This document shows, in pieces, positions 1 to 64,000 of a stretch of DNA of 64,000 nt. The notes below the pieces were generated by a model. That model ran no database searches. It had not been told where the DNA came from and saw only the letters and a list, made by a program, of their open reading frames with translations. Every line of letters starts with the position of its first letter. Position 1 is the stretch's first letter. Source of the DNA: Dehalococcoidia bacterium (GTDB taxonomy: Bacteria > Chloroflexota > Dehalococcoidia > Lucifugimonadales > Australimonadaceae); the NCBI GenBank assembly GCA_965200975.1, contig OZ241740.1, forward strand, positions 1,858,636 to 1,922,635, in the 5' to 3' direction. The translations under genes and the position numbers were made by a program.

Positions 1-693
1 CAGGAGGCGGTCGCCGCTCTGAAACACGCCCTCCCCGGCCTCGTTGTCGTCACCGACGTCTGCCTCTGCGAGTACACCGACCACGGCCACTGCGGCGTGC
101 TCCTGGACGACGGCGTCGTCGACAACGACGCGACGCTGGAACTGCTCGCCCGGACAGCCGTCTCCCACGCCGACGCCGGCGCCGACATCGTCGCCCCGTC
201 CGCAATGATGGACGGACAGGTCGCAGCCATCCGCCAGGCGCTCGACTCCAACGGCGGCTCTCACGTGGGCGTTATGGCCTACGCCTCCAAGATGGCTTCC
301 GCGTTCTACGGCCCGTTCCGCGTCGCCGCCGAGTCGTCGCCCAGGTCGGGCGACCGCAAGTCCTACCAGATGGACGGCGCCAACATCCGTGAGGCGATGC
401 GCGAACTCGCCCACGACGCCGCAGAGGGCGCGGACATCCTGATGGTTAAGCCGGCGCTCGCCTACCTCGACGTCGTCGCGCGCGCCCGCGACGCGTTCGA
501 CCTGCCTATCGCCGCCTACAACGTCTCCGGCGAGTACGCCATGCTCAAGGCTGCCGCCGCGAACGGCTGGCTCGACGAGCAGTCCGCAATGATGGAGACG
601 CTCGCCTCCATCAAGCGCGCCGGCGCCGACATCATCATCACGTACTTCGCCAAGGACGCCGCCCGCCTTATCGCCGCCGGACGACAGCTGTAG
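1..693 (+). CDS. hemB: porphobilinogen synthase (delta-aminolevulinate dehydratase), 5' end outside window
   Basis: Frame 1 is open from nt 1 and reads ...[14 protein letters not shown]...[11 protein letters not shown]...[10 protein letters not shown]...IITYFA, the classic HemB motifs. TAG stop at 691-693. Confidence 0.95.
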
Positions 694-717
694 CCCGCGA
701 CCGCACTGGAGAACCTG

Positions 718-1191
718 ATGACCACGAACTCCGCGCCCAACCCCAAACAGCTCGTCATCGAGAAGCTTGCCGGCCTCGGGGCTGCGGTGTTCGAACCCGT
801 GGGAGGCAAGGCCGGCGTCGACCTTGCAGTGCGGGCGGGAGACGGCCAGTTCGTCGAAGCGATTATCCGGCAAGCCGTGTCGGCGGAGAGGCCGCGCGCA
901 TTCCTGATGCGGCGGTTTCGTCCGCGCCCCCACCTGTTCATCGTGGGAGTCGTGGACGCCGCCGACGGTCCGGAGGCGTGGCTGCTGCCCTCCAACGTGT
1001 TCGAGCGGTTCGCGCAGGGAGCGCCGGGCGAGCCTGAGTGGGTGCTTGACCTCGACGACGACGCCGGCGAGCCTCTCAGCGAACGCCTCGCCGTGTACCG
1101 GGAGCGCTGGGCGCTCGTAGCCGAGTACTCGAAGTTCCGCTCCACCCTGGGCGATCCTGTCGCCCTGCAAGTCCGCATCGCTATGGGATAA
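718..1191 (+). CDS. hypothetical protein, possibly with a degenerate PD-(D/E)XK nuclease-like fold
   Basis: 157-aa ORF. ATG is preceded by GGAG at 7 nt. It is tightly packed between hemB and hemL (stop 1189-1191, hemL GTG at 1195). The segment GVDLAV..GQFVEAIIRQ resembles a D...E.K-type core but lacks the Lys. No family recognised. Confidence 0.55.
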   Translation: MTTNSAPNPKQLVIEKLAGLGAAVFEPVGGKAGVDLAVRAGDGQFVEAIIRQAVSAERPRAFLMRRFRPRPHLFIVGVVDAADGPEAWLLPSNVFERFAQGAPGEPEWVLDLDDDAGEPLSERLAVYRERWALVAEYSKFRSTLGDPVALQVRIAMG

Positions 1192-1194
1192 GCC

Positions 1195-2478
1195 GTGAGA
1201 CTCGACCTTTCAGAACAACTCTTCGACCGTTCACAGAAGCTCATCCCCGGCGGGGTCAACAGCCCGGTGCGCTCGTTCGGGGCCGTCGGCGGAGTCCCGC
1301 CGTTCATCGCGCGCGGCAAGGGCGCGCGGGTGTGGGACGTCGACAGCAACGAGTACGTCGACTTCCTCGGTTCGTGGGGGCCGCTTGCGCTTGGGCATGC
1401 GCATCCGGCCATCGTCGAGGCGGTCGGCGGCGCCGCCGCCGCCGGCACGAGCTTCGGCGCCCCCACGGAGCGCGAACTGCAGCTCGCCGAACTCATAACC
1501 CGCGCGATGCCGTCCATCGAAATGCTGCGGCTCGTCAGCTCCGGCACGGAGGCGGCGATGAGCGCGCTGCGCATCGCCCGCGCCTACACTGGCCGCCCCA
1601 AGATCATCAAGTTCAACGGCAACTACCACGGCCACGCCGACGCCCTGCTCGTAAAGGCCGGCTCCGGCGCGGCGACCCACGGAGTCCCCACTAGCGCCGG
1701 CGTCCCTCCCTCCTACGCCGCCGAGACCCTCGTCGCCGAGTACAACGACCTCTCGTCCGTGGAGGCCCTCTTCGACGCCCACGTCAATCAGGTCGCCGCC
1801 GTCATCGTCGAGCCTGTCGCGGGCAATATGGGCGTCGCTGCGCCTGCCCCCGAATTCCTTGGCGGGCTGCGCAGGCTGTGCGACGCGAACGGCGCGCTCC
1901 TGATTTTCGACGAGGTCATCACCGGCTTCCGCGTCGCCTACGGGGGAGCGCAGGAGCGGTACAGGGTCGCCGCCGACCTCACCTGCCTTGGCAAGATCAT
2001 TGGCGGCGGGCTGCCCGTCGGCGCCTACGGCGGCAAGTCCGAGGTTATGCGGATGGCTGCTCCGCTCGGGCCCGCCTACCAGGCCGGGACGCTCTCCGGC
2101 AACCCTCTGGCCGTCTCGGCAGGCGCCGCCTGCCTGACGGAGCTCAGCAAGCCAGGGACGTACGATACGCTCGAATCGCTCGGCGCCACGGTCGAGAGCG
2201 GACTTACGGAGGCGGCGCGCTCAGCCGGCGTTCCTCTCACGGTCAACCGGGTTGGCTCGATGCTCACCGCCTTCTTCACCGGCGGCCCCGTAACGACGTG
2301 GGAGGAGGCTGCAGCCGCCGACGCCGGCAGCTACGCGCGCTACTTCCACGGCCTGCTCGAGCGCGGAGTCTACGTTGCGCCGTCGCAGTTCGAGGCGGCG
2401 TTCGTCTCGCTCGCGCACACCCCGGACGATCTTGCATTCGCCGCAGAGCAGGCCCGGCTGGCGTTCGCATCGCTCTGA
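1195..2478 (+). CDS. hemL: glutamate-1-semialdehyde 2,1-aminomutase
   Basis: 427 aa, reading LIPGGVNSPVRSF...FDEVITGFRV...GKIIGGGLPVGAYGG...GTLSGNPLA. This is typical class-III aminotransferase HemL. Confidence 0.95.
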   Translation: MRLDLSEQLFDRSQKLIPGGVNSPVRSFGAVGGVPPFIARGKGARVWDVDSNEYVDFLGSWGPLALGHAHPAIVEAVGGAAAAGTSFGAPTERELQLAELITRAMPSIEMLRLVSSGTEAAMSALRIARAYTGRPKIIKFNGNYHGHADALLVKAGSGAATHGVPTSAGVPPSYAAETLVAEYNDLSSVEALFDAHVNQVAAVIVEPVAGNMGVAAPAPEFLGGLRRLCDANGALLIFDEVITGFRVAYGGAQERYRVAADLTCLGKIIGGGLPVGAYGGKSEVMRMAAPLGPAYQAGTLSGNPLAVSAGAACLTELSKPGTYDTLESLGATVESGLTEAARSAGVPLTVNRVGSMLTAFFTGGPVTTWEEAAAADAGSYARYFHGLLERGVYVAPSQFEAAFVSLAHTPDDLAFAAEQARLAFASL

Positions 2479-2862
2479 GCGCGTCGCACGACGCGATAGC
2501 GCAGTAGGGCGTCAGCGCTGGGCGTGCGAGTGGAAGATCGTTCGCTCCACCAGCCCCCTGGGTAGCGCGGGAGCCGGGAGAGAGTTCGCCGTCGCAGTAG
2601 CGCGCGCCTCTTGGCAGACGCTGCGGCATCGCCTAAGATTCGGGGCGCGGCGATAGGCCGCAGAAAGGGGATGATCCAGTAGTGTCAACATCATTACCTC
2701 GCACTGCTGCGTCACCCGCTGCTCGCCGCTAGGGACCGGCTGGTCGGTGCCGGTCGCCCCGCGGCGTCCCGTGGGACCGCAGTGGCGGGCCCTTCGGGAG
2801 GCGCAGCAGGGTGCGCCCCGCGAACGCGCGCTCCGGCGTTGCCGACGCGGGGAAATGGGACG

Positions 2863-2902
2863 GGCGCCTCGGCCCTTCATCGGGCCGGGGCGCCTTATTT
2901 TT
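2863..2902 (+). terminator. intrinsic terminator-like hairpin followed by a T-tract
   Basis: GGCGCCTCGGCCC-TTCATC-GGGCCGGGGCGCC forms a 13-bp stem with one G.U pair and a 6-nt loop. It is followed directly by TTATTTTT. Confidence 0.6.
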
Positions 2903-2949
2903 GAAGCAGCGCTCTCTCCTCCCAGGCCGGCTACTCGCCTCAGCGCGAG

Positions 2950-3039
2950 GCGCACTCCCCGGCGCCCTTGGCCGTCTTGTAGACGCTGTTGCCGGAAGAT
3001 AGCCATTGGTGCGCACTCCCCGGCGCCCTTGGCCGTCTT
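2950..3039. repeat. two exact 29-bp direct repeats with a 61-bp period, upstream of the LLM gene
   Basis: GCGCACTCCCCGGCGCCCTTGGCCGTCTT occurs at 2950-2978 and 3011-3039, separated by a 32-nt spacer. A phased partial third copy (CGCACTCCC) lies at 3073-3081. Confidence 0.85.
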
Positions 3040-3059
3040 CTCCGTGCGAGGTCGTGCAG

Positions 3060-3068
3060 TGGTAGAAT
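3060..3068 (+). promoter_or_regulatory. candidate extended -10 promoter element (TGgTAGAAT) for the LLM oxidoreductase gene
   Basis: TGGTAGAAT lies 27 nt upstream of ATG 3095, and GAGG at 3086-3089 could serve as the SD. No good -35 element was seen. Confidence 0.3.
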
Positions 3069-3094
3069 AGGCCGCACTCCCGTTCGAGGTTGCT

Positions 3095-4036
3095 ATGTCT
3101 GTGAAGATAGGCTTGGCTGGGGCGTCGGTCATGGCCCGTGAGGGGCGCGACTCGTTTATGTCGTACGTCGACGCCGCCGAGGAGCTCGGCTGGGACTCGA
3201 TCTGGTTCTCCGACCGGATTGTAGGGCCGGCGTGGCGTATGGACCCGCTCGCCGGCATGGCCCTCGTGGCGGGGCGCACGGAGAAGCTGAAGTTCGGGAC
3301 GGGCGTGCTGATTATGTCGGTGCGGAGCCCGGTTGCGACGGCCCGCGAGGTCGCCACCATCGACCTTCTCTCGAACGGCAGGCTCGTTCTGGGCGTCGGC
3401 GTGGGGCAGGAGTCTCCCGCCGAGTACGAGGCGATGGGCGTTCGGAAGAAGGACCGGGGGAGGCGGCTCGACGAGGCTATCCGCGTAATGCGCCGGCTAT
3501 GGACGGAGGACTCGGTCACCTACGAGAGCGAATTCCTGAAGCTGACCGACGCGACGATCGGGGTGCGCCCCAAGCAGGCGAACGTCCCTATCTGGATAGG
3601 AAGCCGCTCGGAGGCGGGGCTCCGGCGCACGGGCCGTCTCGGCGACGGCTGGCTGCCGACCCAGCTCACTCCGGAGGAGGTCGCCGCCGGCATCGTCCGT
3701 ATCAAAGAGTACGCCGCCGAGGCGGGACGGACACTGGAGGACGACCATTTCGGCCTGCAGATAAGCTCCTACCTCGTCGAGAGCGGCAGCGTCCCCGATT
3801 ACGTGGCGGAGCGCTACCTGTTGCGCCGCCGCGCGGACGTGGGCGTCGAGCGCATCAATCTGCTCGGCACGCAAGAGCAGATTATGGAGCGCCTCCGCGA
3901 GTACGTCGACGCCGGCGCCAGCAAGTTCGTTTTCAATCCCGCGTGCGGGGCGAACGAGATGCTCGAGCAGATGCGCCTCCAGGCCGAGGCCATCGTGCAG
4001 CCCGTTCACCGCAAACTCGCGCCGGTGGGCGCGTAA
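3095..4036 (+). CDS. LLM-class (luciferase-like) flavin/F420-dependent oxidoreductase
   Basis: 313 aa, reading LGWDSIWFSDRI...GTGVLI...NGRLVLGVGVG...VPIWIGS...GDGWLP. This is the luciferase-like monooxygenase family pattern. Confidence 0.85.
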   Translation: MSVKIGLAGASVMAREGRDSFMSYVDAAEELGWDSIWFSDRIVGPAWRMDPLAGMALVAGRTEKLKFGTGVLIMSVRSPVATAREVATIDLLSNGRLVLGVGVGQESPAEYEAMGVRKKDRGRRLDEAIRVMRRLWTEDSVTYESEFLKLTDATIGVRPKQANVPIWIGSRSEAGLRRTGRLGDGWLPTQLTPEEVAAGIVRIKEYAAEAGRTLEDDHFGLQISSYLVESGSVPDYVAERYLLRRRADVGVERINLLGTQEQIMERLREYVDAGASKFVFNPACGANEMLEQMRLQAEAIVQPVHRKLAPVGA

Positions 4037-4053
4037 CGCGCGGACCGCCGCTT

Positions 4054-5088
4054 ATGAAAGTTGGCATCATCAACGTAACAGGGTATGCGGGCATCGAGCT
4101 CGCCCGCATCCTCCACCGGCATCCGGAGGCTGAGGTCGTCGGCGTGACCGGACGCAGCCAGGCGGGCGAGGAGCTTGGCGACGCGCTCCCCCATCTTGCG
4201 CGGCTGAATATGACTATCGAGCCGGATATCGCCGGCAGCGTCGATATCGTCTTCTCCGCGCTGCCGCAGGTCGCCTCCGCCGAGGCGTGCGTCCCGTTTG
4301 CGCGCAGCGGCGTGCGAGTAGTCGACATTTCGGCGGACTTTCGCCTGCGCGATCCGGCGGAGTACGCGGAGTGGTACGGCGCCGAGCATCCGGCGCCCGA
4401 CCTGCTCGAGATGTCCGTCTACGGCCTGACCGAGCTCGACCGCGAAGGGGTGGCGGGAGCGCAGATTGTGGCTAACCCCGGCTGCTACCCCACCGCGGCG
4501 CTGCTCGCGCTCGCGCCTGTCGTGAGCGAGGGGCTTATCGCCGACCAGATCATCATCGACTGCAAGTCGGGCGTCTCCGGCGCAGGACGCGGGCTCAGCC
4601 TTACGACGCACTTCTCGGAGGTGAACGAGAACGTGTTCGCGTACTCCGTGGGGGGCCACCGGCACCTGCCGGAGATTACGCAGGAGCTGCGGCGTCTGCG
4701 GGCGGGATACGATCCGCGGGCGTTGTTTCAGCCGCACCTCATTCCGATGACGCGCGGCATTCTCGACACGGTGTACGCGGATTTCGCTCCGGGCGCGTTC
4801 GGCTCTCCCGAGCAGGCCGCCGCAGCTATCGCGGAGTTGTACGATAGCTACTACCGGAACGAGCCGTTCGTGAAGATTGTCCGCAAACCGCCCCAGACGA
4901 AGCAGACGTGGGGCAACAACGACTGCCTCATCCACCCGACGGTCGATCCGCGGACAGGCCGGTTAGTGGTCTTTTCCGCGCTGGACAATCTCGTGAAGGG
5001 CGCCGCCGGTCAGGCGGTGCAGAATATGAACCTGATGTTCGGGCTGCCGGAAGCCGCGGGACTCGAACAGCTTGCCATCTACCCATAG
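4054..5088 (+). CDS. argC: N-acetyl-gamma-glutamyl-phosphate reductase
   Basis: ATG at 4054, reading MKVGIINVTGYAGIELARIL...ANPGCYPTAALLAL...NLVKGAAGQAVQNMNLMFG. The Arg/Gly-rich part of ORF 3232..5088 upstream of 4054 overlaps the LLM gene and is not coding. Confidence 0.95.
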   Translation: MKVGIINVTGYAGIELARILHRHPEAEVVGVTGRSQAGEELGDALPHLARLNMTIEPDIAGSVDIVFSALPQVASAEACVPFARSGVRVVDISADFRLRDPAEYAEWYGAEHPAPDLLEMSVYGLTELDREGVAGAQIVANPGCYPTAALLALAPVVSEGLIADQIIIDCKSGVSGAGRGLSLTTHFSEVNENVFAYSVGGHRHLPEITQELRRLRAGYDPRALFQPHLIPMTRGILDTVYADFAPGAFGSPEQAAAAIAELYDSYYRNEPFVKIVRKPPQTKQTWGNNDCLIHPTVDPRTGRLVVFSALDNLVKGAAGQAVQNMNLMFGLPEAAGLEQLAIYP

Positions 5089-5116
5089 CGGCGAAGCCGC
5101 TTCGTCCGCGCAATGC

Positions 5117-5193
5117 GCCCCCATGGTCTAGCGGCCTAGGACGTCACCCTTTCAAGGTGAAGATCGCGGGTTCGAATCCCGCTGGGGGCGCCA
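5117..5193 (+). tRNA. tRNA-Glu (anticodon UUC), CCA encoded
   Basis: The sequence is GCCCCCATGGTCTAGCGG...TCACC-CTTTCAA-GGTGA...GCGGGTTCGAATCCCGC-TGGGGGC-G-CCA. The cloverleaf folds by eye and the anticodon loop is C-U-UUC-A-A. Confidence 0.9.
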
Positions 5194-5210
5194 CCTGCGT
5201 CGGCCCCGCG

Positions 5211-5681
5211 CTACTCCCGGATGCTCTGGGCGAGGTAATGCTCCGGGCCAACCTGCCTGATGAGCTCAAGCTGAGTCTCGATCCAATCGATGTGCTCTTC
5301 CTCGTCCCGAAGCATCTCCTCAAGAATCTTTCGGGCGCCGAATTCTCCAACGCGCTCACAGTGGGCGATAGCCTCGCTGAGCGTCTCAAGCGCCTGACGC
5401 TCGGACTCCAGATCGAGCCGCAGGTTTTCTTCGACGGTCTCTCCTATCTTGATCTGGCCTAGGCGCTGCAAGTTGGGCAGACCTTCGAGGAAGAGGATGT
5501 GCCGAATCACTCTCTGAGCATCGCGCATCTCCCCCAAGCTCAGCTCCCGCAGCTTTTCGGCAGCGCTCTCGAACCCCCAGTTGCGCACTATCTCCGACTG
5601 CGCGAAGTACTGGTTGATCGCAGTGAGGTCATTCATCAGCACTGCGTTGAGCCTGTCCAACACCCCTTCTTTGGCCTGCAT
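5211..5681 (-). CDS. bfr: bacterioferritin
   Basis: 156 aa, reading LNAVLMNDLTAINQYFAQSEIVRNWGF...GEMRDAQRVI..ILFLEG.P...EEEHIDWIETQLELI. This is the ferritin-like Bfr signature. Confidence 0.93.
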   Translation of the reverse strand: MQAKEGVLDRLNAVLMNDLTAINQYFAQSEIVRNWGFESAAEKLRELSLGEMRDAQRVIRHILFLEGLPNLQRLGQIKIGETVEENLRLDLESERQALETLSEAIAHCERVGEFGARKILEEMLRDEEEHIDWIETQLELIRQVGPEHYLAQSIRE

Positions 5682-5790
5682 CTACATCTCCTTTTGGCTC
5701 CGTTCGGGAGCGGCGCGAGCCGAGTGCGTGGCCAAAGCATAGCACAGATTCGTCTGTACGGTCAGTCTGTACGATTGGAGGAAGAAAGTC

Positions 5791-5818
5791 TTGACATTTG
5801 GTCTGATACGGGTATGAT
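5791..5818 (+). promoter_or_regulatory. near-consensus sigma70-type promoter for bfd
   Basis: TTGACA (5791-5796), a 16-nt spacer, then TATGAT (5813-5818). It lies in the AT-richer bfr/bfd divergent intergenic region, about 40 nt upstream of the bfd ATG. Confidence 0.5.
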
Positions 5819-5857
5819 GCTCTTGATGATTCGTCTATACATAGGAGATTCCTACGT

Positions 5858-6046
5858 ATGTACATATGCATCTGCAACAGCGTCACCGAAAGCGACTTGG
5901 CCTCCCTGCTCGCCTCGCTCAACTTCGAAATGGAAGGCTTGGCTGAGCGCCTCGGATTCGACAGGCACGACTGCTGCGGCCACTGCGCGGAGCAAATCGA
6001 CAACCTCGTGAACGCCGCGGCGCCCTTCGCCTCTGGACTCGTGTGA
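5858..6046 (+). CDS. bfd: bacterioferritin-associated ferredoxin (BFD-like [2Fe-2S] domain)
   Basis: 62 aa, reading MYICICNSVTESDL...DCCGHC. It has the C-x-C...C-x2-C pattern typical of Bfd and is divergent from bfr. Confidence 0.85.
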   Translation: MYICICNSVTESDLASLLASLNFEMEGLAERLGFDRHDCCGHCAEQIDNLVNAAAPFASGLV

Positions 6047-6273
6047 GCGGCGTAATGAAGCTCAGCCTTAGGGCCAGGAACGCTCCCGCCCCGGCGCTTG
6101 GGCCCTCCGTCAATGACGTCCCGGGCGCGCTCAACGCAGAGCCGTGCCCCCACACTAGGAAACGCACGGTGCGCTGGACGCGTTATCGCGTTCGATCGCT
6201 CGGCTTGTCGTTTGGGCGCTCCGTCTGCGCGGACTGTGGCGCGCTGATGCGACGCAAGTCCCTCAAACTCTAA
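6043..6273 (+). CDS. hypothetical small basic protein with a Cys/His zinc-ribbon-like pattern
   Basis: 76 aa. GTG 6043 overlaps the bfd TGA (GTGA). Its stop is followed by GGGAG and the TTG start of the next gene. The protein has CPH...CADC. Support is positional only. Confidence 0.35.
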   Translation: MSGVMKLSLRARNAPAPALGPSVNDVPGALNAEPCPHTRKRTVRWTRYRVRSLGLSFGRSVCADCGALMRRKSLKL

Positions 6274-6284
6274 GGGAGCCGCCT

Positions 6285-6671
6285 TTGGTCCAAGTCCACG
6301 TAGTCGACGTATTGAGCGCCGAGCAGGGGCGCGGAGAGCATGTGCGCTTCGCCTCTTCCTGTGGCGAATCCTTTGTCGTCCCGATACCCCTTGGACAAGC
6401 GGACGCTGTGCGGCAGGCTATGGGCAGACCGTCCAGTAGGCAAATGCTGGAGTCCTGGCTCTTTGCCGAGCTTTTCGACGGAACCCTGACAGAAGTGCTC
6501 ATTGAAGAGCAAGCCGGTTGCCGCAGCTTCTACATGGTGATCTCGGGCCAAAGCTGTCTTAAGCGTTTCCCCGTCACTCCTATAGACGCCATCCTGACAG
6601 GTTTGAGGATGGGCGCGCCGTTCCTGATGACGAGGCTCCCCCGCCCCTTTGAGACTGCCCTGATTCGGTAA
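6285..6671 (+). CDS. bifunctional nuclease (BFN/DUF151)-like domain protein
   Basis: 128 aa. The pattern VVPIPLGQADAVRQAM...TEVLIEE....FYMVISG....VTPIDAILTGLRMGAPFLM parallels the DUF151 consensus (lPIwIG..EA.aI...V.I..l.d.tfyA.....iDaRPSDAIALAlR..aPI). It is divergent at the key residues. Confidence 0.55.
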   Translation: MVQVHVVDVLSAEQGRGEHVRFASSCGESFVVPIPLGQADAVRQAMGRPSSRQMLESWLFAELFDGTLTEVLIEEQAGCRSFYMVISGQSCLKRFPVTPIDAILTGLRMGAPFLMTRLPRPFETALIR

Positions 6672-6807
6672 GTCTACCCACTCTGCAAGCCGGGAGGCGC
6701 AACCGCAGCGCTGCTGGCCCTCTACCGGTACGGGGCGCGCGATACGCTCATCGGCGCTATGCGATGCGATATTCAATGGCAAGCGCGTTCGCGCCGTATG
6801 AGCTGAA

Positions 6808-7713
6808 CTACGCCGCCGCGCCTACTGGCAGGTCGATCTCGAATCCGGCGAGCATCTCGTCCAGGAACGCAGCGGTCTCCGCGTCGACGTCGACGAGCGG
6901 AAGGCGAAGGCTTCCTACTCCGAACCCCGCTCTGTTGAGGCAGTACTTGACGGGCATCGGGTTCGATACGCGGAAGAGGCCTGTGCTCATGGGCAGCTGA
7001 CGCTCGTGCTCGGCGCGGGCGTTCTCGATATCGCCCGCCGCCGTCAGCTCGATAAGCCGCTTGATCTGGTTGCCTATCAGGTGCGACGCGACGCTGACGA
7101 CGCCCCATCCTCCGAGGCGCACGACGTCGAACGTGTCGCTGTCGTTCCCGCTCCACACGCGAAAACCGTCCGGCGCTCCGTTGATGATGGCCTCTATCTG
7201 GGCGAGGTCGCCTGAGGCTTCCTTTATGCCAATGATGTTTTCGACGTCGCGGGCGAGGCGCAGCGTCGTTTCGGCAGTGAGGTTCACGATGGTGCGGCTA
7301 GGGACGTTGTAGAGCATGCAGGGCAGCGACGTGCTCTCGGCCACAGCCTTGAAGTGGCGGTAGAGGCCCTCCTGCGTGGGCTTATTGTAGTAAGGGACGA
7401 CCAGCAGCTGCGCGTCGGCGCCAGCCTCTTCGGCCATCGCGGCGAGCTTGATCGTCTCTCCCGTGCCGTTCGTGCCGGAGCCGGCGATCACCGCGGCGGA
7501 GTCTCCCACGGCCTGCTTCACTTCGGTCCACAGGCGCAGGTTCTCCTCGTGAGCGAGCGACGGGTTCTCGCCCGTCGTGCCGGTTACGACGAGGCCGTCG
7601 CTGCCGGATGCGGTCAGGGCCCGCGCCAGCCGGCGCGCCTGTCCGTAGTCGACCTCCATCGCCGCGTCGAACGGCGTAACCATCGCCGTGATGAGTCGTC
7701 CTGGCTCGACCAT
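6808..7713 (-). CDS. dapA: 4-hydroxy-tetrahydrodipicolinate synthase
   Basis: ATG at 7713 is preceded by AGGAGG. The protein reads LITAMVTPF...GLVVTGTTGE...YNKP...LYNVPSRT...GIKEASGD. The longer ORF to 7905 is an Arg-rich artefact. Confidence 0.93.
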   Translation of the reverse strand: MVEPGRLITAMVTPFDAAMEVDYGQARRLARALTASGSDGLVVTGTTGENPSLAHEENLRLWTEVKQAVGDSAAVIAGSGTNGTGETIKLAAMAEEAGADAQLLVVPYYNKPTQEGLYRHFKAVAESTSLPCMLYNVPSRTIVNLTAETTLRLARDVENIIGIKEASGDLAQIEAIINGAPDGFRVWSGNDSDTFDVVRLGGWGVVSVASHLIGNQIKRLIELTAAGDIENARAEHERQLPMSTGLFRVSNPMPVKYCLNRAGFGVGSLRLPLVDVDAETAAFLDEMLAGFEIDLPVGAAA

Positions 7714-7817
7714 GCTCCGCCTCCTGCGGGGGCGCCGCCATTGTAGCCCCCTGTCTCTTTGCGCGGGGTCTCTTGCGCGGGAGAGCGTCCGCTCCCTCGC
7801 GCCCTTCCGGGGCCGCC

Positions 7818-8012
7818 CTAGTCCTGGTTCCGACCCCGCCTGGACCACAGCCAGATGCCGAGGAACAACAGGATCGCCAACGACAGCGCAGCCGCGGCGC
7901 CCCACAATGCGCCGAAGTAAGCTGTCACGCCGCGTTCGACGAGGAGCAAGCCGAACAGTATCGAGGCGGCCCGCCCCACCGTGCCCGTAAGATCCCGCGA
8001 ATCGTTCCTCAT
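7818..8012 (-). CDS. hypothetical small two-TM membrane protein
   Basis: 64 aa, reading MRNDSRDLTG..ASILFGLLLV...AAALSLAILLFLGIWLW. Its ATG (8012-8010) overlaps the asd TGA (8011-8009) as ATGA. Confidence 0.5.
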   Translation of the reverse strand: MRNDSRDLTGTVGRAASILFGLLLVERGVTAYFGALWGAAAALSLAILLFLGIWLWSRRGRNQD

Positions 8013-9043
8013 GACTGCGCCGGCAGCCGGAGCCAGGCGTTCCGGCGCACCACCTCCTCCGCTATCTGCACCGCATTCGTCGCCGCGCCCTTTCTCAGAT
8101 TGTCGGAGACCAGCCAGAGCGCCAGCCCGTTCGGAAGCGCGGCGTCCTGCCGGATGCGTCCGACGAACACCTCGTCTCGCCCTGCGGCGTCGATGGGCAT
8201 CGGGTAAACGTTCGCAGAGGGGTCGTCCGTCGCCACGATGCCGGGATACGAAGCGAGCAGCTCCCTGGCCTCCGAGGGGCTGAGCGGGCTCTCGAACTCG
8301 ATGTGGACGGCCTCGCTGTGGCAAATCTGAACGGGAACGCGCACGCAGGTGGCGGCGACGGGCAGCTCCGGGTCGTGCAGGATCTTCCGCGTCTCGTTCA
8401 GCATCTTCACCTCCTCGGAGGTGTGGCCGTCCTCCCGAAACGAGCCGATGTGCGGCAGAAGGTTAAACGCGATGGGGTGCGGGTACTGCTCGCAGACCGC
8501 ATCGCTCCCCGCCAGCGCGTCGCGCGACTGGCGGTCGAGTTCGGCCATCGCTGCGGCGCCGGTTCCGGACACCGACTGGTACGTGGCCGCGATCACGCGG
8601 CGAGGGCGGCTGCCCTGCCGCAGCGCGTCGAGCGTCATCGCGAGCGGCGTCGTCGAGCAGTTCGGTATCGCCAGAATTCCCCGGTGCGCGTCCACGTCGG
8701 CAGCGTTGATCTCCGGCACGACGAGCGGGACTTCCGGGTCCATCCGCCACACGCCGCTATCGTCGATGACGACGCAACCCTGCTCTCGGGCGACGACGGC
8801 CATCTCCCGGCTCACTGCGTCGTTCGCAGAGATGAACGCGATATCCGACTCGGCGAAGATTTCCGGCGTCGTAGCCTCCACCTCGATCTCGCTCCCCGCG
8901 AAAGCGAGGCGCTTCCCCACCGAGCGCTCCGACGCGGTGAGGCGGAGGCGTTCCATGGGGAAGCCTCGCTCCGCCAGCACGGTCAGCGCAACGGCGCCGA
9001 CCGCTCCGGTGGCTCCTACGATCGCAACTCTCGGATCGCTCAC
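8009..9043 (-). CDS. asd: aspartate-semialdehyde dehydrogenase
   Basis: GTG at 9043 is preceded by AAGGAG. The protein reads RVAIVGATGAVG...IPNCSTT...QSVSGTG...SDNLRKGAATNAVQIAE. Confidence 0.93.
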   Translation of the reverse strand: MSDPRVAIVGATGAVGAVALTVLAERGFPMERLRLTASERSVGKRLAFAGSEIEVEATTPEIFAESDIAFISANDAVSREMAVVAREQGCVVIDDSGVWRMDPEVPLVVPEINAADVDAHRGILAIPNCSTTPLAMTLDALRQGSRPRRVIAATYQSVSGTGAAAMAELDRQSRDALAGSDAVCEQYPHPIAFNLLPHIGSFREDGHTSEEVKMLNETRKILHDPELPVAATCVRVPVQICHSEAVHIEFESPLSPSEARELLASYPGIVATDDPSANVYPMPIDAAGRDEVFVGRIRQDAALPNGLALWLVSDNLRKGAATNAVQIAEEVVRRNAWLRLPAQS

Positions 9044-9200
9044 AGCCGCTCCTTTCGCCGCGCCGCTCGGAGCGGCGCGCTCCTCTGATTGTAACCGAGG
9101 GAGAGGCGTCAGGTCTGCTATACTGCGGGGAGGCCTGCGCCCTGGCGAGGGGTAGCGGGCCGGCAGTTTGTATAGCCCAATCCTACCGGAGAAACTCCCC

Positions 9201-10490
9201 ATGCCTGCTTACGGCATCATTGGCGCCCAGTGGGGCGACGAGGGTAAAGGCAAAGTCGTCGATTTCGTCTCCGAGGAGGCCGACATCGTCGTCCGCTACT
9301 CGGGCGGGAGCAACGCCGGCCACACCGTCATCAACGAACGGGGCGAGTTCGCCCTGCACCTTGTGCCCTCGGGCATCTTCCGGCCTCACGTCGACGCCGT
9401 TATCGGCCCGGGAGTCGTGCTCAATCCCGAGGATCTGCTCAACGAACTCGCTAGTTTGCACGAACAGGGGGTCGACACCAGCCGCCTCTTCATCAGCGAC
9501 CACACCCATATCGTTATGCCCTACCACATTCAGCTCGACCGGCTCGAAGAGGAGTCGCGCGGCAGCCAGGCCATCGGCACGACAGGGCGCGGCATAGGGC
9601 CGGCCTACGTCGACAAGGTCGCCCGCTCCGGCATCCGGCTCGGCGACCTGCTCGACCCCGCCTATCTGGCTCACCGGCTCGAGGGCGTGGTGCAGCAGAA
9701 GAACCGCATCCTCACCCGCATATTTGAGACCGACCCTATTGATTTCAACGCCCTGCATGATCAGGCGAGAGCGTGGGGCGAGGCACTGCGCCCCTACGCC
9801 GCATCCGTCGAGCATCGCATCCTCGACCGGCTGGCCCGCGGCGCGCGCGTCGTTCTCGAAGGAGCGCAGGGCGCCATGATCGACCTCGACCACGGCACCT
9901 ATCCCTACGTTACGTCGTCGTCGGTGACTATCGGCGGGGCATGCGCAGGGCTCGGCATCTCTCCCCGCGAAATCGTCGGCGTGATCGGCGTCTTCAAGGC
10001 TTACTCCACGCGCGTCGGCCATGGACCAATGACGAGCGAGCTGTTCGACGAGATAGCCGGCGACATCCGGGAGCGGGCCTGGGAGTACGGCGCCACCACC
10101 GGACGGCCCCGCCGCGTCGGATGGTTCGACGGCGTCGCCGCCCGCTACTCCGCCACGATGAACGGCTTCACGTCCGCCGTCCTCACCAGGCTCGATGTGC
10201 TCGACGGCATCAACCCCGTGAAGGTCTGCATCGGCTACGAGGCGGACGGAGAGCGCATCTACCGCTACCCCAGCCAGCCGGGCCTCCTCGAACGCGCCGC
10301 GCCCATATGGGAAGAGCTCGAAGGCTGGAGCGCCCCGACCGCCGGCATCACCGACATCTCGCAGCTGCCCGCAGAGGCAGCCGCCTACGTCCGGCGCATC
10401 GAAGACGTGATAGGCTGCCCCATAGACCTCATCTCCACTGGCCCTCGACGCGATGAGAGCATCGTCGTACGGCCCATCATCCTGCGGTAG
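9201..10490 (+). CDS. purA: adenylosuccinate synthetase
   Basis: ATG at 9201, reading GIIGAQWGDEGKGKVVD...GGSNAGHTV...GTTGRGIGPAY...TTGRPRRVGW. Confidence 0.95.
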   Translation: MPAYGIIGAQWGDEGKGKVVDFVSEEADIVVRYSGGSNAGHTVINERGEFALHLVPSGIFRPHVDAVIGPGVVLNPEDLLNELASLHEQGVDTSRLFISDHTHIVMPYHIQLDRLEEESRGSQAIGTTGRGIGPAYVDKVARSGIRLGDLLDPAYLAHRLEGVVQQKNRILTRIFETDPIDFNALHDQARAWGEALRPYAASVEHRILDRLARGARVVLEGAQGAMIDLDHGTYPYVTSSSVTIGGACAGLGISPREIVGVIGVFKAYSTRVGHGPMTSELFDEIAGDIRERAWEYGATTGRPRRVGWFDGVAARYSATMNGFTSAVLTRLDVLDGINPVKVCIGYEADGERIYRYPSQPGLLERAAPIWEELEGWSAPTAGITDISQLPAEAAAYVRRIEDVIGCPIDLISTGPRRDESIVVRPIILR

Positions 10491-10507
10491 CGACAGAGGA
10501 GAACGTC

Positions 10508-11440
10508 ATGAAGCTCGGTTTTTTCAACGACTGGACTCTGGGCGTGGTGAAGAACGACACCCACATCGTCGACGTCTCCGAGGCGGTCGCCGGCGTCCAT
10601 GCGCACGGCGCGCAGGAGCTCATCACGCTCGTCATCTCCCACTTTGATCAGGTCCGCGAGCCCTTTCAGAAGCTCGCCGACGTCTCGGCGGGCGTTCCCC
10701 TTTCCGACGTCCGCATCCGTCCGCCCATCCCCCGGCCCAGCCAGATCTTCTGCATGGCCGTCAACTACCTCGAGTTCGGGCAGCGCCCAATGCCCGAGAT
10801 CGACGCCTTCCAAAAGTCGTCCGACTGCGTCATCGGGGACGGCGACACGGTGCTGCTCGACCCTGACTGCCACGCCACGATCTTCCACCACGAGGCCGAA
10901 CTCGCCGTCGTTATGGGCGCCGAGGCCAAGCGGGTCTCGCAGGACGAGGCTATGGACAAGGTGTTCGGCTACACAGGGTTCATCGACGTGTCCGCGCGCG
11001 GCTTCGAACCCGGCGGGCGCACGAGCTTCTTTCAGGTGAAGTCGTGGCCCACTTTCGGCCCGATGGGGCCCTTTATCGTCACCAAGGACGAAATTCCCGA
11101 CCCCCACGATGTGAGCCTGCACATAACGAACAACGGCGAAGACCGCCAGGCCTTCAACACCGACGATATGGCCCACAAGATCCCCGAGTGCATCGAGTTC
11201 ATCTCCCGCATCGCGCACCTTCGCCCCGGCGACATCATCAGCACCGGCACCAACCACCAGGGGCTCGGCGCGCTTCAGCATGGCGACAGCATCGCCTTCA
11301 ACGTGGGCGGCATCGGCGCGCTTCACGTCAACGTCGACGACCCTGCACGACGCGAGTGGCGTCGGGGCGTCGATGAGGAGATGGCCGCCCGAATGCGCGA
11401 GGCGGGCGGGTCGTCAATGGGCATGGGGCCGCGCTCCTGA
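10508..11440 (+). CDS. fumarylacetoacetate hydrolase (FAH) family protein
   Basis: 310 aa, reading HEAELAVVMG...GYTGFIDVSAR...KSWPTFGPMGP.IVTKDEI.DP...NGE.RQ...DDM...I.E.IEFISR...L.PGD.ISTGT. This is the FAH fold signature. Confidence 0.9.
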   Translation: MKLGFFNDWTLGVVKNDTHIVDVSEAVAGVHAHGAQELITLVISHFDQVREPFQKLADVSAGVPLSDVRIRPPIPRPSQIFCMAVNYLEFGQRPMPEIDAFQKSSDCVIGDGDTVLLDPDCHATIFHHEAELAVVMGAEAKRVSQDEAMDKVFGYTGFIDVSARGFEPGGRTSFFQVKSWPTFGPMGPFIVTKDEIPDPHDVSLHITNNGEDRQAFNTDDMAHKIPECIEFISRIAHLRPGDIISTGTNHQGLGALQHGDSIAFNVGGIGALHVNVDDPARREWRRGVDEEMAARMREAGGSSMGMGPRS

Positions 11441-11536
11441 TAAGGCAGCCCGGCGGCAGGGCCCTCTTACCGAGAATAACGCCACGAGGGACTGAGTCCC
11501 CGGGCCGAGCGCGCTTCACGGAGGCGTAGAGCGCCA

Positions 11537-12334
11537 ATGACCACAGACTCCCCTATTCGCGTGGCGGCGCACGGCGCCGCGGGGCGCGTCGGGCGCGAAG
11601 TGATCCGCGCAGTCGCGGCGGCGCCCGATATGGCGCTCGCCGCAGCAATCGACCGCGTGCCGCCCGCCGAGCTCGATCCCCTGCCCGTTCCCGTCCCCTA
11701 CTACACCGATGTGCGCGAGGCCCTCGAGGCGAACCCCGCCGACGTTATCGTCGACTTCAGCCTTGCCGCGGCGACGCTCGCGATGGCGCCGCAGGCGCTC
11801 GCGCTCGGCGTTCGGCCCGTCATCGGCACCACCGGCTTCACCGACGAGCAGACCGCCGACCTGCGCCGGCTTTGTGAGGAGCATGGCGTCGGCGGCTTTC
11901 TCGCCCCGAACTTCACTATCGGCGCTGTGCTGCTCGCCAGGCTTGCCGCCCTCGCCGCGCCGTGGTTCGACTACGCTGACATCGTCGAGGAGCACCATCA
12001 AATGAAGGTCGACTCGCCTTCGGGCACGGCCCTCGGCATAGCAAGGGCGATCAGCGACGCGCGTTCAGGCCCATTCGACCGCAACGTCCCCGAGCGGGAG
12101 CCGCTCCCCGGGGCGCGCGGCGCCGACCACGACGGGATCAGCATCCACGCCGCCCGTATGCCCGGGCGCATGGCCCATCACCAGGTGACGTTCGGCGGCC
12201 CGGGGCAGACGCTCTCCCTTCGCCACGACACCACCGACCGCGAGTGCTATATGCCGGGGGTGCTCCTCGCCATCCGCAGGGTAGGCAGCCTCGCCGGCCT
12301 CACCGTCGGTCTCGACAAGCTGCTCGACCTTTAG
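11537..12334 (+). CDS. dapB: 4-hydroxy-tetrahydrodipicolinate reductase
   Basis: 265 aa, reading IRVAAHGAAGRVGR...VIGTTGF...IVEEHHQMKVDSPSGTAL...HSLRHDT. Confidence 0.93.
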   Translation: MTTDSPIRVAAHGAAGRVGREVIRAVAAAPDMALAAAIDRVPPAELDPLPVPVPYYTDVREALEANPADVIVDFSLAAATLAMAPQALALGVRPVIGTTGFTDEQTADLRRLCEEHGVGGFLAPNFTIGAVLLARLAALAAPWFDYADIVEEHHQMKVDSPSGTALGIARAISDARSGPFDRNVPEREPLPGARGADHDGISIHAARMPGRMAHHQVTFGGPGQTLSLRHDTTDRECYMPGVLLAIRRVGSLAGLTVGLDKLLDL

Positions 12335-12339
12335 CCGCG

Positions 12340-13485
12340 CTAGAAGAATCTGCCCTGCGGCTCGAGCCCCAGCAGCAGTTGCCCGGCAGTCTCGTAGTGC
12401 TCCATCCTGCCCTGTATCTGCTGCGTTATCGCGTGAGCGTCCTGGAACTTGCGCTGAATGGGGGTCGATTCGAATATCGCCGTCGCCCCGAACACGCTGT
12501 ACGCCGCATCCACGACATCGGCCGACTGCCGGATAGCGTGCGTCCCTGCGAGCCGCAGCTCGACCCGCTCCTGCACCGACACCTTGTGGAGCTCTGTTGC
12601 GCTGCGCCAGAGTTGCGCCGCTTTCTCCATCAGGAACGCGTGCGCCGCTCCCCACAGCGCTTCCGCCCGTCCTATCTCCCGCTGCACCGGCGCCTGATCG
12701 CGGAGCAGCGACTGCTCCTGCGGAGTCTTGCGCGTGGCCACCTCGATAGCAGCATCGAGCGCGGAACGGGCAACGCCGAGCGCAACCGCGCCGAACCCGG
12801 CGCCAAAGAACAGGCTGCGCGGAATGAGATACAACGGGCTGGACTCCCGGGGATTCCTGGTTTCGATGAAAGTCCGTTCGGCGGGAACGAACAAGTCCTT
12901 CGTCTCAAAGCTGAAGCTGCCGGTTCCCCGTAGTCCGTTCACCTGCCAGGTGTCGATAAAGTCGACCTCGTCTTTGGGCACGAGCAGCGTGTGCACCTCA
13001 GGGCCGCCGATGCGTCCGGCGGCGACCGCCCAGGTCGCGTGTCTCGACCCGCTGCTGAAGTTCCACCGTCCGGTGAGCGAGTAGCCGCCCTCGACCTCCA
13101 CAATCGTCGTATGTTGCGGCGGGCCGTTGCAGAGGATGGCCCGGGGGTTGCTCCATATCTCCTGTGCGAGCGGCAGAGGCATCAGCGAGGCCATCGTGCC
13201 CAGAATGTTGTTCTGGTTGAAGCACCACGCCGTGCTGCCGTCCGCCTCCGCTATGGCCCTCGCCATGCGGAGGTATTCGAGGAAGTCCGTCTCGCCGCCG
13301 CCTACCGACCGGGGAACCAGCAGGCGGAAGAGGCCGCGCCCGGCCATATCGTCGATGAGGCTGCTCGGTATCTCACGGTCGCGGTCTATGACTTTTGTCG
13401 ACGCGGCTATGCGGTCGAGGATGTCCTGAATGCCGGCGACGGCGTCGCTGCGGCTCTCATCGCCGGCGGGCTGTACGGCTGTCAT
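12340..13485 (-). CDS. acyl-CoA dehydrogenase family protein
   Basis: 381 aa. It has ACAD-like N-terminal, middle and C-terminal domain patterns (GG.E.DF..Y......A..DGS.AWC...H; W.FSSG; final helical domain). Convergent with dapB. Confidence 0.8.
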   Translation of the reverse strand: MTAVQPAGDESRSDAVAGIQDILDRIAASTKVIDRDREIPSSLIDDMAGRGLFRLLVPRSVGGGETDFLEYLRMARAIAEADGSTAWCFNQNNILGTMASLMPLPLAQEIWSNPRAILCNGPPQHTTIVEVEGGYSLTGRWNFSSGSRHATWAVAAGRIGGPEVHTLLVPKDEVDFIDTWQVNGLRGTGSFSFETKDLFVPAERTFIETRNPRESSPLYLIPRSLFFGAGFGAVALGVARSALDAAIEVATRKTPQEQSLLRDQAPVQREIGRAEALWGAAHAFLMEKAAQLWRSATELHKVSVQERVELRLAGTHAIRQSADVVDAAYSVFGATAIFESTPIQRKFQDAHAITQQIQGRMEHYETAGQLLLGLEPQGRFF

Positions 13486-13671
13486 AGGCTATCGCCTCGG
13501 AGACGCTGCAGGCCGCGTCGGGCTGTGCGGCAGCGTAGTTCGAATTGCGTGCAGGACTACGCGGAGCATAGTAGCACTTTGCCGCTTCTTCCTGCGGAGG
13601 CCGGCGGCGAGCAGCCTATAATCCTTCCGATTCTTCCAATCCTTCCCGTCGCCGAGAGAGGCGGTTGCGTC

Positions 13672-14685
13672 ATGACCATACAACGGCTCGCGCTGCATAT
13701 GCCCGTTGGCGGGAGTCTTACTCCCAAAGAGACGCTCGACCTGGTCTGCAGGGCCGAAGAGCTTGGGTACGAGTCGGTCTGGTTCGGCGAGTCCTGGGGA
13801 TACGACGCCTTCACGCCGCTCGCCTGGGCCGCGGCCCGCACGTCGACAATCGGGATCGGAACGCATATCGCGACGTTGTTCAGCCGCACCCCGGCAATGA
13901 CGGCCCAGAGCGCCGCCTCGCTCGATTTCCTGTCGGGCGAGCGCCTCACGCTCGGGATAGGGACGAGCGGGCCCATCGTCGTCGAACGGTGGCATGGTCA
14001 GCGGTGGGAGCGCCCGCTGCAGCGCACTCGCGAATACGTCGAAATCCTGCGCCTTGCGCTGTCGGGGGAGCAGGTCGACTACGAGGGCGAACTCTTTCAG
14101 TTGCGCAACTTCCGGCTTCGCGACCGCCCTCTGCGGACTGACATGCCGATAATGATAGCCTCTATCGGCCCTCGCAACGTCGAACTGACCGGCGAGCTGG
14201 CCGACGGTTGGCTGCCTATCTTCCTGAGGCGCGACGCCATCCCCGGAATGCGCGAGCTGCTCGCCGCCGGCGCGGCGCGCTCGGGGCGCGACCCCGGCGC
14301 AATCGAGATCGCGCCAAGCATCCTCGCCGCCGTTGCGGAGCGTCCCGAAGAGGCGCAGGCAATGGCCCGGGCGCACATCGCCTACTACGTTGGAGGAATG
14401 GGCGCTTTCTACAACCGGCTGATGCGCCGGTTCGGCTGGGAGCGCGAGGCCGCCCAAATCCGCGCAGAGTGGACGCGCCCCCGCCGCGAAGGGCGCAGCG
14501 CCGCGGCTGCGGCAGTCACCGACGAGATGGTCGAGACCACCTGCGCAGTCGGCTCGCCCGCGCAAGCGCGGGAGCGGCTGGCGGAGGCGCGCGCCGCAGG
14601 GGTAACCCTGCCTATCCTGATGTTCCCCTTCGGCGCCGACAAAGCCCGGATGCGCGACACGCTCGAGGCTCTCGCTCCTGCGTAG
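13672..14685 (+). CDS. LLM-class F420/flavin-dependent oxidoreductase
   Basis: ATG at 13672, reading AEELGYESVWFGESWGYDAFT...LGIGTSGP.VVE.WHG...GDGWLPIF. Upstream of 13672 the ORF 12991..14685 is antisense to the ACAD gene. Confidence 0.85.
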   Translation: MTIQRLALHMPVGGSLTPKETLDLVCRAEELGYESVWFGESWGYDAFTPLAWAAARTSTIGIGTHIATLFSRTPAMTAQSAASLDFLSGERLTLGIGTSGPIVVERWHGQRWERPLQRTREYVEILRLALSGEQVDYEGELFQLRNFRLRDRPLRTDMPIMIASIGPRNVELTGELADGWLPIFLRRDAIPGMRELLAAGAARSGRDPGAIEIAPSILAAVAERPEEAQAMARAHIAYYVGGMGAFYNRLMRRFGWEREAAQIRAEWTRPRREGRSAAAAAVTDEMVETTCAVGSPAQARERLAEARAAGVTLPILMFPFGADKARMRDTLEALAPA

Positions 14686-14711
14686 CGGCGAGCTTCCCCC
14701 ATCCCACGCGC

Positions 14712-16109
14712 CTATTCCAGCCGGTTGAGTCCGTTGAGGGCGGCGGTGGTGTAGCTCTCGGCTATCGTGGGGTGGCCCGTTACAGCCTCGACAAAGTAGT
14801 CCACTTCGCCCCCTTGCGCGATGACCGCCTGGCCGATGTGCACCAGCTCGGCGGCGCTTTCGCCAATGATGTGCACGCCCAGGAGCTTTCGGGTCTCGAT
14901 GTCGAACAGCAGCTTCAGCAGCCCCGAGTCGTCGCCCAGCATCACGCTGCGCATCGTCTCCTCGTAGCGGGCCTTGCCCGTCTCATACGGCACATTCTCG
15001 GCGGTCAGTTCAGCCTCGGTCTTGCCCACCATTGCAATCTCGGGGATCGTTTTGATGGCGTACGGGAAGAGGCCGGGGGATATGTTCGTGGCGACTCCGA
15101 ACGCGTGGCGCGCGGCCAACCTGCCCTGCATTGCCGAAGTAGACACGAGATCGGGGAAACCTATCACGCCGCCGACGGCGTAGACGCCCTCGACCTCTGT
15201 CTGGTAGTTCTCGTCCACCTTGATGCGGCCCCGGGAGTCGGCCCGCAGGCCGGCAGCCTCCAGGTTCAGCGACCCGGTGTCGCCGGTGCGCCCGACGCAG
15301 TACATAACAGCGTCGGTCACGATCTGCTTCCCGCTTTCCAGATGGACGCGCACGCGGTCTCTCCGCTCATCCGGAACGTACTCGATGTCGAATACGTTTT
15401 CGTTCATCCGGAACGTCACCCCGCGTCGCCGGAGGAGATAGACCAGCGTATCGGCTATCTCGTCGTCAGCGAACGTGAGGATCCTTGGATTCCGGTCGAC
15501 GAGCGTCACTCGAATGCCGAGGGCGGAGTAGGTGCTGCAGTACTCGAGCCCGATGGCGCCGCCGCCGACAATAGTGAGCGTGCGCGGCAGCTCCGTAAAG
15601 TTGAGCGCATCGTCGCTCACGAGCACAAGCCGGCCGTCGACGAACACGTTCGGGGGCTCCGTGCTGTAGGTGCCTACTGCGATCACCACCTTATCGGCGG
15701 TGATGGCGCGGTCCGACTCTCCTTCGGAGGCCAGGTTGATAGTGTGACGGTCGATGAACGCCCCCTCGGCGTTTATCGTATCGATGTTGTTCCGCTCGAG
15801 CTGAGCGCGATGGATGTCGGCTTGTTGCCGCATTGCGTAGTTCGTGCGCGTCATCAGATCGGCCATCGTGATGTTCCGCTTCACGGCGTAGGACTCGCCG
15901 TAGATATTGCGCTCGCGGAAGCCGGTCAGGTGGAGCACCGCCTCGCGGAGCGTCTTGCTCGCAATGACCGTCTGGGCGCTGAGGCCGCCGATGTCGGAGC
16001 GCTTCTCGATAATGCAGACGCGCTTCTCCAGCTTCGCCGCCTGCACGGCAGCCCGCTGCCCGCCTGGGCCGGAACCGATGACCGCCAAGTCGTAGTCGTA
16101 GCTGACCAT
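14712..16109 (-). CDS. sthA: soluble pyridine nucleotide transhydrogenase (SthA-type flavoprotein)
   Basis: ATG at 16109. It is colinear by eye with E. coli SthA from YDYDLAVIGSGPGG through IPEIAMVGKTE..L....VPYE.G.A to HPTIAESY..AALNGLNRL at the C-terminus. Confidence 0.88.
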   Translation of the reverse strand: MVSYDYDLAVIGSGPGGQRAAVQAAKLEKRVCIIEKRSDIGGLSAQTVIASKTLREAVLHLTGFRERNIYGESYAVKRNITMADLMTRTNYAMRQQADIHRAQLERNNIDTINAEGAFIDRHTINLASEGESDRAITADKVVIAVGTYSTEPPNVFVDGRLVLVSDDALNFTELPRTLTIVGGGAIGLEYCSTYSALGIRVTLVDRNPRILTFADDEIADTLVYLLRRRGVTFRMNENVFDIEYVPDERRDRVRVHLESGKQIVTDAVMYCVGRTGDTGSLNLEAAGLRADSRGRIKVDENYQTEVEGVYAVGGVIGFPDLVSTSAMQGRLAARHAFGVATNISPGLFPYAIKTIPEIAMVGKTEAELTAENVPYETGKARYEETMRSVMLGDDSGLLKLLFDIETRKLLGVHIIGESAAELVHIGQAVIAQGGEVDYFVEAVTGHPTIAESYTTAALNGLNRLE

Positions 16110-16185
16110 ACTCCGTGTCCCTCTCAAGTCGTCGTCGCCGCAGCGCTCTTTGCCCATTGTTGGCGTAGCGCGGGCGCAAGGTCAA

Positions 16186-16315
16186 GAACCGGGAGAGCGT
16201 TCGTACCTGTTCAGAGTCCGGCAGGAAGTCCGGAAGACGGGCGGGCGCTCCCCGACCCTCTCATTTGTGCGTGGAAATCGGGAGAGCGTTCACTCCCCCA
16301 GACCCCCTCGTTATG
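16186..16315. repeat. copies of the dispersed GGGAGAGCG...CCCCCAGACCCCCT repeat family
   Basis: A good copy, GGGAGAGCGTTCACTCCCCCAGACCCCCTCG, lies at 16280-16310. Degenerate copies lie at 16191-16225 and about 16237-16262. All are in the sthA / ATP-grasp divergent intergenic region. Confidence 0.7.
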
Positions 16316-16370
16316 GATTATCCTAGCCTTGTTCGTCCGGCGAAGCCCGCCGGCGACTGCGCGGCATTGT

Positions 16371-17804
16371 ATGGATTTCGATTCCTACACTCTCGACTCC
16401 GTCATCTACGACGAACTGCTGCTATCCGACGGTTCGCCTCGCGAGCACGTCCGCGCGCTCTACGAGACTCTCCATTCGCTCTCGCCCGAACAGACCGCCG
16501 CCATCCAGGACGGCGTCTCGAACTCCTTCCTGCATGAGGGCATCTTCTTCACCGTTTACAGCGACGAGGAGGCGCAGGAGCGCATCATGCCCGTCGACTT
16601 TGTTCCGCGCGTGCTCTCCGCCGCTGAGTGGGCGGAGCTCGACGCAGGCCTGCGCCAGCGGCTCCGCGCCCTCAATCTCTTCCTTCACGACATCTACAAC
16701 GACGCCCGCATCATCGCCGACGGCGTCATCCCCGAGGATATGGTCCGCGACTGCCCCCAGTACCGCGTCGAGATGCAGGGCTACGCCGCGCCCCTCGGTT
16801 CGTGGGCGACTATCTGCGGCTCCGACATCCTGCGCACGAACGACGGCTTTGTCGTGCTCGAGGACAACCTCCGAACTCCGTCCGGAATGTCTTACATGAT
16901 CGCCACGCGCAACGCGGTGAAGGCCGGGCTGCGCCGCCTTTACCGCGCCTGCCGCGTCCGCGAGGTCGAGAACTACGGCGGCCTGCTGCGCGAGACGCTC
17001 CTCGAACTCGCCCCGGAGGGCCGGGCCAACCCGACCATCGCCCTTCTCACCCCCGGCATCTACAACGCGGCCTACTACGAGCACACATTTCTCGCGCAGC
17101 AGATTGGCGCCGAACTCGTCGAGGGACGCGACCTGATCACGCGCGGAGGCTTTCTCTACTACCGCGACTCCAGAGGCCTCCGGCGCATCGACATCCTCTA
17201 CCGCCGCATCGACGACCTCTTCCTCGACCCGCTGGTGTTCCGGGAAGACTCCGTACTCGGCGCGCCCGGCCTGCTCGACGCCTGCCTGCGCGGCAACCTC
17301 ACGCTCGTCAACGTCCCAGGCGCCGGCGTCGCGGACGACAAGAGCGTCTACGCCTACGTTCCGGAGATTATCCGTTACTACCTCGCCGAAGAGCCGCTCA
17401 TCCGAAACGTCGAGACTTACCTCTGCCGCCGTCCGCGAGACCTCGAGTTCACCCTCGACAACCTGGACCAGCTCGTCGTCAAGCGCGTTGGCGAATCCGG
17501 CGGGTACGGCATGCTCGTCGGCCCTCACGCCACGCCTGAAGAGCGAAACGCGTACGCGGAGCAGGTGCGGGCCAATCCGGCGGACTTCATCTCCCAGCCG
17601 GTGCTCTCCTTCTCTCGCGCGCCCTGTTTTATCGACGGCGATATCCAGCCCCGGCACGTCGACCTTCGCCCCTTTATCTTGCAGGGACGCGAGACCCGCA
17701 TCGTGCCGGGGGCTTTCTCTCGCGTGGCTCTGCGCCGCGGAAGCCTCGTCGTCAACTCCAGCCAGGGCGGAGGCGGCAAAGATCTCTGGGTGCTCGAGTC
17801 CTAG
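16371..17804 (+). CDS. circularly permuted type-2 ATP-grasp protein (COG2308 / DUF404-DUF407)
   Basis: ATG at 16371, 477 aa, reading F.HEGI.FTVY......ERI.P.D..PR......W..L..GL.QR..ALN.FL.DIY...I...G.IP....RLGRAVADDK.VY.YVP..I.YYL.E.P...NV.TY. This is the characteristic family layout. Upstream of 16371 the giant ORF 14208..17804 is antisense to sthA. Confidence 0.85.
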   Translation: MDFDSYTLDSVIYDELLLSDGSPREHVRALYETLHSLSPEQTAAIQDGVSNSFLHEGIFFTVYSDEEAQERIMPVDFVPRVLSAAEWAELDAGLRQRLRALNLFLHDIYNDARIIADGVIPEDMVRDCPQYRVEMQGYAAPLGSWATICGSDILRTNDGFVVLEDNLRTPSGMSYMIATRNAVKAGLRRLYRACRVREVENYGGLLRETLLELAPEGRANPTIALLTPGIYNAAYYEHTFLAQQIGAELVEGRDLITRGGFLYYRDSRGLRRIDILYRRIDDLFLDPLVFREDSVLGAPGLLDACLRGNLTLVNVPGAGVADDKSVYAYVPEIIRYYLAEEPLIRNVETYLCRRPRDLEFTLDNLDQLVVKRVGESGGYGMLVGPHATPEERNAYAEQVRANPADFISQPVLSFSRAPCFIDGDIQPRHVDLRPFILQGRETRIVPGAFSRVALRRGSLVVNSSQGGGGKDLWVLES

Positions 17805-17806
17805 GT

Positions 17807-18751
17807 ATGCTGTCGCGCAGCGCGCAAGGCCTCTACTGGATGGGCCGCTATATCGAGCGCACCGAGCGCCTGTGCTGCCTTCTGCAAGCGCAGACCGCCG
17901 CGCTCGTTGACCGCCCCATCCGCGACCTCTACGCCGGATGGCGCCGCATCTACGGCAGCCTCCACCGAGAGCCCCCGGGCGGGCTCGATCTCGCGGAGAA
18001 CGACGATTACACGCTCGCCGACTCTTTCACGCTTGCAGGAGACCTCACTTTCGAGCGCGCCAACCCCGACTCGCTATGGGGATGCTTTGCGCAAGCGCGC
18101 GAAAACGCCCGCCAGAACCGGCGCCTGATCACCTCGGAGATGTGGCTCCGCATCAACCTCGCCTACCTCCGCATCCGCGACATCGAAATCGAGCATATCT
18201 GGGCCGACCACCCCGAAAAGTTCTACGCCGGCCTCATCGCCGAAGCCGACGCTTTCAACGGCGCCGCCGCAACCACGATGTACCGCGACGAGGGCTGGCA
18301 CTTCTTCCAGCTCGGCAGATCTGTCGAGAGGGCCCAGCTCAACCCTGCCCTGCTGCTCGAACAGCTCGCTATCGACGCTGAGGAAGGCGAGTCCGTCGCT
18401 CAGGACTGGGAGAGCCTCCTGCGCGTGTTCCACGCGACCGACGCTTATCGCCGCAAGGGCGCCGTCGTACAAGCAGACGCCGTCCTCGATCTTCTTGTCG
18501 CCGACCCGCTGCTGCCGGGCTCGCTAATACAGTCGACGCAGCAGATCAAGAACGCGCTCGAGACGCTCGGCCCCGGCCCCGGCGCGGCTTCCGGCGAAGC
18601 CGCACTGCGTACTGCAGGCCGCCTGGTCGCCGCCTTGCAGTACGACTGGGTCGACGGCGAAGACCGCCCCGCCTTGCTCCGCCGGGCGGCAAGCCAGTGC
18701 CGCGACGCGCACTTCCTGATCGCCGGCGCCTACTTCGACTACACGGCGTAG
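17807..18751 (+). CDS. alpha-E domain protein (COG2307 / DUF403)
   Basis: 314 aa starting MLSRSAQGLYWMGRYIERTE, the hallmark N-terminus of the alpha-E family. It starts 3 nt after the ATP-grasp stop. Confidence 0.85.
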   Translation: MLSRSAQGLYWMGRYIERTERLCCLLQAQTAALVDRPIRDLYAGWRRIYGSLHREPPGGLDLAENDDYTLADSFTLAGDLTFERANPDSLWGCFAQARENARQNRRLITSEMWLRINLAYLRIRDIEIEHIWADHPEKFYAGLIAEADAFNGAAATTMYRDEGWHFFQLGRSVERAQLNPALLLEQLAIDAEEGESVAQDWESLLRVFHATDAYRRKGAVVQADAVLDLLVADPLLPGSLIQSTQQIKNALETLGPGPGAASGEAALRTAGRLVAALQYDWVDGEDRPALLRRAASQCRDAHFLIAGAYFDYTA

Positions 18752-18867
18752 CGCGGCCCCCGCCCGTGAGCGGAATCTTCACCGCCGAGCGTTCAGGTGC
18801 TATGGTTCTATCGTCCGATCGTTCCCTCCGTTCTCTGTCCGGCGAGACGTTACCCCGAGGTGAAGCA

Positions 18868-19050
18868 ATGGCTGAAGAGCGCAACCTGCTGACGACCATC
18901 AGTGGCGTCAACGGCACTGCCGAGGTGTACGAGGTCTACGACGACGGCTCAACGATGCCCTATTACGAGGCCCGGTTCGGAGATGTCGTGAGGTCGTTCG
19001 CAGCCGAGGGCGCCGCTTCTATCGAGGCGTCCGAACTCGCCGGAGCCTAG
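18868..19050 (+). CDS. hypothetical 60-aa acidic protein
   Basis: ATG at 18868 is preceded by GAGGTG. The sequence MAEERNLLTTISGVNGTAEVYEVYDDGSTMPYYEARFGDVV... has a non-repetitive, protein-like composition. No family recognised. Confidence 0.35.
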   Translation: MAEERNLLTTISGVNGTAEVYEVYDDGSTMPYYEARFGDVVRSFAAEGAASIEASELAGA

Positions 19051-19230
19051 GGCTCGCCGAGCGTCTGCGCTTCCCCCAGGCCGCGTAACTGGTGAACCTC
19101 AGCAACTCCCGGAGCAGGAGCGTCTGGCTAAGCTAGCTCTCCCGCAACACGTTATGGACTCTGCACAGTCACAGACCTCTCGTTGGCGTTGACCGCCGTC
19201 AAGCCACACTGCTACGCTCGCATACAGCCG

Positions 19231-20631
19231 ATGCCCTCTCCTCGCCAAGGACCCACTCCGGGCCTCACCTACGCCGAAGCCCTACACCGTCTGCTCAGCC
19301 TCGCCGACTACGAGCGAATGGCCGGCATTGCCGCGCCCGAGTTCAAGTACGACCTCACGCGTATGCGCGAGCTCGCCGGCCGGCTCGGCGTCCTCAACCA
19401 CGGCCTGCCCCTGGTTCACGTCGCCGGCACCAAGGGCAAGGGCAGCGTCGCCGCGATGACCGACAGCATCTTTCGCGCCGCGGGGCTCCGCTCCGGACTC
19501 TACACGTCCCCCCACCTCCACACCTTTCGCGAGCGCATCCGCATCGACGGCGCGCCGCTCTCAGAGGAGGCGTTCGCAGCCGCAATCGAGTCCATCTGGC
19601 CCGTCGTCGAACAGATGGCCGCCGAGTCCATCGGAGCGCCAAGCACCTTCGAGGCGCTCACCGCTATGGCGATGAGCGTGTTCCTCGCGGAGGGCGTCGA
19701 GGCCGTCGTTCTCGAAGTAGGCCTCGGCGGGCGCCTCGACGCCACCAACGTGTTCGACTCGAACGTGGCTGTTGTCACGACGCTGAGCCTCGACCATACC
19801 GCTATCCTCGGCCCCACGCTGCGAGAGATCGCCGCAGAGAAAGCCGGCATCATCAAACGCCCGCAGCCGGTCGTATCGGCAAGTCAGGAGGCTGAGGCGG
19901 CGCTCGTCATAGCCCGGCGGTGCGAGGAGACGGGCGCAACTCTGACCGTCGCAAACAGGGATTTCAGCTTCCGCGCAATAGAGCGTCACGGGCTCGATGG
20001 GCAGACCGTCGAGATCGAGTCGCCGCCGCGACGCTACCGCGCCTTCCTGCCTCTGCTCGGCAGGCATCAGACCGAGAACGCCGCTTTGGCCGCAGCCGCA
20101 GCCGAGCGCGTTCCGGTTGCTATCTCCTCCGCCGACATCGAGGCGGGCCTCGCCGCTGTACGCTGGGATGGACGCTTCCAGGTTATAGGGCGTGCGCCGC
20201 ACATCATCGTCGACGGCGCACACAATCCCCACTCGATGAAGCGTCTGGGCGAGACCGTGCAGGAGTGTCTGCCCGGCGCCCGCGCCCATGTCGTGTTCGG
20301 CGCCTCCGCCGACAAGCAACTCGACGACGTTGCGCGGATGCTGGCGCAGTTCGCGCACTGCGTCTACACCGTGGCGTCCCGCCATCCTCGGGCCGCCCGG
20401 CCCGACGAACTCGCCGCGCACGTCGCATACGCCGGCGGGCAGGCCGAGAGCGTCGGCGCCGTTGGCGACGCGATCGACGTCGCGCTCAGCCGCTGCGGCA
20501 GCGACGACCTGGTGCTCGTCACCGGCTCGCTCTTCGTGGCGGCCGAGGCGCTGCAACTGCAACTGGGCATCCCCGGAGAGCACTATCCGGAGTTCGACCC
20601 TCAGGGCGGTGCGCTCGGACGAAGCATGTGA
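19231..20631 (+). CDS. folC: bifunctional folylpolyglutamate synthase / dihydrofolate synthase
   Basis: Reads VHVAGTKGKGSV...YTSPHL..F.ERI...EVGLGGRLDATN....LDH...LG.T...IA.EKAGI.K...DGAHNP. The start is taken as ATG 19231; TTG 19183 is also possible. Confidence 0.9.
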   Translation: MPSPRQGPTPGLTYAEALHRLLSLADYERMAGIAAPEFKYDLTRMRELAGRLGVLNHGLPLVHVAGTKGKGSVAAMTDSIFRAAGLRSGLYTSPHLHTFRERIRIDGAPLSEEAFAAAIESIWPVVEQMAAESIGAPSTFEALTAMAMSVFLAEGVEAVVLEVGLGGRLDATNVFDSNVAVVTTLSLDHTAILGPTLREIAAEKAGIIKRPQPVVSASQEAEAALVIARRCEETGATLTVANRDFSFRAIERHGLDGQTVEIESPPRRYRAFLPLLGRHQTENAALAAAAAERVPVAISSADIEAGLAAVRWDGRFQVIGRAPHIIVDGAHNPHSMKRLGETVQECLPGARAHVVFGASADKQLDDVARMLAQFAHCVYTVASRHPRAARPDELAAHVAYAGGQAESVGAVGDAIDVALSRCGSDDLVLVTGSLFVAAEALQLQLGIPGEHYPEFDPQGGALGRSM

Positions 20632-21893
20632 TGACCGAACTACTGCGCAACGGGCGCAAACGCGTCGTCGTCACCGGCGTCGGTGCCGTAACCCCGCTGG
20701 GGGAATCGGCGGACGAATTCTGGGACGGGCTTGCCGCCGGGCGCTCCGGAGTCGGCCCTATGACTCTTGCCGATCCAACCGACTACCCTTGCCAGATATC
20801 GGGCGAGGTTTCGGGTTTCGATCCTGAGCGCTACCTCGACAAGCGCGAGGCGCGGCGTCTCGCCCGTTTCTCTCAGCTTGCTATCGTCGCGGCGGACGAG
20901 GCTATGCGCCACGCGTGCGTCACCCGCGAGAACGTCGACCTCGACCGGATGGGCGTCTACCTCGGCAACGGCAACGGCGGCTTTCCGACAATCGATGAGA
21001 GTATGCGCGTGCTCGTCGCTCGGGGAGGCATGCGCCTGTCGCCTTTCTTCTTTCCGATGGCGCTGCCGAATATGGCGGCGGCCAACGTGAGCCGCCGCTT
21101 CTCCGCGCGAGGCCCCAGCAGCACGATCGTCACCGCCTGCGCCGCCTCGACCCAGTCGATTGGCGACGCCGCGGAGGTTATCCGGCGCGGCGCCGCCGAC
21201 ATCATGGTCACGGGCGGGACCGAGGCCGGCATCAGCCAGCTTGGCCTTGCCGGGTTCTCGGTTATGCGCGCTCTGAGCGCCCGCAACGACGACCCTCCGC
21301 GCGCCAGCCGTCCTTTCGACGCTGACCGCAACGGGTTCGTGCCCGCCGAAGGCGCCGGCATCCTCATAATCGAGTCCCTCGAACACGCGCTCCGGCGCGA
21401 CGCCCCAATTCTTGCGGAGGTCGCCGGCTACGGCGCTTCTTCCGACGCCAACCATCAGTTTCAGCCCGACGACGACGGCGCGGGCGCCAGCCGCGCCATA
21501 CGATGGGCGCTCGCCGACGCCGGCGCCGCTCCCAACGAGATCGACTACATCAACGCTCACGGCACATCGACGCCGCTCAACGACGCGTCGGAGACGCTCG
21601 CCATCAAGCGCGCCTTCGGGGACTTCGCCTACAAGACGCCCATCAGCTCTACGAAGTCGATGATCGGCCACGCGCTGGGAGGCGCCGGGGGGCTCGAAGC
21701 GGTCGCGTGCGTGAAGACTATCCTCACCGGCACTATCCACCCCACCATCAACTACACGACGCCGGACCCCGCCTGCGACCTGGACTACGTGCCTAACAAG
21801 GCCCGCGCAGCCGACGTGCGGACGGTGCTCTCGAACAGTTTCGGGTTCGGCGGGCAGAACGCCTGCCTCGTTTTCCGGCGGTACGAAAGCTAG
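20631..21893 (+). CDS. fabF: beta-ketoacyl-ACP synthase II
   Basis: ATG at 20631 shares one nucleotide with the folC TGA. Reads RVVVTGVGAVTPLG...ACASS...INAHGTSTP.ND..E..A....SSTKSM.GH.LGA.G..E...NSFGFGG.N. Confidence 0.93.
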   Translation: MTELLRNGRKRVVVTGVGAVTPLGESADEFWDGLAAGRSGVGPMTLADPTDYPCQISGEVSGFDPERYLDKREARRLARFSQLAIVAADEAMRHACVTRENVDLDRMGVYLGNGNGGFPTIDESMRVLVARGGMRLSPFFFPMALPNMAAANVSRRFSARGPSSTIVTACAASTQSIGDAAEVIRRGAADIMVTGGTEAGISQLGLAGFSVMRALSARNDDPPRASRPFDADRNGFVPAEGAGILIIESLEHALRRDAPILAEVAGYGASSDANHQFQPDDDGAGASRAIRWALADAGAAPNEIDYINAHGTSTPLNDASETLAIKRAFGDFAYKTPISSTKSMIGHALGGAGGLEAVACVKTILTGTIHPTINYTTPDPACDLDYVPNKARAADVRTVLSNSFGFGGQNACLVFRRYES

Positions 21894-21983
21894 GGCCAGC
21901 CCCTCCTCCGCGCGCGGGGGAGAGAGCCGCCCCGGTCGATCGCGTCTATAGCGTCTATCGCGTCGCTCCCGGGGCGCGCGACG

Positions 21984-22376
21984 CTAGCGGCTGGCGGGTT
22001 CGGCGTAGTTGATGCGCTCGTTGATGATGCGGCCGGTGCCGTGCTCGACCTTCACGGTGTCCTTCGTCGCGCCGGAGCGCGTGCCTATCATAATCAGCGG
22101 CTTGTCCGTGCGGTTATGCAGCTGGTAGAACGATCCGCCGGTGATCGTCGCCATCATTCCTGGCGCCAGCACAGTGCTCCCGCCGTCGGGGAAGTTCATC
22201 GTGAGTTCGCCCTCCACGACCTGGAACGTCTGGTCCTGGTTGTGGCAGTGCATCTCGTCGATCTGGTCGGGCTTGTAGTAGTGGACCCACACGTGGAAGC
22301 GGTTGGTGTCCAGCACCACCGTGCGTTTCTGCGTCTCGTGGCCGTATGCACGCGTGTCGTAAACCTCGATAGGCAT
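21984..22376 (-). CDS. cupin domain protein
   Basis: ATG at 22376 is preceded by GGGGAGG. The protein has the cupin motifs ..DEMHCHNQDQTFQVVEGE.. and ..GGSFYQLHN... Confidence 0.75.
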   Translation of the reverse strand: MPIEVYDTRAYGHETQKRTVVLDTNRFHVWVHYYKPDQIDEMHCHNQDQTFQVVEGELTMNFPDGGSTVLAPGMMATITGGSFYQLHNRTDKPLIMIGTRSGATKDTVKVEHGTGRIINERINYAEPASR

Positions 22377-22551
22377 CGGAATCGCCTCCCCGCTGCTATT
22401 GCGAGGCACTCTAGGGAGCATCGCGCGGGGTGTCAATTCCGGCGTCTGTTCGCAGCTGTACGGAGTCGATGAGTCAGGCGCGGCTAATCGCGCGCATCCG
22501 AATCGGGAGAGAGCTCGCCGCCCCCTTCCGGGGCCCTGTAGTTGGCCGTTA

Positions 22552-22594
22552 CGGAAAAGAGACCGCCGGCAGGGCGGGGGCCCTGCCGGCGGTC
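22552..22594 (-). terminator. intrinsic terminator of the DUF11-repeat surface protein gene
   Basis: A perfect 15-bp stem (GACCGCCGGCAGGGC / GCCCTGCCGGCGGTC) with a 4-nt loop. On the minus strand it is followed by TCTTTTCC. It lies 40 nt after the stop at 22635. Confidence 0.65.
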
Positions 22595-22634
22595 TGCCGG
22601 TTGCGGTCTGGTCTGCGGGACAGGCCCGCTCGCC

Positions 22635-25190
22635 TTACGGTTCGATGACCGTCGTGCCCTCCTGGGCGCTGACCGGAGTCTGGAACTCGTCGTGGGTCAG
22701 CGTCGCTGTCGTTACAGCTTCGTGCCTGTCCATGCCGTCCGACAGTTCATTCGCCATCGTCGTAACGACGAAGGTGATACTGTCGTCGACTGCGAGCTCC
22801 TCGGAGAGCGCCAGGGTTACGGTCATGCCGTCCTCGCTCAGCGTCGCCCTCTCGTCCGATATGCCAGTCACGGTCAGACCGCTGTCGACTTCGACATTGA
22901 TCTGGACGCCCGTGATGGCGGAGCGGCCCTGGTTGTTGACAGTCACGGTGAACTCAATCGATTCACCCTCGAGCACCGGGTCGACGTTGTCGGTTATGGC
23001 GATCGTGGCGCCTGCGGCGGGGACCACCCTAACTTCGAACGCCGCTGTCGCGGATGCGCCTTCCGTGGTGGAGACGCCCGCCGTCTTGCTGATCATCCCG
23101 ACGACCTCCGCCTGCATCACCACCGTCGCCGTGGCCTGGCCGCCGACCGCAATGTCGCCGATCTGCCAGGTGAGTTGCGCGCCGTCGGAGGAGATTGACG
23201 CCATCGGATCAGATGTCACGTACGACATACCGGCCGGAATGCTCTCGGTGATCGTCGCTCCGGTCAGGTGGGCGTCGCCCGTGTTGGTTGCGGTCAGCTG
23301 GTAGGCGGCCTGGTTGCCGATGAACAGGACGCTCCGCCCAGTGATCTCCAGGTCAATCGCGGGCGCCTGGATGTGAGTCATAGCGGTCGCCTCAGTCACT
23401 GCGGTCGCATCGCCGTCGGCGGAGGCCACGCCCATGTTGGCTTGCATGCCGCCCTGGACGCCCACCACGGTGAGAGACACCGTGCGGGACGCGCCCGGCT
23501 GCAGTTCGCCGAGGTTCCACTGCACCATCTGGCCGTCCACGTGGGCGGCAGGCTCGGCGCTGACGTACTGCAGGCCGTCCGGCAGCGTGTCAGTGAGAGT
23601 GGCGTTGTACGCCGACCCGTCGCCGGTGTTGGCGATGGTGAGGGTGTAGTCGAACGGCGTGCCGATCAGTACGGACTCGGGGCCGGTCTTGCTCGCTGAG
23701 AGGATCGGCCTCACGACCTGGGTCGTTGTGGCGTCGTCAGCCGAGCCGCCCTCTGCCGAGGTTACGGTCACCTTGTTCTCCTGCGGGCCGGGCTGGTCCG
23801 CCCGCAGCACGATCTGCACTGTCTCCGCGTTGCCCTGTTCCAGCGTGCCGATATCGAACGTCACGTGGCTGTCGTCCGACGACACCGGATCCTGGGAGGC
23901 GGACACGAAGGACATGCCATCCGGAATGGTGTCGATCAGCCGGATCTGGGTGTTCGCGCCCGTGCCGGAGCTGAGCACCTGCACGGTGTAGGTGGCCAGA
24001 CCGCCAAGGTCGACCTCGTCCGGGCCGGACTTACGGACCTCGAGCGTGCCGGGCACCACGGCTGTGGAGACCATCGTTTCGGAGCTCAGGTCTTCAGCAG
24101 AGGCCAGGCGCAGGCTGCTGATCTGCAGGCCGGCGTGGGCCGACTGGGCAGTGACGCTCAGCATCGAGACCTGATCGATGTTCAGCGTGCCGATGTTCCA
24201 CGTCACCGTCTGGCCGAGGCCTGTCTCCGTGGCGGCCACGGATGCGGGCTGGAGGCTGGAGGAGACGAAGCCGAGGCCCATGGGCAGTTCCATGGTCAGC
24301 ACGGTTTCGGTCGCGGGGAAGTCGCCGAAGTTGGCCACTTGGATCTCGTAGGTGACATCACGCAGCAGACCCACTGCGCCCGGCCCGCTGGCGCTTACGC
24401 TGAGCACCGGCGACTTCCAGACCTTGACCATGGTGTGATCAAACATCGTCCTGCCGTCGTCGGTGAGCACTTCAATGTAAACGGAGTTGTCGCCGAGGCT
24501 CGGCGCCGCCTGTGTGAGCGTCACGTTCACAACGCCGCTCGCGTCGGTCACGCCCTCGATCATGTTGCCGTCGCCTGAGGCGTCGGCGAACTGAGCGTTC
24601 GGCTGGTCATCCGTAATGTAGAAGCGGACCGGCACGCCTTCGACAGCGGAGCCGTCGGAAACGTTGTACACCCCGACAACGATGGGGTGAGGCATGCCTG
24701 TGGGGTTCTCGGCGTCTCCGGGGAAGCGGGGGCAGCCGTCGACCCAGTGGACAACGCCAAAGGACTTGTGCGCGTCATCGTTGGTTACAGCCGGAGCGAA
24801 CGCGGTGACGTCGGTGTCGCCCGGACGGGTGGCTGTAAGCGTCGCGGTGGCTTGCCCGTTCGCGTTGGCGTCGGCCGTCGCATAGGTGTTGTCGACCTTC
24901 GATGGGTTGGCGCCGCTGACAGCGACGATGTCGCCGACGGCCTGCGGGAAGCGGTTGAGGATGAACTCGACCCCTGAACCGGCTACGCCGCCGCCGCCGT
25001 CCGCTACGGAGGCGGTCAGGGTCTGGTGGTCCCGAATGCAACTCCAGGACTCGGCAGGCGTCAGCGACACAGAAGTAGGAGTGCGGGCGTCTGAGGAGTC
25101 GCCGGGGGTTTGCGCGGACGCAACGCTGAGCGCCGCCAGAAGCAGCACAAGCAGCATTGCGGGGCCGACTAGTCGTATCGCTGTACGCAC
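22635..25190 (-). CDS. secreted/surface protein with Ig-like and DUF11 (conserved repeat) domains
   Basis: 851 aa. N-terminal signal peptide (MRTAIRLVGPAMLLVLLLAALSVASA). At least 5 repeats follow the pattern Y.[LI]...N.G...A....[LI].[DE].[LI]P.G[ML].[FY]V[ST], as in DUF11/TIGR01451. Confidence 0.85.
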   Translation of the reverse strand: MRTAIRLVGPAMLLVLLLAALSVASAQTPGDSSDARTPTSVSLTPAESWSCIRDHQTLTASVADGGGGVAGSGVEFILNRFPQAVGDIVAVSGANPSKVDNTYATADANANGQATATLTATRPGDTDVTAFAPAVTNDDAHKSFGVVHWVDGCPRFPGDAENPTGMPHPIVVGVYNVSDGSAVEGVPVRFYITDDQPNAQFADASGDGNMIEGVTDASGVVNVTLTQAAPSLGDNSVYIEVLTDDGRTMFDHTMVKVWKSPVLSVSASGPGAVGLLRDVTYEIQVANFGDFPATETVLTMELPMGLGFVSSSLQPASVAATETGLGQTVTWNIGTLNIDQVSMLSVTAQSAHAGLQISSLRLASAEDLSSETMVSTAVVPGTLEVRKSGPDEVDLGGLATYTVQVLSSGTGANTQIRLIDTIPDGMSFVSASQDPVSSDDSHVTFDIGTLEQGNAETVQIVLRADQPGPQENKVTVTSAEGGSADDATTTQVVRPILSASKTGPESVLIGTPFDYTLTIANTGDGSAYNATLTDTLPDGLQYVSAEPAAHVDGQMVQWNLGELQPGASRTVSLTVVGVQGGMQANMGVASADGDATAVTEATAMTHIQAPAIDLEITGRSVLFIGNQAAYQLTATNTGDAHLTGATITESIPAGMSYVTSDPMASISSDGAQLTWQIGDIAVGGQATATVVMQAEVVGMISKTAGVSTTEGASATAAFEVRVVPAAGATIAITDNVDPVLEGESIEFTVTVNNQGRSAITGVQINVEVDSGLTVTGISDERATLSEDGMTVTLALSEELAVDDSITFVVTTMANELSDGMDRHEAVTTATLTHDEFQTPVSAQEGTTVIEP

Positions 25191-25380
25191 AGAATCACCT
25201 CATCTCATTAGATGGCTAGGGGCTATCATAGTATAGCCGTCGCTCAATAGTCGATAGCAGCGAGGCATTTTTCCGGAACCCTATTCCCCAAATTGGCCCG
25301 ATTGGCCCGCGGCCCTACAGGCTGAATCCCCTTCGGTTAGGCCCCGGCGCCGTCCTCTGCGCCGTTCGCTTCTCCGGCAG

Positions 25381-25456
25381 TGGCGCCCCTGCAGGGACTC
25401 GAACCCTGGCGCATGGTTTAGGAAACCACTGCTCTATCCGCCTGAGCTACAGGGGC
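25381..25456 (-). tRNA. tRNA-Arg (anticodon CCU), CCA encoded
   Basis: The reverse complement is GCCCCTGTAGCTCAGGCGGATAGAGCA-GTGGT-TTCCTAA-ACCAT...CAGGGTTCGAGTCCCTG-CAGGGGC-G-CCA. The cloverleaf folds by eye. Confidence 0.9.
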
Positions 25457-25464
25457 GTGAGCGC

Positions 25465-25908
25465 TTAGGGAATGACCGGGCCCATCGATCGTTTCCTCGT
25501 CTCCAGACTCACGAACGTCTCCGTCTGACGTACGCCTTCAACGGTGCCGACCTTGTGGTGCAGGAACGAAGCGAGCGCCTCGGAGCTGGCGAGGTTCACC
25601 CAGATGAAGATGTCGTAGCTCCCTGTCGTTATCGCCACATGCTCGGTCTCGGGCAGGCTCGCAAGCTTCTCTGCGACGCTCTCCACGCGCGACGGGTCGA
25701 TCTGGAGGCCGATGAACGCCGACGTGTGGAAGCCGAGCTGCTCAGGCTCGGCGATCGCGATCACCCGAATGACCCTATCCTTAAGCAGCTTGGCCAGGCG
25801 GCGGCGCACCGTGCCTTCGCTCACTCCCAGCTTGCGCGCCATCTGCGCGTGGGAGGCGCGGCCATCCGTCTGCAACAACTCGATTATCTTGCGGTCGACG
25901 TCGTCCAG
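25465..25908 (-). CDS. Lrp/AsnC family transcriptional regulator
   Basis: The HTH segment reads LLQTDGRASHAQMARKLGVSEGTVRRRLAKL and is followed by a RAM/AsnC_trans_reg domain. The track starts at TTG 25878. The frame also reads LDDVDRKIIE upstream, with GAGGAG 7 nt before CTG 25908, so I extend the call to 25908. The conservative start remains 25878. Confidence 0.85.
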   Translation of the reverse strand: MDDVDRKIIELLQTDGRASHAQMARKLGVSEGTVRRRLAKLLKDRVIRVIAIAEPEQLGFHTSAFIGLQIDPSRVESVAEKLASLPETEHVAITTGSYDIFIWVNLASSEALASFLHHKVGTVEGVRQTETFVSLETRKRSMGPVIP

Positions 25909-26078
25909 TTTCGTTCTCCTCGCAATTGCAGAACCGCCCCTTCACTCCGGCCCAAGCCGTCAACGGGGGGAAATTCTACCGGGAACCCGCAGGAATCGTC
26001 AATCACGGCGCCGCAAACCGCAACAGAATCAGCAATCTCACAGAACGCTGTGATGGAAATCGTCAGCCTGCACGCGCT

Positions 26079-26303
26079 CTAACGCTGGATGCGGGCGTCG
26101 TTGCGCGGTTGGAAGATCGAGCCTGCGCCCGGAAGGTCCGCCGGAAGGGTGCGGCCTTCCCGTCCCACGCCCGCAATCCGCCCCCGGGAGAGCACGCCAA
26201 GCGCCGACGCGGCCATGCCCACGATCGCCGCGCGCATCAGGAAGCTGCGCCGGGAGACTCCGCCGTTACTCGTTGGTTGGGACGATTGGACTTCGTGGGA
26301 CAT
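26079..26303 (-). CDS. hypothetical small protein with a twin-arginine (Tat) signal
   Basis: 74 aa. GGAG lies 6 nt before the ATG. SRRSFLMRAAIVGMAASALG is a canonical Tat motif plus h-region. Confidence 0.45.
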   Translation of the reverse strand: MSHEVQSSQPTSNGGVSRRSFLMRAAIVGMAASALGVLSRGRIAGVGREGRTLPADLPGAGSIFQPRNDARIQR

Positions 26304-26499
26304 CTCGCTCCGTTCCTTGACCTTAGGGCGGGTCGTGCGCTCCGGCGGACATCTCTATGCCGCTGAGGAGCGCGCTCAGCGGCCCATTCTAGCAGCGCAG
26401 CATCCGATTTCAAGCGCGCTGCGCCCCTGGTAACTGCCAGAGTGAGAGTAGATAAGGGCGTGCAGTAGCGCGGCAGGTGGAGCTTGGGCGCGGGCGACT

Positions 26500-26697
26500 G
26501 GGGCGTGAGCGCTGCCGCGCTGCCGGGAGAGCGTCCGCTCCCCCAGACCCCCTGGCAGCCGGGGGCGTGAGCGCTGCCGCGCTGCCGGGAGAGCGTCCGC
26601 TCCCCCAGACCCCCTGGCAGCCGGGGGCGTCAGCGCCGGCGCGCTACTGGGAGAGCGTCCGCTCCCCCAGACCCCCTGGCAGCCGGGAGGCGTGAGC
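26500..26697. repeat. tandem array, 3 x 62 bp, of the dispersed repeat family
   Basis: The core GGGAGAGCGTCCGCTCCCCCAGACCCCCTGGCAGCCGGG starts at 26525, 26587 and 26649, an exact 62-bp period. The first two units are identical. Confidence 0.9.
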
Positions 26698-26897
26698 ATT
26701 GGCTGGTTTAGGAGCCGCCAGTATGGGAAATCCATCACAAAGCAGTTGACACTCCACATGCGCTAGTCTACCGTAGGCATGCTGTAAGGCGGTCGCCTGA
26801 CTAAACGAGCAAGCGCTCGGGCGCCCGCTAGCCAACCGACCGCCGCGCACCAACGGATCGCCGGCATCCGCAGGGCAGCGCGGCCTTGGACAGTAGA

Positions 26898-27200
26898 ATG
26901 ACTGGGCCAGACCCCAACTTCATAACCTCGCAGGACTGGGCAGGCGCGAGCGACCTGCTCGCATCCCTGTGGCTCATTGCCGCCGCCGCCATAGGGTTCG
27001 GGTCTGCGATGCTTCTGGCGCACGGCATGTTCCCCTCTCTGGCTATCTCCCGCGACGTCCCCCATACCGTCGCGCGCCGGGTGCGCCCCGCCCTTTACGC
27101 CGCCGCTCTCTTCTTTATGGCGATGCTCATCTACGGCATAACACTGTTCATCGACAGGCTCTGGGTCATCTCAGCTATCTTCTACGGAGGCGCTCAATAG
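26898..27200 (+). CDS. hypothetical membrane protein upstream of the ACIII cluster
   Basis: About 100 aa with hydrophobic segments (LLASLWLIAAAAIGFGSAMLLA; ALYAAALFFMAMLIYGITLFI). ATG 26898 or TTG 26886 could be the start. Confidence 0.45.
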   Translation: MTGPDPNFITSQDWAGASDLLASLWLIAAAAIGFGSAMLLAHGMFPSLAISRDVPHTVARRVRPALYAAALFFMAMLIYGITLFIDRLWVISAIFYGGAQ

Positions 27201-27231
27201 GTCGGGGCTCTCCCCGCCGGTCTCTTTACAT

Positions 27232-27807
27232 ATGGGCGCTACCGTTCTGAAAATCGTCGTCCCGCTCATCGCCCTGGCCCTCACGGTTGTTATGGCGCTC
27301 GTGGGCTACTTCTTTGTGACGGCCTGGTTCGATCAGCCGCCCCCCATCCTCGGATTCGGGGAAGGCCCCGAACAGCCCATCGCGTTCCCCCACACCGTCC
27401 ACGTCAACACTGCCGGTCTCGACTGCCAGTTCTGTCACCGGACGGTCGCCACCGACGAGGTCGCCAGCGTCCCGGCGGTCGAGCAGTGCCTCTTCTGTCA
27501 CGACTTCGACCGCATCACCGGCGCCAACTCCGCGTCCTCTACAGCGCAAGAGGAGATCGCCAAGCTCATAGGCGAGCTCGGCGACACGCCCGACCCTGTC
27601 GACTGGGTGCGCGTTCACCGCCTGCCCGACCACGTTCAGTTCGTCCACGCTCCCCACATTCAGCAAGGGTTCTCCTGCTCCACCTGCCACGGCGACATCG
27701 CAAGCATGGAAGTCGTCAAGCAGGTGCGCGAGCTGAAGATGGGCGACTGCGTCGACTGCCACCGCGACAACAACGCCCCCACCGACTGCACTACGTGCCA
27801 CTACTAA
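27232..27807 (+). CDS. actA: alternative complex III subunit ActA-like pentaheme cytochrome c
   Basis: 191 aa with an N-terminal TM helix and five CxxCH motifs (CQFCH, CLFCH, CSTCH, CVDCH, CTTCH). Confidence 0.85.
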   Translation: MGATVLKIVVPLIALALTVVMALVGYFFVTAWFDQPPPILGFGEGPEQPIAFPHTVHVNTAGLDCQFCHRTVATDEVASVPAVEQCLFCHDFDRITGANSASSTAQEEIAKLIGELGDTPDPVDWVRVHRLPDHVQFVHAPHIQQGFSCSTCHGDIASMEVVKQVRELKMGDCVDCHRDNNAPTDCTTCHY

Positions 27808-27820
27808 CGAGCGCCAACAG

Positions 27821-30061
27821 ATGACACTCTCTCGCAGGCAGTTCCTCAAGTGGGCGGGCGCCACCAGCATAGGCGCCGTCGTCTTCAACGGCTGCCGCGT
27901 CCCCGATCACGAGATCGCGGTGCAAAGCCCCGTCGAGCTCCCCGAAGACCTCGTCACCGGACGCGACAACTACTACGCCACCACCGCGCAGCTGGGCGCC
28001 GCCAGCGAGGGCCTGCTCGTCCGCGTGATGGAGGGCCGCGCCAAGAAGATCGAGGGGAACCCCGACCACCCCGTCAACACCGGCAAGCACGGCATCCGCG
28101 CCGAGGCCATGCTCCAAGCTCTCTACCACCCGGACCGCATCAAGCATCCTCTGCTCCGCATCGCCAAGGGCGGCCCCTTCCGCAGCATTCCCTGGCAGGA
28201 GGGGCTCGAACGGCTTGCCGATATCCTCAGGGAGCACGATCCCGCGGAGACGCTCATCGCCACCCCGCCCTTGCGGGGCCGCATCGCCGACGTGGTCAAC
28301 GGTTTCGCGAGCGGCTACGGCGCCCGCCTCCTTGCGCTCGACGCCCTCGGCGGCGAGCGAGTCACCCGGGAGGCCTTGCGCCGCCTTTACGGTCAGACCA
28401 CGCAGCCCGACTTCGATATCGCCCACGCCAATTTCATCCTCAGCTTCGGCGCCGACTTCCTCGGCACATGGGGCAACCCGACCCACTACTCCCGCGGCTA
28501 TGGCGAGTTCCGGCAGGGCAAGGGCCGCGGCCACCGCGGCAAGCTGGTGCACATCGACTCCCGCTACTCCACGACTTCGGCGGCAGCCGACAAGTGGCTC
28601 GTGGTGAAGCCCGGGGCCGAGGGGCTCCTCGCAATGGCTATCGCCTACACTATGGTCCACGAGCAGCTTGGCGACCAGGCCGCCGCGCAGGCCCTCACTG
28701 GCGGCGCAGGCGCGAGCGCCCTGGCCGCTTTCCGGCCCGGCAACGTCGCCAACGACGTCGGCCTCTCAGCAGAGCAGATCGCCGACCTCGCCCATCAGTT
28801 CAGCAAGGACGACAACCATCCGGCGCTCGCCATAGGCGGAGGCGCCGCGGCGGCCCAGTCCAACGGGCTCTTCAATATGACCGCCGTCTACGCGCTCAAT
28901 GCGCTGGCCGGCTCCGTCAACCGTCCCGGAGGGCTCCTCCTCAACCCGGCGCCCCGCTCGGCGCCGATCGAGGCCGCCCCGATCAGCGAGTGGAAACGCG
29001 CGCTCGACGATATGCGGGCCGGCAGAATCTCCGTTGTGCTCACGCGCGACGCAGACATCGCCTACGCGCTTCCGCGCTCGCTCGATCCCCGCGGCGCTCT
29101 CAGGAACGTCGACCGCATCGTCAGTTTCTCCAGCTTCCTCAACGACACTACGGAGCTCGCAGACCTCATCCTTCCCGGCAGCGTCGCGCTCGAAGAGTGG
29201 GGCAGCGACGAACCGAGCCCCGGCCCCGGCTACGCCGCCGTCGGCTTCCAACAGCCTGTGGTCAATCGCTTCCACGACACGCTCAGCTTCGGCGACGCGC
29301 TCCTGCAGACGGCCAAAACGCTCGAAATCGACGGCTTGCCGTGGGACTCTATGCGCGACGCCGTTCGCGCCGAGGCCCGCGAGCTCCATCAGCTTCGCAA
29401 GGGCTCTGTCGTTCAGCCGACATTCGAGGAGTTCTGGAAGCGCTCCCTCGAACGCGGAGGCTGGTGGGATATGACCGCCACTGTAAGCGGGCAACCTAAA
29501 CCCGCAGCGCTTCCGACCGCTGCCCCCGCAGCTCCGGCCTCCGGCGGACGGTACCCTCTGCGTCTTGTGCCGTTCGAGGGCATCGGCATCGGGGCTGGTC
29601 AGTACGCTCACCTGCCGTGGGCGCAGTCCGCTCCCGATCCCATCACAACTGTCGTCTGGGCTACCTGGGTCGAGCTCAACCCCGACACCGCCAACGCTCT
29701 GGGCGTACTCAACCGCGACGTTGTCATAGTAGAGTCGCCCACCGGCCTCTCCATTCGCGTTCCGGTCTACGTGAACCCCGCCATGCCGCCCAATGTGGCG
29801 GCGATCCCGCTGGGCCAGGGACACCGCGCATTCACGAGTTACGCGGCGCGGCGCGGCGCCAACGCGCTCGATATCGTCGAGCCTGCCGAAGAGCCCGAAA
29901 CCGGCGCCCTGGCGTGGGCCGCCACAAACGTCCGCATATCCGGCACCACCCGCCGCATCGACTACCCGAAGTTCGAGGGCATCGAGCCGGCGCGCCAACT
30001 GCCGGGCGAAGAGATTATTTACGTTCAGCGCCCCAACGGCTACAGCGCCTCCAGCCACTGA
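27821..30061 (+). CDS. actB: ACIII ActB1-like molybdopterin-oxidoreductase-fold subunit with Tat signal
   Basis: 746 aa. Tat signal is MTLSRRQFLKWAGATSIGAV. The fold is CISM (DMSO-reductase superfamily) catalytic-subunit-like. It ends with TGA at 30059-30061, before the FeS module. Confidence 0.85.
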   Translation: MTLSRRQFLKWAGATSIGAVVFNGCRVPDHEIAVQSPVELPEDLVTGRDNYYATTAQLGAASEGLLVRVMEGRAKKIEGNPDHPVNTGKHGIRAEAMLQALYHPDRIKHPLLRIAKGGPFRSIPWQEGLERLADILREHDPAETLIATPPLRGRIADVVNGFASGYGARLLALDALGGERVTREALRRLYGQTTQPDFDIAHANFILSFGADFLGTWGNPTHYSRGYGEFRQGKGRGHRGKLVHIDSRYSTTSAAADKWLVVKPGAEGLLAMAIAYTMVHEQLGDQAAAQALTGGAGASALAAFRPGNVANDVGLSAEQIADLAHQFSKDDNHPALAIGGGAAAAQSNGLFNMTAVYALNALAGSVNRPGGLLLNPAPRSAPIEAAPISEWKRALDDMRAGRISVVLTRDADIAYALPRSLDPRGALRNVDRIVSFSSFLNDTTELADLILPGSVALEEWGSDEPSPGPGYAAVGFQQPVVNRFHDTLSFGDALLQTAKTLEIDGLPWDSMRDAVRAEARELHQLRKGSVVQPTFEEFWKRSLERGGWWDMTATVSGQPKPAALPTAAPAAPASGGRYPLRLVPFEGIGIGAGQYAHLPWAQSAPDPITTVVWATWVELNPDTANALGVLNRDVVIVESPTGLSIRVPVYVNPAMPPNVAAIPLGQGHRAFTSYAARRGANALDIVEPAEEPETGALAWAATNVRISGTTRRIDYPKFEGIEPARQLPGEEIIYVQRPNGYSASSH

Positions 30062-30083
30062 GCGCACAGAGACAGGACTACAG

Positions 30084-30806
30084 ATGGCGACCTCATCACG
30101 ACCGCGCAACCAGACCAGCAGGCCCGACCACAAGTGGGGGATGGTGATCGACCTCGACCGGTGCACCGGCTGCCAGGCTTGCGTCATCGCGTGTCAGGCG
30201 GAGAACAACATCCCCATCAACGAGGACTCGATCTTCCTCGAGGGCCGCGCCATTCAGTGGATACGCGTCGAGCGCTACTGGGAGGGCCACTACCCCGACA
30301 TCAAGGCGCGGTTCATTCCTGTGCTCTGCCAGCACTGCGACAACGCTCCTTGCGAGTCCGTCTGCCCCGTGTACGCCACGTACCACAACAACGAAGGCCT
30401 CAACGTGCAGGTCTACAACCGGTGCGTCGGCACCCGTTTCTGCGGCAACAACTGCCCCTACCACGCCCGCTACTTTAACTACTGGGAGCCGGTGTGGCCG
30501 GAAGACCTCCGCAACCAGCTCAACCCCGACGTTACTGTCCGCTCCCGCGGGATTATGGAAAAGTGCACAATGTGCATCCAGCGCATCCGCCGGGCGACCC
30601 GCGGAGGCGACGAGGTCGCTGACCAGTCGTTCAATCCCGCCTGCGTGCAGGCGTGCCCGACCGACGCCATGGTCTTCGGCGACCTCAACAACCCCGACAG
30701 CCGCGTCTCCCATCAGTGGAGCGACGAGCGCGCTTACCGCGTCCTCGAGGGACTGGGAACGAACCCCAGCGTGAAGTACCTCAAGCAGGTTGAAGTCGAT
30801 GCATAA
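30084..30806 (+). CDS. actB: ACIII ActB2-like 4Fe-4S ferredoxin subunit (NrfC/PsrB/DmsB-like)
   Basis: ATG at 30084, 240 aa, reading WGMVIDLDRCTGCQACVIACQAENN...CQHCDNAPCESVCP...CVGTRFCGNNCPY..R.FN...KCTMC..R...ACVQACPTDA. These are four Cys clusters. Confidence 0.85.
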   Translation: MATSSRPRNQTSRPDHKWGMVIDLDRCTGCQACVIACQAENNIPINEDSIFLEGRAIQWIRVERYWEGHYPDIKARFIPVLCQHCDNAPCESVCPVYATYHNNEGLNVQVYNRCVGTRFCGNNCPYHARYFNYWEPVWPEDLRNQLNPDVTVRSRGIMEKCTMCIQRIRRATRGGDEVADQSFNPACVQACPTDAMVFGDLNNPDSRVSHQWSDERAYRVLEGLGTNPSVKYLKQVEVDA

Positions 30807-32172
30807 CGGCGACCTCCAGGTCGGCCCGCTGCCGACCCACCAGGAAGTAGCCCGCGACGTCCTCGCGCGCTTCAGCGATCTCGGCGCGCGCTACTGGGGA
30901 TGGGTGACGGTGCTCGCCTTCCTCTTCGTGCTTGGGATAGTCGGCTTCATCATCCGGCTCACAGAGGGGTTGGACGACGGGAGCCGCGCCAACTGGGGCT
31001 ACTTCGTCGCTACGATGGCGTTCATCCTCACCACCTTCACGGCAATGCCGGTCATCTCCGCCGGCCTTCGCCTCACCAAGGCCAACTGGCGCCGCCCGTT
31101 CACTCGCGTCACCGAGAACATGGCTATCACCAGCCTCATTCTCGTGCTCATGCTCATACCTGCGCTCATAGCCCTCCCCTCCATAGAAGGAAGGCTCACT
31201 ATCTGGTTCGAGTTCCCTCTCGGCGCCCCCGGCCTGTGGGACGTCCTCGGCTACGGCTCCCTTGCCGTCATCGGTCTGGCGCTCTTGTGGACCGTCGCCC
31301 TGCCCGACCTCGCCGCGGCGCGCGACCACCTGCCCCCCTCCGCCCGTCAGCGCCTCATCAAGTGGCTCTCGCTCGGATGGGTGGGCGGCTCGCGGCAGTG
31401 GCGGGTGCTCTACAAGGGATCCCTGCTGCTTGGCGGGTTCTACCTCCTCACCTATCCGCTCGTGCAGACGCTGATGATCTCGGACTTCCACCACGGGCTC
31501 ATCCCGGGACTGAAGGACGCCATCATCCCTGCGACCGTCGTCGTGAACGGGCTGCAGGGCGCCGTCGGCATGACCCTTGTCACGATGTACCTGATGCGCC
31601 GGATGGGCGGCTACGAAAACTACTTCAGCGTCGAGCAGTTCTGGGCGCTCTCCAAGCCGCTCCTCGCGTTTTCGCTGCTCTGGTTCTATTTCTGGTGGGC
31701 AAGCTTCATTACGTTCTGGTACGGACGTCAGCCTGGCGAGAGCGAGGTGATACGGCTGCTCGTGCTCGACGAGTACCGCGGCGCGCTTATGGCGTCGTTC
31801 TTCCTCAACTTCCTTGGCCCGCTCATTGCGCTCGTATGGAACCCCGTGCGTCGCAGCATCTGGGGCCCTGCGCTTGTCGGCGGCGGCATCATCCTTGGGG
31901 CGCTCGTCAACCAGGTCAGGCTCTACGTCTCGGCGTTCTCCGTCGCCGACCCTACGCAGCACGTGATGGATCCCCGGCCCGCCACGCAGTGGCCGGAGGC
32001 GCCCGATATCCTCATCATGGTCGGAGCCATCTCCGGATGCGTGCTCCTCTTTATGCTCGTCAGCAAAATCATCCCTGTCGTCTCCATCTGGGAGGTCGGC
32101 GAGGGGCTCAGGCTCGTGAAAGTTCGGCGCTACCTCAACCGCTATGCGAGGGTCATCGCCAAGTCGCACTAG
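30790..32172 (+). CDS. actF: NrfD/PsrC-family polytopic membrane subunit (ActF-like)
   Basis: About 460 aa with about 10 hydrophobic helices, NrfD-like. The start (TTG 30790 or ATG 30799) overlaps the ActB2 stop. The ActF-versus-ActC assignment is tentative. Confidence 0.8.
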   Translation: MKSMHNGDLQVGPLPTHQEVARDVLARFSDLGARYWGWVTVLAFLFVLGIVGFIIRLTEGLDDGSRANWGYFVATMAFILTTFTAMPVISAGLRLTKANWRRPFTRVTENMAITSLILVLMLIPALIALPSIEGRLTIWFEFPLGAPGLWDVLGYGSLAVIGLALLWTVALPDLAAARDHLPPSARQRLIKWLSLGWVGGSRQWRVLYKGSLLLGGFYLLTYPLVQTLMISDFHHGLIPGLKDAIIPATVVVNGLQGAVGMTLVTMYLMRRMGGYENYFSVEQFWALSKPLLAFSLLWFYFWWASFITFWYGRQPGESEVIRLLVLDEYRGALMASFFLNFLGPLIALVWNPVRRSIWGPALVGGGIILGALVNQVRLYVSAFSVADPTQHVMDPRPATQWPEAPDILIMVGAISGCVLLFMLVSKIIPVVSIWEVGEGLRLVKVRRYLNRYARVIAKSH

Positions 32173-32192
32173 CGACACGGACGCAATAGCCC

Positions 32193-33566
32193 ATGTATTA
32201 CCGCAGAACACTTACCGACGCGCAGATCAACCGCGAGCTCCTCGACGTCGTGTTTCGGACGCCTATGTGGTGGGTCGCGCTGGTCACCGTGCTCGGCCTC
32301 ATCGTGGCCGTCGCCGCCGGCGCGTTCGGCTTTATGGTCAACCGGGGCCTGGGGGTTACGGGCCTGCAGCAGCCCATCTTCTGGGGCTTCTTCATCACCA
32401 ACTTCGTGTTCTGGGTCGGCATCAGTCACGCCGGCGTCATGATCTCCGCCATTCTCCGGCTCAGCCAGGCCGAATGGCGGCGCCCCATGGTGCGCGCCGC
32501 CGAAACCATGACGGTCTTCGCGCTGATGACCTCCCTGCTCCAGCCGCTCATCCACGCCGGGAGGCCCTGGCGCATCTTCTACTGGGTGCTGCCGTACGAC
32601 TGGGCCCGCGGCATATGGCCCGACGTCCGCTCTCCCCTGGTGTGGGACCCCATCGCCATCAGCACCTACCTCACGTCGAGCATCCTGTTCGTCTACACCG
32701 CTCTCATACCCGACCTTGCAGTCATTCGCGACCGCAGCACCGGTTGGCACCGCACCGTTTACGGCGTCCTCTGCCTCGGGTGGCACGGCAACCCGCGCCA
32801 GTGGAAGCTTCAGGGCATCGCGGGCATCCTGCTCTCCGCGCTCATCCTTCCCGTCTTCGTGTCTGTCCACAGCATCGTGTCATGGGACTTCGGCGTCAGC
32901 CTCGTGCCTTCGTGGCACGTTACGGTGTTCGCCCCGTACTTCGTCATCGGGGCCGTCCACTCCGGCGTTTCCGCCGTCGTGACGCTCATGATCATCATGC
33001 GCAAGCTCTACAAGCTTGAGAACTACATCTGGGAAGAGCACATCGACGCCCTCGCGCGCCTGCTTATCGTGGTCGCCACCGGGTGGCTCTTCTTCTTCTG
33101 GCTCGACTTCGTGTTCGCTCTCTGGCTCATTGAAGAGCAGGAGCTCACTGTGTGGCAGTTACGTCTGTTCGAGCCGCCCTGGAGCTGGATGTTCCTCCTG
33201 TTCATCACCACGTCCTACGTCATTCCGGTGCCGCTCTGGCTCTTCCGAAAGGTTAGACGCAGCTTCACCTGGATGTTCTGGACCAGCATCCTCGTGAACA
33301 TCGGCATGTTCACCGAACGCCTCATCATTATCGTCCCCGGACTCATGCGGAAGGGGCCGTGGGTCTTCACCTACGAGACGTACCGCCCGAGCGCTGTCGA
33401 GCTTACGCTAGTAGTGGGCTCGGTAGCCCTCGTAGCGCTCCTCTTGCTTATGTTCAGCAAGTTCTTCCCTCTCATCCCGCTCTGGGAAGAGAAGGAGGGC
33501 CAGAAGCTGATCGACGAAATTCAGGTGGGCGACCGGACCCTTCCGGCGCTCGTGAAAGAACACTAG
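32193..33566 (+). CDS. actC: NrfD-family quinol-binding membrane subunit (ActC-like)
   Basis: 457 aa. The segment FWGFFITNFVFWVGISHAGVMISAILRL...WRRPMVRAAETMTVFA...HAGRPW matches my recollection of the conserved ActC segment. Confidence 0.8.
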   Translation: MYYRRTLTDAQINRELLDVVFRTPMWWVALVTVLGLIVAVAAGAFGFMVNRGLGVTGLQQPIFWGFFITNFVFWVGISHAGVMISAILRLSQAEWRRPMVRAAETMTVFALMTSLLQPLIHAGRPWRIFYWVLPYDWARGIWPDVRSPLVWDPIAISTYLTSSILFVYTALIPDLAVIRDRSTGWHRTVYGVLCLGWHGNPRQWKLQGIAGILLSALILPVFVSVHSIVSWDFGVSLVPSWHVTVFAPYFVIGAVHSGVSAVVTLMIIMRKLYKLENYIWEEHIDALARLLIVVATGWLFFFWLDFVFALWLIEEQELTVWQLRLFEPPWSWMFLLFITTSYVIPVPLWLFRKVRRSFTWMFWTSILVNIGMFTERLIIIVPGLMRKGPWVFTYETYRPSAVELTLVVGSVALVALLLLMFSKFFPLIPLWEEKEGQKLIDEIQVGDRTLPALVKEH

Positions 33567-33591
33567 CTCGGCGCAGTCGAGGAGAAAGTCG

Positions 33592-34107
33592 ATGCCGAAC
33601 AAGAAACTGCTCGGGCTGTTCCCGGAGCCGGAACAGGCAGCCGGCGCGATGAACGATCTGAAGGACGCCGGCTTCCCTGCCGAAGACCTCGACGTCTACT
33701 CCGGGAGCCCCTTCCCTGAAGGATCATTCGGCGAGCACGAGCCTGAGACCCGGCTGTATATGTTTCCCCTCGTCGGCGCTCTCATCGGGTTCGCCCTCGG
33801 CCTCCTGTGGACAGCCGGCACCCAGATCTCGTACCCCCTGATCACCGGCGGCAAGCCCATCCTCAGCATCCCGCCGATGACCATCATCATGTACGAGAAC
33901 ACCATGCTCGGCGCCATCATCTTCACCGTGCTCGGCGTCCTCTTCGAGTCCCGTCTGCCGCGGCGCGACCTCGGCCTCTACGACGCGCGCATCACCGAAG
34001 GCTACATCGGCGTCATCGTCGACTGCCCCGAAGACCAGGCCGGTCAGGCCGAAACGCTCCTGCAAGCGGCCGGCGCCGAAGAAGTAAAGAAGGAAGGGGG
34101 GGCCTAG
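33592..34107 (+). CDS. actD: ACIII ActD-like (DUF3341) subunit
   Basis: 171 aa, reading LLGLF.....A..A...L...GF....LDVYSPFP followed by two TM helices. The position after ActC matches ActD. Confidence 0.75.
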   Translation: MPNKKLLGLFPEPEQAAGAMNDLKDAGFPAEDLDVYSGSPFPEGSFGEHEPETRLYMFPLVGALIGFALGLLWTAGTQISYPLITGGKPILSIPPMTIIMYENTMLGAIIFTVLGVLFESRLPRRDLGLYDARITEGYIGVIVDCPEDQAGQAETLLQAAGAEEVKKEGGA

Positions 34108-34114
34108 CCAGCTC

Positions 34115-34777
34115 GTGCGAATCCCTAGCCGCAAGACCCTCGCGCTCCTGGCAGCCGCAGCGACCGCCGCCGTGGTCGCCGCCGCATGCAACCCCGGCGA
34201 CCCCTTCCGGTCAACCGGCTCCTACCCCATCGACGTCTTCCAGGAGATGCACTACAACCAGACGCTCAAGGCCCAGGAGCCTCCGCGCTTCCTGCCGCCC
34301 GAGGGCTCCTACCCCATCGAGGGCGGGTTCCTTCCCGTAAGCGTCATCGACGACGTCAACGCTCTCGAAAATCCCCTGCCCGACGGCCCGATGACGATGC
34401 GGCGGGGCGCACTTCTCTTCAAGCAGAACTGCTCCGCCTGCCACGGCTTCACCGCCGCAGGCGACGGCCCCGCCGGCCTGATCCTCGCCGACTACGGCAT
34501 CAACCAGCCCCCCGCATTCGGCGAGGGAGACGGCGTCGTCGTCGTCCGCACGAACGGGACAACCGAGCTAACCCCCGGGAACGCCTACGGATCCATCTCA
34601 GGGGGCTTCGCCGCCATGCCCGCCTTCGAAGGCCTGCTTTCGGAGACCGACCGCTGGGCGATCGTAACCCTCCTCGACGCAGCCGTCGCCGCGCGGCAGG
34701 CCGCCCTCGAGTCGATCAACGATATCCCCGAGGAAGAGCGCACCCTCGAACTCCTCGGGCTCCGCGGCCAACTCTAA
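34115..34777 (+). CDS. actE: ACIII ActE-like monoheme cytochrome c lipoprotein
   Basis: GTG start. Lipobox is AVVAAAC. There is a single CSACHG heme motif, and a downstream Met (GGFAAMPAF) could be the axial ligand. Confidence 0.8.
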   Translation: MRIPSRKTLALLAAAATAAVVAAACNPGDPFRSTGSYPIDVFQEMHYNQTLKAQEPPRFLPPEGSYPIEGGFLPVSVIDDVNALENPLPDGPMTMRRGALLFKQNCSACHGFTAAGDGPAGLILADYGINQPPAFGEGDGVVVVRTNGTTELTPGNAYGSISGGFAAMPAFEGLLSETDRWAIVTLLDAAVAARQAALESINDIPEEERTLELLGLRGQL

Positions 34778-34814
34778 GCGCGCCGCCGCACTCGAACCCG
34801 AAAGAGAGAGCCGC

Positions 34815-35267
34815 ATGGACTTCAATTACTCCTACAACGTTAAGACCACGCCTGAGCAGCTCTGGTCTTTCGTCACCGACATCCCCACGGTCGGCAAGTG
34901 CATCCCAGGAGCGGATGACATCTCCTCGAACGACGACGGCGAGTACTCGGGCGTCGTCAAGGTGCGGGTCGGGCCCGTCTCTCTCGGTCTCGCAGGGAAG
35001 CTCTCCGTCGTCTCCCGCGACGACGATGCCCGCCGCATCTCGATGACCGGCGAAGGGGCAGACCGCAAGGTGCCGGGCAATGTGCGGGTGAAGATCAGCA
35101 TGGCCGTCGAGGACGCCGCAGGCGGCGGCAGCACGCTTGTGGTCAACTCCGACGCCAACATTATGGGGAAGCTTGGCGAGTTCGGTCAGGGCGTCATCAA
35201 ACGCAAGACCGACGGCATTATGAAAGAGTTCGGCCAGAACCTCGCCAAGCGGGTCGAGGCTCTCTAG
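34815..35267 (+). CDS. SRPBCC-fold CoxG-family protein
   Basis: 150 aa, reading ...P..LW.F..D...V..C.PG......D...Y.G.V.V..GP......G...........M...G.......G.............T.V......I.GKL...G...I. This is the CoxG pattern. Confidence 0.8.
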   Translation: MDFNYSYNVKTTPEQLWSFVTDIPTVGKCIPGADDISSNDDGEYSGVVKVRVGPVSLGLAGKLSVVSRDDDARRISMTGEGADRKVPGNVRVKISMAVEDAAGGGSTLVVNSDANIMGKLGEFGQGVIKRKTDGIMKEFGQNLAKRVEAL

Positions 35268-35305
35268 CAACCGCCTGCCCCAGACTTCCTCGCTGGTCAG
35301 GGCCG

Positions 35306-35515
35306 AACCTGGGAGAGCGTTCGCTCCCCCAGACCCCCTCGTTGTTGCGCTCACTTCCCCAGACGCCCGTCGCTGTTGGTTAGCGCCCTACCTGGGAGAG
35401 CGTTCGCTCCCCCAGATCCTCTCGTTGTTGCGTTCACTCCCCCAGGCACCCTCGTCGTTGGTTAGGGCACTACCTGGGAGAGCGTGCGCTCCTCCAGACG
35501 CCCTCGTTGTTGGTT
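35306..35515. repeat. tandem cluster of the dispersed repeat family (about 82-bp period with a 41-bp sub-period)
   Basis: CCTGGGAGAGCGTTCGCTCCCCCAGACCCCCTCGTTGTTG-type units have cores starting at 35311, 35394 and 35476. Half-units (TCACTYCCCCAGRCRCCC..GTTGGTTAG) are interleaved. Confidence 0.85.
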
Positions 35516-35518
35516 AGG

Positions 35519-36064
35519 TTAGGAGGGGGCGACGAACACTTGTTGCCGGTAGAACCGCAGCTCCTCGATGCTCTCGCGGATGTCGTCGAGCGCGCGGTGC
35601 GTCCCCTGCTTCACGGGAACCTTCAGGTTGGGGTACCAGCGCCGCGCAAGCTCTTTCACCGAACTCACGTCGACGATCCGGTAGTGCAGGTACGACTCCA
35701 GCTCCGGCATCTCGCGCATCAGAAAGAGCCGGTCCTGATGCACGGAATTCCCGCACAGCGGCGCCTCTTGCGCGCCCACCCACTCCTTCAAGAAATCGAG
35801 CGCCTGACGCTCCGCCTCCGCCACTCCTGTCGTCGAGGCCCGCACGCGGTCGAGCAGGCCCGACGCCGTATGCGTCTTCCGGCTCCACTCGTCGATGGGC
35901 TCCAGCTCGTCCTCGCTGCGCGCTATCGCCCCCGCCGGGCCCTCGGCAAGAATGTTCAGATCGCCATCCGTGATCACGGTGGCTATCTCAATCACAACAT
36001 GGCGCTCAGGGTCGAGCCCCGTCATCTCCAAGTCGATCCACACCAGCCGTCCGGACTCAGCCAT
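35519..36064 (-). CDS. orn: oligoribonuclease
   Basis: ATG at 36064, reading [14 protein letters not shown]...IIEIA..ITD..L.....G......[12 protein letters not shown]...MP.LE..LHYR..DVS..KEL..RW.P......H.AL.DI.ESI.EL..YR. Confidence 0.92.
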
Positions 36065-37005
36065 TGCTCTTCTTTCTGCCCGCAGGGCCTCTGACGGGAG
36101 CGCGGCCTCCCGAGCGGCGGCGCCTCGCGCCATCTCGCTCCTTCGCGTTCTGACCATCCGGCGGACGGCCCAGCAGACGGCGCGCTTCCGCAGCCGGCAG
36201 TTCGCGGACTTCACCCGGCGCGAGGCTTCCGAGCCGCACTCCGCCGATGCGCACGCGCGTCAGATGCAGCACCTCCGCGCCCAGCGCTCTCATCATCAAG
36301 CGCACTTCGCGTTTCTTCCCCTCCACCAGCGTCACCCGGTAACGCGCCTCCTGCGCTCCGGCGTCACGTCCCCGAACGGCGGCGACTGCCGCGGCGGAGG
36401 CGAGTCCGCTCTCTATCTCTACGCCGGTCAGCAGACGGCGCCGCTCTGCTGCCGAAAGGCGCCGGTCGAGCAACGCCTCGTACTCTTTCTCCACCCCGTA
36501 GCGGGGATGCGTAATGCGGTTCACCAGGTCGCCGTCGTTCGTCAACAGCACCAGGCCGGAGCTTGCAAAGGTCGAGACGTCCGGCGGGGACCAGCCCCGG
36601 CGCGCGGAGCCCGGCAGGCACGAGATCGAGCGCCGTAGGCCTCCCGCGGTCGTCGCGCACCGCCGAGAGGTAGCCGGGCGGCTTGTTCAGCAGCAAGTAC
36701 ACGCGCCGGTCGGAGGCGGGCGCGAGAGCCGTTCCCCCGACCCGCACCACGTCGCCTGGGGAGACCGGATGGTTGAGGTCGAGCGCCGGCGCGCCGTTGA
36801 CGGTTACGGCGCCCTCCATAATCAGCGCAGCGGCGCGCCGGCGCGACCCTGCGCCTGCCGCCACGAGCTGCTTCACTAACGGCCTTACGCCGGACGCGGA
36901 GGTTGCTGGGGTGGACACGCTTCGAGGGTAGCACAGCCTGCGAGGCGGCTGATAGAATCCGCTCGCTTCCCGCGCCGGCCCCCTCTTGCTGCGCGCCTTC
37001 ATCAA
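36057..37005 (-). pseudogene. RluB/RsuA-family pseudouridine synthase with an apparent +1 frameshift
   Basis: The S4 domain through VYLLLNKPPGYLSAV...VPAGRLD lies in one frame (36364..37005). FASSGLVLLTNDGDLVNRITHPRYGVEKEY...EGKKREVR lies in another (36057..~36566). The total length of 949 nt is 3n+1. The join is at CTCGAC-C-TTTGCA (plus strand about 36565-36572). Confidence 0.75.
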
Positions 37006-37036
37006 CCTCCATCAGCCTCTCTACGGATAACGCAAA

Positions 37037-37801
37037 ATGAGCGAACTGATCGATAAGCTGGAGCGCGCCTCCAAAGGCGCCGCGCAGCCGCTAGGATTCG
37101 GCGGCGCCGCCCGGCGCGAGCGCATCGCCCCCATCCTCCTGCTGGCCGCCGTCGACTCTCGCAACGGCGCCCAGGCCCAGGCGGTTGCCGAGGCCGGGCT
37201 CGACGCCGCAATCGTCGACGGCGCTGCAGCGTCCCCGCACCCGTTGCAGGACGTCACGCTCGGCGTCTGGTTCGATCAGGCGCAGCTGGCCGACCCGGAC
37301 GGCGCCGACTTCCAGGTCTTCTCCTCCGACGCGACTCCGCTCGCCGCGCTCGCCGGCGATGAGCGGACCCTCATCATGGAGATCGACCCCGACATCGACA
37401 ACACGCTTCTCCGCTCGCTCGACTCGCTGCCCGTCGACGCGTTCATCGTGCGGCTGCTCGACGCCGGCGGGCTCACCGTACGGCAGCTTATGCAGCTTGG
37501 CCGCGTGCGCGGGGCCACGTCGCGCTGGCTCATCGCTCACATCCCCGCGCTGCCCTCCAGGGAAGAGGCTGAACTGCTGCGCGACGCCGGCGTTGGAGCA
37601 GCGCTCATCAGCGCCGCCGGCGTCAGCGCGGACGACCTCCGCAAGACGCGCGAGATGCTGCTCGACCTCCCTCGGGAGTCGGCCCGCAAGAAGCGCCGCG
37701 AACGGAGCGCCGTAGCGCTCCCGCGGGTCGCCGAAAGCGCAGCGCCCGCCCCGCCTCCCTCCGCTCCCGACGACGATGACGACGATTGGGACGACGACTA
37801 G
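37037..37801 (+). CDS. hypothetical protein with a basic stretch and poly-Asp C-terminal tail
   Basis: 254 aa with protein-like composition and a good ATG. The C-terminus reads ...RKKRRERS...APAPPPSAPDDDDDDWDDD. No family recognised. Confidence 0.6.
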   Translation: MSELIDKLERASKGAAQPLGFGGAARRERIAPILLLAAVDSRNGAQAQAVAEAGLDAAIVDGAAASPHPLQDVTLGVWFDQAQLADPDGADFQVFSSDATPLAALAGDERTLIMEIDPDIDNTLLRSLDSLPVDAFIVRLLDAGGLTVRQLMQLGRVRGATSRWLIAHIPALPSREEAELLRDAGVGAALISAAGVSADDLRKTREMLLDLPRESARKKRRERSAVALPRVAESAAPAPPPSAPDDDDDDWDDD

Positions 37802-37821
37802 CGCCGCTCGCGCGCCGCTCC

Positions 37822-38511
37822 ATGCTCCTCGCCAATAGCAGTCTGCTCCTCAACGACCCATTCGCGTTCTTTACGTTCATCCTCGTCGTCGCGCTCTCGC
37901 TGCTCATCGGCATCACCGTGCACGAGGCCTCTCACGCCTACTGCGCCAGCAGACTGGGCGATCCCACAGCCGCCCGGCTCGGACGCATCACCCTCAATCC
38001 CCGGGCCCACCTCGACCCTGCCGGCTCGCTGATGCTCCTCGTCGCAGGGTTCGGCTGGGGTAAACCTGTGCCGGTCGACCCGATGCGCCTCTGGCGCGGC
38101 CGGCGCGGAGTCGCGATCGTGTCGGCGGCGGGCCCCGCCTCGAACCTGCTCCTTGCCCTGGCGCTCGCGGCGCTCTTTCAGGCCGGACTGCTGAGCGTCG
38201 ACTCCTTCTCCCGCGCGGAACTGCAGACGCTCGATTTCGGCGCTTGGATCAACATCATCGCCACTTATAGCGTGCTGCTGAACCTGCTCCTCGCCGCGTT
38301 CAACCTGCTGCCGCTGCCCCCGCTCGACGGCGGCGGCATTCTGGCGGGCGTCGTTCCGCGCGATTGGCTCCCCGCCGTCGACTGGCTCCAACGCATCGGG
38401 CCCATCGTGCTAATAGCAGTCATCGCCCTGACGATTCTCACGAACCTCAGCCCGCTCAGCTTCCTGTTCGGGTCCGTCTACGCCGCCGCCAACGTGCTCA
38501 TCGGGCTGTAG
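37822..38511 (+). CDS. site-2 protease family (peptidase M50) membrane metalloprotease
   Basis: ATG at 37822. HEASHAY is an HExxH motif in the first TM region. Also LNPRAHLDP.GS and NLLLAAFNLLPLPPLDGG, the M50 signatures. Confidence 0.85.
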   Translation: MLLANSSLLLNDPFAFFTFILVVALSLLIGITVHEASHAYCASRLGDPTAARLGRITLNPRAHLDPAGSLMLLVAGFGWGKPVPVDPMRLWRGRRGVAIVSAAGPASNLLLALALAALFQAGLLSVDSFSRAELQTLDFGAWINIIATYSVLLNLLLAAFNLLPLPPLDGGGILAGVVPRDWLPAVDWLQRIGPIVLIAVIALTILTNLSPLSFLFGSVYAAANVLIGL

Positions 38512-38619
38512 GCAGGCGCGCCGCCCCCAAGGAGTCGCCAATGTGGAGAATTCCCGCGCTAAGCAAGGGAACTCTCTAAGCCGGAGTAGGCCAAAGGCGC
38601 CAGCAAACCACGCCCGCTC

Positions 38620-38784
38620 TTAACCCCGCGCCTTCTCGGAGTGGATCTCGTCCAGCAGCATCCGCTTCGCAGTCTCCGCGATGCGTGTAATCTGGCTTAC
38701 CGTCAGCCTGGGGCCCATTATCTCCCGCTCGTACGCGGCGATTATGTTCACGAGCGTCCGGTCATTGGGGGTCGTCAGCGCCAT
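38620..38784 (-). CDS. hypothetical 54-aa protein
   Basis: This is the C-terminal tail of the chimeric ORF 38620..40221. ATG at 38784 has GAGGAA 7-8 nt upstream. It is divergent from the DUF952 gene. Weak support. Confidence 0.3.
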   Translation of the reverse strand: MALTTPNDRTLVNIIAAYEREIMGPRLTVSQITRIAETAKRMLLDEIHSEKARG

Positions 38785-38814
38785 AGCAAACTTCCTCGAC
38801 AGGAGTGCCACTGC

Positions 38815-39159
38815 ATGATAGCCCAAGGCCCGATCATCCACGTTACGACCCCGGACGCCTGGGCGCGCGAAGACGATACGCCGTTCTACGCTCCCGAGTC
38901 GCTGGCGGTCGAAGGCTTCATCCACTGCTGCCGCCCGGACCAACTGCGGGGCGTGCTCGGGCGCCACTTCGCCGGACACCGCGCGCTCGTACTCCTCATC
39001 GTCGATCCCGCAAAGCTCACTGCGCAACTCCGCGTTGAAGAGGCCCGGCCCGGCGAGTGGTTCTCGCACATCTACGGCCCCCTCGACCGCGCCGCCGTCG
39101 TCAGCGTCCTGCCTATCGAGGCCGACTCCACCGGCGCCTTTACGCTTCCCGACGACTGA
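38815..39159 (+). CDS. DUF952 family protein
   Basis: ATG at 38815 with AGGAG 9 nt upstream. The pattern IIHVTT...W........Y.PESL..EGFIHCC...Q...V..R.F.G...LVLL.VDP..L.......E.......F.HIYGPL...AVV.V is the DUF952 pattern. Confidence 0.8.
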   Translation: MIAQGPIIHVTTPDAWAREDDTPFYAPESLAVEGFIHCCRPDQLRGVLGRHFAGHRALVLLIVDPAKLTAQLRVEEARPGEWFSHIYGPLDRAAVVSVLPIEADSTGAFTLPDD

Positions 39160-39208
39160 GCCAGCTTCCAGCCGGACGCGCCCGCCTCTCTCCCGCAGCG
39201 CCCATGCC

Positions 39209-40194
39209 TCACTCGCCGTAGACGCGCGCGCCGCGGCTGTTGAGGTACGCCGCGAGGTTCTCCGGCGCATACGACTCATCCGACTCGAACCGATCGCGCG
39301 CGCTCGGATGCACCGCCCGTACGCCGGAAACAGCCGGAATACCCCGCGCCGCGACTCGTGCAATGCGCCCATCGGACGCGGACGCGTCATCCGACGCAGA
39401 CGCGCCCCATCGAACGCCAGGCCAACCCTCGACGCGCGCTCGACCATCCACAGCAAGGAAGCGTCCGCGAGCGACCGGTCGGCGTAGCCCCCGCCGACAT
39501 CGGCATGGACGCCGGGGAACCACACCTGCTCCACCGTCTGCCCGGAGCGCGGCTTGACCTTCCAGAGCGCCGCCCGGAAGGGGCGCCGCCGTTCGTCGAT
39601 GGCCAGCGCATGGTAGCCGTGCCGGACGCGGCGGCTCAGCTCGACGTCGTGAAACTGGTGCCGCGCAGCCGTAAGCCGCGATAGCCCCCGCAGCGGAATG
39701 CCGAGGGCGCCGACCGTATCCCACACTCCCACGAACGTAATGTCCGCCTCGCGCGAATGGGCAGCCCTGAAAGCGGAGGCTTCCCGCGAGCCGGGGGCTG
39801 CGTCGGCGCGCCGGTACAGCCGGTACGCCTCGCGGAAGCGGTCAGCCTCCGCCTTCCGGAGCACGCCTGCGTTGCGCGCCAGCCCTGCAAGGCTCCGCAC
39901 GGTGTAGGCTCCGCGGCTGTAGCCGAACAGATAAATCTCGTCGCCTTCCTCGAAGTTGTGCACGAGGAACCTGTAGCCGTCGCCGATATTCTTCTCGACG
40001 CCTCTGCCCGTAACGCCGCCAACCAGCCGGTCGAGCCAGTTCGCAGTCCCGACCCCCTCGTCGTAGAACACGACCTGCGCCGCGCCGTCGGGCGCAGTGG
40101 GCAGGACCGTCCGAGCCACGAGCGCGACATTCGTCGGCGCATGCTGCTCCGGCGTGCTCCATGTCCCGTCCGAACAGATGACGATACGCTTCAT
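39209..40194 (-). pseudogene. DUF2235 (Tle1-like alpha/beta hydrolase) protein with an apparent -1 frameshift
   Basis: ATG at 40194 is preceded by GAGGAGG. The protein reads KRIVICSDGTWS...FYDEGVGT...FGYSRGAYTVR (GxSxG)...FVGVWDTVGA...HADVGGGY...LHESRRGVFRLFPAY and then turns to junk. The protein-like C-terminus AVHPSARDRFESDESYAPENL...* is in another frame and ends at 39209. The length of 986 nt is 3n+2. The join is near 39311-39321 (GGG run). Confidence 0.7.
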
Positions 40195-40346
40195 CTGCGC
40201 TCCCTCCTCTTCACTGCCCAACCAGTCTAGGAAGGAGTCCTGCAGAGGCGCAACGGGCTACTGTCAGAGTTCCGTCATCGCCGCGAGGAAGGGCGCCGTG
40301 ACGCTACTGCCCCCTGCGCCCCAGCCGCCGCGACGGCTCGACCGCG

Positions 40347-41213
40347 CTACGCTTCCCGAGCCGCCAGGCCGCGCAGCCATGCGCGCATTGCGACGGCGTA
40401 CTCCGGACGGCGCAGCGCGATCTCGACCGACGTCTGCAACAGCCCCAGAGGAGTGCCGGCGTCGAAGCGGTCGCCTTCGAACCGGTAGGCGTGGACCGCC
40501 TCGCGCTGCGCCAGCAGGTCCACTGCGTCGGTCAGCTGCAGCTCTCCTATGGCGCCCGCCGTAATCGATTCGAGACAGTCGAAGATCGCCGGAGAGAATA
40601 CATACGGCCCCACGATAGCGAGGTTCGAGGGCGCCTCGTCGCGCGGAGGCTTCTCCACGCACCGCGTCAGACGCGTCGCGCGACCGGACGCCGCCTCCCC
40701 CTCAACGACTCCGTAGCGCGACACGTCCTCCCACGGCGCCTCGATGACGCCCACCACGCTCCCCAGCTGCTCGTAGGCGTCGAGCATCTGCCGGGTGACC
40801 GACGGCTCGCCCAGCAGCACCTCGTCGGGCAAGTACACGATGAACGGCTCGCCGCCGACGGCCTCTCTCGCCGTCAGGACTGCGTGGCCGAGCCCGAGCG
40901 GCTCTTTCTGACGCACGGCGATGACGCTGGCCATCCGCGACACGCTTTCGACAGGGTCGAGCTTCGCATTGCCCCGATCGCGCAGCGTGCGCTCCAGGTC
41001 GGGCGCGATGTCGAAGTAGTCCTCCATGGCCGTCTTGCCGCGCGACGTCACCAGCACGACGCGGTCGATGCCGGCCTCGACCGCCTGCTCCACCACGTAC
41101 TGAATCACGGGGCGGTCGACCAGCGGCAGCATCTCTTTCGGCACAGCCTTGGAGATGGGCAAGAACCGCGTGCCTACTCCCGCGGCGGCGATGACGGCAG
41201 TGCGAACAGCCAT
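40347..41213 (-). CDS. galU: UTP--glucose-1-phosphate uridylyltransferase
   Basis: ATG at 41213, reading AVIAAAGVGTRFLPISKAVPKEMLPLVD.PVIQY.V.EA..AGI......T.R.K...EDYFD....LE. The N-terminal extension of ORF 40347..41549 overlaps the SRP RNA and is not coding. Confidence 0.92.
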   Translation of the reverse strand: MAVRTAVIAAAGVGTRFLPISKAVPKEMLPLVDRPVIQYVVEQAVEAGIDRVVLVTSRGKTAMEDYFDIAPDLERTLRDRGNAKLDPVESVSRMASVIAVRQKEPLGLGHAVLTAREAVGGEPFIVYLPDEVLLGEPSVTRQMLDAYEQLGSVVGVIEAPWEDVSRYGVVEGEAASGRATRLTRCVEKPPRDEAPSNLAIVGPYVFSPAIFDCLESITAGAIGELQLTDAVDLLAQREAVHAYRFEGDRFDAGTPLGLLQTSVEIALRRPEYAVAMRAWLRGLAAREA

Positions 41214-41245
41214 AGCCGCCACAGCATAACAGGCGCCGCCCGCGT

Positions 41246-41275
41246 TTGACCGGCGGCGCCCCGGACGCCTACCAT
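41246..41275 (+). promoter_or_regulatory. candidate promoter of the SRP RNA gene
   Basis: TTGACC (41246-41251), an 18-nt spacer, then TACCAT (41270-41275). This would place the transcription start a few nt before the SRP RNA 5' stem. Confidence 0.35.
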
Positions 41276-41277
41276 GA

Positions 41278-41553
41278 TGCGCAGCCGTGCTAGACGGGGA
41301 GTTAGCGGCGCCCTGCACCCGAAATCCGCTATAGCGGGGTTGAACTCCTCCCCCAAGGGCCGGCCTCGCCGCCTCTGGTCCGGAAACGGATGTTGAGAGC
41401 CGGGCCCTGCGCGACGGAGCCCCGTGAACCGCGTCAGGTCCGGAAGGAAGCAGCGCTAAGCGGACTGCCCCGAGCGCCGCAGACCAGCCTGGCTCGAGTC
41501 TGAATCCCATGGCTACGCGTCGGGCCACCGGCTCGAAGGGGAGGTGCACGGCT
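41278..41553 (+). ncRNA. ffs: signal recognition particle RNA, long (Bacillus-type, with Alu domain)
   Basis: The domain IV motif GTCAGGTCCGGAAGGAAGCAGC lies at 41434-41455. The 5' GCCGTGCTAGACGGGGAG.TAGCGG.GCCCTG.ACC...AATCCGCT.TAGC parallels the B. subtilis scRNA 5' Alu domain. 5' GCCGTGC (41284) pairs with 3' GCACGGC (41546-41552). Confidence 0.85.
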
Positions 41554-41666
41554 ACTCTTCCCTCCGGCCCCCGCGACCGTGACCGTCGCCCCGCCGCCTG
41601 AGGCCGCTACCCTTTCGCGCGCGGGGCGCAGACAGTTGTGACGCAGTTGGAGGACGAGGCGCGGCG

Positions 41667-42458
41667 ATGCGCCCACCACGCAAGAGCCTGGGACAGCACT
41701 TCCTGAACGACCGCAACATCCTCGCGGCGATCGCCGACGCCGCCGATGTGGGGCCTGCCGACGCCGTCATCGAAGTCGGCCCCGGACGCGGAGCCCTCAC
41801 CGCCGTCCTTGCCGAACGCGCGCGGGAGGTCGTCGCCGTCGAACTCGACCCCGACCTCGCACGCGATCTCGCCGCCGCGGCGGCGCCGAACGTCCGCATC
41901 GTCGAGGGCGACGCGCGCGCGATCGCTCCCGGCGCGCTCCTCGGCGCCTGCCGCCCCTACAAGCTTGTGGGCAACCTGCCGTACTATGCCGCCATGCCCA
42001 TACTGCGGGGATTCCTCGAGTCCGACTGCCCGCCGGAGGCGGCGTCCGTGCTCGTGCAGCGCGAAGTGGCGGAGCAGCTCTGCGCCGCGCCCGGCGCGAT
42101 GTCGCTCGCGTCGCTCGCCGTGCAGCTGTTCGGCAAGCCGCGCATCGCCCGTATCGTTCGTCCCGGATCGTTCAATCCGCCCCCAAAGGTGACCTCCGCG
42201 GTCGTCGCGATCGATATCTACGACCGCCCGGCGGAGGGCGTCGACGATACGCGCGCGCTCTTCGTCGTCGCCCGGGCAGGCTTCAGCGCGCCGCGCAAGC
42301 AGCTGCGGAACGCCCTCGCCGCCGGCCTTGCGATCCCGCCGGACGACGCCGGAGCGCTGCTCGCAAGCGCCGGCGTCGACCCCGCGCGGCGCGCCGAGTC
42401 GCTCGCGTTGGCGGAGTGGGCGGCGCTCTGCCGGGCATGGAGCGCCCGCCCGCTATGA
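41667..42458 (+). CDS. rsmA: 16S rRNA (adenine1518-N6/adenine1519-N6)-dimethyltransferase
   Basis: 263 aa, reading PRKSLGQHFLND.NI...I........V.EVGPG.GALT..L......V.AVE.D..L...L...........GNLPY. Confidence 0.93.
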   Translation: MRPPRKSLGQHFLNDRNILAAIADAADVGPADAVIEVGPGRGALTAVLAERAREVVAVELDPDLARDLAAAAAPNVRIVEGDARAIAPGALLGACRPYKLVGNLPYYAAMPILRGFLESDCPPEAASVLVQREVAEQLCAAPGAMSLASLAVQLFGKPRIARIVRPGSFNPPPKVTSAVVAIDIYDRPAEGVDDTRALFVVARAGFSAPRKQLRNALAAGLAIPPDDAGALLASAGVDPARRAESLALAEWAALCRAWSARPL

Positions 42459-42652
42459 GCGGCGTAACGCTCAACTTCGAGGGCGGGCTGCATATGACGC
42501 CGCCGTGCGAGCAGTGCGGCGCCGTGCGCGTGCGCGAGGCGCCCTACTCGGCGCGCGGACAGCCTCTGCTGCCCAACGAGCTCGACGATATGGCGTGGAC
42601 CGACTACCTCTGCGACTGCGGCGCCGTGCGGCTGCGCATAGGCCGCCGGTAG
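42455..42652 (+). CDS. hypothetical small zinc-ribbon-like protein
   Basis: 65 aa. The ATG overlaps the rsmA TGA (ATGA at 42455-42458). The protein has CEQC ... CDC Cys pairs. Confidence 0.45.
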   Translation: MSGVTLNFEGGLHMTPPCEQCGAVRVREAPYSARGQPLLPNELDDMAWTDYLCDCGAVRLRIGRR

Positions 42653-42800
42653 CCTTCAGCGTCGACGGGGGAGCGCGACCCTCGCCCGCCGTTTTATAAT
42701 CGCCCTCTTACCCTTCTGAGAACGCCCCTGCAGGACAGTCGCCCGGATACCTCTCTCTCTACTCTCTCTCGCCTTGCGGGGGGCCGGAAAGGAGCGCGCT

Positions 42801-43718
42801 ATGGACGCTGCGGAAGCCGCCTACCGAAAGACTATCGTCTCCCCGACGCCGCTGGACCCGGAGGTCGCCGCCCGGCGCCTCAAGGAGGTGAAGCGCATCT
42901 TCGACGAGAACAACGTCACCTTCTGGCTCGGCTCCGGAACCTGCCTCGGCGCCACCCGCGAGGGACGCTTCATCCCGTGGGACGACGAGATGGACACCGC
43001 GTCGATCGTCGGCATGCACGGCCTCACCGTCGACGGCATACACCGCATGGCCGACGTCTTCCGGGGGCACGGGTTCACCCCGCGCATCACCTTCAACCCG
43101 CGGCACGTCAGCGTCGCCCTCGTCAAGGACGGCATCCGCACCGACTGGACCTGCCACTACCTCATCGACGGGCGGCTGTACGAATTCCCCGGCGTCGAGC
43201 TCCCCGTTCGCGTCTACCAGAACCTCGCAGAGATCGAATTCATCGGCGAACGCTTCCGCGTGCCCAATCCGCCGGAGGAGTACCTCGCCGCCAAGTACGG
43301 CCCCGACTGGCGCACGCCCAAGGGCCCCGGGTTCGAGGCCGACGTCGTGGGGCAGATCCCGGACGGCTCGATGATCAGCCGCCGGACGCAGCTGCTGTGG
43401 AGGCTCAGCCGCGGAAGGCTGCCGCGCTCGTGCGTCCGCATCCGCGTCTTCGACCGGCAAGGCGACCTCGTGCCCGGCGCGCTCGTCGCCATTGCGGGCA
43501 TCGGCAAGACGACCGCCAACTCCAGGGGCGAGGCGCGCCTCCCCATCCCCGGCGAAAGCTACTTCGCCGTAACCGTTACGTACCCAGGCCACAGAGAGCT
43601 GATGTACGAGGAGGTGCTCACGCCGGGGGCGAGCTACACCTACCGCCCCGGCCCCATCGTCACCCCGGAGGAGCACTACAAGGCAGGCGTCCGCGCCCTA
43701 GCCCTCATCAAGGAGTAG
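42801..43718 (+). CDS. LicD-family nucleotidyltransferase-fold protein with a C-terminal carboxypeptidase-regulatory-like beta-sandwich
   Basis: ATG at 42801 with AAAGGAG upstream. TFWLGSGTCLGATREGRFIPWDDEMD is the LicD motif. The C-terminus VRIRVFDRQGDLVPGALVAIAG..KTTANSRGEARL is CarboxypepD_reg-like. Confidence 0.8.
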   Translation: MDAAEAAYRKTIVSPTPLDPEVAARRLKEVKRIFDENNVTFWLGSGTCLGATREGRFIPWDDEMDTASIVGMHGLTVDGIHRMADVFRGHGFTPRITFNPRHVSVALVKDGIRTDWTCHYLIDGRLYEFPGVELPVRVYQNLAEIEFIGERFRVPNPPEEYLAAKYGPDWRTPKGPGFEADVVGQIPDGSMISRRTQLLWRLSRGRLPRSCVRIRVFDRQGDLVPGALVAIAGIGKTTANSRGEARLPIPGESYFAVTVTYPGHRELMYEEVLTPGASYTYRPGPIVTPEEHYKAGVRALALIKE

Positions 43719-43738
43719 CTGCCCGGCTCTGGCTGCGT

Positions 43739-44090
43739 TTGCGAGGGGGTCCGGGGGAGAGGACTCTCTCCCGGCAGCGCGCAGCGCTCTGGTTTGCGAT
43801 GGGGGGGCAGCCGCGGCAGCGCTCATGCAGGCGGCGGCAGCGCTCATGCGATAGGCGTTCGCTGCTGTGGCGTTGCAGCTGGGAGAGCGTCCGCTCCCCC
43901 AGACCCCCTCGCAAAGCCGCTCCGGCGCCGTGGCGCCCCCTCGCAGCCGCAGCCGGGGGGCGGCAGCGCAGCGCTCATGCGATTGGCGTTCGCTGCTGTG
44001 GCGTTGCAGCTGGGAGAGCGTCCGCTCCCCCAGACCCCCTCGCAGCCGGGGGGCAGCGGCCACCCCCCCCCTCGCAGCCACAGCCACCGC
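43739..44090. repeat. cluster of the dispersed repeat family, upstream of the DsbA-like gene
   Basis: A variant copy (reverse orientation) lies at 43739-43774. Two composite forward units, GCGCTCATGCGAT(A/T)GGCGTTCGCTGCTGTGGCGTTGCAGCTGGGAGAGCGTCCGCTCCCCCAGACCCCCTCGCA, have cores at 43881 and 44012 (131-bp period). Confidence 0.85.
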
Positions 44091-44159
44091 GCGATTAGGC
44101 TACACTGCCATCGCCGAGGAACGCAGACGGCAAGAGAGAAGAGAGAGAGGAGGTTGCCT

Positions 44160-44798
44160 GTGACTACGCTTAGGGCTGAGGTTTACTACGATTTTCGCTG
44201 ACCGTTCGTGTTCAATGCAGCCGTGTGGCTGGATCAGGTGAAACGCGCCAGGGGGGACGACGCGCCCATCGAAATCACGTGGCAGCCCTTCTCCCTGCAG
44301 CAGGTCAACCAGAAAGTGGGCCCCGACTATCAGGCGTGGGCCGAGCCGGACGAGAGCCTCGACGGCAGCCTGTGGGGCTTGCGCGCGGGACAGGCCGCCC
44401 GACGGCAGGGCGAGGACGCGCTCCGCGCCTACCTGCCCCTCCTGCTGAGGGCGCGGCACGAAAACCGCAGCGACCTCGGCGACAAGGAGCTCCTCGTGAG
44501 GCTCGCCGACGAGGCCGGACTCGACGCCGACCAGTTCGCGCAAGACCTCGACGACCGCTCGACGCTCGACGAGATCGCCGCGAGCCACAAGCGCGCCGTC
44601 GAGGAGCGCGGCGTGTTCGGCACCCCCACGTTCGTGTTCGAGAGCGGCGGCTCCGCATTCGTCAAGCTCATCCGCCCGCAGACCGACGACCAGGCCGCGA
44701 GCGCGTTCGACTCCCTCGTCAACCTCGTGCAGAACGACCTGTTCGTCGGCGAGGTCAAGCGTCCCCAGCCGCCCTGGCCCAAGGGAGTCTTTGACTAG
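44160..44798 (+). CDS. DsbA/Rv2466c-like thioredoxin-fold oxidoreductase with in-frame TGA (44199-44201) at the catalytic Cys position; selenoprotein candidate or pseudogene
   Basis: The body (44208..44798) reads ...GVFGTPTFVFESGG.AFVKL... and is DsbA-like. The upstream frame reads (GTG)TTLRAEVYYDFR-TGA-PFVFNAAVWLDQV. GGAGG lies 6 nt before GTG 44160. The conservative call is 44208..44798. Confidence 0.6.
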
Positions 44799-45504
44799 CC
44801 GACCGTCCGAACGCAGCCTGGCCGCGCTCGAACGGAAGCTCGGCGTGAGGTTCAGGGAGCGGGAGCTGCTGCGCGAAGCAGTAACGCACCGCTCCTACCT
44901 CAACGAGCAGCCCGACCGCGCGCGCATCAGCTACGACCGCCTCGAGTACCTCGGCGACGCCTTCCTCGGGTGGGTCGTCGCCGGCGAACTGTTCGCGCGC
45001 TACCCCGGCTTCGGCGAGGGAGTCCTCACCCGCGCCCGCGCCGCCCTCGTGCAAGGCCCGGCCCTCGCAGCCGTCGCCGACTCGCTCGGCCTCGGCCCGC
45101 ACCTCATCCTTGGGCTCGGGGAAGACGCAGGAGGCGGACGTCGCCGCCCCCGCACGCTGGCGGCGGCGCTCGAAGCCGTGATCGGCGCCGTGCTGGTCGA
45201 CCGCGGCGAGCGGCGCGCCCGCGCGCTCGTCCTCTCGTGGCTTGGGGAGCAGCTCGACGCCATCGGCCCGGACGGCCCCGCGCCCGACGCCAAGAGCGCG
45301 CTGCAAGAGCAGCTGCAGCGCAGCGGACGCCCCCTGCCCGTCTACCGCATCGCCGGCGAATCGGGCCCTCCCCACGCCCGGACGTTCACCGTGCGCGCCG
45401 AAGTCGACGGCGAAACAATCGGCGAAGGCGCCGGCCCCAGCAAATCCGCCGCCGAACAAAACGCCGCCCAAACCGCCCTCCAAACCCTCCGCCACGACGC
45501 CTAA
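44791..45504 (+). CDS. rnc: ribonuclease III
   Basis: 237 aa, reading LL.EA.TH.SY..E.......ERLEYLGDAFLG.VV...L....P...EG.L...R..LV plus a C-terminal dsRBD (P.Y.........H...F.V.......G.G.G.SK..AEQ.AA..AL). Confidence 0.93.
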   Translation: MTSRPSERSLAALERKLGVRFRERELLREAVTHRSYLNEQPDRARISYDRLEYLGDAFLGWVVAGELFARYPGFGEGVLTRARAALVQGPALAAVADSLGLGPHLILGLGEDAGGGRRRPRTLAAALEAVIGAVLVDRGERRARALVLSWLGEQLDAIGPDGPAPDAKSALQEQLQRSGRPLPVYRIAGESGPPHARTFTVRAEVDGETIGEGAGPSKSAAEQNAAQTALQTLRHDA

Positions 45505-45519
45505 GCGCCGCGCTGCCCC

Positions 45520-46225
45520 CAGCGGCGGCTGCCCTCCGGCCGCCAGGGGGTGTTGCGCGAGAGGGGCGGCTGCCTTCCGGCTGCCAGGGGGTCTGGGGGA
45601 GCGGACGCTCTCCCAGCGCTACGACGCAGGGGCGAACACCTATCGCATGGGCGGCGCCGCGGGAGGGGTGGCTGCCCCCCGACGCATGAGCGCTGCGCCC
45701 CCTCCATCCCGACGCATGATCTCTGCCGCACTCCCGGGAGAGAGTCCTCTCCCCCGGACCCCCTCGCAATCCCCCACCTCCGGCGGCGAACGCCTATCGC
45801 ATGGGCGGCGTCGCGGGAGGGAGGGCTGCCGCCAGAGCGGCGCCTGCCCAGCGGCTGCCAGGGGGTCTGGGGGAGCGAACGCTCTCCCAGCGCTACGACG
45901 CAGCGGCGAACGCCAATTGCATGGGCGGCGCCGCGGGAGGGGCGACACGCAGAGAGCGGCGCTGCCTTCCGGCTGCCAGGGGGTCTGGGGGAGCGGACGC
46001 TCTCCCAGCGCTACGACGCAGTGGCGAACGCCTACTGCATGAGCGCTGCCGCGGGAGGGGTGGCTGCCCCCCCGGCTGCCGCGCCGCCGCCGCCTGCATG
46101 AGCGCTGCGCTGCCGCCCCCTCGCAGACATGCCTGAGCGTTGCCGTGCTTGCAATTGGTGTTCGCGGCTGTGGCGGTGCAGCTGGGAGAGCGTCCGCTCC
46201 CCCCAGACCCCCTGGCAGCCAAGGG
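45520..46225. repeat. about 700-bp non-coding cluster of the dispersed repeat family in both orientations
   Basis: Reverse cores CCAGGGGGTCTGGGGGAGCG(G/A)ACGCTCTCCCAGCGCTACGACGCAG start at about 45584, 45858 and 45976. A forward variant lies at 45734-45769 and a forward canonical copy at 46182-46220. The companion module GCGAACRCCYAYYGCATG recurs. Confidence 0.85.
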
Positions 46226-46238
46226 GCAGCCGCCAGCG

Positions 46239-46269
46239 AAAGGGGGGAGCGCTTGGCGCTCCCCCCTTT
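46239..46269 (-). terminator. intrinsic terminator for the ftsY-to-orphan minus-strand operon (hairpin readable on both strands)
   Basis: AAAGGGGGGAGCGC-TTG-GCGCTCCCCCCTTT forms a 14-bp stem flanked by A3/T3. It lies 29 nt downstream of the stop at 46298. Confidence 0.6.
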
Positions 46270-46297
46270 GTAGGTGGCTGGTTTTGCGGGTTGACGG

Positions 46298-47542
46298 TTA
46301 GTTGACTGAGGCGGAGAGGCGGTTGCCGCCGCTTACTCGCCAGGTTATCGATACGTCGTCCCAGCCTTCGCGGCTGAAGGTCATCGTGCGGGGGTTGCTC
46401 CGCCAGACGCCCTTGTCGAACGATACGCCGTCGCCAAGCGTCAGGCTACTCGGCTGGTACGACGGCTTGCGGCTCCAGATCCGCAGACGCACGCTCGCCT
46501 CCTCGCCGTCGGAGTAGCTGACCGTAACGTCTCTCCCGCTGATCGAGGCGTCAACCGACGGCTCAGGCGTGGGCGGCGCCGACGGCTCATCCTCCGGCTC
46601 TTCGCCCGTGAGGTCGTACATCCAGTACGCCCTGAAACTGCCGAGCGCGCCCGCAACCCGCCGCACCGACTCGCTGCTGTCGCTCGCAAATGCCGTCCGC
46701 GTCCCAAACGCGCTGGCGGTGATAGGAGGCTGGCCGCCGGAAAGAATCGAGACCGGCGCGTCGATTACGTTCTCTTCGTAGTGGTCCAACATGTTGCTCA
46801 CGTCGGCGTGGCAGCGATTCTGATCCTTTGCGTGGACGCGGTACTGGGTGGTCTTACGATGCGTACCTTCGCCGTCGACATGCACGGTGAAGAGGCAGTA
46901 CTCGTGATCGTTGCCGCCGTCACTGGCCGGAATGTTAACTGCGACAGCGAGGAAGAGAAAACGCATGTCCGGGTGGTCGGAGCGGGAGGAGCGAATATTG
47001 CCGCCGAAGGCCATCACACCCTCTATCGCGGCTATTGCTTCCTTCTCATCATCAGTTGCAGTTGGGCTATCTTTGCCTCTGAGGTCGTTTATCTCGTGTA
47101 CAAACCCGTTGGGCGCATTCACGCACGTGTAGTTGAGGTCTTCTTCCCTGGCATTCACATCGTTATCGGCAGGCCTGGAGCACTCCAGGTAGTCGTAGAG
47201 CCCATTGAATGCATTGTTACCGCTGACGCCAAACTTGATCGTGTCCAGCTTCCGCACTGCCTCGCGAAGTTCGGGAGCGCGGTAGCCAATGAGGCTGTAG
47301 AGGTTTGTTGTTTCCGTATTCTCCGGATCAGCTTCAGTCGGAGCGGGCTTCTCGTACGTCCCGCTGATGTATTTACAGTACCGGACGGGGTCAAGGGATT
47401 GGTTAGTCGGGTACGTCCAGTATCTGTTCGAGGTATCAGGCGTGTTTGGGGGAGCGCTCGTGTCCTTGATGCACCCGGGGACGTCGTCGAGTGTCTGCGC
47501 AGCAGATGAGGAGGAGGGGGGCGGCGCAGGCGGCGGACGGCG
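46298..47542 (-). CDS. hypothetical protein, lower-GC orphan; start unresolved
   Basis: The track ORF starts at GTG 47257 (319 aa). The same frame stays open and protein-like for 95 more codons (...YWTYPTNQSLDPVRYCKYISGTYEKPAPTEADPENTETTNLYSLIGYRAPELREA-V...) up to the TAA of the upstream gene. There is no ATG, GTG or TTG in that stretch. Confidence 0.55.
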   Translation of the reverse strand, partial: RRPPPAPPPSSSSAAQTLDDVPGCIKDTSAPPNTPDTSNRYWTYPTNQSLDPVRYCKYISGTYEKPAPTEADPENTETTNLYSLIGYRAPELREAVRKLDTIKFGVSGNNAFNGLYDYLECSRPADNDVNAREEDLNYTCVNAPNGFVHEINDLRGKDSPTATDDEKEAIAAIEGVMAFGGNIRSSRSDHPDMRFLFLAVAVNIPASDGGNDHEYCLFTVHVDGEGTHRKTTQYRVHAKDQNRCHADVSNMLDHYEENVIDAPVSILSGGQPPITASAFGTRTAFASDSSESVRRVAGALGSFRAYWMYDLTGEEPEDEPSAPPTPEPSVDASISGRDVTVSYSDGEEASVRLRIWSRKPSYQPSSLTLGDGVSFDKGVWRSNPRTMTFSREGWDDVSITWRVSGGNRLSASVN

Positions 47543-49591
47543 TTACGAACCGGGAGGCGACGCCCGCAACGCCGCGCAGCCCGGCGCAAGCCCTGCAAGG
47601 TCGCTCCGCACGTACACTACCCCGAACGCCGACTGCATCGCGCTGTCGAACTCGCGATCGATGAAGTAGTCGAGCGCAACGCCCCATCCCTCCCGCGAAA
47701 GCGCGCCCGAGAGCACCGCCGAAAGCGTCAGCCTGTTGTAGGCGTAGTTGGGGAACCACCAGAGATGGCGCAGCTCCCCTACCCGCTCGAACCCCTCGAG
47801 GCCGGCGGCGCTCCCCGCCTCGACCGCCCGGCTCATCATCGCGACCTCGAAGCTGTCGGCGGCGCCCGACTCCGCGTCGAGCGGCGCCTCGCGCAGGTTC
47901 TGATACGTCGTCCACGGGTAGTCCCGCAGATACCACCGCCACTGCCACACGAAGGTGTCGGACTCGTCGACGAGGATACGCAAGCCGTCTCTCCCGAGGC
48001 CCGACTCCCCGGCGAGCCGCGCGATGCACTCCGCCGCGTACTTGGTCTCCTGCCCCGTCTGCGAGTAGACGAGCAGCTCGCGCGGGCGCTCGAATCCCTC
48101 GTACGAGTAGCTCGCCCGCACGGCGACCGCCGCCGTACCGACGGCGGCGAGCGCGAGCGCTCCGAGCGCGATCCACGCCGGCAGCCGGGCGCCGAACGCC
48201 CGCCCCCGCGCTTGCCCGTCCGGGCGCGGCGGCGCGGCGGCGCGCTCCAGCAGCAGGCCGACCGTCCGCCCCGCGACGACTGCGAGCGGCAGCGTGATGC
48301 CGACCAGCAGCCACGGCATGCGCTCCCCCGCAATCGTGAACAGCGCAAAGGCGAGCGCAGCCCAACCGACGATGAAGCGGTCGAACGCCTCCCGGCTGCG
48401 GGCGAGCAGCCAGGCGCTGCCCGCAATCGCCGGGACGACGACGAGGAATTCGTACGTCGCAAGGCCGAGCACGTAGTAGTGCATCGGCTGGTTCGCGCGC
48501 TCCACTCCCTGCTGCGCCATCCAGTAGCCCAGCGACCCCCAGAGGCCGGTGAAGAACCCCTGCCAGTTGGTGAACATACTCGTAAAGAGCGGCAGCCACA
48601 CGGCGATGAACGCCGCAGCCAGCAGCGGCCACCTCCGCCGGTCCCAGCTGCGTCCGACCATCACGGCGATCGCGCCGCACGCCAGCACGAGGAACGCGGC
48701 GATGAAGAGCGCGCCATCGGCAGGCGCGCCCGTCTCCGCCGCCGCGCGCGCAAGCTCGCCCGACCGCACCCGCGGGTCGTTCGGGTCGGGGTTCACCAGC
48801 ACGATCCCCAGCACTCCCTGCGCGAGGCCGACGAGCGGAGCGAAGAGGGGCAACGTCAGGGTGCCGAGCACGACGAACAGGTCGCCCTCCGGCCCGACGT
48901 TCGACAGCCGGCGTTTGCTCTTCGCCCACTCCCAGAGCGCGGGCGCCGCCACGATCAGCAGGAAGAGCCCGAACGTCCCCGCCAGCAGATAGGCGCTCTC
49001 TTTCGTCGAGAACGCGAACGCCCACAGCACGGCCCAGGCGAACAGCAGCCACGTGCGCGGACGCTCGCGGTAGCGGAATATCACCGCCGCCAGCGCCAGC
49101 GCCCACACCGCCATATAGATGTCGTTCCGCATAAACCGCCCAAAGTAGAGCAGCGACGGCGAAACGAGCAGGAACGCCGCAGTCGCGAGCGCTCCGTAGC
49201 GCCCGAGCTCGCGGCGGAGCGCGTACGGCAGGCCCACCAGCGCGACGCCGAACAGGGCCGGGAGCAGCCGGGCCGTGAGGTCGCTCGCGCCGAGGAGCGA
49301 GTACGTGGCCGCTCCCGCGTGATAGAGGAACGGCCCGTGCGTGAGCGGCGTGTGCGAGTAGCCGATCCCCTCCGCGAACCGCCACGAGTACCACGCATGC
49401 AGAATTTCGTCGTAGTGCAGCGAGCGGCCTCCGAGGTCCCACAGCCGCGTGGCGAGCGCGACGGCGATGAGCGCAACGTACGCCCACGCCTCGCGCGTCC
49501 GGGGCCAATGGGGGCGCGGCAGCTCCACGCTCCCGGCAGCCTGCTTCACGCGCCGCCCGATTCCCGTCTGCGTCAGCCGCGTCAGCCGCAT
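47543..49591 (-). CDS. PMT/ArnT-like polytopic membrane glycosyltransferase-family protein (TIGR03663-like)
   Basis: ATG at 49591 overlaps the upstream TGA (ATGA). 682 aa, reading TRLWDLGGRSLHYDEILHAWYSW.F......H.PL.HGPF.YH......L.G.SD...R..PALFG...V......R..LG with many TM helices. It is the neighbour of a YYY-motif protein. Confidence 0.85.
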   Translation of the reverse strand: MRLTRLTQTGIGRRVKQAAGSVELPRPHWPRTREAWAYVALIAVALATRLWDLGGRSLHYDEILHAWYSWRFAEGIGYSHTPLTHGPFLYHAGAATYSLLGASDLTARLLPALFGVALVGLPYALRRELGRYGALATAAFLLVSPSLLYFGRFMRNDIYMAVWALALAAVIFRYRERPRTWLLFAWAVLWAFAFSTKESAYLLAGTFGLFLLIVAAPALWEWAKSKRRLSNVGPEGDLFVVLGTLTLPLFAPLVGLAQGVLGIVLVNPDPNDPRVRSGELARAAAETGAPADGALFIAAFLVLACGAIAVMVGRSWDRRRWPLLAAAFIAVWLPLFTSMFTNWQGFFTGLWGSLGYWMAQQGVERANQPMHYYVLGLATYEFLVVVPAIAGSAWLLARSREAFDRFIVGWAALAFALFTIAGERMPWLLVGITLPLAVVAGRTVGLLLERAAAPPRPDGQARGRAFGARLPAWIALGALALAAVGTAAVAVRASYSYEGFERPRELLVYSQTGQETKYAAECIARLAGESGLGRDGLRILVDESDTFVWQWRWYLRDYPWTTYQNLREAPLDAESGAADSFEVAMMSRAVEAGSAAGLEGFERVGELRHLWWFPNYAYNRLTLSAVLSGALSREGWGVALDYFIDREFDSAMQSAFGVVYVRSDLAGLAPGCAALRASPPGS

Positions 49592-52500
49592 CAGCCGCCC
49601 TTCTCCTGAGCGACGCGATGCACGCGCGCCGCGCCGGCGCCGCTCCCCGACTCGAATACGACCTCTCCGAGCCGGTCGAACTTCGCGATCCCGCTCTCGC
49701 CGTAGATCGCCCGCTCCCGCGGCCCTACGACGACGTAGTCGACGCCGTATCTGTCGAGCAGCGCCGCCGCCTCGGCGGGGTCGTCCGAGCCGTAGATAGT
49801 CCGCACGTCGTCCTGGCGGCGCCGGATCTCCTGTATATCCCTGCCCCACTGCCATTCGTGCCCGGCCCATCCGACGATCGTGGGTCGGCCGGTGGCGGAG
49901 GCGACGCGGGCCAGCTCGGGCGCCCAATCGTCGCAGCCGTCCGGGTTGGCGATGCAGGGCGCCTTTGCGCTCTCGAGCACCACGGCGTCGCGGGGGGTCT
50001 CGTCGCGCACCCACCGGATGAGCTCCGCGTCCGCGGGAGCAGTCCGTTCGAGGTAGGCGAGCCCGTCGAGGGTCGTGGCACCCGGCTCTTCCGCGCGCGA
50101 CGCGACAGCCGCCAGCGAGTAGTAGCTCACCGCGGCGAACCCGAGCACGACGACCGCCCCCCACGCGACGAATCCGAGTCTGCCCGCGAGCCGCCGCTTG
50201 TCCCAGCTCGAGCCCGCCAGCCACAACCCGAACGCGCCGACCACGGCCAGCAGCGCCCACGCCTGGTAGTAGAGCTTGAACACGGTGTTCTGCCGCCGGA
50301 GGTCGCCGCCGAAGACGTCGGACACGTGAAAGAGTTCGACCCCCATAATCAGCGCGCTCGCAACTGCAAGCACGAGGAGCGCGTGCGCGTGCGCGCTCCA
50401 GCGGTTCCGCGCGGCCCCGCCGCCGGCCTGCCCCGCCGCCGGGGCGCCGTGATGCCCCAGCGTCCACGCGCCGTAGATCGCCAGCGCGACGACCGCCGCC
50501 ATCGGCGCAACGAGCAGCAGGCGGTCGATCGCCAGCAGCTCGCCGCCAACGGGGCTGCGCTCGCCGTTCATCACGCCGTCCCACACGAGTCCGCCCGCCA
50601 CAATGATGCTTCCGTAGATGAGCGTGAACCGGGGGTTGTACGCAAACAGCGCCTCGTCGATCTTGGCGAACCGGAGGCCGGCCTGATGGAACGCGAACAG
50701 CAGCGCGGCCAATCCGTACACCGGCGGGCCGTACACGGGCTGCAGCCAGAAGACGACGGGAGCAAGCGCCACATACGCCGCTATGGCGAAACGCGGCAGC
50801 GACCAACTCTCCGACCTGCAGATCCGGCGCAGCACGACGAGCAGCGCCGGCGCCGCCAGGAATCCGAGGAATCCCCACACGATCAGCAGGTGCACGGGGC
50901 GCGTCATCAGCGTCTGCAGGGGCAGCACTCCGTTCACGCTGCTCTCGAAGTTCATCAGGAACGGCAGCGCGACCGCGAGGCTGCCCAGGCCGAACGCTGC
51001 AAGCCCTCCCGCCAGGCAGGTGAAGCCCGACCGGCCGGTCGTCCTCATCGTGAGCGTCCAGTTGTCGAGCACGCGATGGAACAGGAACGCGCTCCCCGGC
51101 CCGCCGCCGCCCGGAGCTCCAAGCACGACGGTGTCGCCGCTAATGGCCGCCGCGCTGCCGAACATACTGTTCGGCCCGGCGTCCTGCGACTGGAGCTCGG
51201 CGTGCATCTCCCAACCCTCGCCCGTGCGCCTGAACACGCACGCGCCTCCCGCGCCGGGCGCGCGGTCCCGATGCAGGTTCACTCCCGCCACAAGGTACTG
51301 CCCGTCGATCGCCACCGCGCCGCCGAACGAGGCGCCCGCGTGCGGAGGCAGCGCCGCCTCGTCGGGCTCCCATCCCGACGCGCTCCGATGGAAGACCGCC
51401 ACCGCCTCGTCGGCGCCCACGGCGAGCCGCGCGCCTCTTACGGAGACGGAGCGGCCAAACCACTGCAGCCCGTGCCGCCCGGCGTCCTCCGGCGTCAGCG
51501 TCGCGCGCTCCCATGCGCCTCCGGCCCGCTCATACACGTGGGCCTCGCCGCCCTCGCGCGCCGGCAGCCCGACCGCCAGCGTCTCGTCGTCGAGCGAGAC
51601 GACGACGTCGGCGGACGCGACCTCCGGGCTCAGCGGCAGCTCCGTATCGAGCAGCCACTCTCCGTGCTCCTCCCGGTAGACGTAGACCGTCTCCGTCGCG
51701 GCGACTGCGGCGAGGCCGCGCGCGACTGCTACGGCGCTGCCGAACTCGCGCGCGGGAGCGCCCTCCGGCGGCCTGAGCGTCGCGCGGTGCGCCCACGACG
51801 CTCCCCACGGATAGAAGAGGTAGACCACCCCTGTTCGGCTCGCCCGCGGCGCTCCCACGGCGACGACGCCGTCCGCCGCCGCCACCGACGCGCCGAACTC
51901 GGCGTCAGGCCCCAGTTCGGCGGTATCGAGGACGCCTTGCTTCCGCCATTCGTCGTCGCGCATGGTGAAGAGGCGCACGCGCGGCGCTCCCACCGCCACC
52001 ACGTTGCCCGCCGCAGCGACCGCGCTCCCTATCCGGACGCGGCGCCGGTCTTGCGCGCCGTTCAGCAGGATCGCCCCGCCGACGAGGGCGAGCCCCACCG
52101 GCAAGTCCCACAGGTTGATCGCTCCCAGCGACCCGACCACGACGACCATCGCGAGGAGCAGCGGCAGATTCCGCCGCAGCTCGCCGACGTCCAGCAGCCT
52201 GGGTTGGAGGTGCGTCTGCATCGCCACTCCGACCGCCAGCAGGAGGAATCCGAGCGACATTACATGCGGATGCAGGTCGCCCAGCACGAAGCTGAACGCG
52301 GGGAATTCGGTTATCGCTCCCGGGATTATGCGCGAGGCGCGGAACCACCACCAGAACTCTTCCGGAACCCATGCAGGCGACGCGGCGGACGACGTGAGTC
52401 TGCTGACTCCGATGTACTCCCAGAAGCGCTCGCTGCCTCCGCCGGCAGTCCGCAGCAGTTCGAGCGCCCCCGCGAGGTTGCTCGCGAACAGCAGCAGGAA

Positions 52501-53178
52501 CGCGCCGGCCAGCCCCGCGAGAACGCGCGCGTCGTGCGATCCGCGCGCCAGTCCCACCAGGTTGAACGCTACCCCGAACGCCGACGCCGCAGCCACCGCG
52601 GCGGCAGTCGCCAGCCCCAGGTTGTAAGCGACCGGCGTCGCTATGCCCGTCAGCATCGCAACCGAGCCGGTCATCAGGTAGCCGAGGTAGTAGTACGACA
52701 CCTCCACGCCGGCCATCCACGGGTCGGCGGGCGGGTAGTGCGGGCTCGCAATAGTCGCGTTCAGGAACATCAGGTCCATCGGCTGCTCGGTGTGGACGAT
52801 CTCCGGCGACACTGCGCGGAAGAGCGTCATTCCGGCGAACACGGCGATGAGCAGGCTCTCCACCACGACGAGGGTCGGCGCCGACGCTCTGGCGTACCGC
52901 CGCATCTCCGGGAAACGGCGCCGTCCTACGAGCCACGACAGCCCCGCGACCGCCAGCAGGCCCAGCAGCACCGTCCACCGGGAGTTCGGCAGCGTATGGC
53001 TTAGCCCGATCAGCCAGCCGGCGTACGTTACGCTCAGCAGCCCGAGCGCCTTCGAGAACGCGTATCCCCTGTCGGGCAGGCGCGAAAAGACGCAGTACGC
53101 GAGCGGCAATGCGGCCAGCGCGTACAGCTCGATGGTCAGCAGCCACGCAAACGCTGCAATGAGATCGGGCGTCAGCAT
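49591..53178 (-). CDS. DUF2298 / Chlor_Arch_YYY-type giant membrane protein with an FG-GAP-like beta-propeller insertion
   Basis: 1195 aa and highly hydrophobic. The YYYLG motif (EVSYYYLGY) is at residues about 161-167. Residues about 378-712 carry 6-7 repeats of the type FG.SVA..G..L.VGAP......G.V.VF. The ATG overlaps the end of ftsY by 7 nt. Confidence 0.85.
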   Translation of the reverse strand: MLTPDLIAAFAWLLTIELYALAALPLAYCVFSRLPDRGYAFSKALGLLSVTYAGWLIGLSHTLPNSRWTVLLGLLAVAGLSWLVGRRRFPEMRRYARASAPTLVVVESLLIAVFAGMTLFRAVSPEIVHTEQPMDLMFLNATIASPHYPPADPWMAGVEVSYYYLGYLMTGSVAMLTGIATPVAYNLGLATAAAVAAASAFGVAFNLVGLARGSHDARVLAGLAGAFLLLFASNLAGALELLRTAGGGSERFWEYIGVSRLTSSAASPAWVPEEFWWWFRASRIIPGAITEFPAFSFVLGDLHPHVMSLGFLLLAVGVAMQTHLQPRLLDVGELRRNLPLLLAMVVVVGSLGAINLWDLPVGLALVGGAILLNGAQDRRRVRIGSAVAAAGNVVAVGAPRVRLFTMRDDEWRKQGVLDTAELGPDAEFGASVAAADGVVAVGAPRASRTGVVYLFYPWGASWAHRATLRPPEGAPAREFGSAVAVARGLAAVAATETVYVYREEHGEWLLDTELPLSPEVASADVVVSLDDETLAVGLPAREGGEAHVYERAGGAWERATLTPEDAGRHGLQWFGRSVSVRGARLAVGADEAVAVFHRSASGWEPDEAALPPHAGASFGGAVAIDGQYLVAGVNLHRDRAPGAGGACVFRRTGEGWEMHAELQSQDAGPNSMFGSAAAISGDTVVLGAPGGGGPGSAFLFHRVLDNWTLTMRTTGRSGFTCLAGGLAAFGLGSLAVALPFLMNFESSVNGVLPLQTLMTRPVHLLIVWGFLGFLAAPALLVVLRRICRSESWSLPRFAIAAYVALAPVVFWLQPVYGPPVYGLAALLFAFHQAGLRFAKIDEALFAYNPRFTLIYGSIIVAGGLVWDGVMNGERSPVGGELLAIDRLLLVAPMAAVVALAIYGAWTLGHHGAPAAGQAGGGAARNRWSAHAHALLVLAVASALIMGVELFHVSDVFGGDLRRQNTVFKLYYQAWALLAVVGAFGLWLAGSSWDKRRLAGRLGFVAWGAVVVLGFAAVSYYSLAAVASRAEEPGATTLDGLAYLERTAPADAELIRWVRDETPRDAVVLESAKAPCIANPDGCDDWAPELARVASATGRPTIVGWAGHEWQWGRDIQEIRRRQDDVRTIYGSDDPAEAAALLDRYGVDYVVVGPRERAIYGESGIAKFDRLGEVVFESGSGAGAARVHRVAQEKGG

Positions 53179-54134
53179 TTCGGCGGCTCGTCGCCAAACA
53201 GCGCGTCAACGAAATCGTCGGTGTCGAACAGCGAGAGGTCGTCGACCCCCTCGCCGGAGCCGATGAACACGACCGGGAGCCGCAAGTCCTGCGCAATGGC
53301 TACGGTGACGCCTCCCTTGGCCGTGCCGTCCAGCTTGGCGAGGAGCACGCCGTCGACGCCGACAGCCTCCTGAAACACGCGCGCCTGCTCCAGACCGTTG
53401 CGTCCCGTCGTCGCGTCGATCACCAGCAGCGTCTGCTGCGGCGCGCCCTCCGCCTGGCGCTCGAACACGCGCCGGACTTTGCGCAACTCTTCGATGAGCG
53501 GCGCCTTATTGTGGAGCCGCCCCGCCGTATCGAAGATCAGCACGTCCGCTCCGCGGGCGGCAGCCGCCTGATACGCGTCGAACGCCACCGCTCCGGGGTC
53601 CGATCCCTGCTGATGCGCGACGATGTCGACGTCGAGCCGCCCTCCCCACACCTTCAGCTGATCGATCGCCGCGGCGCGGAACGTGTCGCCTGCGCCAATG
53701 AGCACCGACTTGCCAAGCCGCTGATAGTGCGCGGTCAGCTTGGCGATGCTCGTCGTCTTCCCCACGCCGTTGACGCCTACCACCATCAGCACGAACGGCT
53801 TGGCGGCCAAGTCTTCCCGGTCGTACCAGTCCCAAATGGTCGTGTCCGCCGGGTCGAGCAGAACAGCCAGCTCTTCCTTGAACAGCTCGGGCGCGTCGGC
53901 GGGGTTGCTGATCCCCTCATCCCGAACGCGCTGCCGCACGCGGTTCACCAGCGCGAGCGAGGCATCGACGCCGACGTCAGCGGAGATGAGGGCGTCTTCG
54001 AGGCTCTCCCAGAGGGACTCGTCGGAGAGAACCGCGCCCTGAAACAGGCTGCTCAGCCCGCCGCCCCATCCGGCGCGCGTTCGCGCCAGCGCGCCGGATG
54101 TCTTCTCTTTACGGCGGAAGAAGCGGAAGACCAA
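53172..54134 (-). CDS. ftsY: signal recognition particle receptor FtsY
   Basis: 320 aa, reading ...VGVNGVGKTTSIAKL...GDTFRAAAI.QL..W......DTAGRL.....L..EL.K......LV.DATTG.N........F......G..L.KLDGTAKGG. Confidence 0.93.
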   Translation of the reverse strand: MVFRFFRRKEKTSGALARTRAGWGGGLSSLFQGAVLSDESLWESLEDALISADVGVDASLALVNRVRQRVRDEGISNPADAPELFKEELAVLLDPADTTIWDWYDREDLAAKPFVLMVVGVNGVGKTTSIAKLTAHYQRLGKSVLIGAGDTFRAAAIDQLKVWGGRLDVDIVAHQQGSDPGAVAFDAYQAAAARGADVLIFDTAGRLHNKAPLIEELRKVRRVFERQAEGAPQQTLLVIDATTGRNGLEQARVFQEAVGVDGVLLAKLDGTAKGGVTVAIAQDLRLPVVFIGSGEGVDDLSLFDTDDFVDALFGDEPPKC

Positions 54135-54310
54135 CGTTGAACGCCCCTCGTCAGCGCGCCGCGGGCCCGCGCGCCTGCATGCTACCTTGCGCGCGCCGCG
54201 CCCTCAAGCCGCACGCAGGCTGTTTCCCTGTCCAAGCCCCCTCGTCGGGCGCGAGGGATATACTTTGTAGCCATGAACGTTGACCTTTCGTCGCCAACTG
54301 CAGGCCGCGC

Positions 54311-55366
54311 TTGCTAACCAGTCCCCGGTTCTGGTTAGGGCTGGCGATCACCGGCGGCTTCCTCGCCCTGCTCCTCATCCGAGTCGATTTCAGCGGACTT
54401 GCCGAGGCGCTGGCGGAGGCCAACTACGCCCTCCTGCCCCCCGCGATCGCCGTCTACTTCGGCTCCTTCTACTTCCGCGCGGCGCGCTGGCGCTACCTGC
54501 TCCGCCCGTTCGTCCGCACGAGAACGGCGCGGCTCTACCCCGTCATCATCGTCGGCTACATGGCCAACAACCTCCTCCCCATGCGCATCGGCGAGATCGT
54601 TCGCAGCTACTACCTCTCCCTGCGCGAACCCGTCCGCGGCGCAACCGGGCTCGCGACGGTCATCGTCGAGCGCGTCTTCGACGGCCTCACGCTCCTCTTC
54701 TTCCTCGCCGCGGGAGCGCTCTTCCTCCCCCTCTCCGGCCTCGCCGGACGCGTGGGCGATGCAGTCCACCTGCCTACGTGGGCGATCCTCGCCGCGGTGC
54801 TCGTCCCGTTCCTGGGCGTGCTTGGCCTTATGGTGCTGGCGGCGATGCGTCCCGAGCCGTTCCTCGCCGCGAGCAGGTGGCTCGCGGGGCGGCTGCCGTC
54901 ACGCTTCCGGAACGTCGCACAGGGAATGGCGGAGCGCCTCATCCTCGGGTTCGAGGGGCTGCACCGCCCCGAGCGCCTCGGCGCCGTCTTCGTCCTCTCG
55001 GTCCCCGTCTGGCTTGCCGAAGGCCTTATGTACTATATCGTCGCCCTCGCGTTCGGCCTCGACGACCAGCTAGGAGGCCTCTGGATGCTCGCGACCGCTA
55101 TGCTGGTCGTTGTGGCCATTTCGAACCTTGCGCTCTCCATCCCCTCTTCCCAAGGCTCCGTTGGGCCGTTCGAGTTCTTCGCGACGCTCTCGCTCGTGTT
55201 CCTCGGCGTAAGCAGCGGGGCGGCGTCCGCCTATGCGATAGTGCTGCACCTCGCCCTGCTGCTGCCGGTCATTGCGGCGGGACTCATCCACCTTGCGACC
55301 CGCAGCGTCTCCCTTAGCCAACTCGTCCGTGGGCGCGAAGGGCGCCCAGCAGGAGAACACTCATGA
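54311..55366 (+). CDS. flippase-like / lysylphosphatidylglycerol-synthase TM-region family protein (UPF0104)
   Basis: 351 aa, polytopic. The N-terminal region reads ...LLLIRVDFSGLAEAL..AN...L..A...Y......RA.RW.YLLRP..............VGYMANN.LP.R.GE..R.Y. Confidence 0.8.
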   Translation: MLTSPRFWLGLAITGGFLALLLIRVDFSGLAEALAEANYALLPPAIAVYFGSFYFRAARWRYLLRPFVRTRTARLYPVIIVGYMANNLLPMRIGEIVRSYYLSLREPVRGATGLATVIVERVFDGLTLLFFLAAGALFLPLSGLAGRVGDAVHLPTWAILAAVLVPFLGVLGLMVLAAMRPEPFLAASRWLAGRLPSRFRNVAQGMAERLILGFEGLHRPERLGAVFVLSVPVWLAEGLMYYIVALAFGLDDQLGGLWMLATAMLVVVAISNLALSIPSSQGSVGPFEFFATLSLVFLGVSSGAASAYAIVLHLALLLPVIAAGLIHLATRSVSLSQLVRGREGRPAGEHS

Positions 55367-56709
55367 GAGTAGGCGTCATCGGCGGCGGCGCCGCAGGGCT
55401 TGCCGCCGCCTACGAACTTGGTCTCCGCGGCCACTACGCCGAGGTATTCGAGGGCGCTCCCTTCCTTGGAGGTCAGGCGTCCACGTTCCCGGTTAACGGC
55501 GCGCCTCTCGAGCGCGGCTACCACCACCTCTTTCGCAGCGACGCCGCAATGATCGACCTCATCGACGAGCTCGGGCTCTCGCATCAGCTCCGGTGGATCG
55601 ACTCGAACGCCGGCTACTACGCCAACGGACGCCTCTGGAAGTTCACGTCGCCCTTCGACCTCCTCAAGTTCCGCCCGTTGCCACTGGCCGACCGCATCCG
55701 CCTCGGTCTCCTCACCCTCGGCCTGCAGCGGCGCAAGGAGTGGGCCTCGCTCGAACAGACCACCGCGACGGAATGGCTGCTCGAGCACGGAAGCCGCAAG
55801 GTCTACGAAACTATCTTCGAGCCCATGCTCCGGGGCAAGTTCGGGCGACATCACGACCAAATCACGATGGCGTGGCTCTGGAACAAGTTCGCCCTCCGCA
55901 CCGCATCCCGCGGCAAAGGGTTAACCGGCAAGTTCAAAGAGCAGCTCGCCTACCCCGCCGGCTCGTTCGGCGAAATTTTCGACGCCCTGGCCGACCGTAT
56001 ACGCCAGCAGGGCGGCGACGTGCACATCTCCTCGTCCGTGCACCAGATCGCCGTGGAGGACGGCAAGGCCCGCGGCCTGCGCGTAAGCGCGGCCGGCGCC
56101 GAGCCCGAACTGCGCAACTACGACCAGGTGCTTGCGACCGTCCCCTCGTACATCTTCCCCCGGCTCGTCCCCGACCTCCCGCCCGATTACCTCGCCAGGA
56201 TCACCGACAAGGTGTACCTCTCCGCCGTGCTCGTCATCCTTGTGCTCGACCGCCCACTCACTCCCTACTACTGGACGTACGTGGGCGACCGGTCGTTGCC
56301 TTTCCTTGGCATCATCGAGCACACCAACTTCATCCCCCCGGAGCACTACGGCGGCGCGCACATCGTCTATCTCACCAACTACCTCGAACGCGACGACCCC
56401 CTGTATAAGATGACTCCCGACGAGCTCTACCGGGAATACGCCGCCTGCCTCCGCAAGATCAACCCCGCATTCGACGAGTCCTGGGTCGCCGAATACCACC
56501 ACCACAAGGTCGACGCCGCCCAGCCCATCGTTACGCGCGGCTACTCCGCCACTATTCCCGACCACCGGACTCCCATCAGCGGCCTCTACCTCGCCAACAC
56601 CACCCAGATCTACCCAGAAGACCGCGGCACCAACTACTCCGTCCGTATGGGCAGGCGCGTCGCCGCCCTGATGCACGAGGACGGCGTAGACCGCGCCGCT
56701 CAGAGCTGA
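55363..56709 (+). CDS. NAD(P)/FAD-dependent oxidoreductase (amine-oxidase / phytoene-desaturase-like fold)
   Basis: The ATG overlaps the preceding TGA (ATGA). The N-terminal Rossmann motif is VGVIGGGAAGLAAAYEL...G..AEVFE....LGG.A. Confidence 0.85.
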   Translation: MRVGVIGGGAAGLAAAYELGLRGHYAEVFEGAPFLGGQASTFPVNGAPLERGYHHLFRSDAAMIDLIDELGLSHQLRWIDSNAGYYANGRLWKFTSPFDLLKFRPLPLADRIRLGLLTLGLQRRKEWASLEQTTATEWLLEHGSRKVYETIFEPMLRGKFGRHHDQITMAWLWNKFALRTASRGKGLTGKFKEQLAYPAGSFGEIFDALADRIRQQGGDVHISSSVHQIAVEDGKARGLRVSAAGAEPELRNYDQVLATVPSYIFPRLVPDLPPDYLARITDKVYLSAVLVILVLDRPLTPYYWTYVGDRSLPFLGIIEHTNFIPPEHYGGAHIVYLTNYLERDDPLYKMTPDELYREYAACLRKINPAFDESWVAEYHHHKVDAAQPIVTRGYSATIPDHRTPISGLYLANTTQIYPEDRGTNYSVRMGRRVAALMHEDGVDRAAQS

Positions 56710-56748
56710 GCGGGTAGCAGAGAGGTTGGCCTAGGCAGCAGGTCGGTT

Positions 56749-60178
<3,430 letters not shown>

Positions 60179-60259
60179 AAGTCCGCCGCCGCTCAGGGCG
60201 CGTGTATTATGAACCTACTCTTCAGGCGCCGACGGGGCGCCTTCAGTGGAGCCGCACAA

Positions 60260-60862
60260 ATGAGCGCCCTCGTCGTCATAGGTCTCGGAAATCCGGGGCC
60301 GCGCTATGCGAACACGCGCCACAATGCCGGGTTTATGTGCGTCGACCGGCTGGCCGGAAGGCTGGGCGTCTCGCTCAGCGACAAGCGCAAGTCGGCAGTG
60401 CTCGGCGAGGGCTGGCTCGACGGCAAGCGCGTTGTGCTCGTCAAGCCTCGCACGTTTGTGAACCTCTCCGGCGACGCCGCCCGGTACGCGCTCGACCGCT
60501 ACCGCGCTGAACCCGCCGGAATGCTGATCGTCCTCGACGACCTCGACCTGCCGGTCGGCGGCATTCGGCTTCGCGCCGCCGGAGGCTCCGGCGGCCACAA
60601 CGGCCTGAACTCCATCAACGAGTCTCTCGGCGTGACGGCATACCCCCGGCTGCGCATCGGTATTGGCCGCCCACAGGACGGCGCTGTCAGCCACGTGCTC
60701 GCCAGGTTCGACGCCGACGAGCTCCCTGCGCTCGAAGCAGCCCTCGACCGCGCCGCAGACGCTGCGGAGGCGTGGCTCCGCAACGGCGTCGACTACGCTA
60801 TGAACCACTTCAACGGACAGCCTCAATCTGCCGGAGGCGGTCCGGCGGACTCCCCAGCGTAG
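60260..60862 (+). CDS. pth: peptidyl-tRNA hydrolase
   Basis: ATG at 60260, reading VVIGLGNPGPRYANTRHNAGFM..D.L......KP.TFVNLSG.......Y......L.V..DDLDLP.G..RLR..G..GGHNGL.SI. Confidence 0.92.
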   Translation: MSALVVIGLGNPGPRYANTRHNAGFMCVDRLAGRLGVSLSDKRKSAVLGEGWLDGKRVVLVKPRTFVNLSGDAARYALDRYRAEPAGMLIVLDDLDLPVGGIRLRAAGGSGGHNGLNSINESLGVTAYPRLRIGIGRPQDGAVSHVLARFDADELPALEAALDRAADAAEAWLRNGVDYAMNHFNGQPQSAGGGPADSPA

Positions 60863-60874
60863 ACTCTCCGCCGA

Positions 60875-62749
60875 ATGAAGGCCCGCGGCCCGCTTACGCT
60901 CGCTCTTCTCCTGGTTGCGCTGGGCGCGCTCGCCGCTTGTACGGGCGGCGCAAGCGCTCCCACTGTTCCGATCCTCTCGACGTCCGCGCCGGAAACCGCG
61001 CGCGACGCCACGCCAACACCGGCAGCCCGCGCGGCTGACTCTCCGGAAACGCTCGACTCCGTCCCCAACGCTCCAGCCCGGGATACGTTCGACCTCGCGC
61101 GAAGATTGCGCGGCGTAGACGCGGCGCCGCTGCCCCTGCGCATCCTGTACGCCGACGCGGCGCCCGGCTCGCTCCGCTCCTTCACCGGCATCAATCTGAC
61201 GCGCAACACGCTTTTCGAGTTCCCGACCGAGGCGCGCCATGTGAGCGCGAGCGCAGTGTGGCGCTTCCCTCCCGACAGCGGCGTTCCGCAGGAGCGGATC
61301 CTTGCCGCAGCCCGCGAGTTCGAGGAGCGCATCCTACCGGGCGTCCTCCAGCTCATCGCCCCCGGCCTCGCTCTGCCGGGCAGAATTGCTGTCGTGCACG
61401 GCCATTTCGCCGGCGCCGGGGGCTACTTCAACAGCGCCGACGCTCTGCCCCGCGCAGCCTATCCCGCCAGCAACGAGCGCGTAGCCCTCTTCATCAACCT
61501 CGACGCCGGCGTCGGCAACGACTACCACTACGCCGTACTCGCTCACGAACTACAGCACCTCGTCCACTGGATGCTTGATCCCATCGAGGAGGCATGGGTG
61601 CAGGAAGGACTCTCCGAACTCGCCGCACGCTCGCTCGGTTACGAGGCCATACCCTATTCCCCATACCTGCAGCAGCCGGAGGTGTCCCTCGACGACTGGC
61701 CCGCTCACCCACAGGACGCGCTCCCCAACTACGCAGGCGCCTCCCTTTTCGCCGCTTATCTCGTCGACCGCCTGGGGCCGGACTTGCCGGCCCGCCTCGC
61801 CGCTCAACCGCTCGACGGCGCCGCCGGAGTCGAGGCCGCAGCCCCCGAATTCCCGTTCGTCGAACTCTACGTCGATTGGCTCACGGCCAACGTCGTCGCT
61901 GCGCCGTCGCCGCCGTACGGCTACGACTCGCTCGACTCCCGCGCCGTCGTGCGCCGCATCGTCACCGAGCCGGGCCGCGTCGAGGTCGCGGCGCTGCAGT
62001 CCGCCCCCGCGTACATCGAGCTGCAGCCTTCCGCCCCCTGGAATGTGACGCTTACGCCCCGCCCGACCACTCCCCTGCTCCCCGTGCAGCCCTACAGCGG
62101 AGGAACGTGCTGGTGGAGCAACCGGGGCGAGGCCATCGACGCAACCCTCACTCGCGAAGTCGACCTGACCGGCGCGGACTCTCCCGCCCTCGAGTTCCAG
62201 ACTTGGTGGGAGATCGAGGAGCATTGGGACCACGCGTACGTCACTGCGTCGGCGGACGGCGGCGCTACGTGGAGCGTGCTGCGCGGCGCCCTCTCCTCGA
62301 CGCGCGACCCCCTCCAAACAGCGTTCGGGCCATCGTACACCGGCAGTTCCGGCGGCTGGCGACGGGAGCAGATCGACCTCTCGCCCTTTGCCGGCCGGGA
62401 GATCCTGCTCCGGTTCGAGTATGTGACCGACGACGCCGTCAACGGCGCCGGATGGTGCATCGACGACATCGCTATCCCGGACGCCGGCTTCTTCGACGAC
62501 GCCGAGTCCGACGCTGGTTGGACGTCCGCGGGGTTCGTCCGCGCCGGCGGGCACAGCGTCGCCCAGGAGTTCGCCGTGCGCCTTGCGCAGGGCGCCGGCG
62601 GCGACGCGGTGGTCGTTCCGTTGCCGCCGGGCGCCGGCGGCAGGCGCCACTTCAGCATCGACGCGCCCGCCACGCTCATCGTCGTTCCGTTCGCGCCCAA
62701 GACCACCCAACCGGCAGTGTTCACGGTCGAAGCCGAGGCGGGACAGTAG
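60875..62749 (+). CDS. secreted lipoprotein, putative HExxH zinc metallopeptidase with a C-terminal beta-sandwich domain
   Basis: Signal peptide plus lipobox (LLLVALGALAAC). HELQH at AVLAHELQHLVHW, with a downstream E (VQEGLSE). The C-terminal segment GWCIDDIAIPD resembles the ends of M6/MAM-like domains. Family assignment is tentative. Confidence 0.65.
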   Translation: MKARGPLTLALLLVALGALAACTGGASAPTVPILSTSAPETARDATPTPAARAADSPETLDSVPNAPARDTFDLARRLRGVDAAPLPLRILYADAAPGSLRSFTGINLTRNTLFEFPTEARHVSASAVWRFPPDSGVPQERILAAAREFEERILPGVLQLIAPGLALPGRIAVVHGHFAGAGGYFNSADALPRAAYPASNERVALFINLDAGVGNDYHYAVLAHELQHLVHWMLDPIEEAWVQEGLSELAARSLGYEAIPYSPYLQQPEVSLDDWPAHPQDALPNYAGASLFAAYLVDRLGPDLPARLAAQPLDGAAGVEAAAPEFPFVELYVDWLTANVVAAPSPPYGYDSLDSRAVVRRIVTEPGRVEVAALQSAPAYIELQPSAPWNVTLTPRPTTPLLPVQPYSGGTCWWSNRGEAIDATLTREVDLTGADSPALEFQTWWEIEEHWDHAYVTASADGGATWSVLRGALSSTRDPLQTAFGPSYTGSSGGWRREQIDLSPFAGREILLRFEYVTDDAVNGAGWCIDDIAIPDAGFFDDAESDAGWTSAGFVRAGGHSVAQEFAVRLAQGAGGDAVVVPLPPGAGGRRHFSIDAPATLIVVPFAPKTTQPAVFTVEAEAGQ

Positions 62750-62770
62750 GCGGCAGCGGAGAACGAAGAC

Positions 62771-63910
62771 TTAGCCGCCGAAGTGAGGCATCACCTCTTC
62801 GGCAAAGCGCGAGAGCTGCTCTTTGAACTGCGCAGCCGGCATACCCTCCGGCCAGCGGAACATCACCTGGTCGAGACCGGGGAACTCGGCCTCGTAAGCC
62901 TTCAGCTCCTCGAGCACGAGCTCGGGCGGGCCGCAGAGCCACGCGCGCTGCTGCACGCCGTCCTCGATGGCGGGGACCCGCACCGGAGCGCCCGGCGTGC
63001 CCCACGGACGGCCCTCTTCGTCGACGTAGCGCACAAACCCGAAAGGCGCAAACCACTTGTACGCCTCGTCGTGGTACGGACGCACCGCCTCGATAGCCTC
63101 CTCGCGCGTGGGGGCGATGGACATAGCCACGCCCAGAACGAGGTCTTCGCCAAGCTCGAGATCGCGCCCCGCCTTCGCCGCCTCATCCCGGTAGGCGTGG
63201 AATATCTCGCGGGCGAGCTTCTCCCCGTTCTGCGTAATCATGCCCTTTATACCGTGGCGAGCCATATACGGTATCGACCTGCCGCTCGCGATGGCCTGCC
63301 ATATCTCGACGGGCTGGTGGATGGGCCGCGGCACCAGCGTCACCTCCGTCGGCTGGTAACCGCGGAAGGGCGCCGGCGCGGGGATCGTGTAGTGTTTGCC
63401 CTGATGACTGAAGGAGTCCTCGTTGAACGCCTTCATAATCACTTCCATCTGCTCCTCGAACAGCTCGCGGTTGGCGTCGGTGTCGAGGAGCGGCGCGCCA
63501 AGCGTCTCCACCTCGCGGGTCTGGTAGCCGCGGCCCACGCCGAAGATGATGCGTCCGCCGGTCAGGATGTCCGCCAGAGCGTAGTCCTCCGCGAGGCGAA
63601 TGGGGTGCCACACGGGGCTTACGTTGAAGGCGCAGCCGATCTTGAGCCGCGTCGTATGCGCGGCGAGGTGCGTCCCCCACAGAATCAGGTTGGGCACCAC
63701 CTCGTACCCTTCGCGCTGGAAGTGGTGTTCGGTGCCCCACAACGCGTAGAAGCCGAGCCTGTCCATATGCTGGGCCACGTCGAGCGCCATGGGGTAAGCC
63801 TTCGCAATCTGCTCGTTGGAGAGCCGGCGCTCGTCAGGCGGCGTGCCGCCAAGCCCGACGTTGTCGAGCTCCGTGAAGCCCACGTAGAGAACAGAGAATT
63901 TCGTGATCAA
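62771..63910 (-). CDS. LLM-class flavin-dependent oxidoreductase
   Basis: 379 aa, reading ..LGFYALWGTEHHF......P....W...LA..T.R.K.G...N......P.RLAED.A..D.L.GGR...G.GRGY. This is the luciferase-like family. Confidence 0.85.
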   Translation of the reverse strand: MITKFSVLYVGFTELDNVGLGGTPPDERRLSNEQIAKAYPMALDVAQHMDRLGFYALWGTEHHFQREGYEVVPNLILWGTHLAAHTTRLKIGCAFNVSPVWHPIRLAEDYALADILTGGRIIFGVGRGYQTREVETLGAPLLDTDANRELFEEQMEVIMKAFNEDSFSHQGKHYTIPAPAPFRGYQPTEVTLVPRPIHQPVEIWQAIASGRSIPYMARHGIKGMITQNGEKLAREIFHAYRDEAAKAGRDLELGEDLVLGVAMSIAPTREEAIEAVRPYHDEAYKWFAPFGFVRYVDEEGRPWGTPGAPVRVPAIEDGVQQRAWLCGPPELVLEELKAYEAEFPGLDQVMFRWPEGMPAAQFKEQLSRFAEEVMPHFGG

Positions 63911-63953
63911 GAAGCAACGCCTCCGTTTGTTTCGGCAGCGGCGGGAGCGACAG

Positions 63954-64000
63954 CTACCCCCACCCGTCGCGCGAGTACTGCTCGAGGGACTCCTCGTCGA
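63954..64000 (-). CDS. 3' end of an unidentified CDS (rest outside window)
   Basis: The minus-strand frame reads ...DEESLEQYSRDGWG-TAG with the stop at 63954-63956. It is too short to identify. Confidence 0.25.
   Translation of the reverse strand, partial: DEESLEQYSRDGWG

What the first reader, a model, noticed from the sequence alone, without database searches (positions are those of the whole stretch)
44160..44234. In-frame UGA at the catalytic-Cys position of a DsbA/Rv2466c-like gene: selenoprotein candidate
The ORF track starts this gene at GTG 44208. The frame is open back to GTG 44160 except for one TGA (44199-44201).

- Upstream reading: it translates to M/V-TTLRAEVYYDFR-[TGA]-PFVFNAAVWLDQV, which is the beta1 strand plus active-site helix of DsbA-like thioredoxin folds.
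- Family comparison: the M. tuberculosis protein Rv2466c has [20 protein letters not shown] (from memory). The rest of this protein is also colinear with it (GTPTF.....F.....I...., ending in a PP..D tail). The TGA falls exactly on the nucleophilic Cys of CPxC, giving a U-P-F-V motif with no resolving Cys.
- Translation signals: a strong GGAGG lies 6 nt before GTG 44160, and no SD precedes GTG 44208.
- Downstream structure: sixteen nt after the TGA is a hairpin CAGCC-GUGU-GGCUG (44218-44231, extendable by AU/UA pairs). Its G/U-containing apical loop is about 21 nt from the UGA, which is compatible with bacterial SECIS geometry.
Basis: partly seen in the sequence, partly recalled or inferred. 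Interest (0 to 1): 0.8.

Follow-up and report, generated by a model that had tools for sequence, protein, structure and literature searches.

The report
Mis-annotated DsbA-like selenoprotein gene in SAR202
The "stop" codon near the start of this thioredoxin-fold gene almost certainly encodes selenocysteine at the enzyme's active site, so the gene is a real but routinely truncated selenoprotein of marine SAR202 bacteria, and it belongs to a kind of selenoprotein that is already known.

Summary
GGAGG, GTG 44160, 13 codons, an in-frame TGA (44199-44201), and a CAGCC-GUGU-GGCUG hairpin 16 nt downstream are all present.

- **TGA conservation:** The TGA is conserved in 79 of 79 species-representative Dehalococcoidia/SAR202 genomes. 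It is also conserved in 75 of 77 metagenome loci, at 43-90% protein identity. A start codon lies exactly 13 codons upstream in 126 of 128 distinct loci.
- **Cysteine orthologues:** The few full-length orthologues, which share the same rnc/ftsY synteny, carry Cys at that column. The column aligns with Cys24 of D. radiodurans DR2335 and with the first Cys of CPWC in Rv2466c.
- **Hairpin:** It meets all four criteria of the published bacterial SECIS model. It is under synonymous-site constraint, shows compensatory changes, and is degraded in the Cys forms.
- **TGA as a stop:** TGA is an ordinary stop codon elsewhere in the window.
- **Sec machinery:** It is not in the window. A SAR202 genome that carries the orthologue (bin16) is reported to have SelA, SelB and SelD.

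The gene encodes a 212-residue cytoplasmic DsbA-like protein with a single-selenol U-P-F-V active site. DsbA-like selenoproteins have been catalogued since 2005, including a "UxxV" form (GOS, 2008) and a "DxxUP" form. This is therefore a new member of a known kind. What it adds is an annotation correction and an ecological point, not a new mechanism.

The parts
44149..44153 (+). Shine-Dalgarno-like GGAGG, 6 nt upstream of the true start codon
   Evidence: Read directly from the sequence. A purine-rich motif precedes the equivalent start codon in all 128 distinct loci, but the pattern used for that count was liberal.
44160..44162 (+). True start codon (GTG) of the selenoprotein gene
   Evidence: A start codon lies exactly 13 codons upstream of the UGA in 126 of 128 distinct loci: ATG in 110, GTG in 15 and TTG in 3.
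44160..44198 (+). Thirteen N-terminal codons (M/V-TTLRAEVYYDFR), forming strand beta-1 of the thioredoxin fold; current gene calls omit them
   Evidence: Pfam DSBA matches from residue 7 onward. Orthologues show synonymous changes here. In the AF2 model of the Cys orthologue, the equivalent residues 9-15 form a strand.
44199..44201 (+). In-frame UGA, read as selenocysteine (residue U14), the active-site nucleophile
   Evidence: The codon is TGA in 79 of 79 genome loci and in 75 of 77 metagenome loci. It is Cys in the full-length orthologues. It aligns with Cys24 of DR2335 and with the first Cys of CPWC in Rv2466c.
44215..44234 (+). Bacterial SECIS hairpin inside the coding sequence: upper stem 44218-44222/44227-44231, loop GUGU 44223-44226, lower pairs 44215-44216/44233-44234 across a G.G mismatch
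   Evidence: It meets all four criteria of the published model: 4-nt loop starting GU, 5-bp upper stem, 21-nt spacing, -9.5 kcal/mol. In the alignment, 91% of cells are paired against 60% or less when partners are slid. Synonymous-site entropy is 0.26-1.21 bits here against a mean of 1.71 elsewhere. The hairpin is weaker in Cys forms.
44160..44798 (+). Full coding sequence: 212 codons plus a TAG stop, encoding a cytoplasmic single-selenol DsbA-like / Rv2466c-like protein
   Evidence: Pfam PF01323 scores 64 bits and PF22234 scores 32.6 bits, both above their cut-offs. The fold of the orthologue matches 7dk9 and 4zil.
44791..45504 (+). rnc (RNase III), overlapping the selenoprotein gene's stop by 8 nt; a conserved downstream neighbour
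   Evidence: Pfam Ribonucleas_3_3, Ribonuclease_3 and dsrm all match. The same neighbour is seen in Sec-form and Cys-form loci.

Best explanation
Window 44160-44798 is one gene for a 212-residue cytoplasmic DsbA-like thioredoxin-fold protein of the DR2335/Rv2466c clade. Its active-site nucleophile is selenocysteine, encoded by UGA 44199-44201.

**How the UGA is read (inferred from known Sec biology)**
- Translation starts at GTG 44160, behind a GGAGG.
- When the ribosome reaches the UGA, the hairpin 16-36 nt downstream acts as a bacterial SECIS. It recruits SelB carrying Sec-tRNA(Sec), so Sec is inserted instead of termination.

**How the protein works**
- Shown: Sec sits at the N-terminus of helix alpha-1 in a U-P-F-V motif. 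There is no resolving cysteine, a GTPT cis-Pro loop is present, and the fold is DsbA-like.
- Inferred: it works as a single-selenol (monothiol-type) oxidoreductase. The selenolate attacks a mixed disulfide or another electrophile and forms a selenenyl-sulfide. A low-molecular-weight thiol then resolves that intermediate.
- Speculative: coenzyme A may be that thiol. Related single-Cys proteins occur fused to dephospho-CoA kinase.
For: **Cys/Sec pairing**
- Full-length homologues P0057, P0082, P0106 and P0112-P0120 have YDFRCPFVYNA, with Cys at the TGA column.
- Those Cys forms share the rnc/ftsY synteny, so they are orthologues.

**Conservation of the TGA**
- 79 of 79 GTDB species-representative loci carry it, at 43-90% identity.
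- 75 of 77 metagenome loci carry it, even though that scan was seeded with Cys forms.

**The upstream stretch is coding**
- A start codon sits exactly 13 codons upstream in 126 of 128 loci.
- Upstream of the UGA there are synonymous changes and amino-acid substitutions, with no frame disruption.
- There is no conserved start codon after the UGA.

**SECIS**
- The window hairpin meets the model's loop, stem, spacing and free-energy criteria.
- The upper stem is 91% paired, against 60% or less for slid controls.
- Three of the four lowest fourfold-site entropies in the gene lie in the hairpin codons.
- Asn AAU/AAC covaries perfectly with Ala GCA/GCG, giving U-A or C-G (19:19:0:0).
- Hairpin free energy is -9.6 kcal/mol in 138 Sec forms and -6.5 kcal/mol in 7 Cys forms (Mann-Whitney p = 4e-5).

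**No code reassignment**
- TGA terminates several Pfam-complete genes in the window.

**Sec machinery**
- SAR202 bin16 (MPMJ; locus L021, TGA form) is listed with one copy each of SelA, SelB and SelD. The other four SAR202 bins of that study also have all three.

**Fold**
- The AF2 model has pLDDT 92. TM-scores are 0.77-0.80 to DR2335 and 0.67-0.75 to Rv2466c.
- The Sec column aligns with the catalytic Cys of both proteins.
Against: - No selA, selB, selD or tRNA-Sec lies in the 64-kb window, and the rest of this genome could not be searched.
- The single-sequence fold is not more stable than shuffled controls.
- Rfam has no matching family.
- About 40% of family members miss the strict SECIS model, through an AUGU loop or a bulge that splits the stem.
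- Covariation counts are inflated by shared ancestry.
- There is no experimental evidence of selenium incorporation.
- The catalytic mechanism and substrate are inference only. The closest solved relative, DR2335, has no described function in the literature I could reach.
Confidence: 0.88

Rival explanations
1. The UGA is a true stop. A 13-codon leader peptide is made, and the DsbA-like protein is translated separately from a downstream start such as GTG 44208, as current annotations assume.
For: All public gene calls for the family start downstream and give products of 182-197 aa. GTG codons exist after the UGA.
Against: - The downstream start position is not conserved: codon offset 8 in 77 loci, offset 3 in 26, and other offsets in the rest. 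No Shine-Dalgarno motif precedes 44208.
- The truncated product would lack strand beta-1 and the catalytic residue of the fold.
- Cys-form orthologues are continuous across this point.
- The leader always ends exactly at the catalytic column.
Confidence: 0.03
2. The UGA is read through, but not as selenocysteine. Near-cognate Trp, Cys or Arg is inserted at a leaky UGA-C context, or the lineage has reassigned UGA.
For: The base after the UGA is always C. From memory, UGA-C is a weak termination context in E. coli; this was not checked here. The Sec machinery was not shown for this genome.
Against: - TGA is a normal stop for several complete genes in the window.
- The position is the redox nucleophile, where only Cys or Sec makes sense.
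- A conserved hairpin of SECIS geometry accompanies the TGA forms and decays in the Cys forms.
- SelA, SelB and SelD are reported in SAR202 genomes that carry the gene.
Confidence: 0.05
3. The gene is a pseudogene or contains a sequencing or assembly error (TGC/TGT misread as TGA).
For: A single in-frame stop near the 5' end is the commonest signature of such artefacts.
Against: - The sequence is identical in four independent read-set assemblies.
- TGA is present in 155 loci from different species and studies, with purifying selection on both sides.
Confidence: 0.01
4. The conserved hairpin serves another RNA-level purpose, for example an RNase III or regulatory site for the overlapping rnc gene, rather than Sec insertion.
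For: rnc immediately follows the gene in nearly all loci. From memory, RNase III autoregulates through stem-loops in E. coli.
Against: - The stem is only 5-7 bp, far shorter than RNase III substrates.
- It lies about 570 nt upstream of rnc.
- Cys-form loci keep the rnc synteny but lose the hairpin.
Confidence: 0.02

Closest known systems
DsbA-like selenoproteins from marine metagenome surveys: Sargasso Sea 2005 "DsbA-like, UxxC"; GOS 2008 "DsbA 3, pfam01323, UxxV"; 2026 catalogue "DsbA-like protein form 2, PF01323, DxxUP"
   Same: - It has the PF01323 domain, with Sec at the N-terminal active-site position.
- It has an in-ORF bacterial SECIS and a marine origin.
- Its motif D-F-R-U-P-F-V fits both UxxV and DxxUP.
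   Different: - Identity with those catalogued sequences could not be checked, because their accessions are not retrievable here.
[quoted passage not shown]
- None of those papers links the form to SAR202. Peng 2016 scored a SAR202 single-cell genome as negative for selenium use.
- No NCBIfam model covers the family.
DR2335 of Deinococcus radiodurans (PDB 7dk9; C24S mutant 7dka)
   Same: - It is the best match by sequence (E = 3e-15 for the protein, 4e-26 for the profile) and by structure (TM 0.77-0.80).
- It has a single active-site Cys in C-P-Y-A with no resolving Cys.
- It shares the C-terminal (V/I)-(K/R)-R-P motif and is predicted to be cytoplasmic.
   Different: It uses Cys rather than Sec. 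Identity is about 25%. It has an extra insertion after beta-2. No function is described in the literature I could reach.
Rv2466c (mycoredoxin-2-type, mycothiol-dependent nitroreductase) of M. tuberculosis, Pfam PF22234
   Same: It is colinear over the whole length (profile E = 1e-7). Sec aligns with the first Cys of its motif. The fold TM-score is 0.67-0.75.
   Different: Rv2466c has a dithiol CPWC motif. Here the second position is Val. Mycothiol is an actinobacterial thiol and is not expected in Chloroflexota (from my own knowledge).
Kappa-class glutathione transferase / 2-hydroxychromene-2-carboxylate isomerase
   Same: It has the same DsbA-like fold and a single catalytic residue in an (S/C/U)-P-aromatic motif after beta-1. 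The catalytic residue works on a bound low-molecular-weight thiol (for the fold; the motif is from memory).
   Different: The catalytic residue there is Ser. TM-score is only about 0.6 and identity 17-19%.

Membership tests
Bacterial selenoprotein gene (Sec-UGA plus in-ORF SECIS) | The in-frame UGA aligns with Cys in homologues | tested here: met
   Cys occupies the column in P0057, P0082, P0106 and P0112-P0120, and in DR2335 and Rv2466c.
Bacterial selenoprotein gene (Sec-UGA plus in-ORF SECIS) | The UGA and the reading frame on both sides are conserved across orthologues | tested here: met
   155 loci carry TGA. A start codon lies 13 codons upstream in 126 of 128 distinct loci.
Bacterial selenoprotein gene (Sec-UGA plus in-ORF SECIS) | A stem-loop fits the bSECIS model: 3-9 nt loop with G in its first two positions, upper stem of at least 4 bp, 16-37 nt spacing from the UGA, MFE of -7.5 kcal/mol or lower | tested here: met
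   The window has loop GUGU, a 5-bp stem, 21-nt spacing and -9.5 kcal/mol. 70 of 117 distinct family sequences pass all four criteria. The others have an AUGU loop or a bulged stem.
Bacterial selenoprotein gene (Sec-UGA plus in-ORF SECIS) | selA, selB, selC and selD are present in the same genome | not testable with these tools
In the literature, SAR202 bin16, which carries the TGA orthologue L021, has SelA, SelB and SelD.
Bacterial selenoprotein gene (Sec-UGA plus in-ORF SECIS) | Selenium incorporation shown experimentally | not testable with these tools
   This needs 75Se labelling or mass spectrometry.
DsbA-like thioredoxin-fold family (PF01323), Rv2466c-like clade (PF22234) | Profile match above the curated cut-off | tested here: met
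   PF01323 scores 64.1 bits against a cut-off of 25.6. PF22234 scores 32.6 bits against a cut-off of 27.
DsbA-like thioredoxin-fold family (PF01323), Rv2466c-like clade (PF22234) | Thioredoxin fold with a helical insertion, active site at the N-terminus of helix alpha-1, and a cis-Pro loop | tested here: met
   This was tested on the Cys orthologue P0057 (54% identical). The AF2 model has pLDDT 92.4, with Cys19 immediately before helix 20-35. GTPT is invariant.
DsbA-like thioredoxin-fold family (PF01323), Rv2466c-like clade (PF22234) | CxxC (or UxxC) dithiol active site | tested here: not met
   The motif is U-P-F-V. The +3 position is Val in 137 of 141 sequences. Only a small sub-branch has U-P-Y-C.
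Classical periplasmic DsbA | N-terminal export signal | tested here: not met
   By inspection only; no signal-peptide predictor was run. Strand beta-1 starts at residue 6 and there is no hydrophobic leader.
GOS "DsbA 3 (UxxV)" / catalogue "DsbA-like form 2 (DxxUP)" selenoprotein subfamily | PF01323 domain with a UxxV or DxxUP motif | tested here: met
   The window reads D11-F-R-U14-P-F-V17.
GOS "DsbA 3 (UxxV)" / catalogue "DsbA-like form 2 (DxxUP)" selenoprotein subfamily | Sequence similarity to the published representatives (for example MDP6049977.1) | not testable with these tools
   The accession is not retrievable. Cluster look-ups returned no names or accessions.

The most novel reading that the evidence does not exclude
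This is the signature housekeeping selenoprotein of the SAR202/Dehalococcoidia lineage. It uses Sec almost without exception (over 95% of more than 150 loci) and is co-located with rnc and ftsY. Its single-selenol active site works on coenzyme-A mixed disulfides, as the CoaE-DsbA-like fusions among its Cys relatives hint. If so, it would be a previously undescribed selenium-dependent CoA-redox enzyme, and it would make one of the most abundant deep-ocean bacterial clades dependent on selenium.
Probability: 0.12. Interest if true: 0.6.

Novelty: new member of a known kind. Interest (0 to 1): 0.3.

Why it matters
- **Annotation:** Every public gene call for this family that I saw is truncated to 182-197 residues. 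Those calls lack the catalytic residue, and NCBIfam has no model for the family. The family is therefore invisible as a selenoprotein in hundreds of SAR202 genomes.
- **Ecology:** The gene is nearly universal in SAR202 and nearly always uses Sec. SAR202 are largely aerobic, very abundant dark-ocean and sponge-associated bacteria. An earlier survey scored a SAR202 single-cell genome as not using selenium. This gene would be a simple marker of selenocysteine use in the clade.
- **Biochemistry:** A Sec-only DsbA-like active site with natural Cys orthologues gives a clean pair for asking what Sec buys in a monothiol mechanism.

None of this changes what is known about how Sec is decoded.

Tried and rejected
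- **Rfam:** Scans at gathering score (whole window) and at E up to 10 (44100-44400) found nothing at the site. No library family matched the hairpin.
- **Single-sequence folding:** Folding 44199-44260 gave z = 0.11, which is uninformative in 67% G+C sequence.
- **Sec machinery in the window:** tblastn of E. coli SelA, SelB and SelD against the window gave no hit better than E = 0.06. ARAGORN found only tRNA-Glu and tRNA-Arg.
- **Other selenoprotein genes in the window:** A scan for UGA-bridged ORFs was swamped by spurious open frames in the high-G+C sequence. After filtering by GC1/2/3, no second candidate stood out.
- **A Chloroflexota SelD to use as a query:** The plasmid collection yielded none.
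- **Names and accessions:** The listing of cluster members returned none, so the link to MDP6049977.1 stays untested.
- **Structure prediction of the window protein:** The 54%-identical Cys orthologue P0057 was modelled instead.
- **RNAalifold on all 117 sequences:** It failed because the lower stem shifts register between clades. Subgroup folds were used instead.
- **coaE near the gene:** None was found in the window or in any locus.
- **Literature:** No paper in the library links SAR202 with selenoproteins.

Full report
**1. The observation**

The sequence is as described.
- GGAGG lies at 44149-44153, followed by 6 nt and then GTG at 44160.
- Thirteen codons (V/M-TTLRAEVYYDFR) precede TGA at 44199-44201.
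- The frame continues PFVFNAAVWLDQV... to TAG at 44796-44798.
- The mechanical ORF list starts the gene at GTG 44208, with no purine-rich motif in front.
- The hairpin CAGCC-GUGU-GGCUG occupies 44218-44231, 16 nt after the TGA. It extends by U44216-A44233 and A44215-U44234 across a G.G mismatch.

The TGA is not a read error. Four Logan assemblies of separate SRA runs carry the identical sequence.

**2. The protein**

I translated the gene with Cys in place of the stop.
- It matches Pfam DSBA (PF01323, 64 bits, residues 7-167, so the match includes the upstream codons).
- It matches Rv2466c-like (PF22234, 32.6 bits). Both scores are above their cut-offs.
- NCBIfam has no model for it. The only hit is a 23.6-bit partial match to a different (seleno)lipoprotein family.

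The best solved relative is DR2335 of Deinococcus radiodurans (7dk9; E = 3e-15).
- Its active site is a single Cys in F-L-C-P-Y-A-W.
- The depositors' C24S mutant (7dka) changes exactly the residue that aligns with the TGA.
- A profile of the Cys-form orthologues aligns over its full length with Rv2466c (E = 1e-7). The Sec/Cys column falls on the first Cys of CPWC, and Val replaces the second Cys.

An AlphaFold2 model of the 54%-identical Cys orthologue P0057 is confident (pLDDT 92.4).
- It places the Cys immediately before helix alpha-1, after strand beta-1.
- Foldseek ranks DR2335 first (TM 0.77-0.80), then Rv2466c and its M. leprae orthologue (TM 0.63-0.75).
- FrnE, kappa-class GST and HCCA isomerase follow.

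The N-terminus runs straight into beta-1, with no export signal, so the protein is cytoplasmic.

**3. Comparative evidence for Sec**

*Protein search.* The search returned about 1,000 relatives. Almost all of the closest 120 are 182-197 residues and cover only 85-92% of the query. These are gene calls truncated at variable downstream starts. The few full-length ones read YDFRCPFVYNA.

*DNA around the gene.*
- In 79 of 79 usable species-representative genomes, the catalytic codon is TGA. All are Dehalococcoidia, SAR202 or Chloroflexota MAGs, and protein identity runs from 43% to 90%.
- A metagenome scan seeded with the Cys forms still gave 75 TGA loci against 2 Cys loci.
- A start codon lies exactly 13 codons upstream of the UGA in 126 of 128 distinct loci, and 110 of those are ATG. 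The first start codon after the UGA is not conserved.
- The upstream peptide varies in sequence but keeps the beta-strand pattern and the (Y/F)-D-(F/Y)-x motif.

*Orthology.* Cys-form genes have the same neighbours (rnc, ftsY), so they are orthologues. Some Sec forms are 71-76% identical to a Cys form, so Sec/Cys exchange has been recent.

*Genetic code.* TGA ends several genes in the window whose Pfam matches are complete. These include a class-III aminotransferase, an FAA hydrolase, an amine oxidase and an LPG-synthase TM protein. The code is therefore standard.

**4. The SECIS**

*The published model.* It asks for:
- a 3-9 nt loop with G in its first two positions;
- an upper stem of at least 4 bp;
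- 16-37 nt between the UGA and the loop;
- a free energy of -7.5 kcal/mol or lower.

*How the hairpin fits.* The window hairpin has loop GUGU, a 5-bp stem, 21 nt of spacing and -9.5 kcal/mol. Across 117 distinct family sequences, 70 pass all four criteria. The rest have an AUGU loop or a single-base bulge that interrupts the stem.

*Pairing.* The upper stem is paired in 91% of alignment cells, against 13-60% when partners are slid. It shows G-C to A-U changes at pair 22-31.

*Lower stem.* The lower stem shifts register between clades but is maintained:
- AAU...GAU gives U-A and A-U pairs.
- AAU...GCA and AAC...GCG give U-A or C-G, with a bulged U.
- The synonymous third positions of the Asn and Ala codons covary perfectly (19:19:0:0).
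- The Fisher p of 6e-11 is not corrected for phylogeny.

*Synonymous-site constraint.*

| Codon | Third-position entropy (bits) |
|---|---|
| Ala7 (hairpin) | 1.21 |
| Ala8 (hairpin) | 0.26 |
| Val9 (hairpin) | 0.99 |
| Leu11 (hairpin) | 0.46 |
| Mean of 55 other fourfold columns | 1.71 |
| Lowest outside the hairpin: Arg codon just before the UGA (CGU in 83 of 100) | 0.66 |

*Cys-form control.* In the seven Cys-form loci the hairpin codons have drifted. NAAVWL becomes NATMWL, NARQWL, NAEGWL and so on. The local fold weakens to -6.5 ± 1.5 kcal/mol, against -9.6 ± 1.4 kcal/mol in 138 Sec forms (Mann-Whitney p = 4e-5).

*Caveats.* The single-sequence z-score is null, and Rfam has no corresponding family.

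**5. Sec machinery**

The window holds no selA, selB, selD or tRNA-Sec, and I could not search the rest of the genome.

The link to the machinery comes from the literature. Locus L021 (MPMJ01000004.1, TGA form, 73% identical) belongs to SAR202 bin16 of Slaby et al. 2017. Their Table S4 lists one copy each of COG1921 (SelA), COG3276 (SelB) and COG0709 (SelD) for bin16. All three are also listed for the other four SAR202 bins. An older survey scored the incomplete SAR202 single-cell genome AAA240-N13 as negative.

**6. Mechanism**

*Decoding.* SelB-dependent Sec insertion directed by the in-ORF hairpin is inferred from the anatomy and from the established bacterial pathway.

*Chemistry.* U-P-F-V has no resolving Cys. 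Val is at +3 in 137 of 141 sequences. A small sub-branch has U-P-Y-C. A monothiol-type cycle through a selenenyl-sulfide, resolved by a low-molecular-weight thiol, is the most economical reading.

*A hint about the partner thiol.* An exhaustive phmmer search found three separate clusters in which a single-Cys domain of this clade is fused to dephospho-CoA kinase. This points to coenzyme A, but no coaE lies near the SAR202 genes.

*Limits.* The substrate is unknown. DR2335 has no described function in the literature I could reach.

**7. Novelty**

DsbA-like selenoproteins were reported from the Sargasso Sea in 2005 with a UxxC motif. The GOS analysis of 2008 lists "DsbA 3, pfam01323, UxxV", with five sequences. 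The 2026 catalogue lists "DsbA-like protein form 2, PF01323, DxxUP". The window motif D-F-R-U-P-F-V fits both.

I could not retrieve those sequences to confirm identity. No paper in the library connects SAR202 with selenoproteins.

The finding is therefore a correct call of a selenoprotein gene of a known kind. What it adds is the near-universal, almost exclusively Sec form across SAR202 and the systematic mis-annotation of the gene.

**8. Verdict**

- Confidence that this is a Sec-decoding gene is about 0.9.
- Confidence in the proposed catalytic role is much lower.
- Interest is 0.3.

Noticed in passing
window 43720-44100 and 45500-46300: Both intergenic flanks of the dsbA-like/rnc gene pair are filled with about 110-130-nt G+C-rich repeat units. 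The core is GCTGGGAGAGCGTCCGCTCCCCCAGACCCCCTCGCA, which is itself partly palindromic. Upstream copies are in one orientation and downstream copies mostly in the other, so the gene pair is bracketed by inverted repeat arrays: 50-53 nt arms, 89-94% complementary, 1.5-1.9 kb apart. The repeats look like a REP- or MITE-like family. They are absent upstream of the orthologues in L005 and L006.
   Followed up: partly
proteins P0173, P0174, P0204 (locus L175:4001-5272): Among Cys-form relatives of the family there are fusions of dephospho-CoA kinase (CoaE, PF01121, E about 1e-46 to 1e-49) with a C-terminal single-Cys DsbA-like domain (FFDYACPFVW...EIKRP). This is a possible functional link between this clade and coenzyme A.
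   Followed up: partly
loci L072, L136, L146, L148: A small sub-branch of the Sec forms has U-P-Y-C-Y-H instead of U-P-(F/Y)-V-(F/Y)-N. It has gained or kept a resolving Cys at +3, giving a UxxC motif.
   Followed up: no
window 44196-44202 and the same positions in all loci: The Arg codon just before the UGA is CGU in 83 of 100 CGN cases. This is the most constrained fourfold site outside the hairpin. The base after the UGA is always C. This may be a context effect on Sec decoding or on termination.
   Followed up: no
window 44216 / 44234 and equivalents (alignment positions 18 and 36 counted from the U of UGA): The synonymous third positions of the Asn codon (AAU or AAC) and of a downstream Ala codon (GCA or GCG) covary perfectly (19 U-A, 19 C-G, no mixed cases). 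A bulged U moves between positions 32, 33 and 34 in different clades.
   Followed up: yes
locus L087 (JAGWBF010000036.1): This TGA-form copy has an additional in-frame TAA about 20 codons after the UGA (...KKSYG*). It may be a pseudogene or an assembly error in that MAG.
   Followed up: no
window 41285-41551 (+), 5117-5193 (+), 25381-25456 (-): These are a bacterial large SRP RNA (165 bits), tRNA-Glu(UUC) and tRNA-Arg(CCU). ftsY follows rnc in several orthologous loci but not in this window, where repeats intervene.
   Followed up: no
window 46298-47257 (-): A 319-aa ORF just beyond the downstream repeat array has no Pfam match.
   Followed up: no
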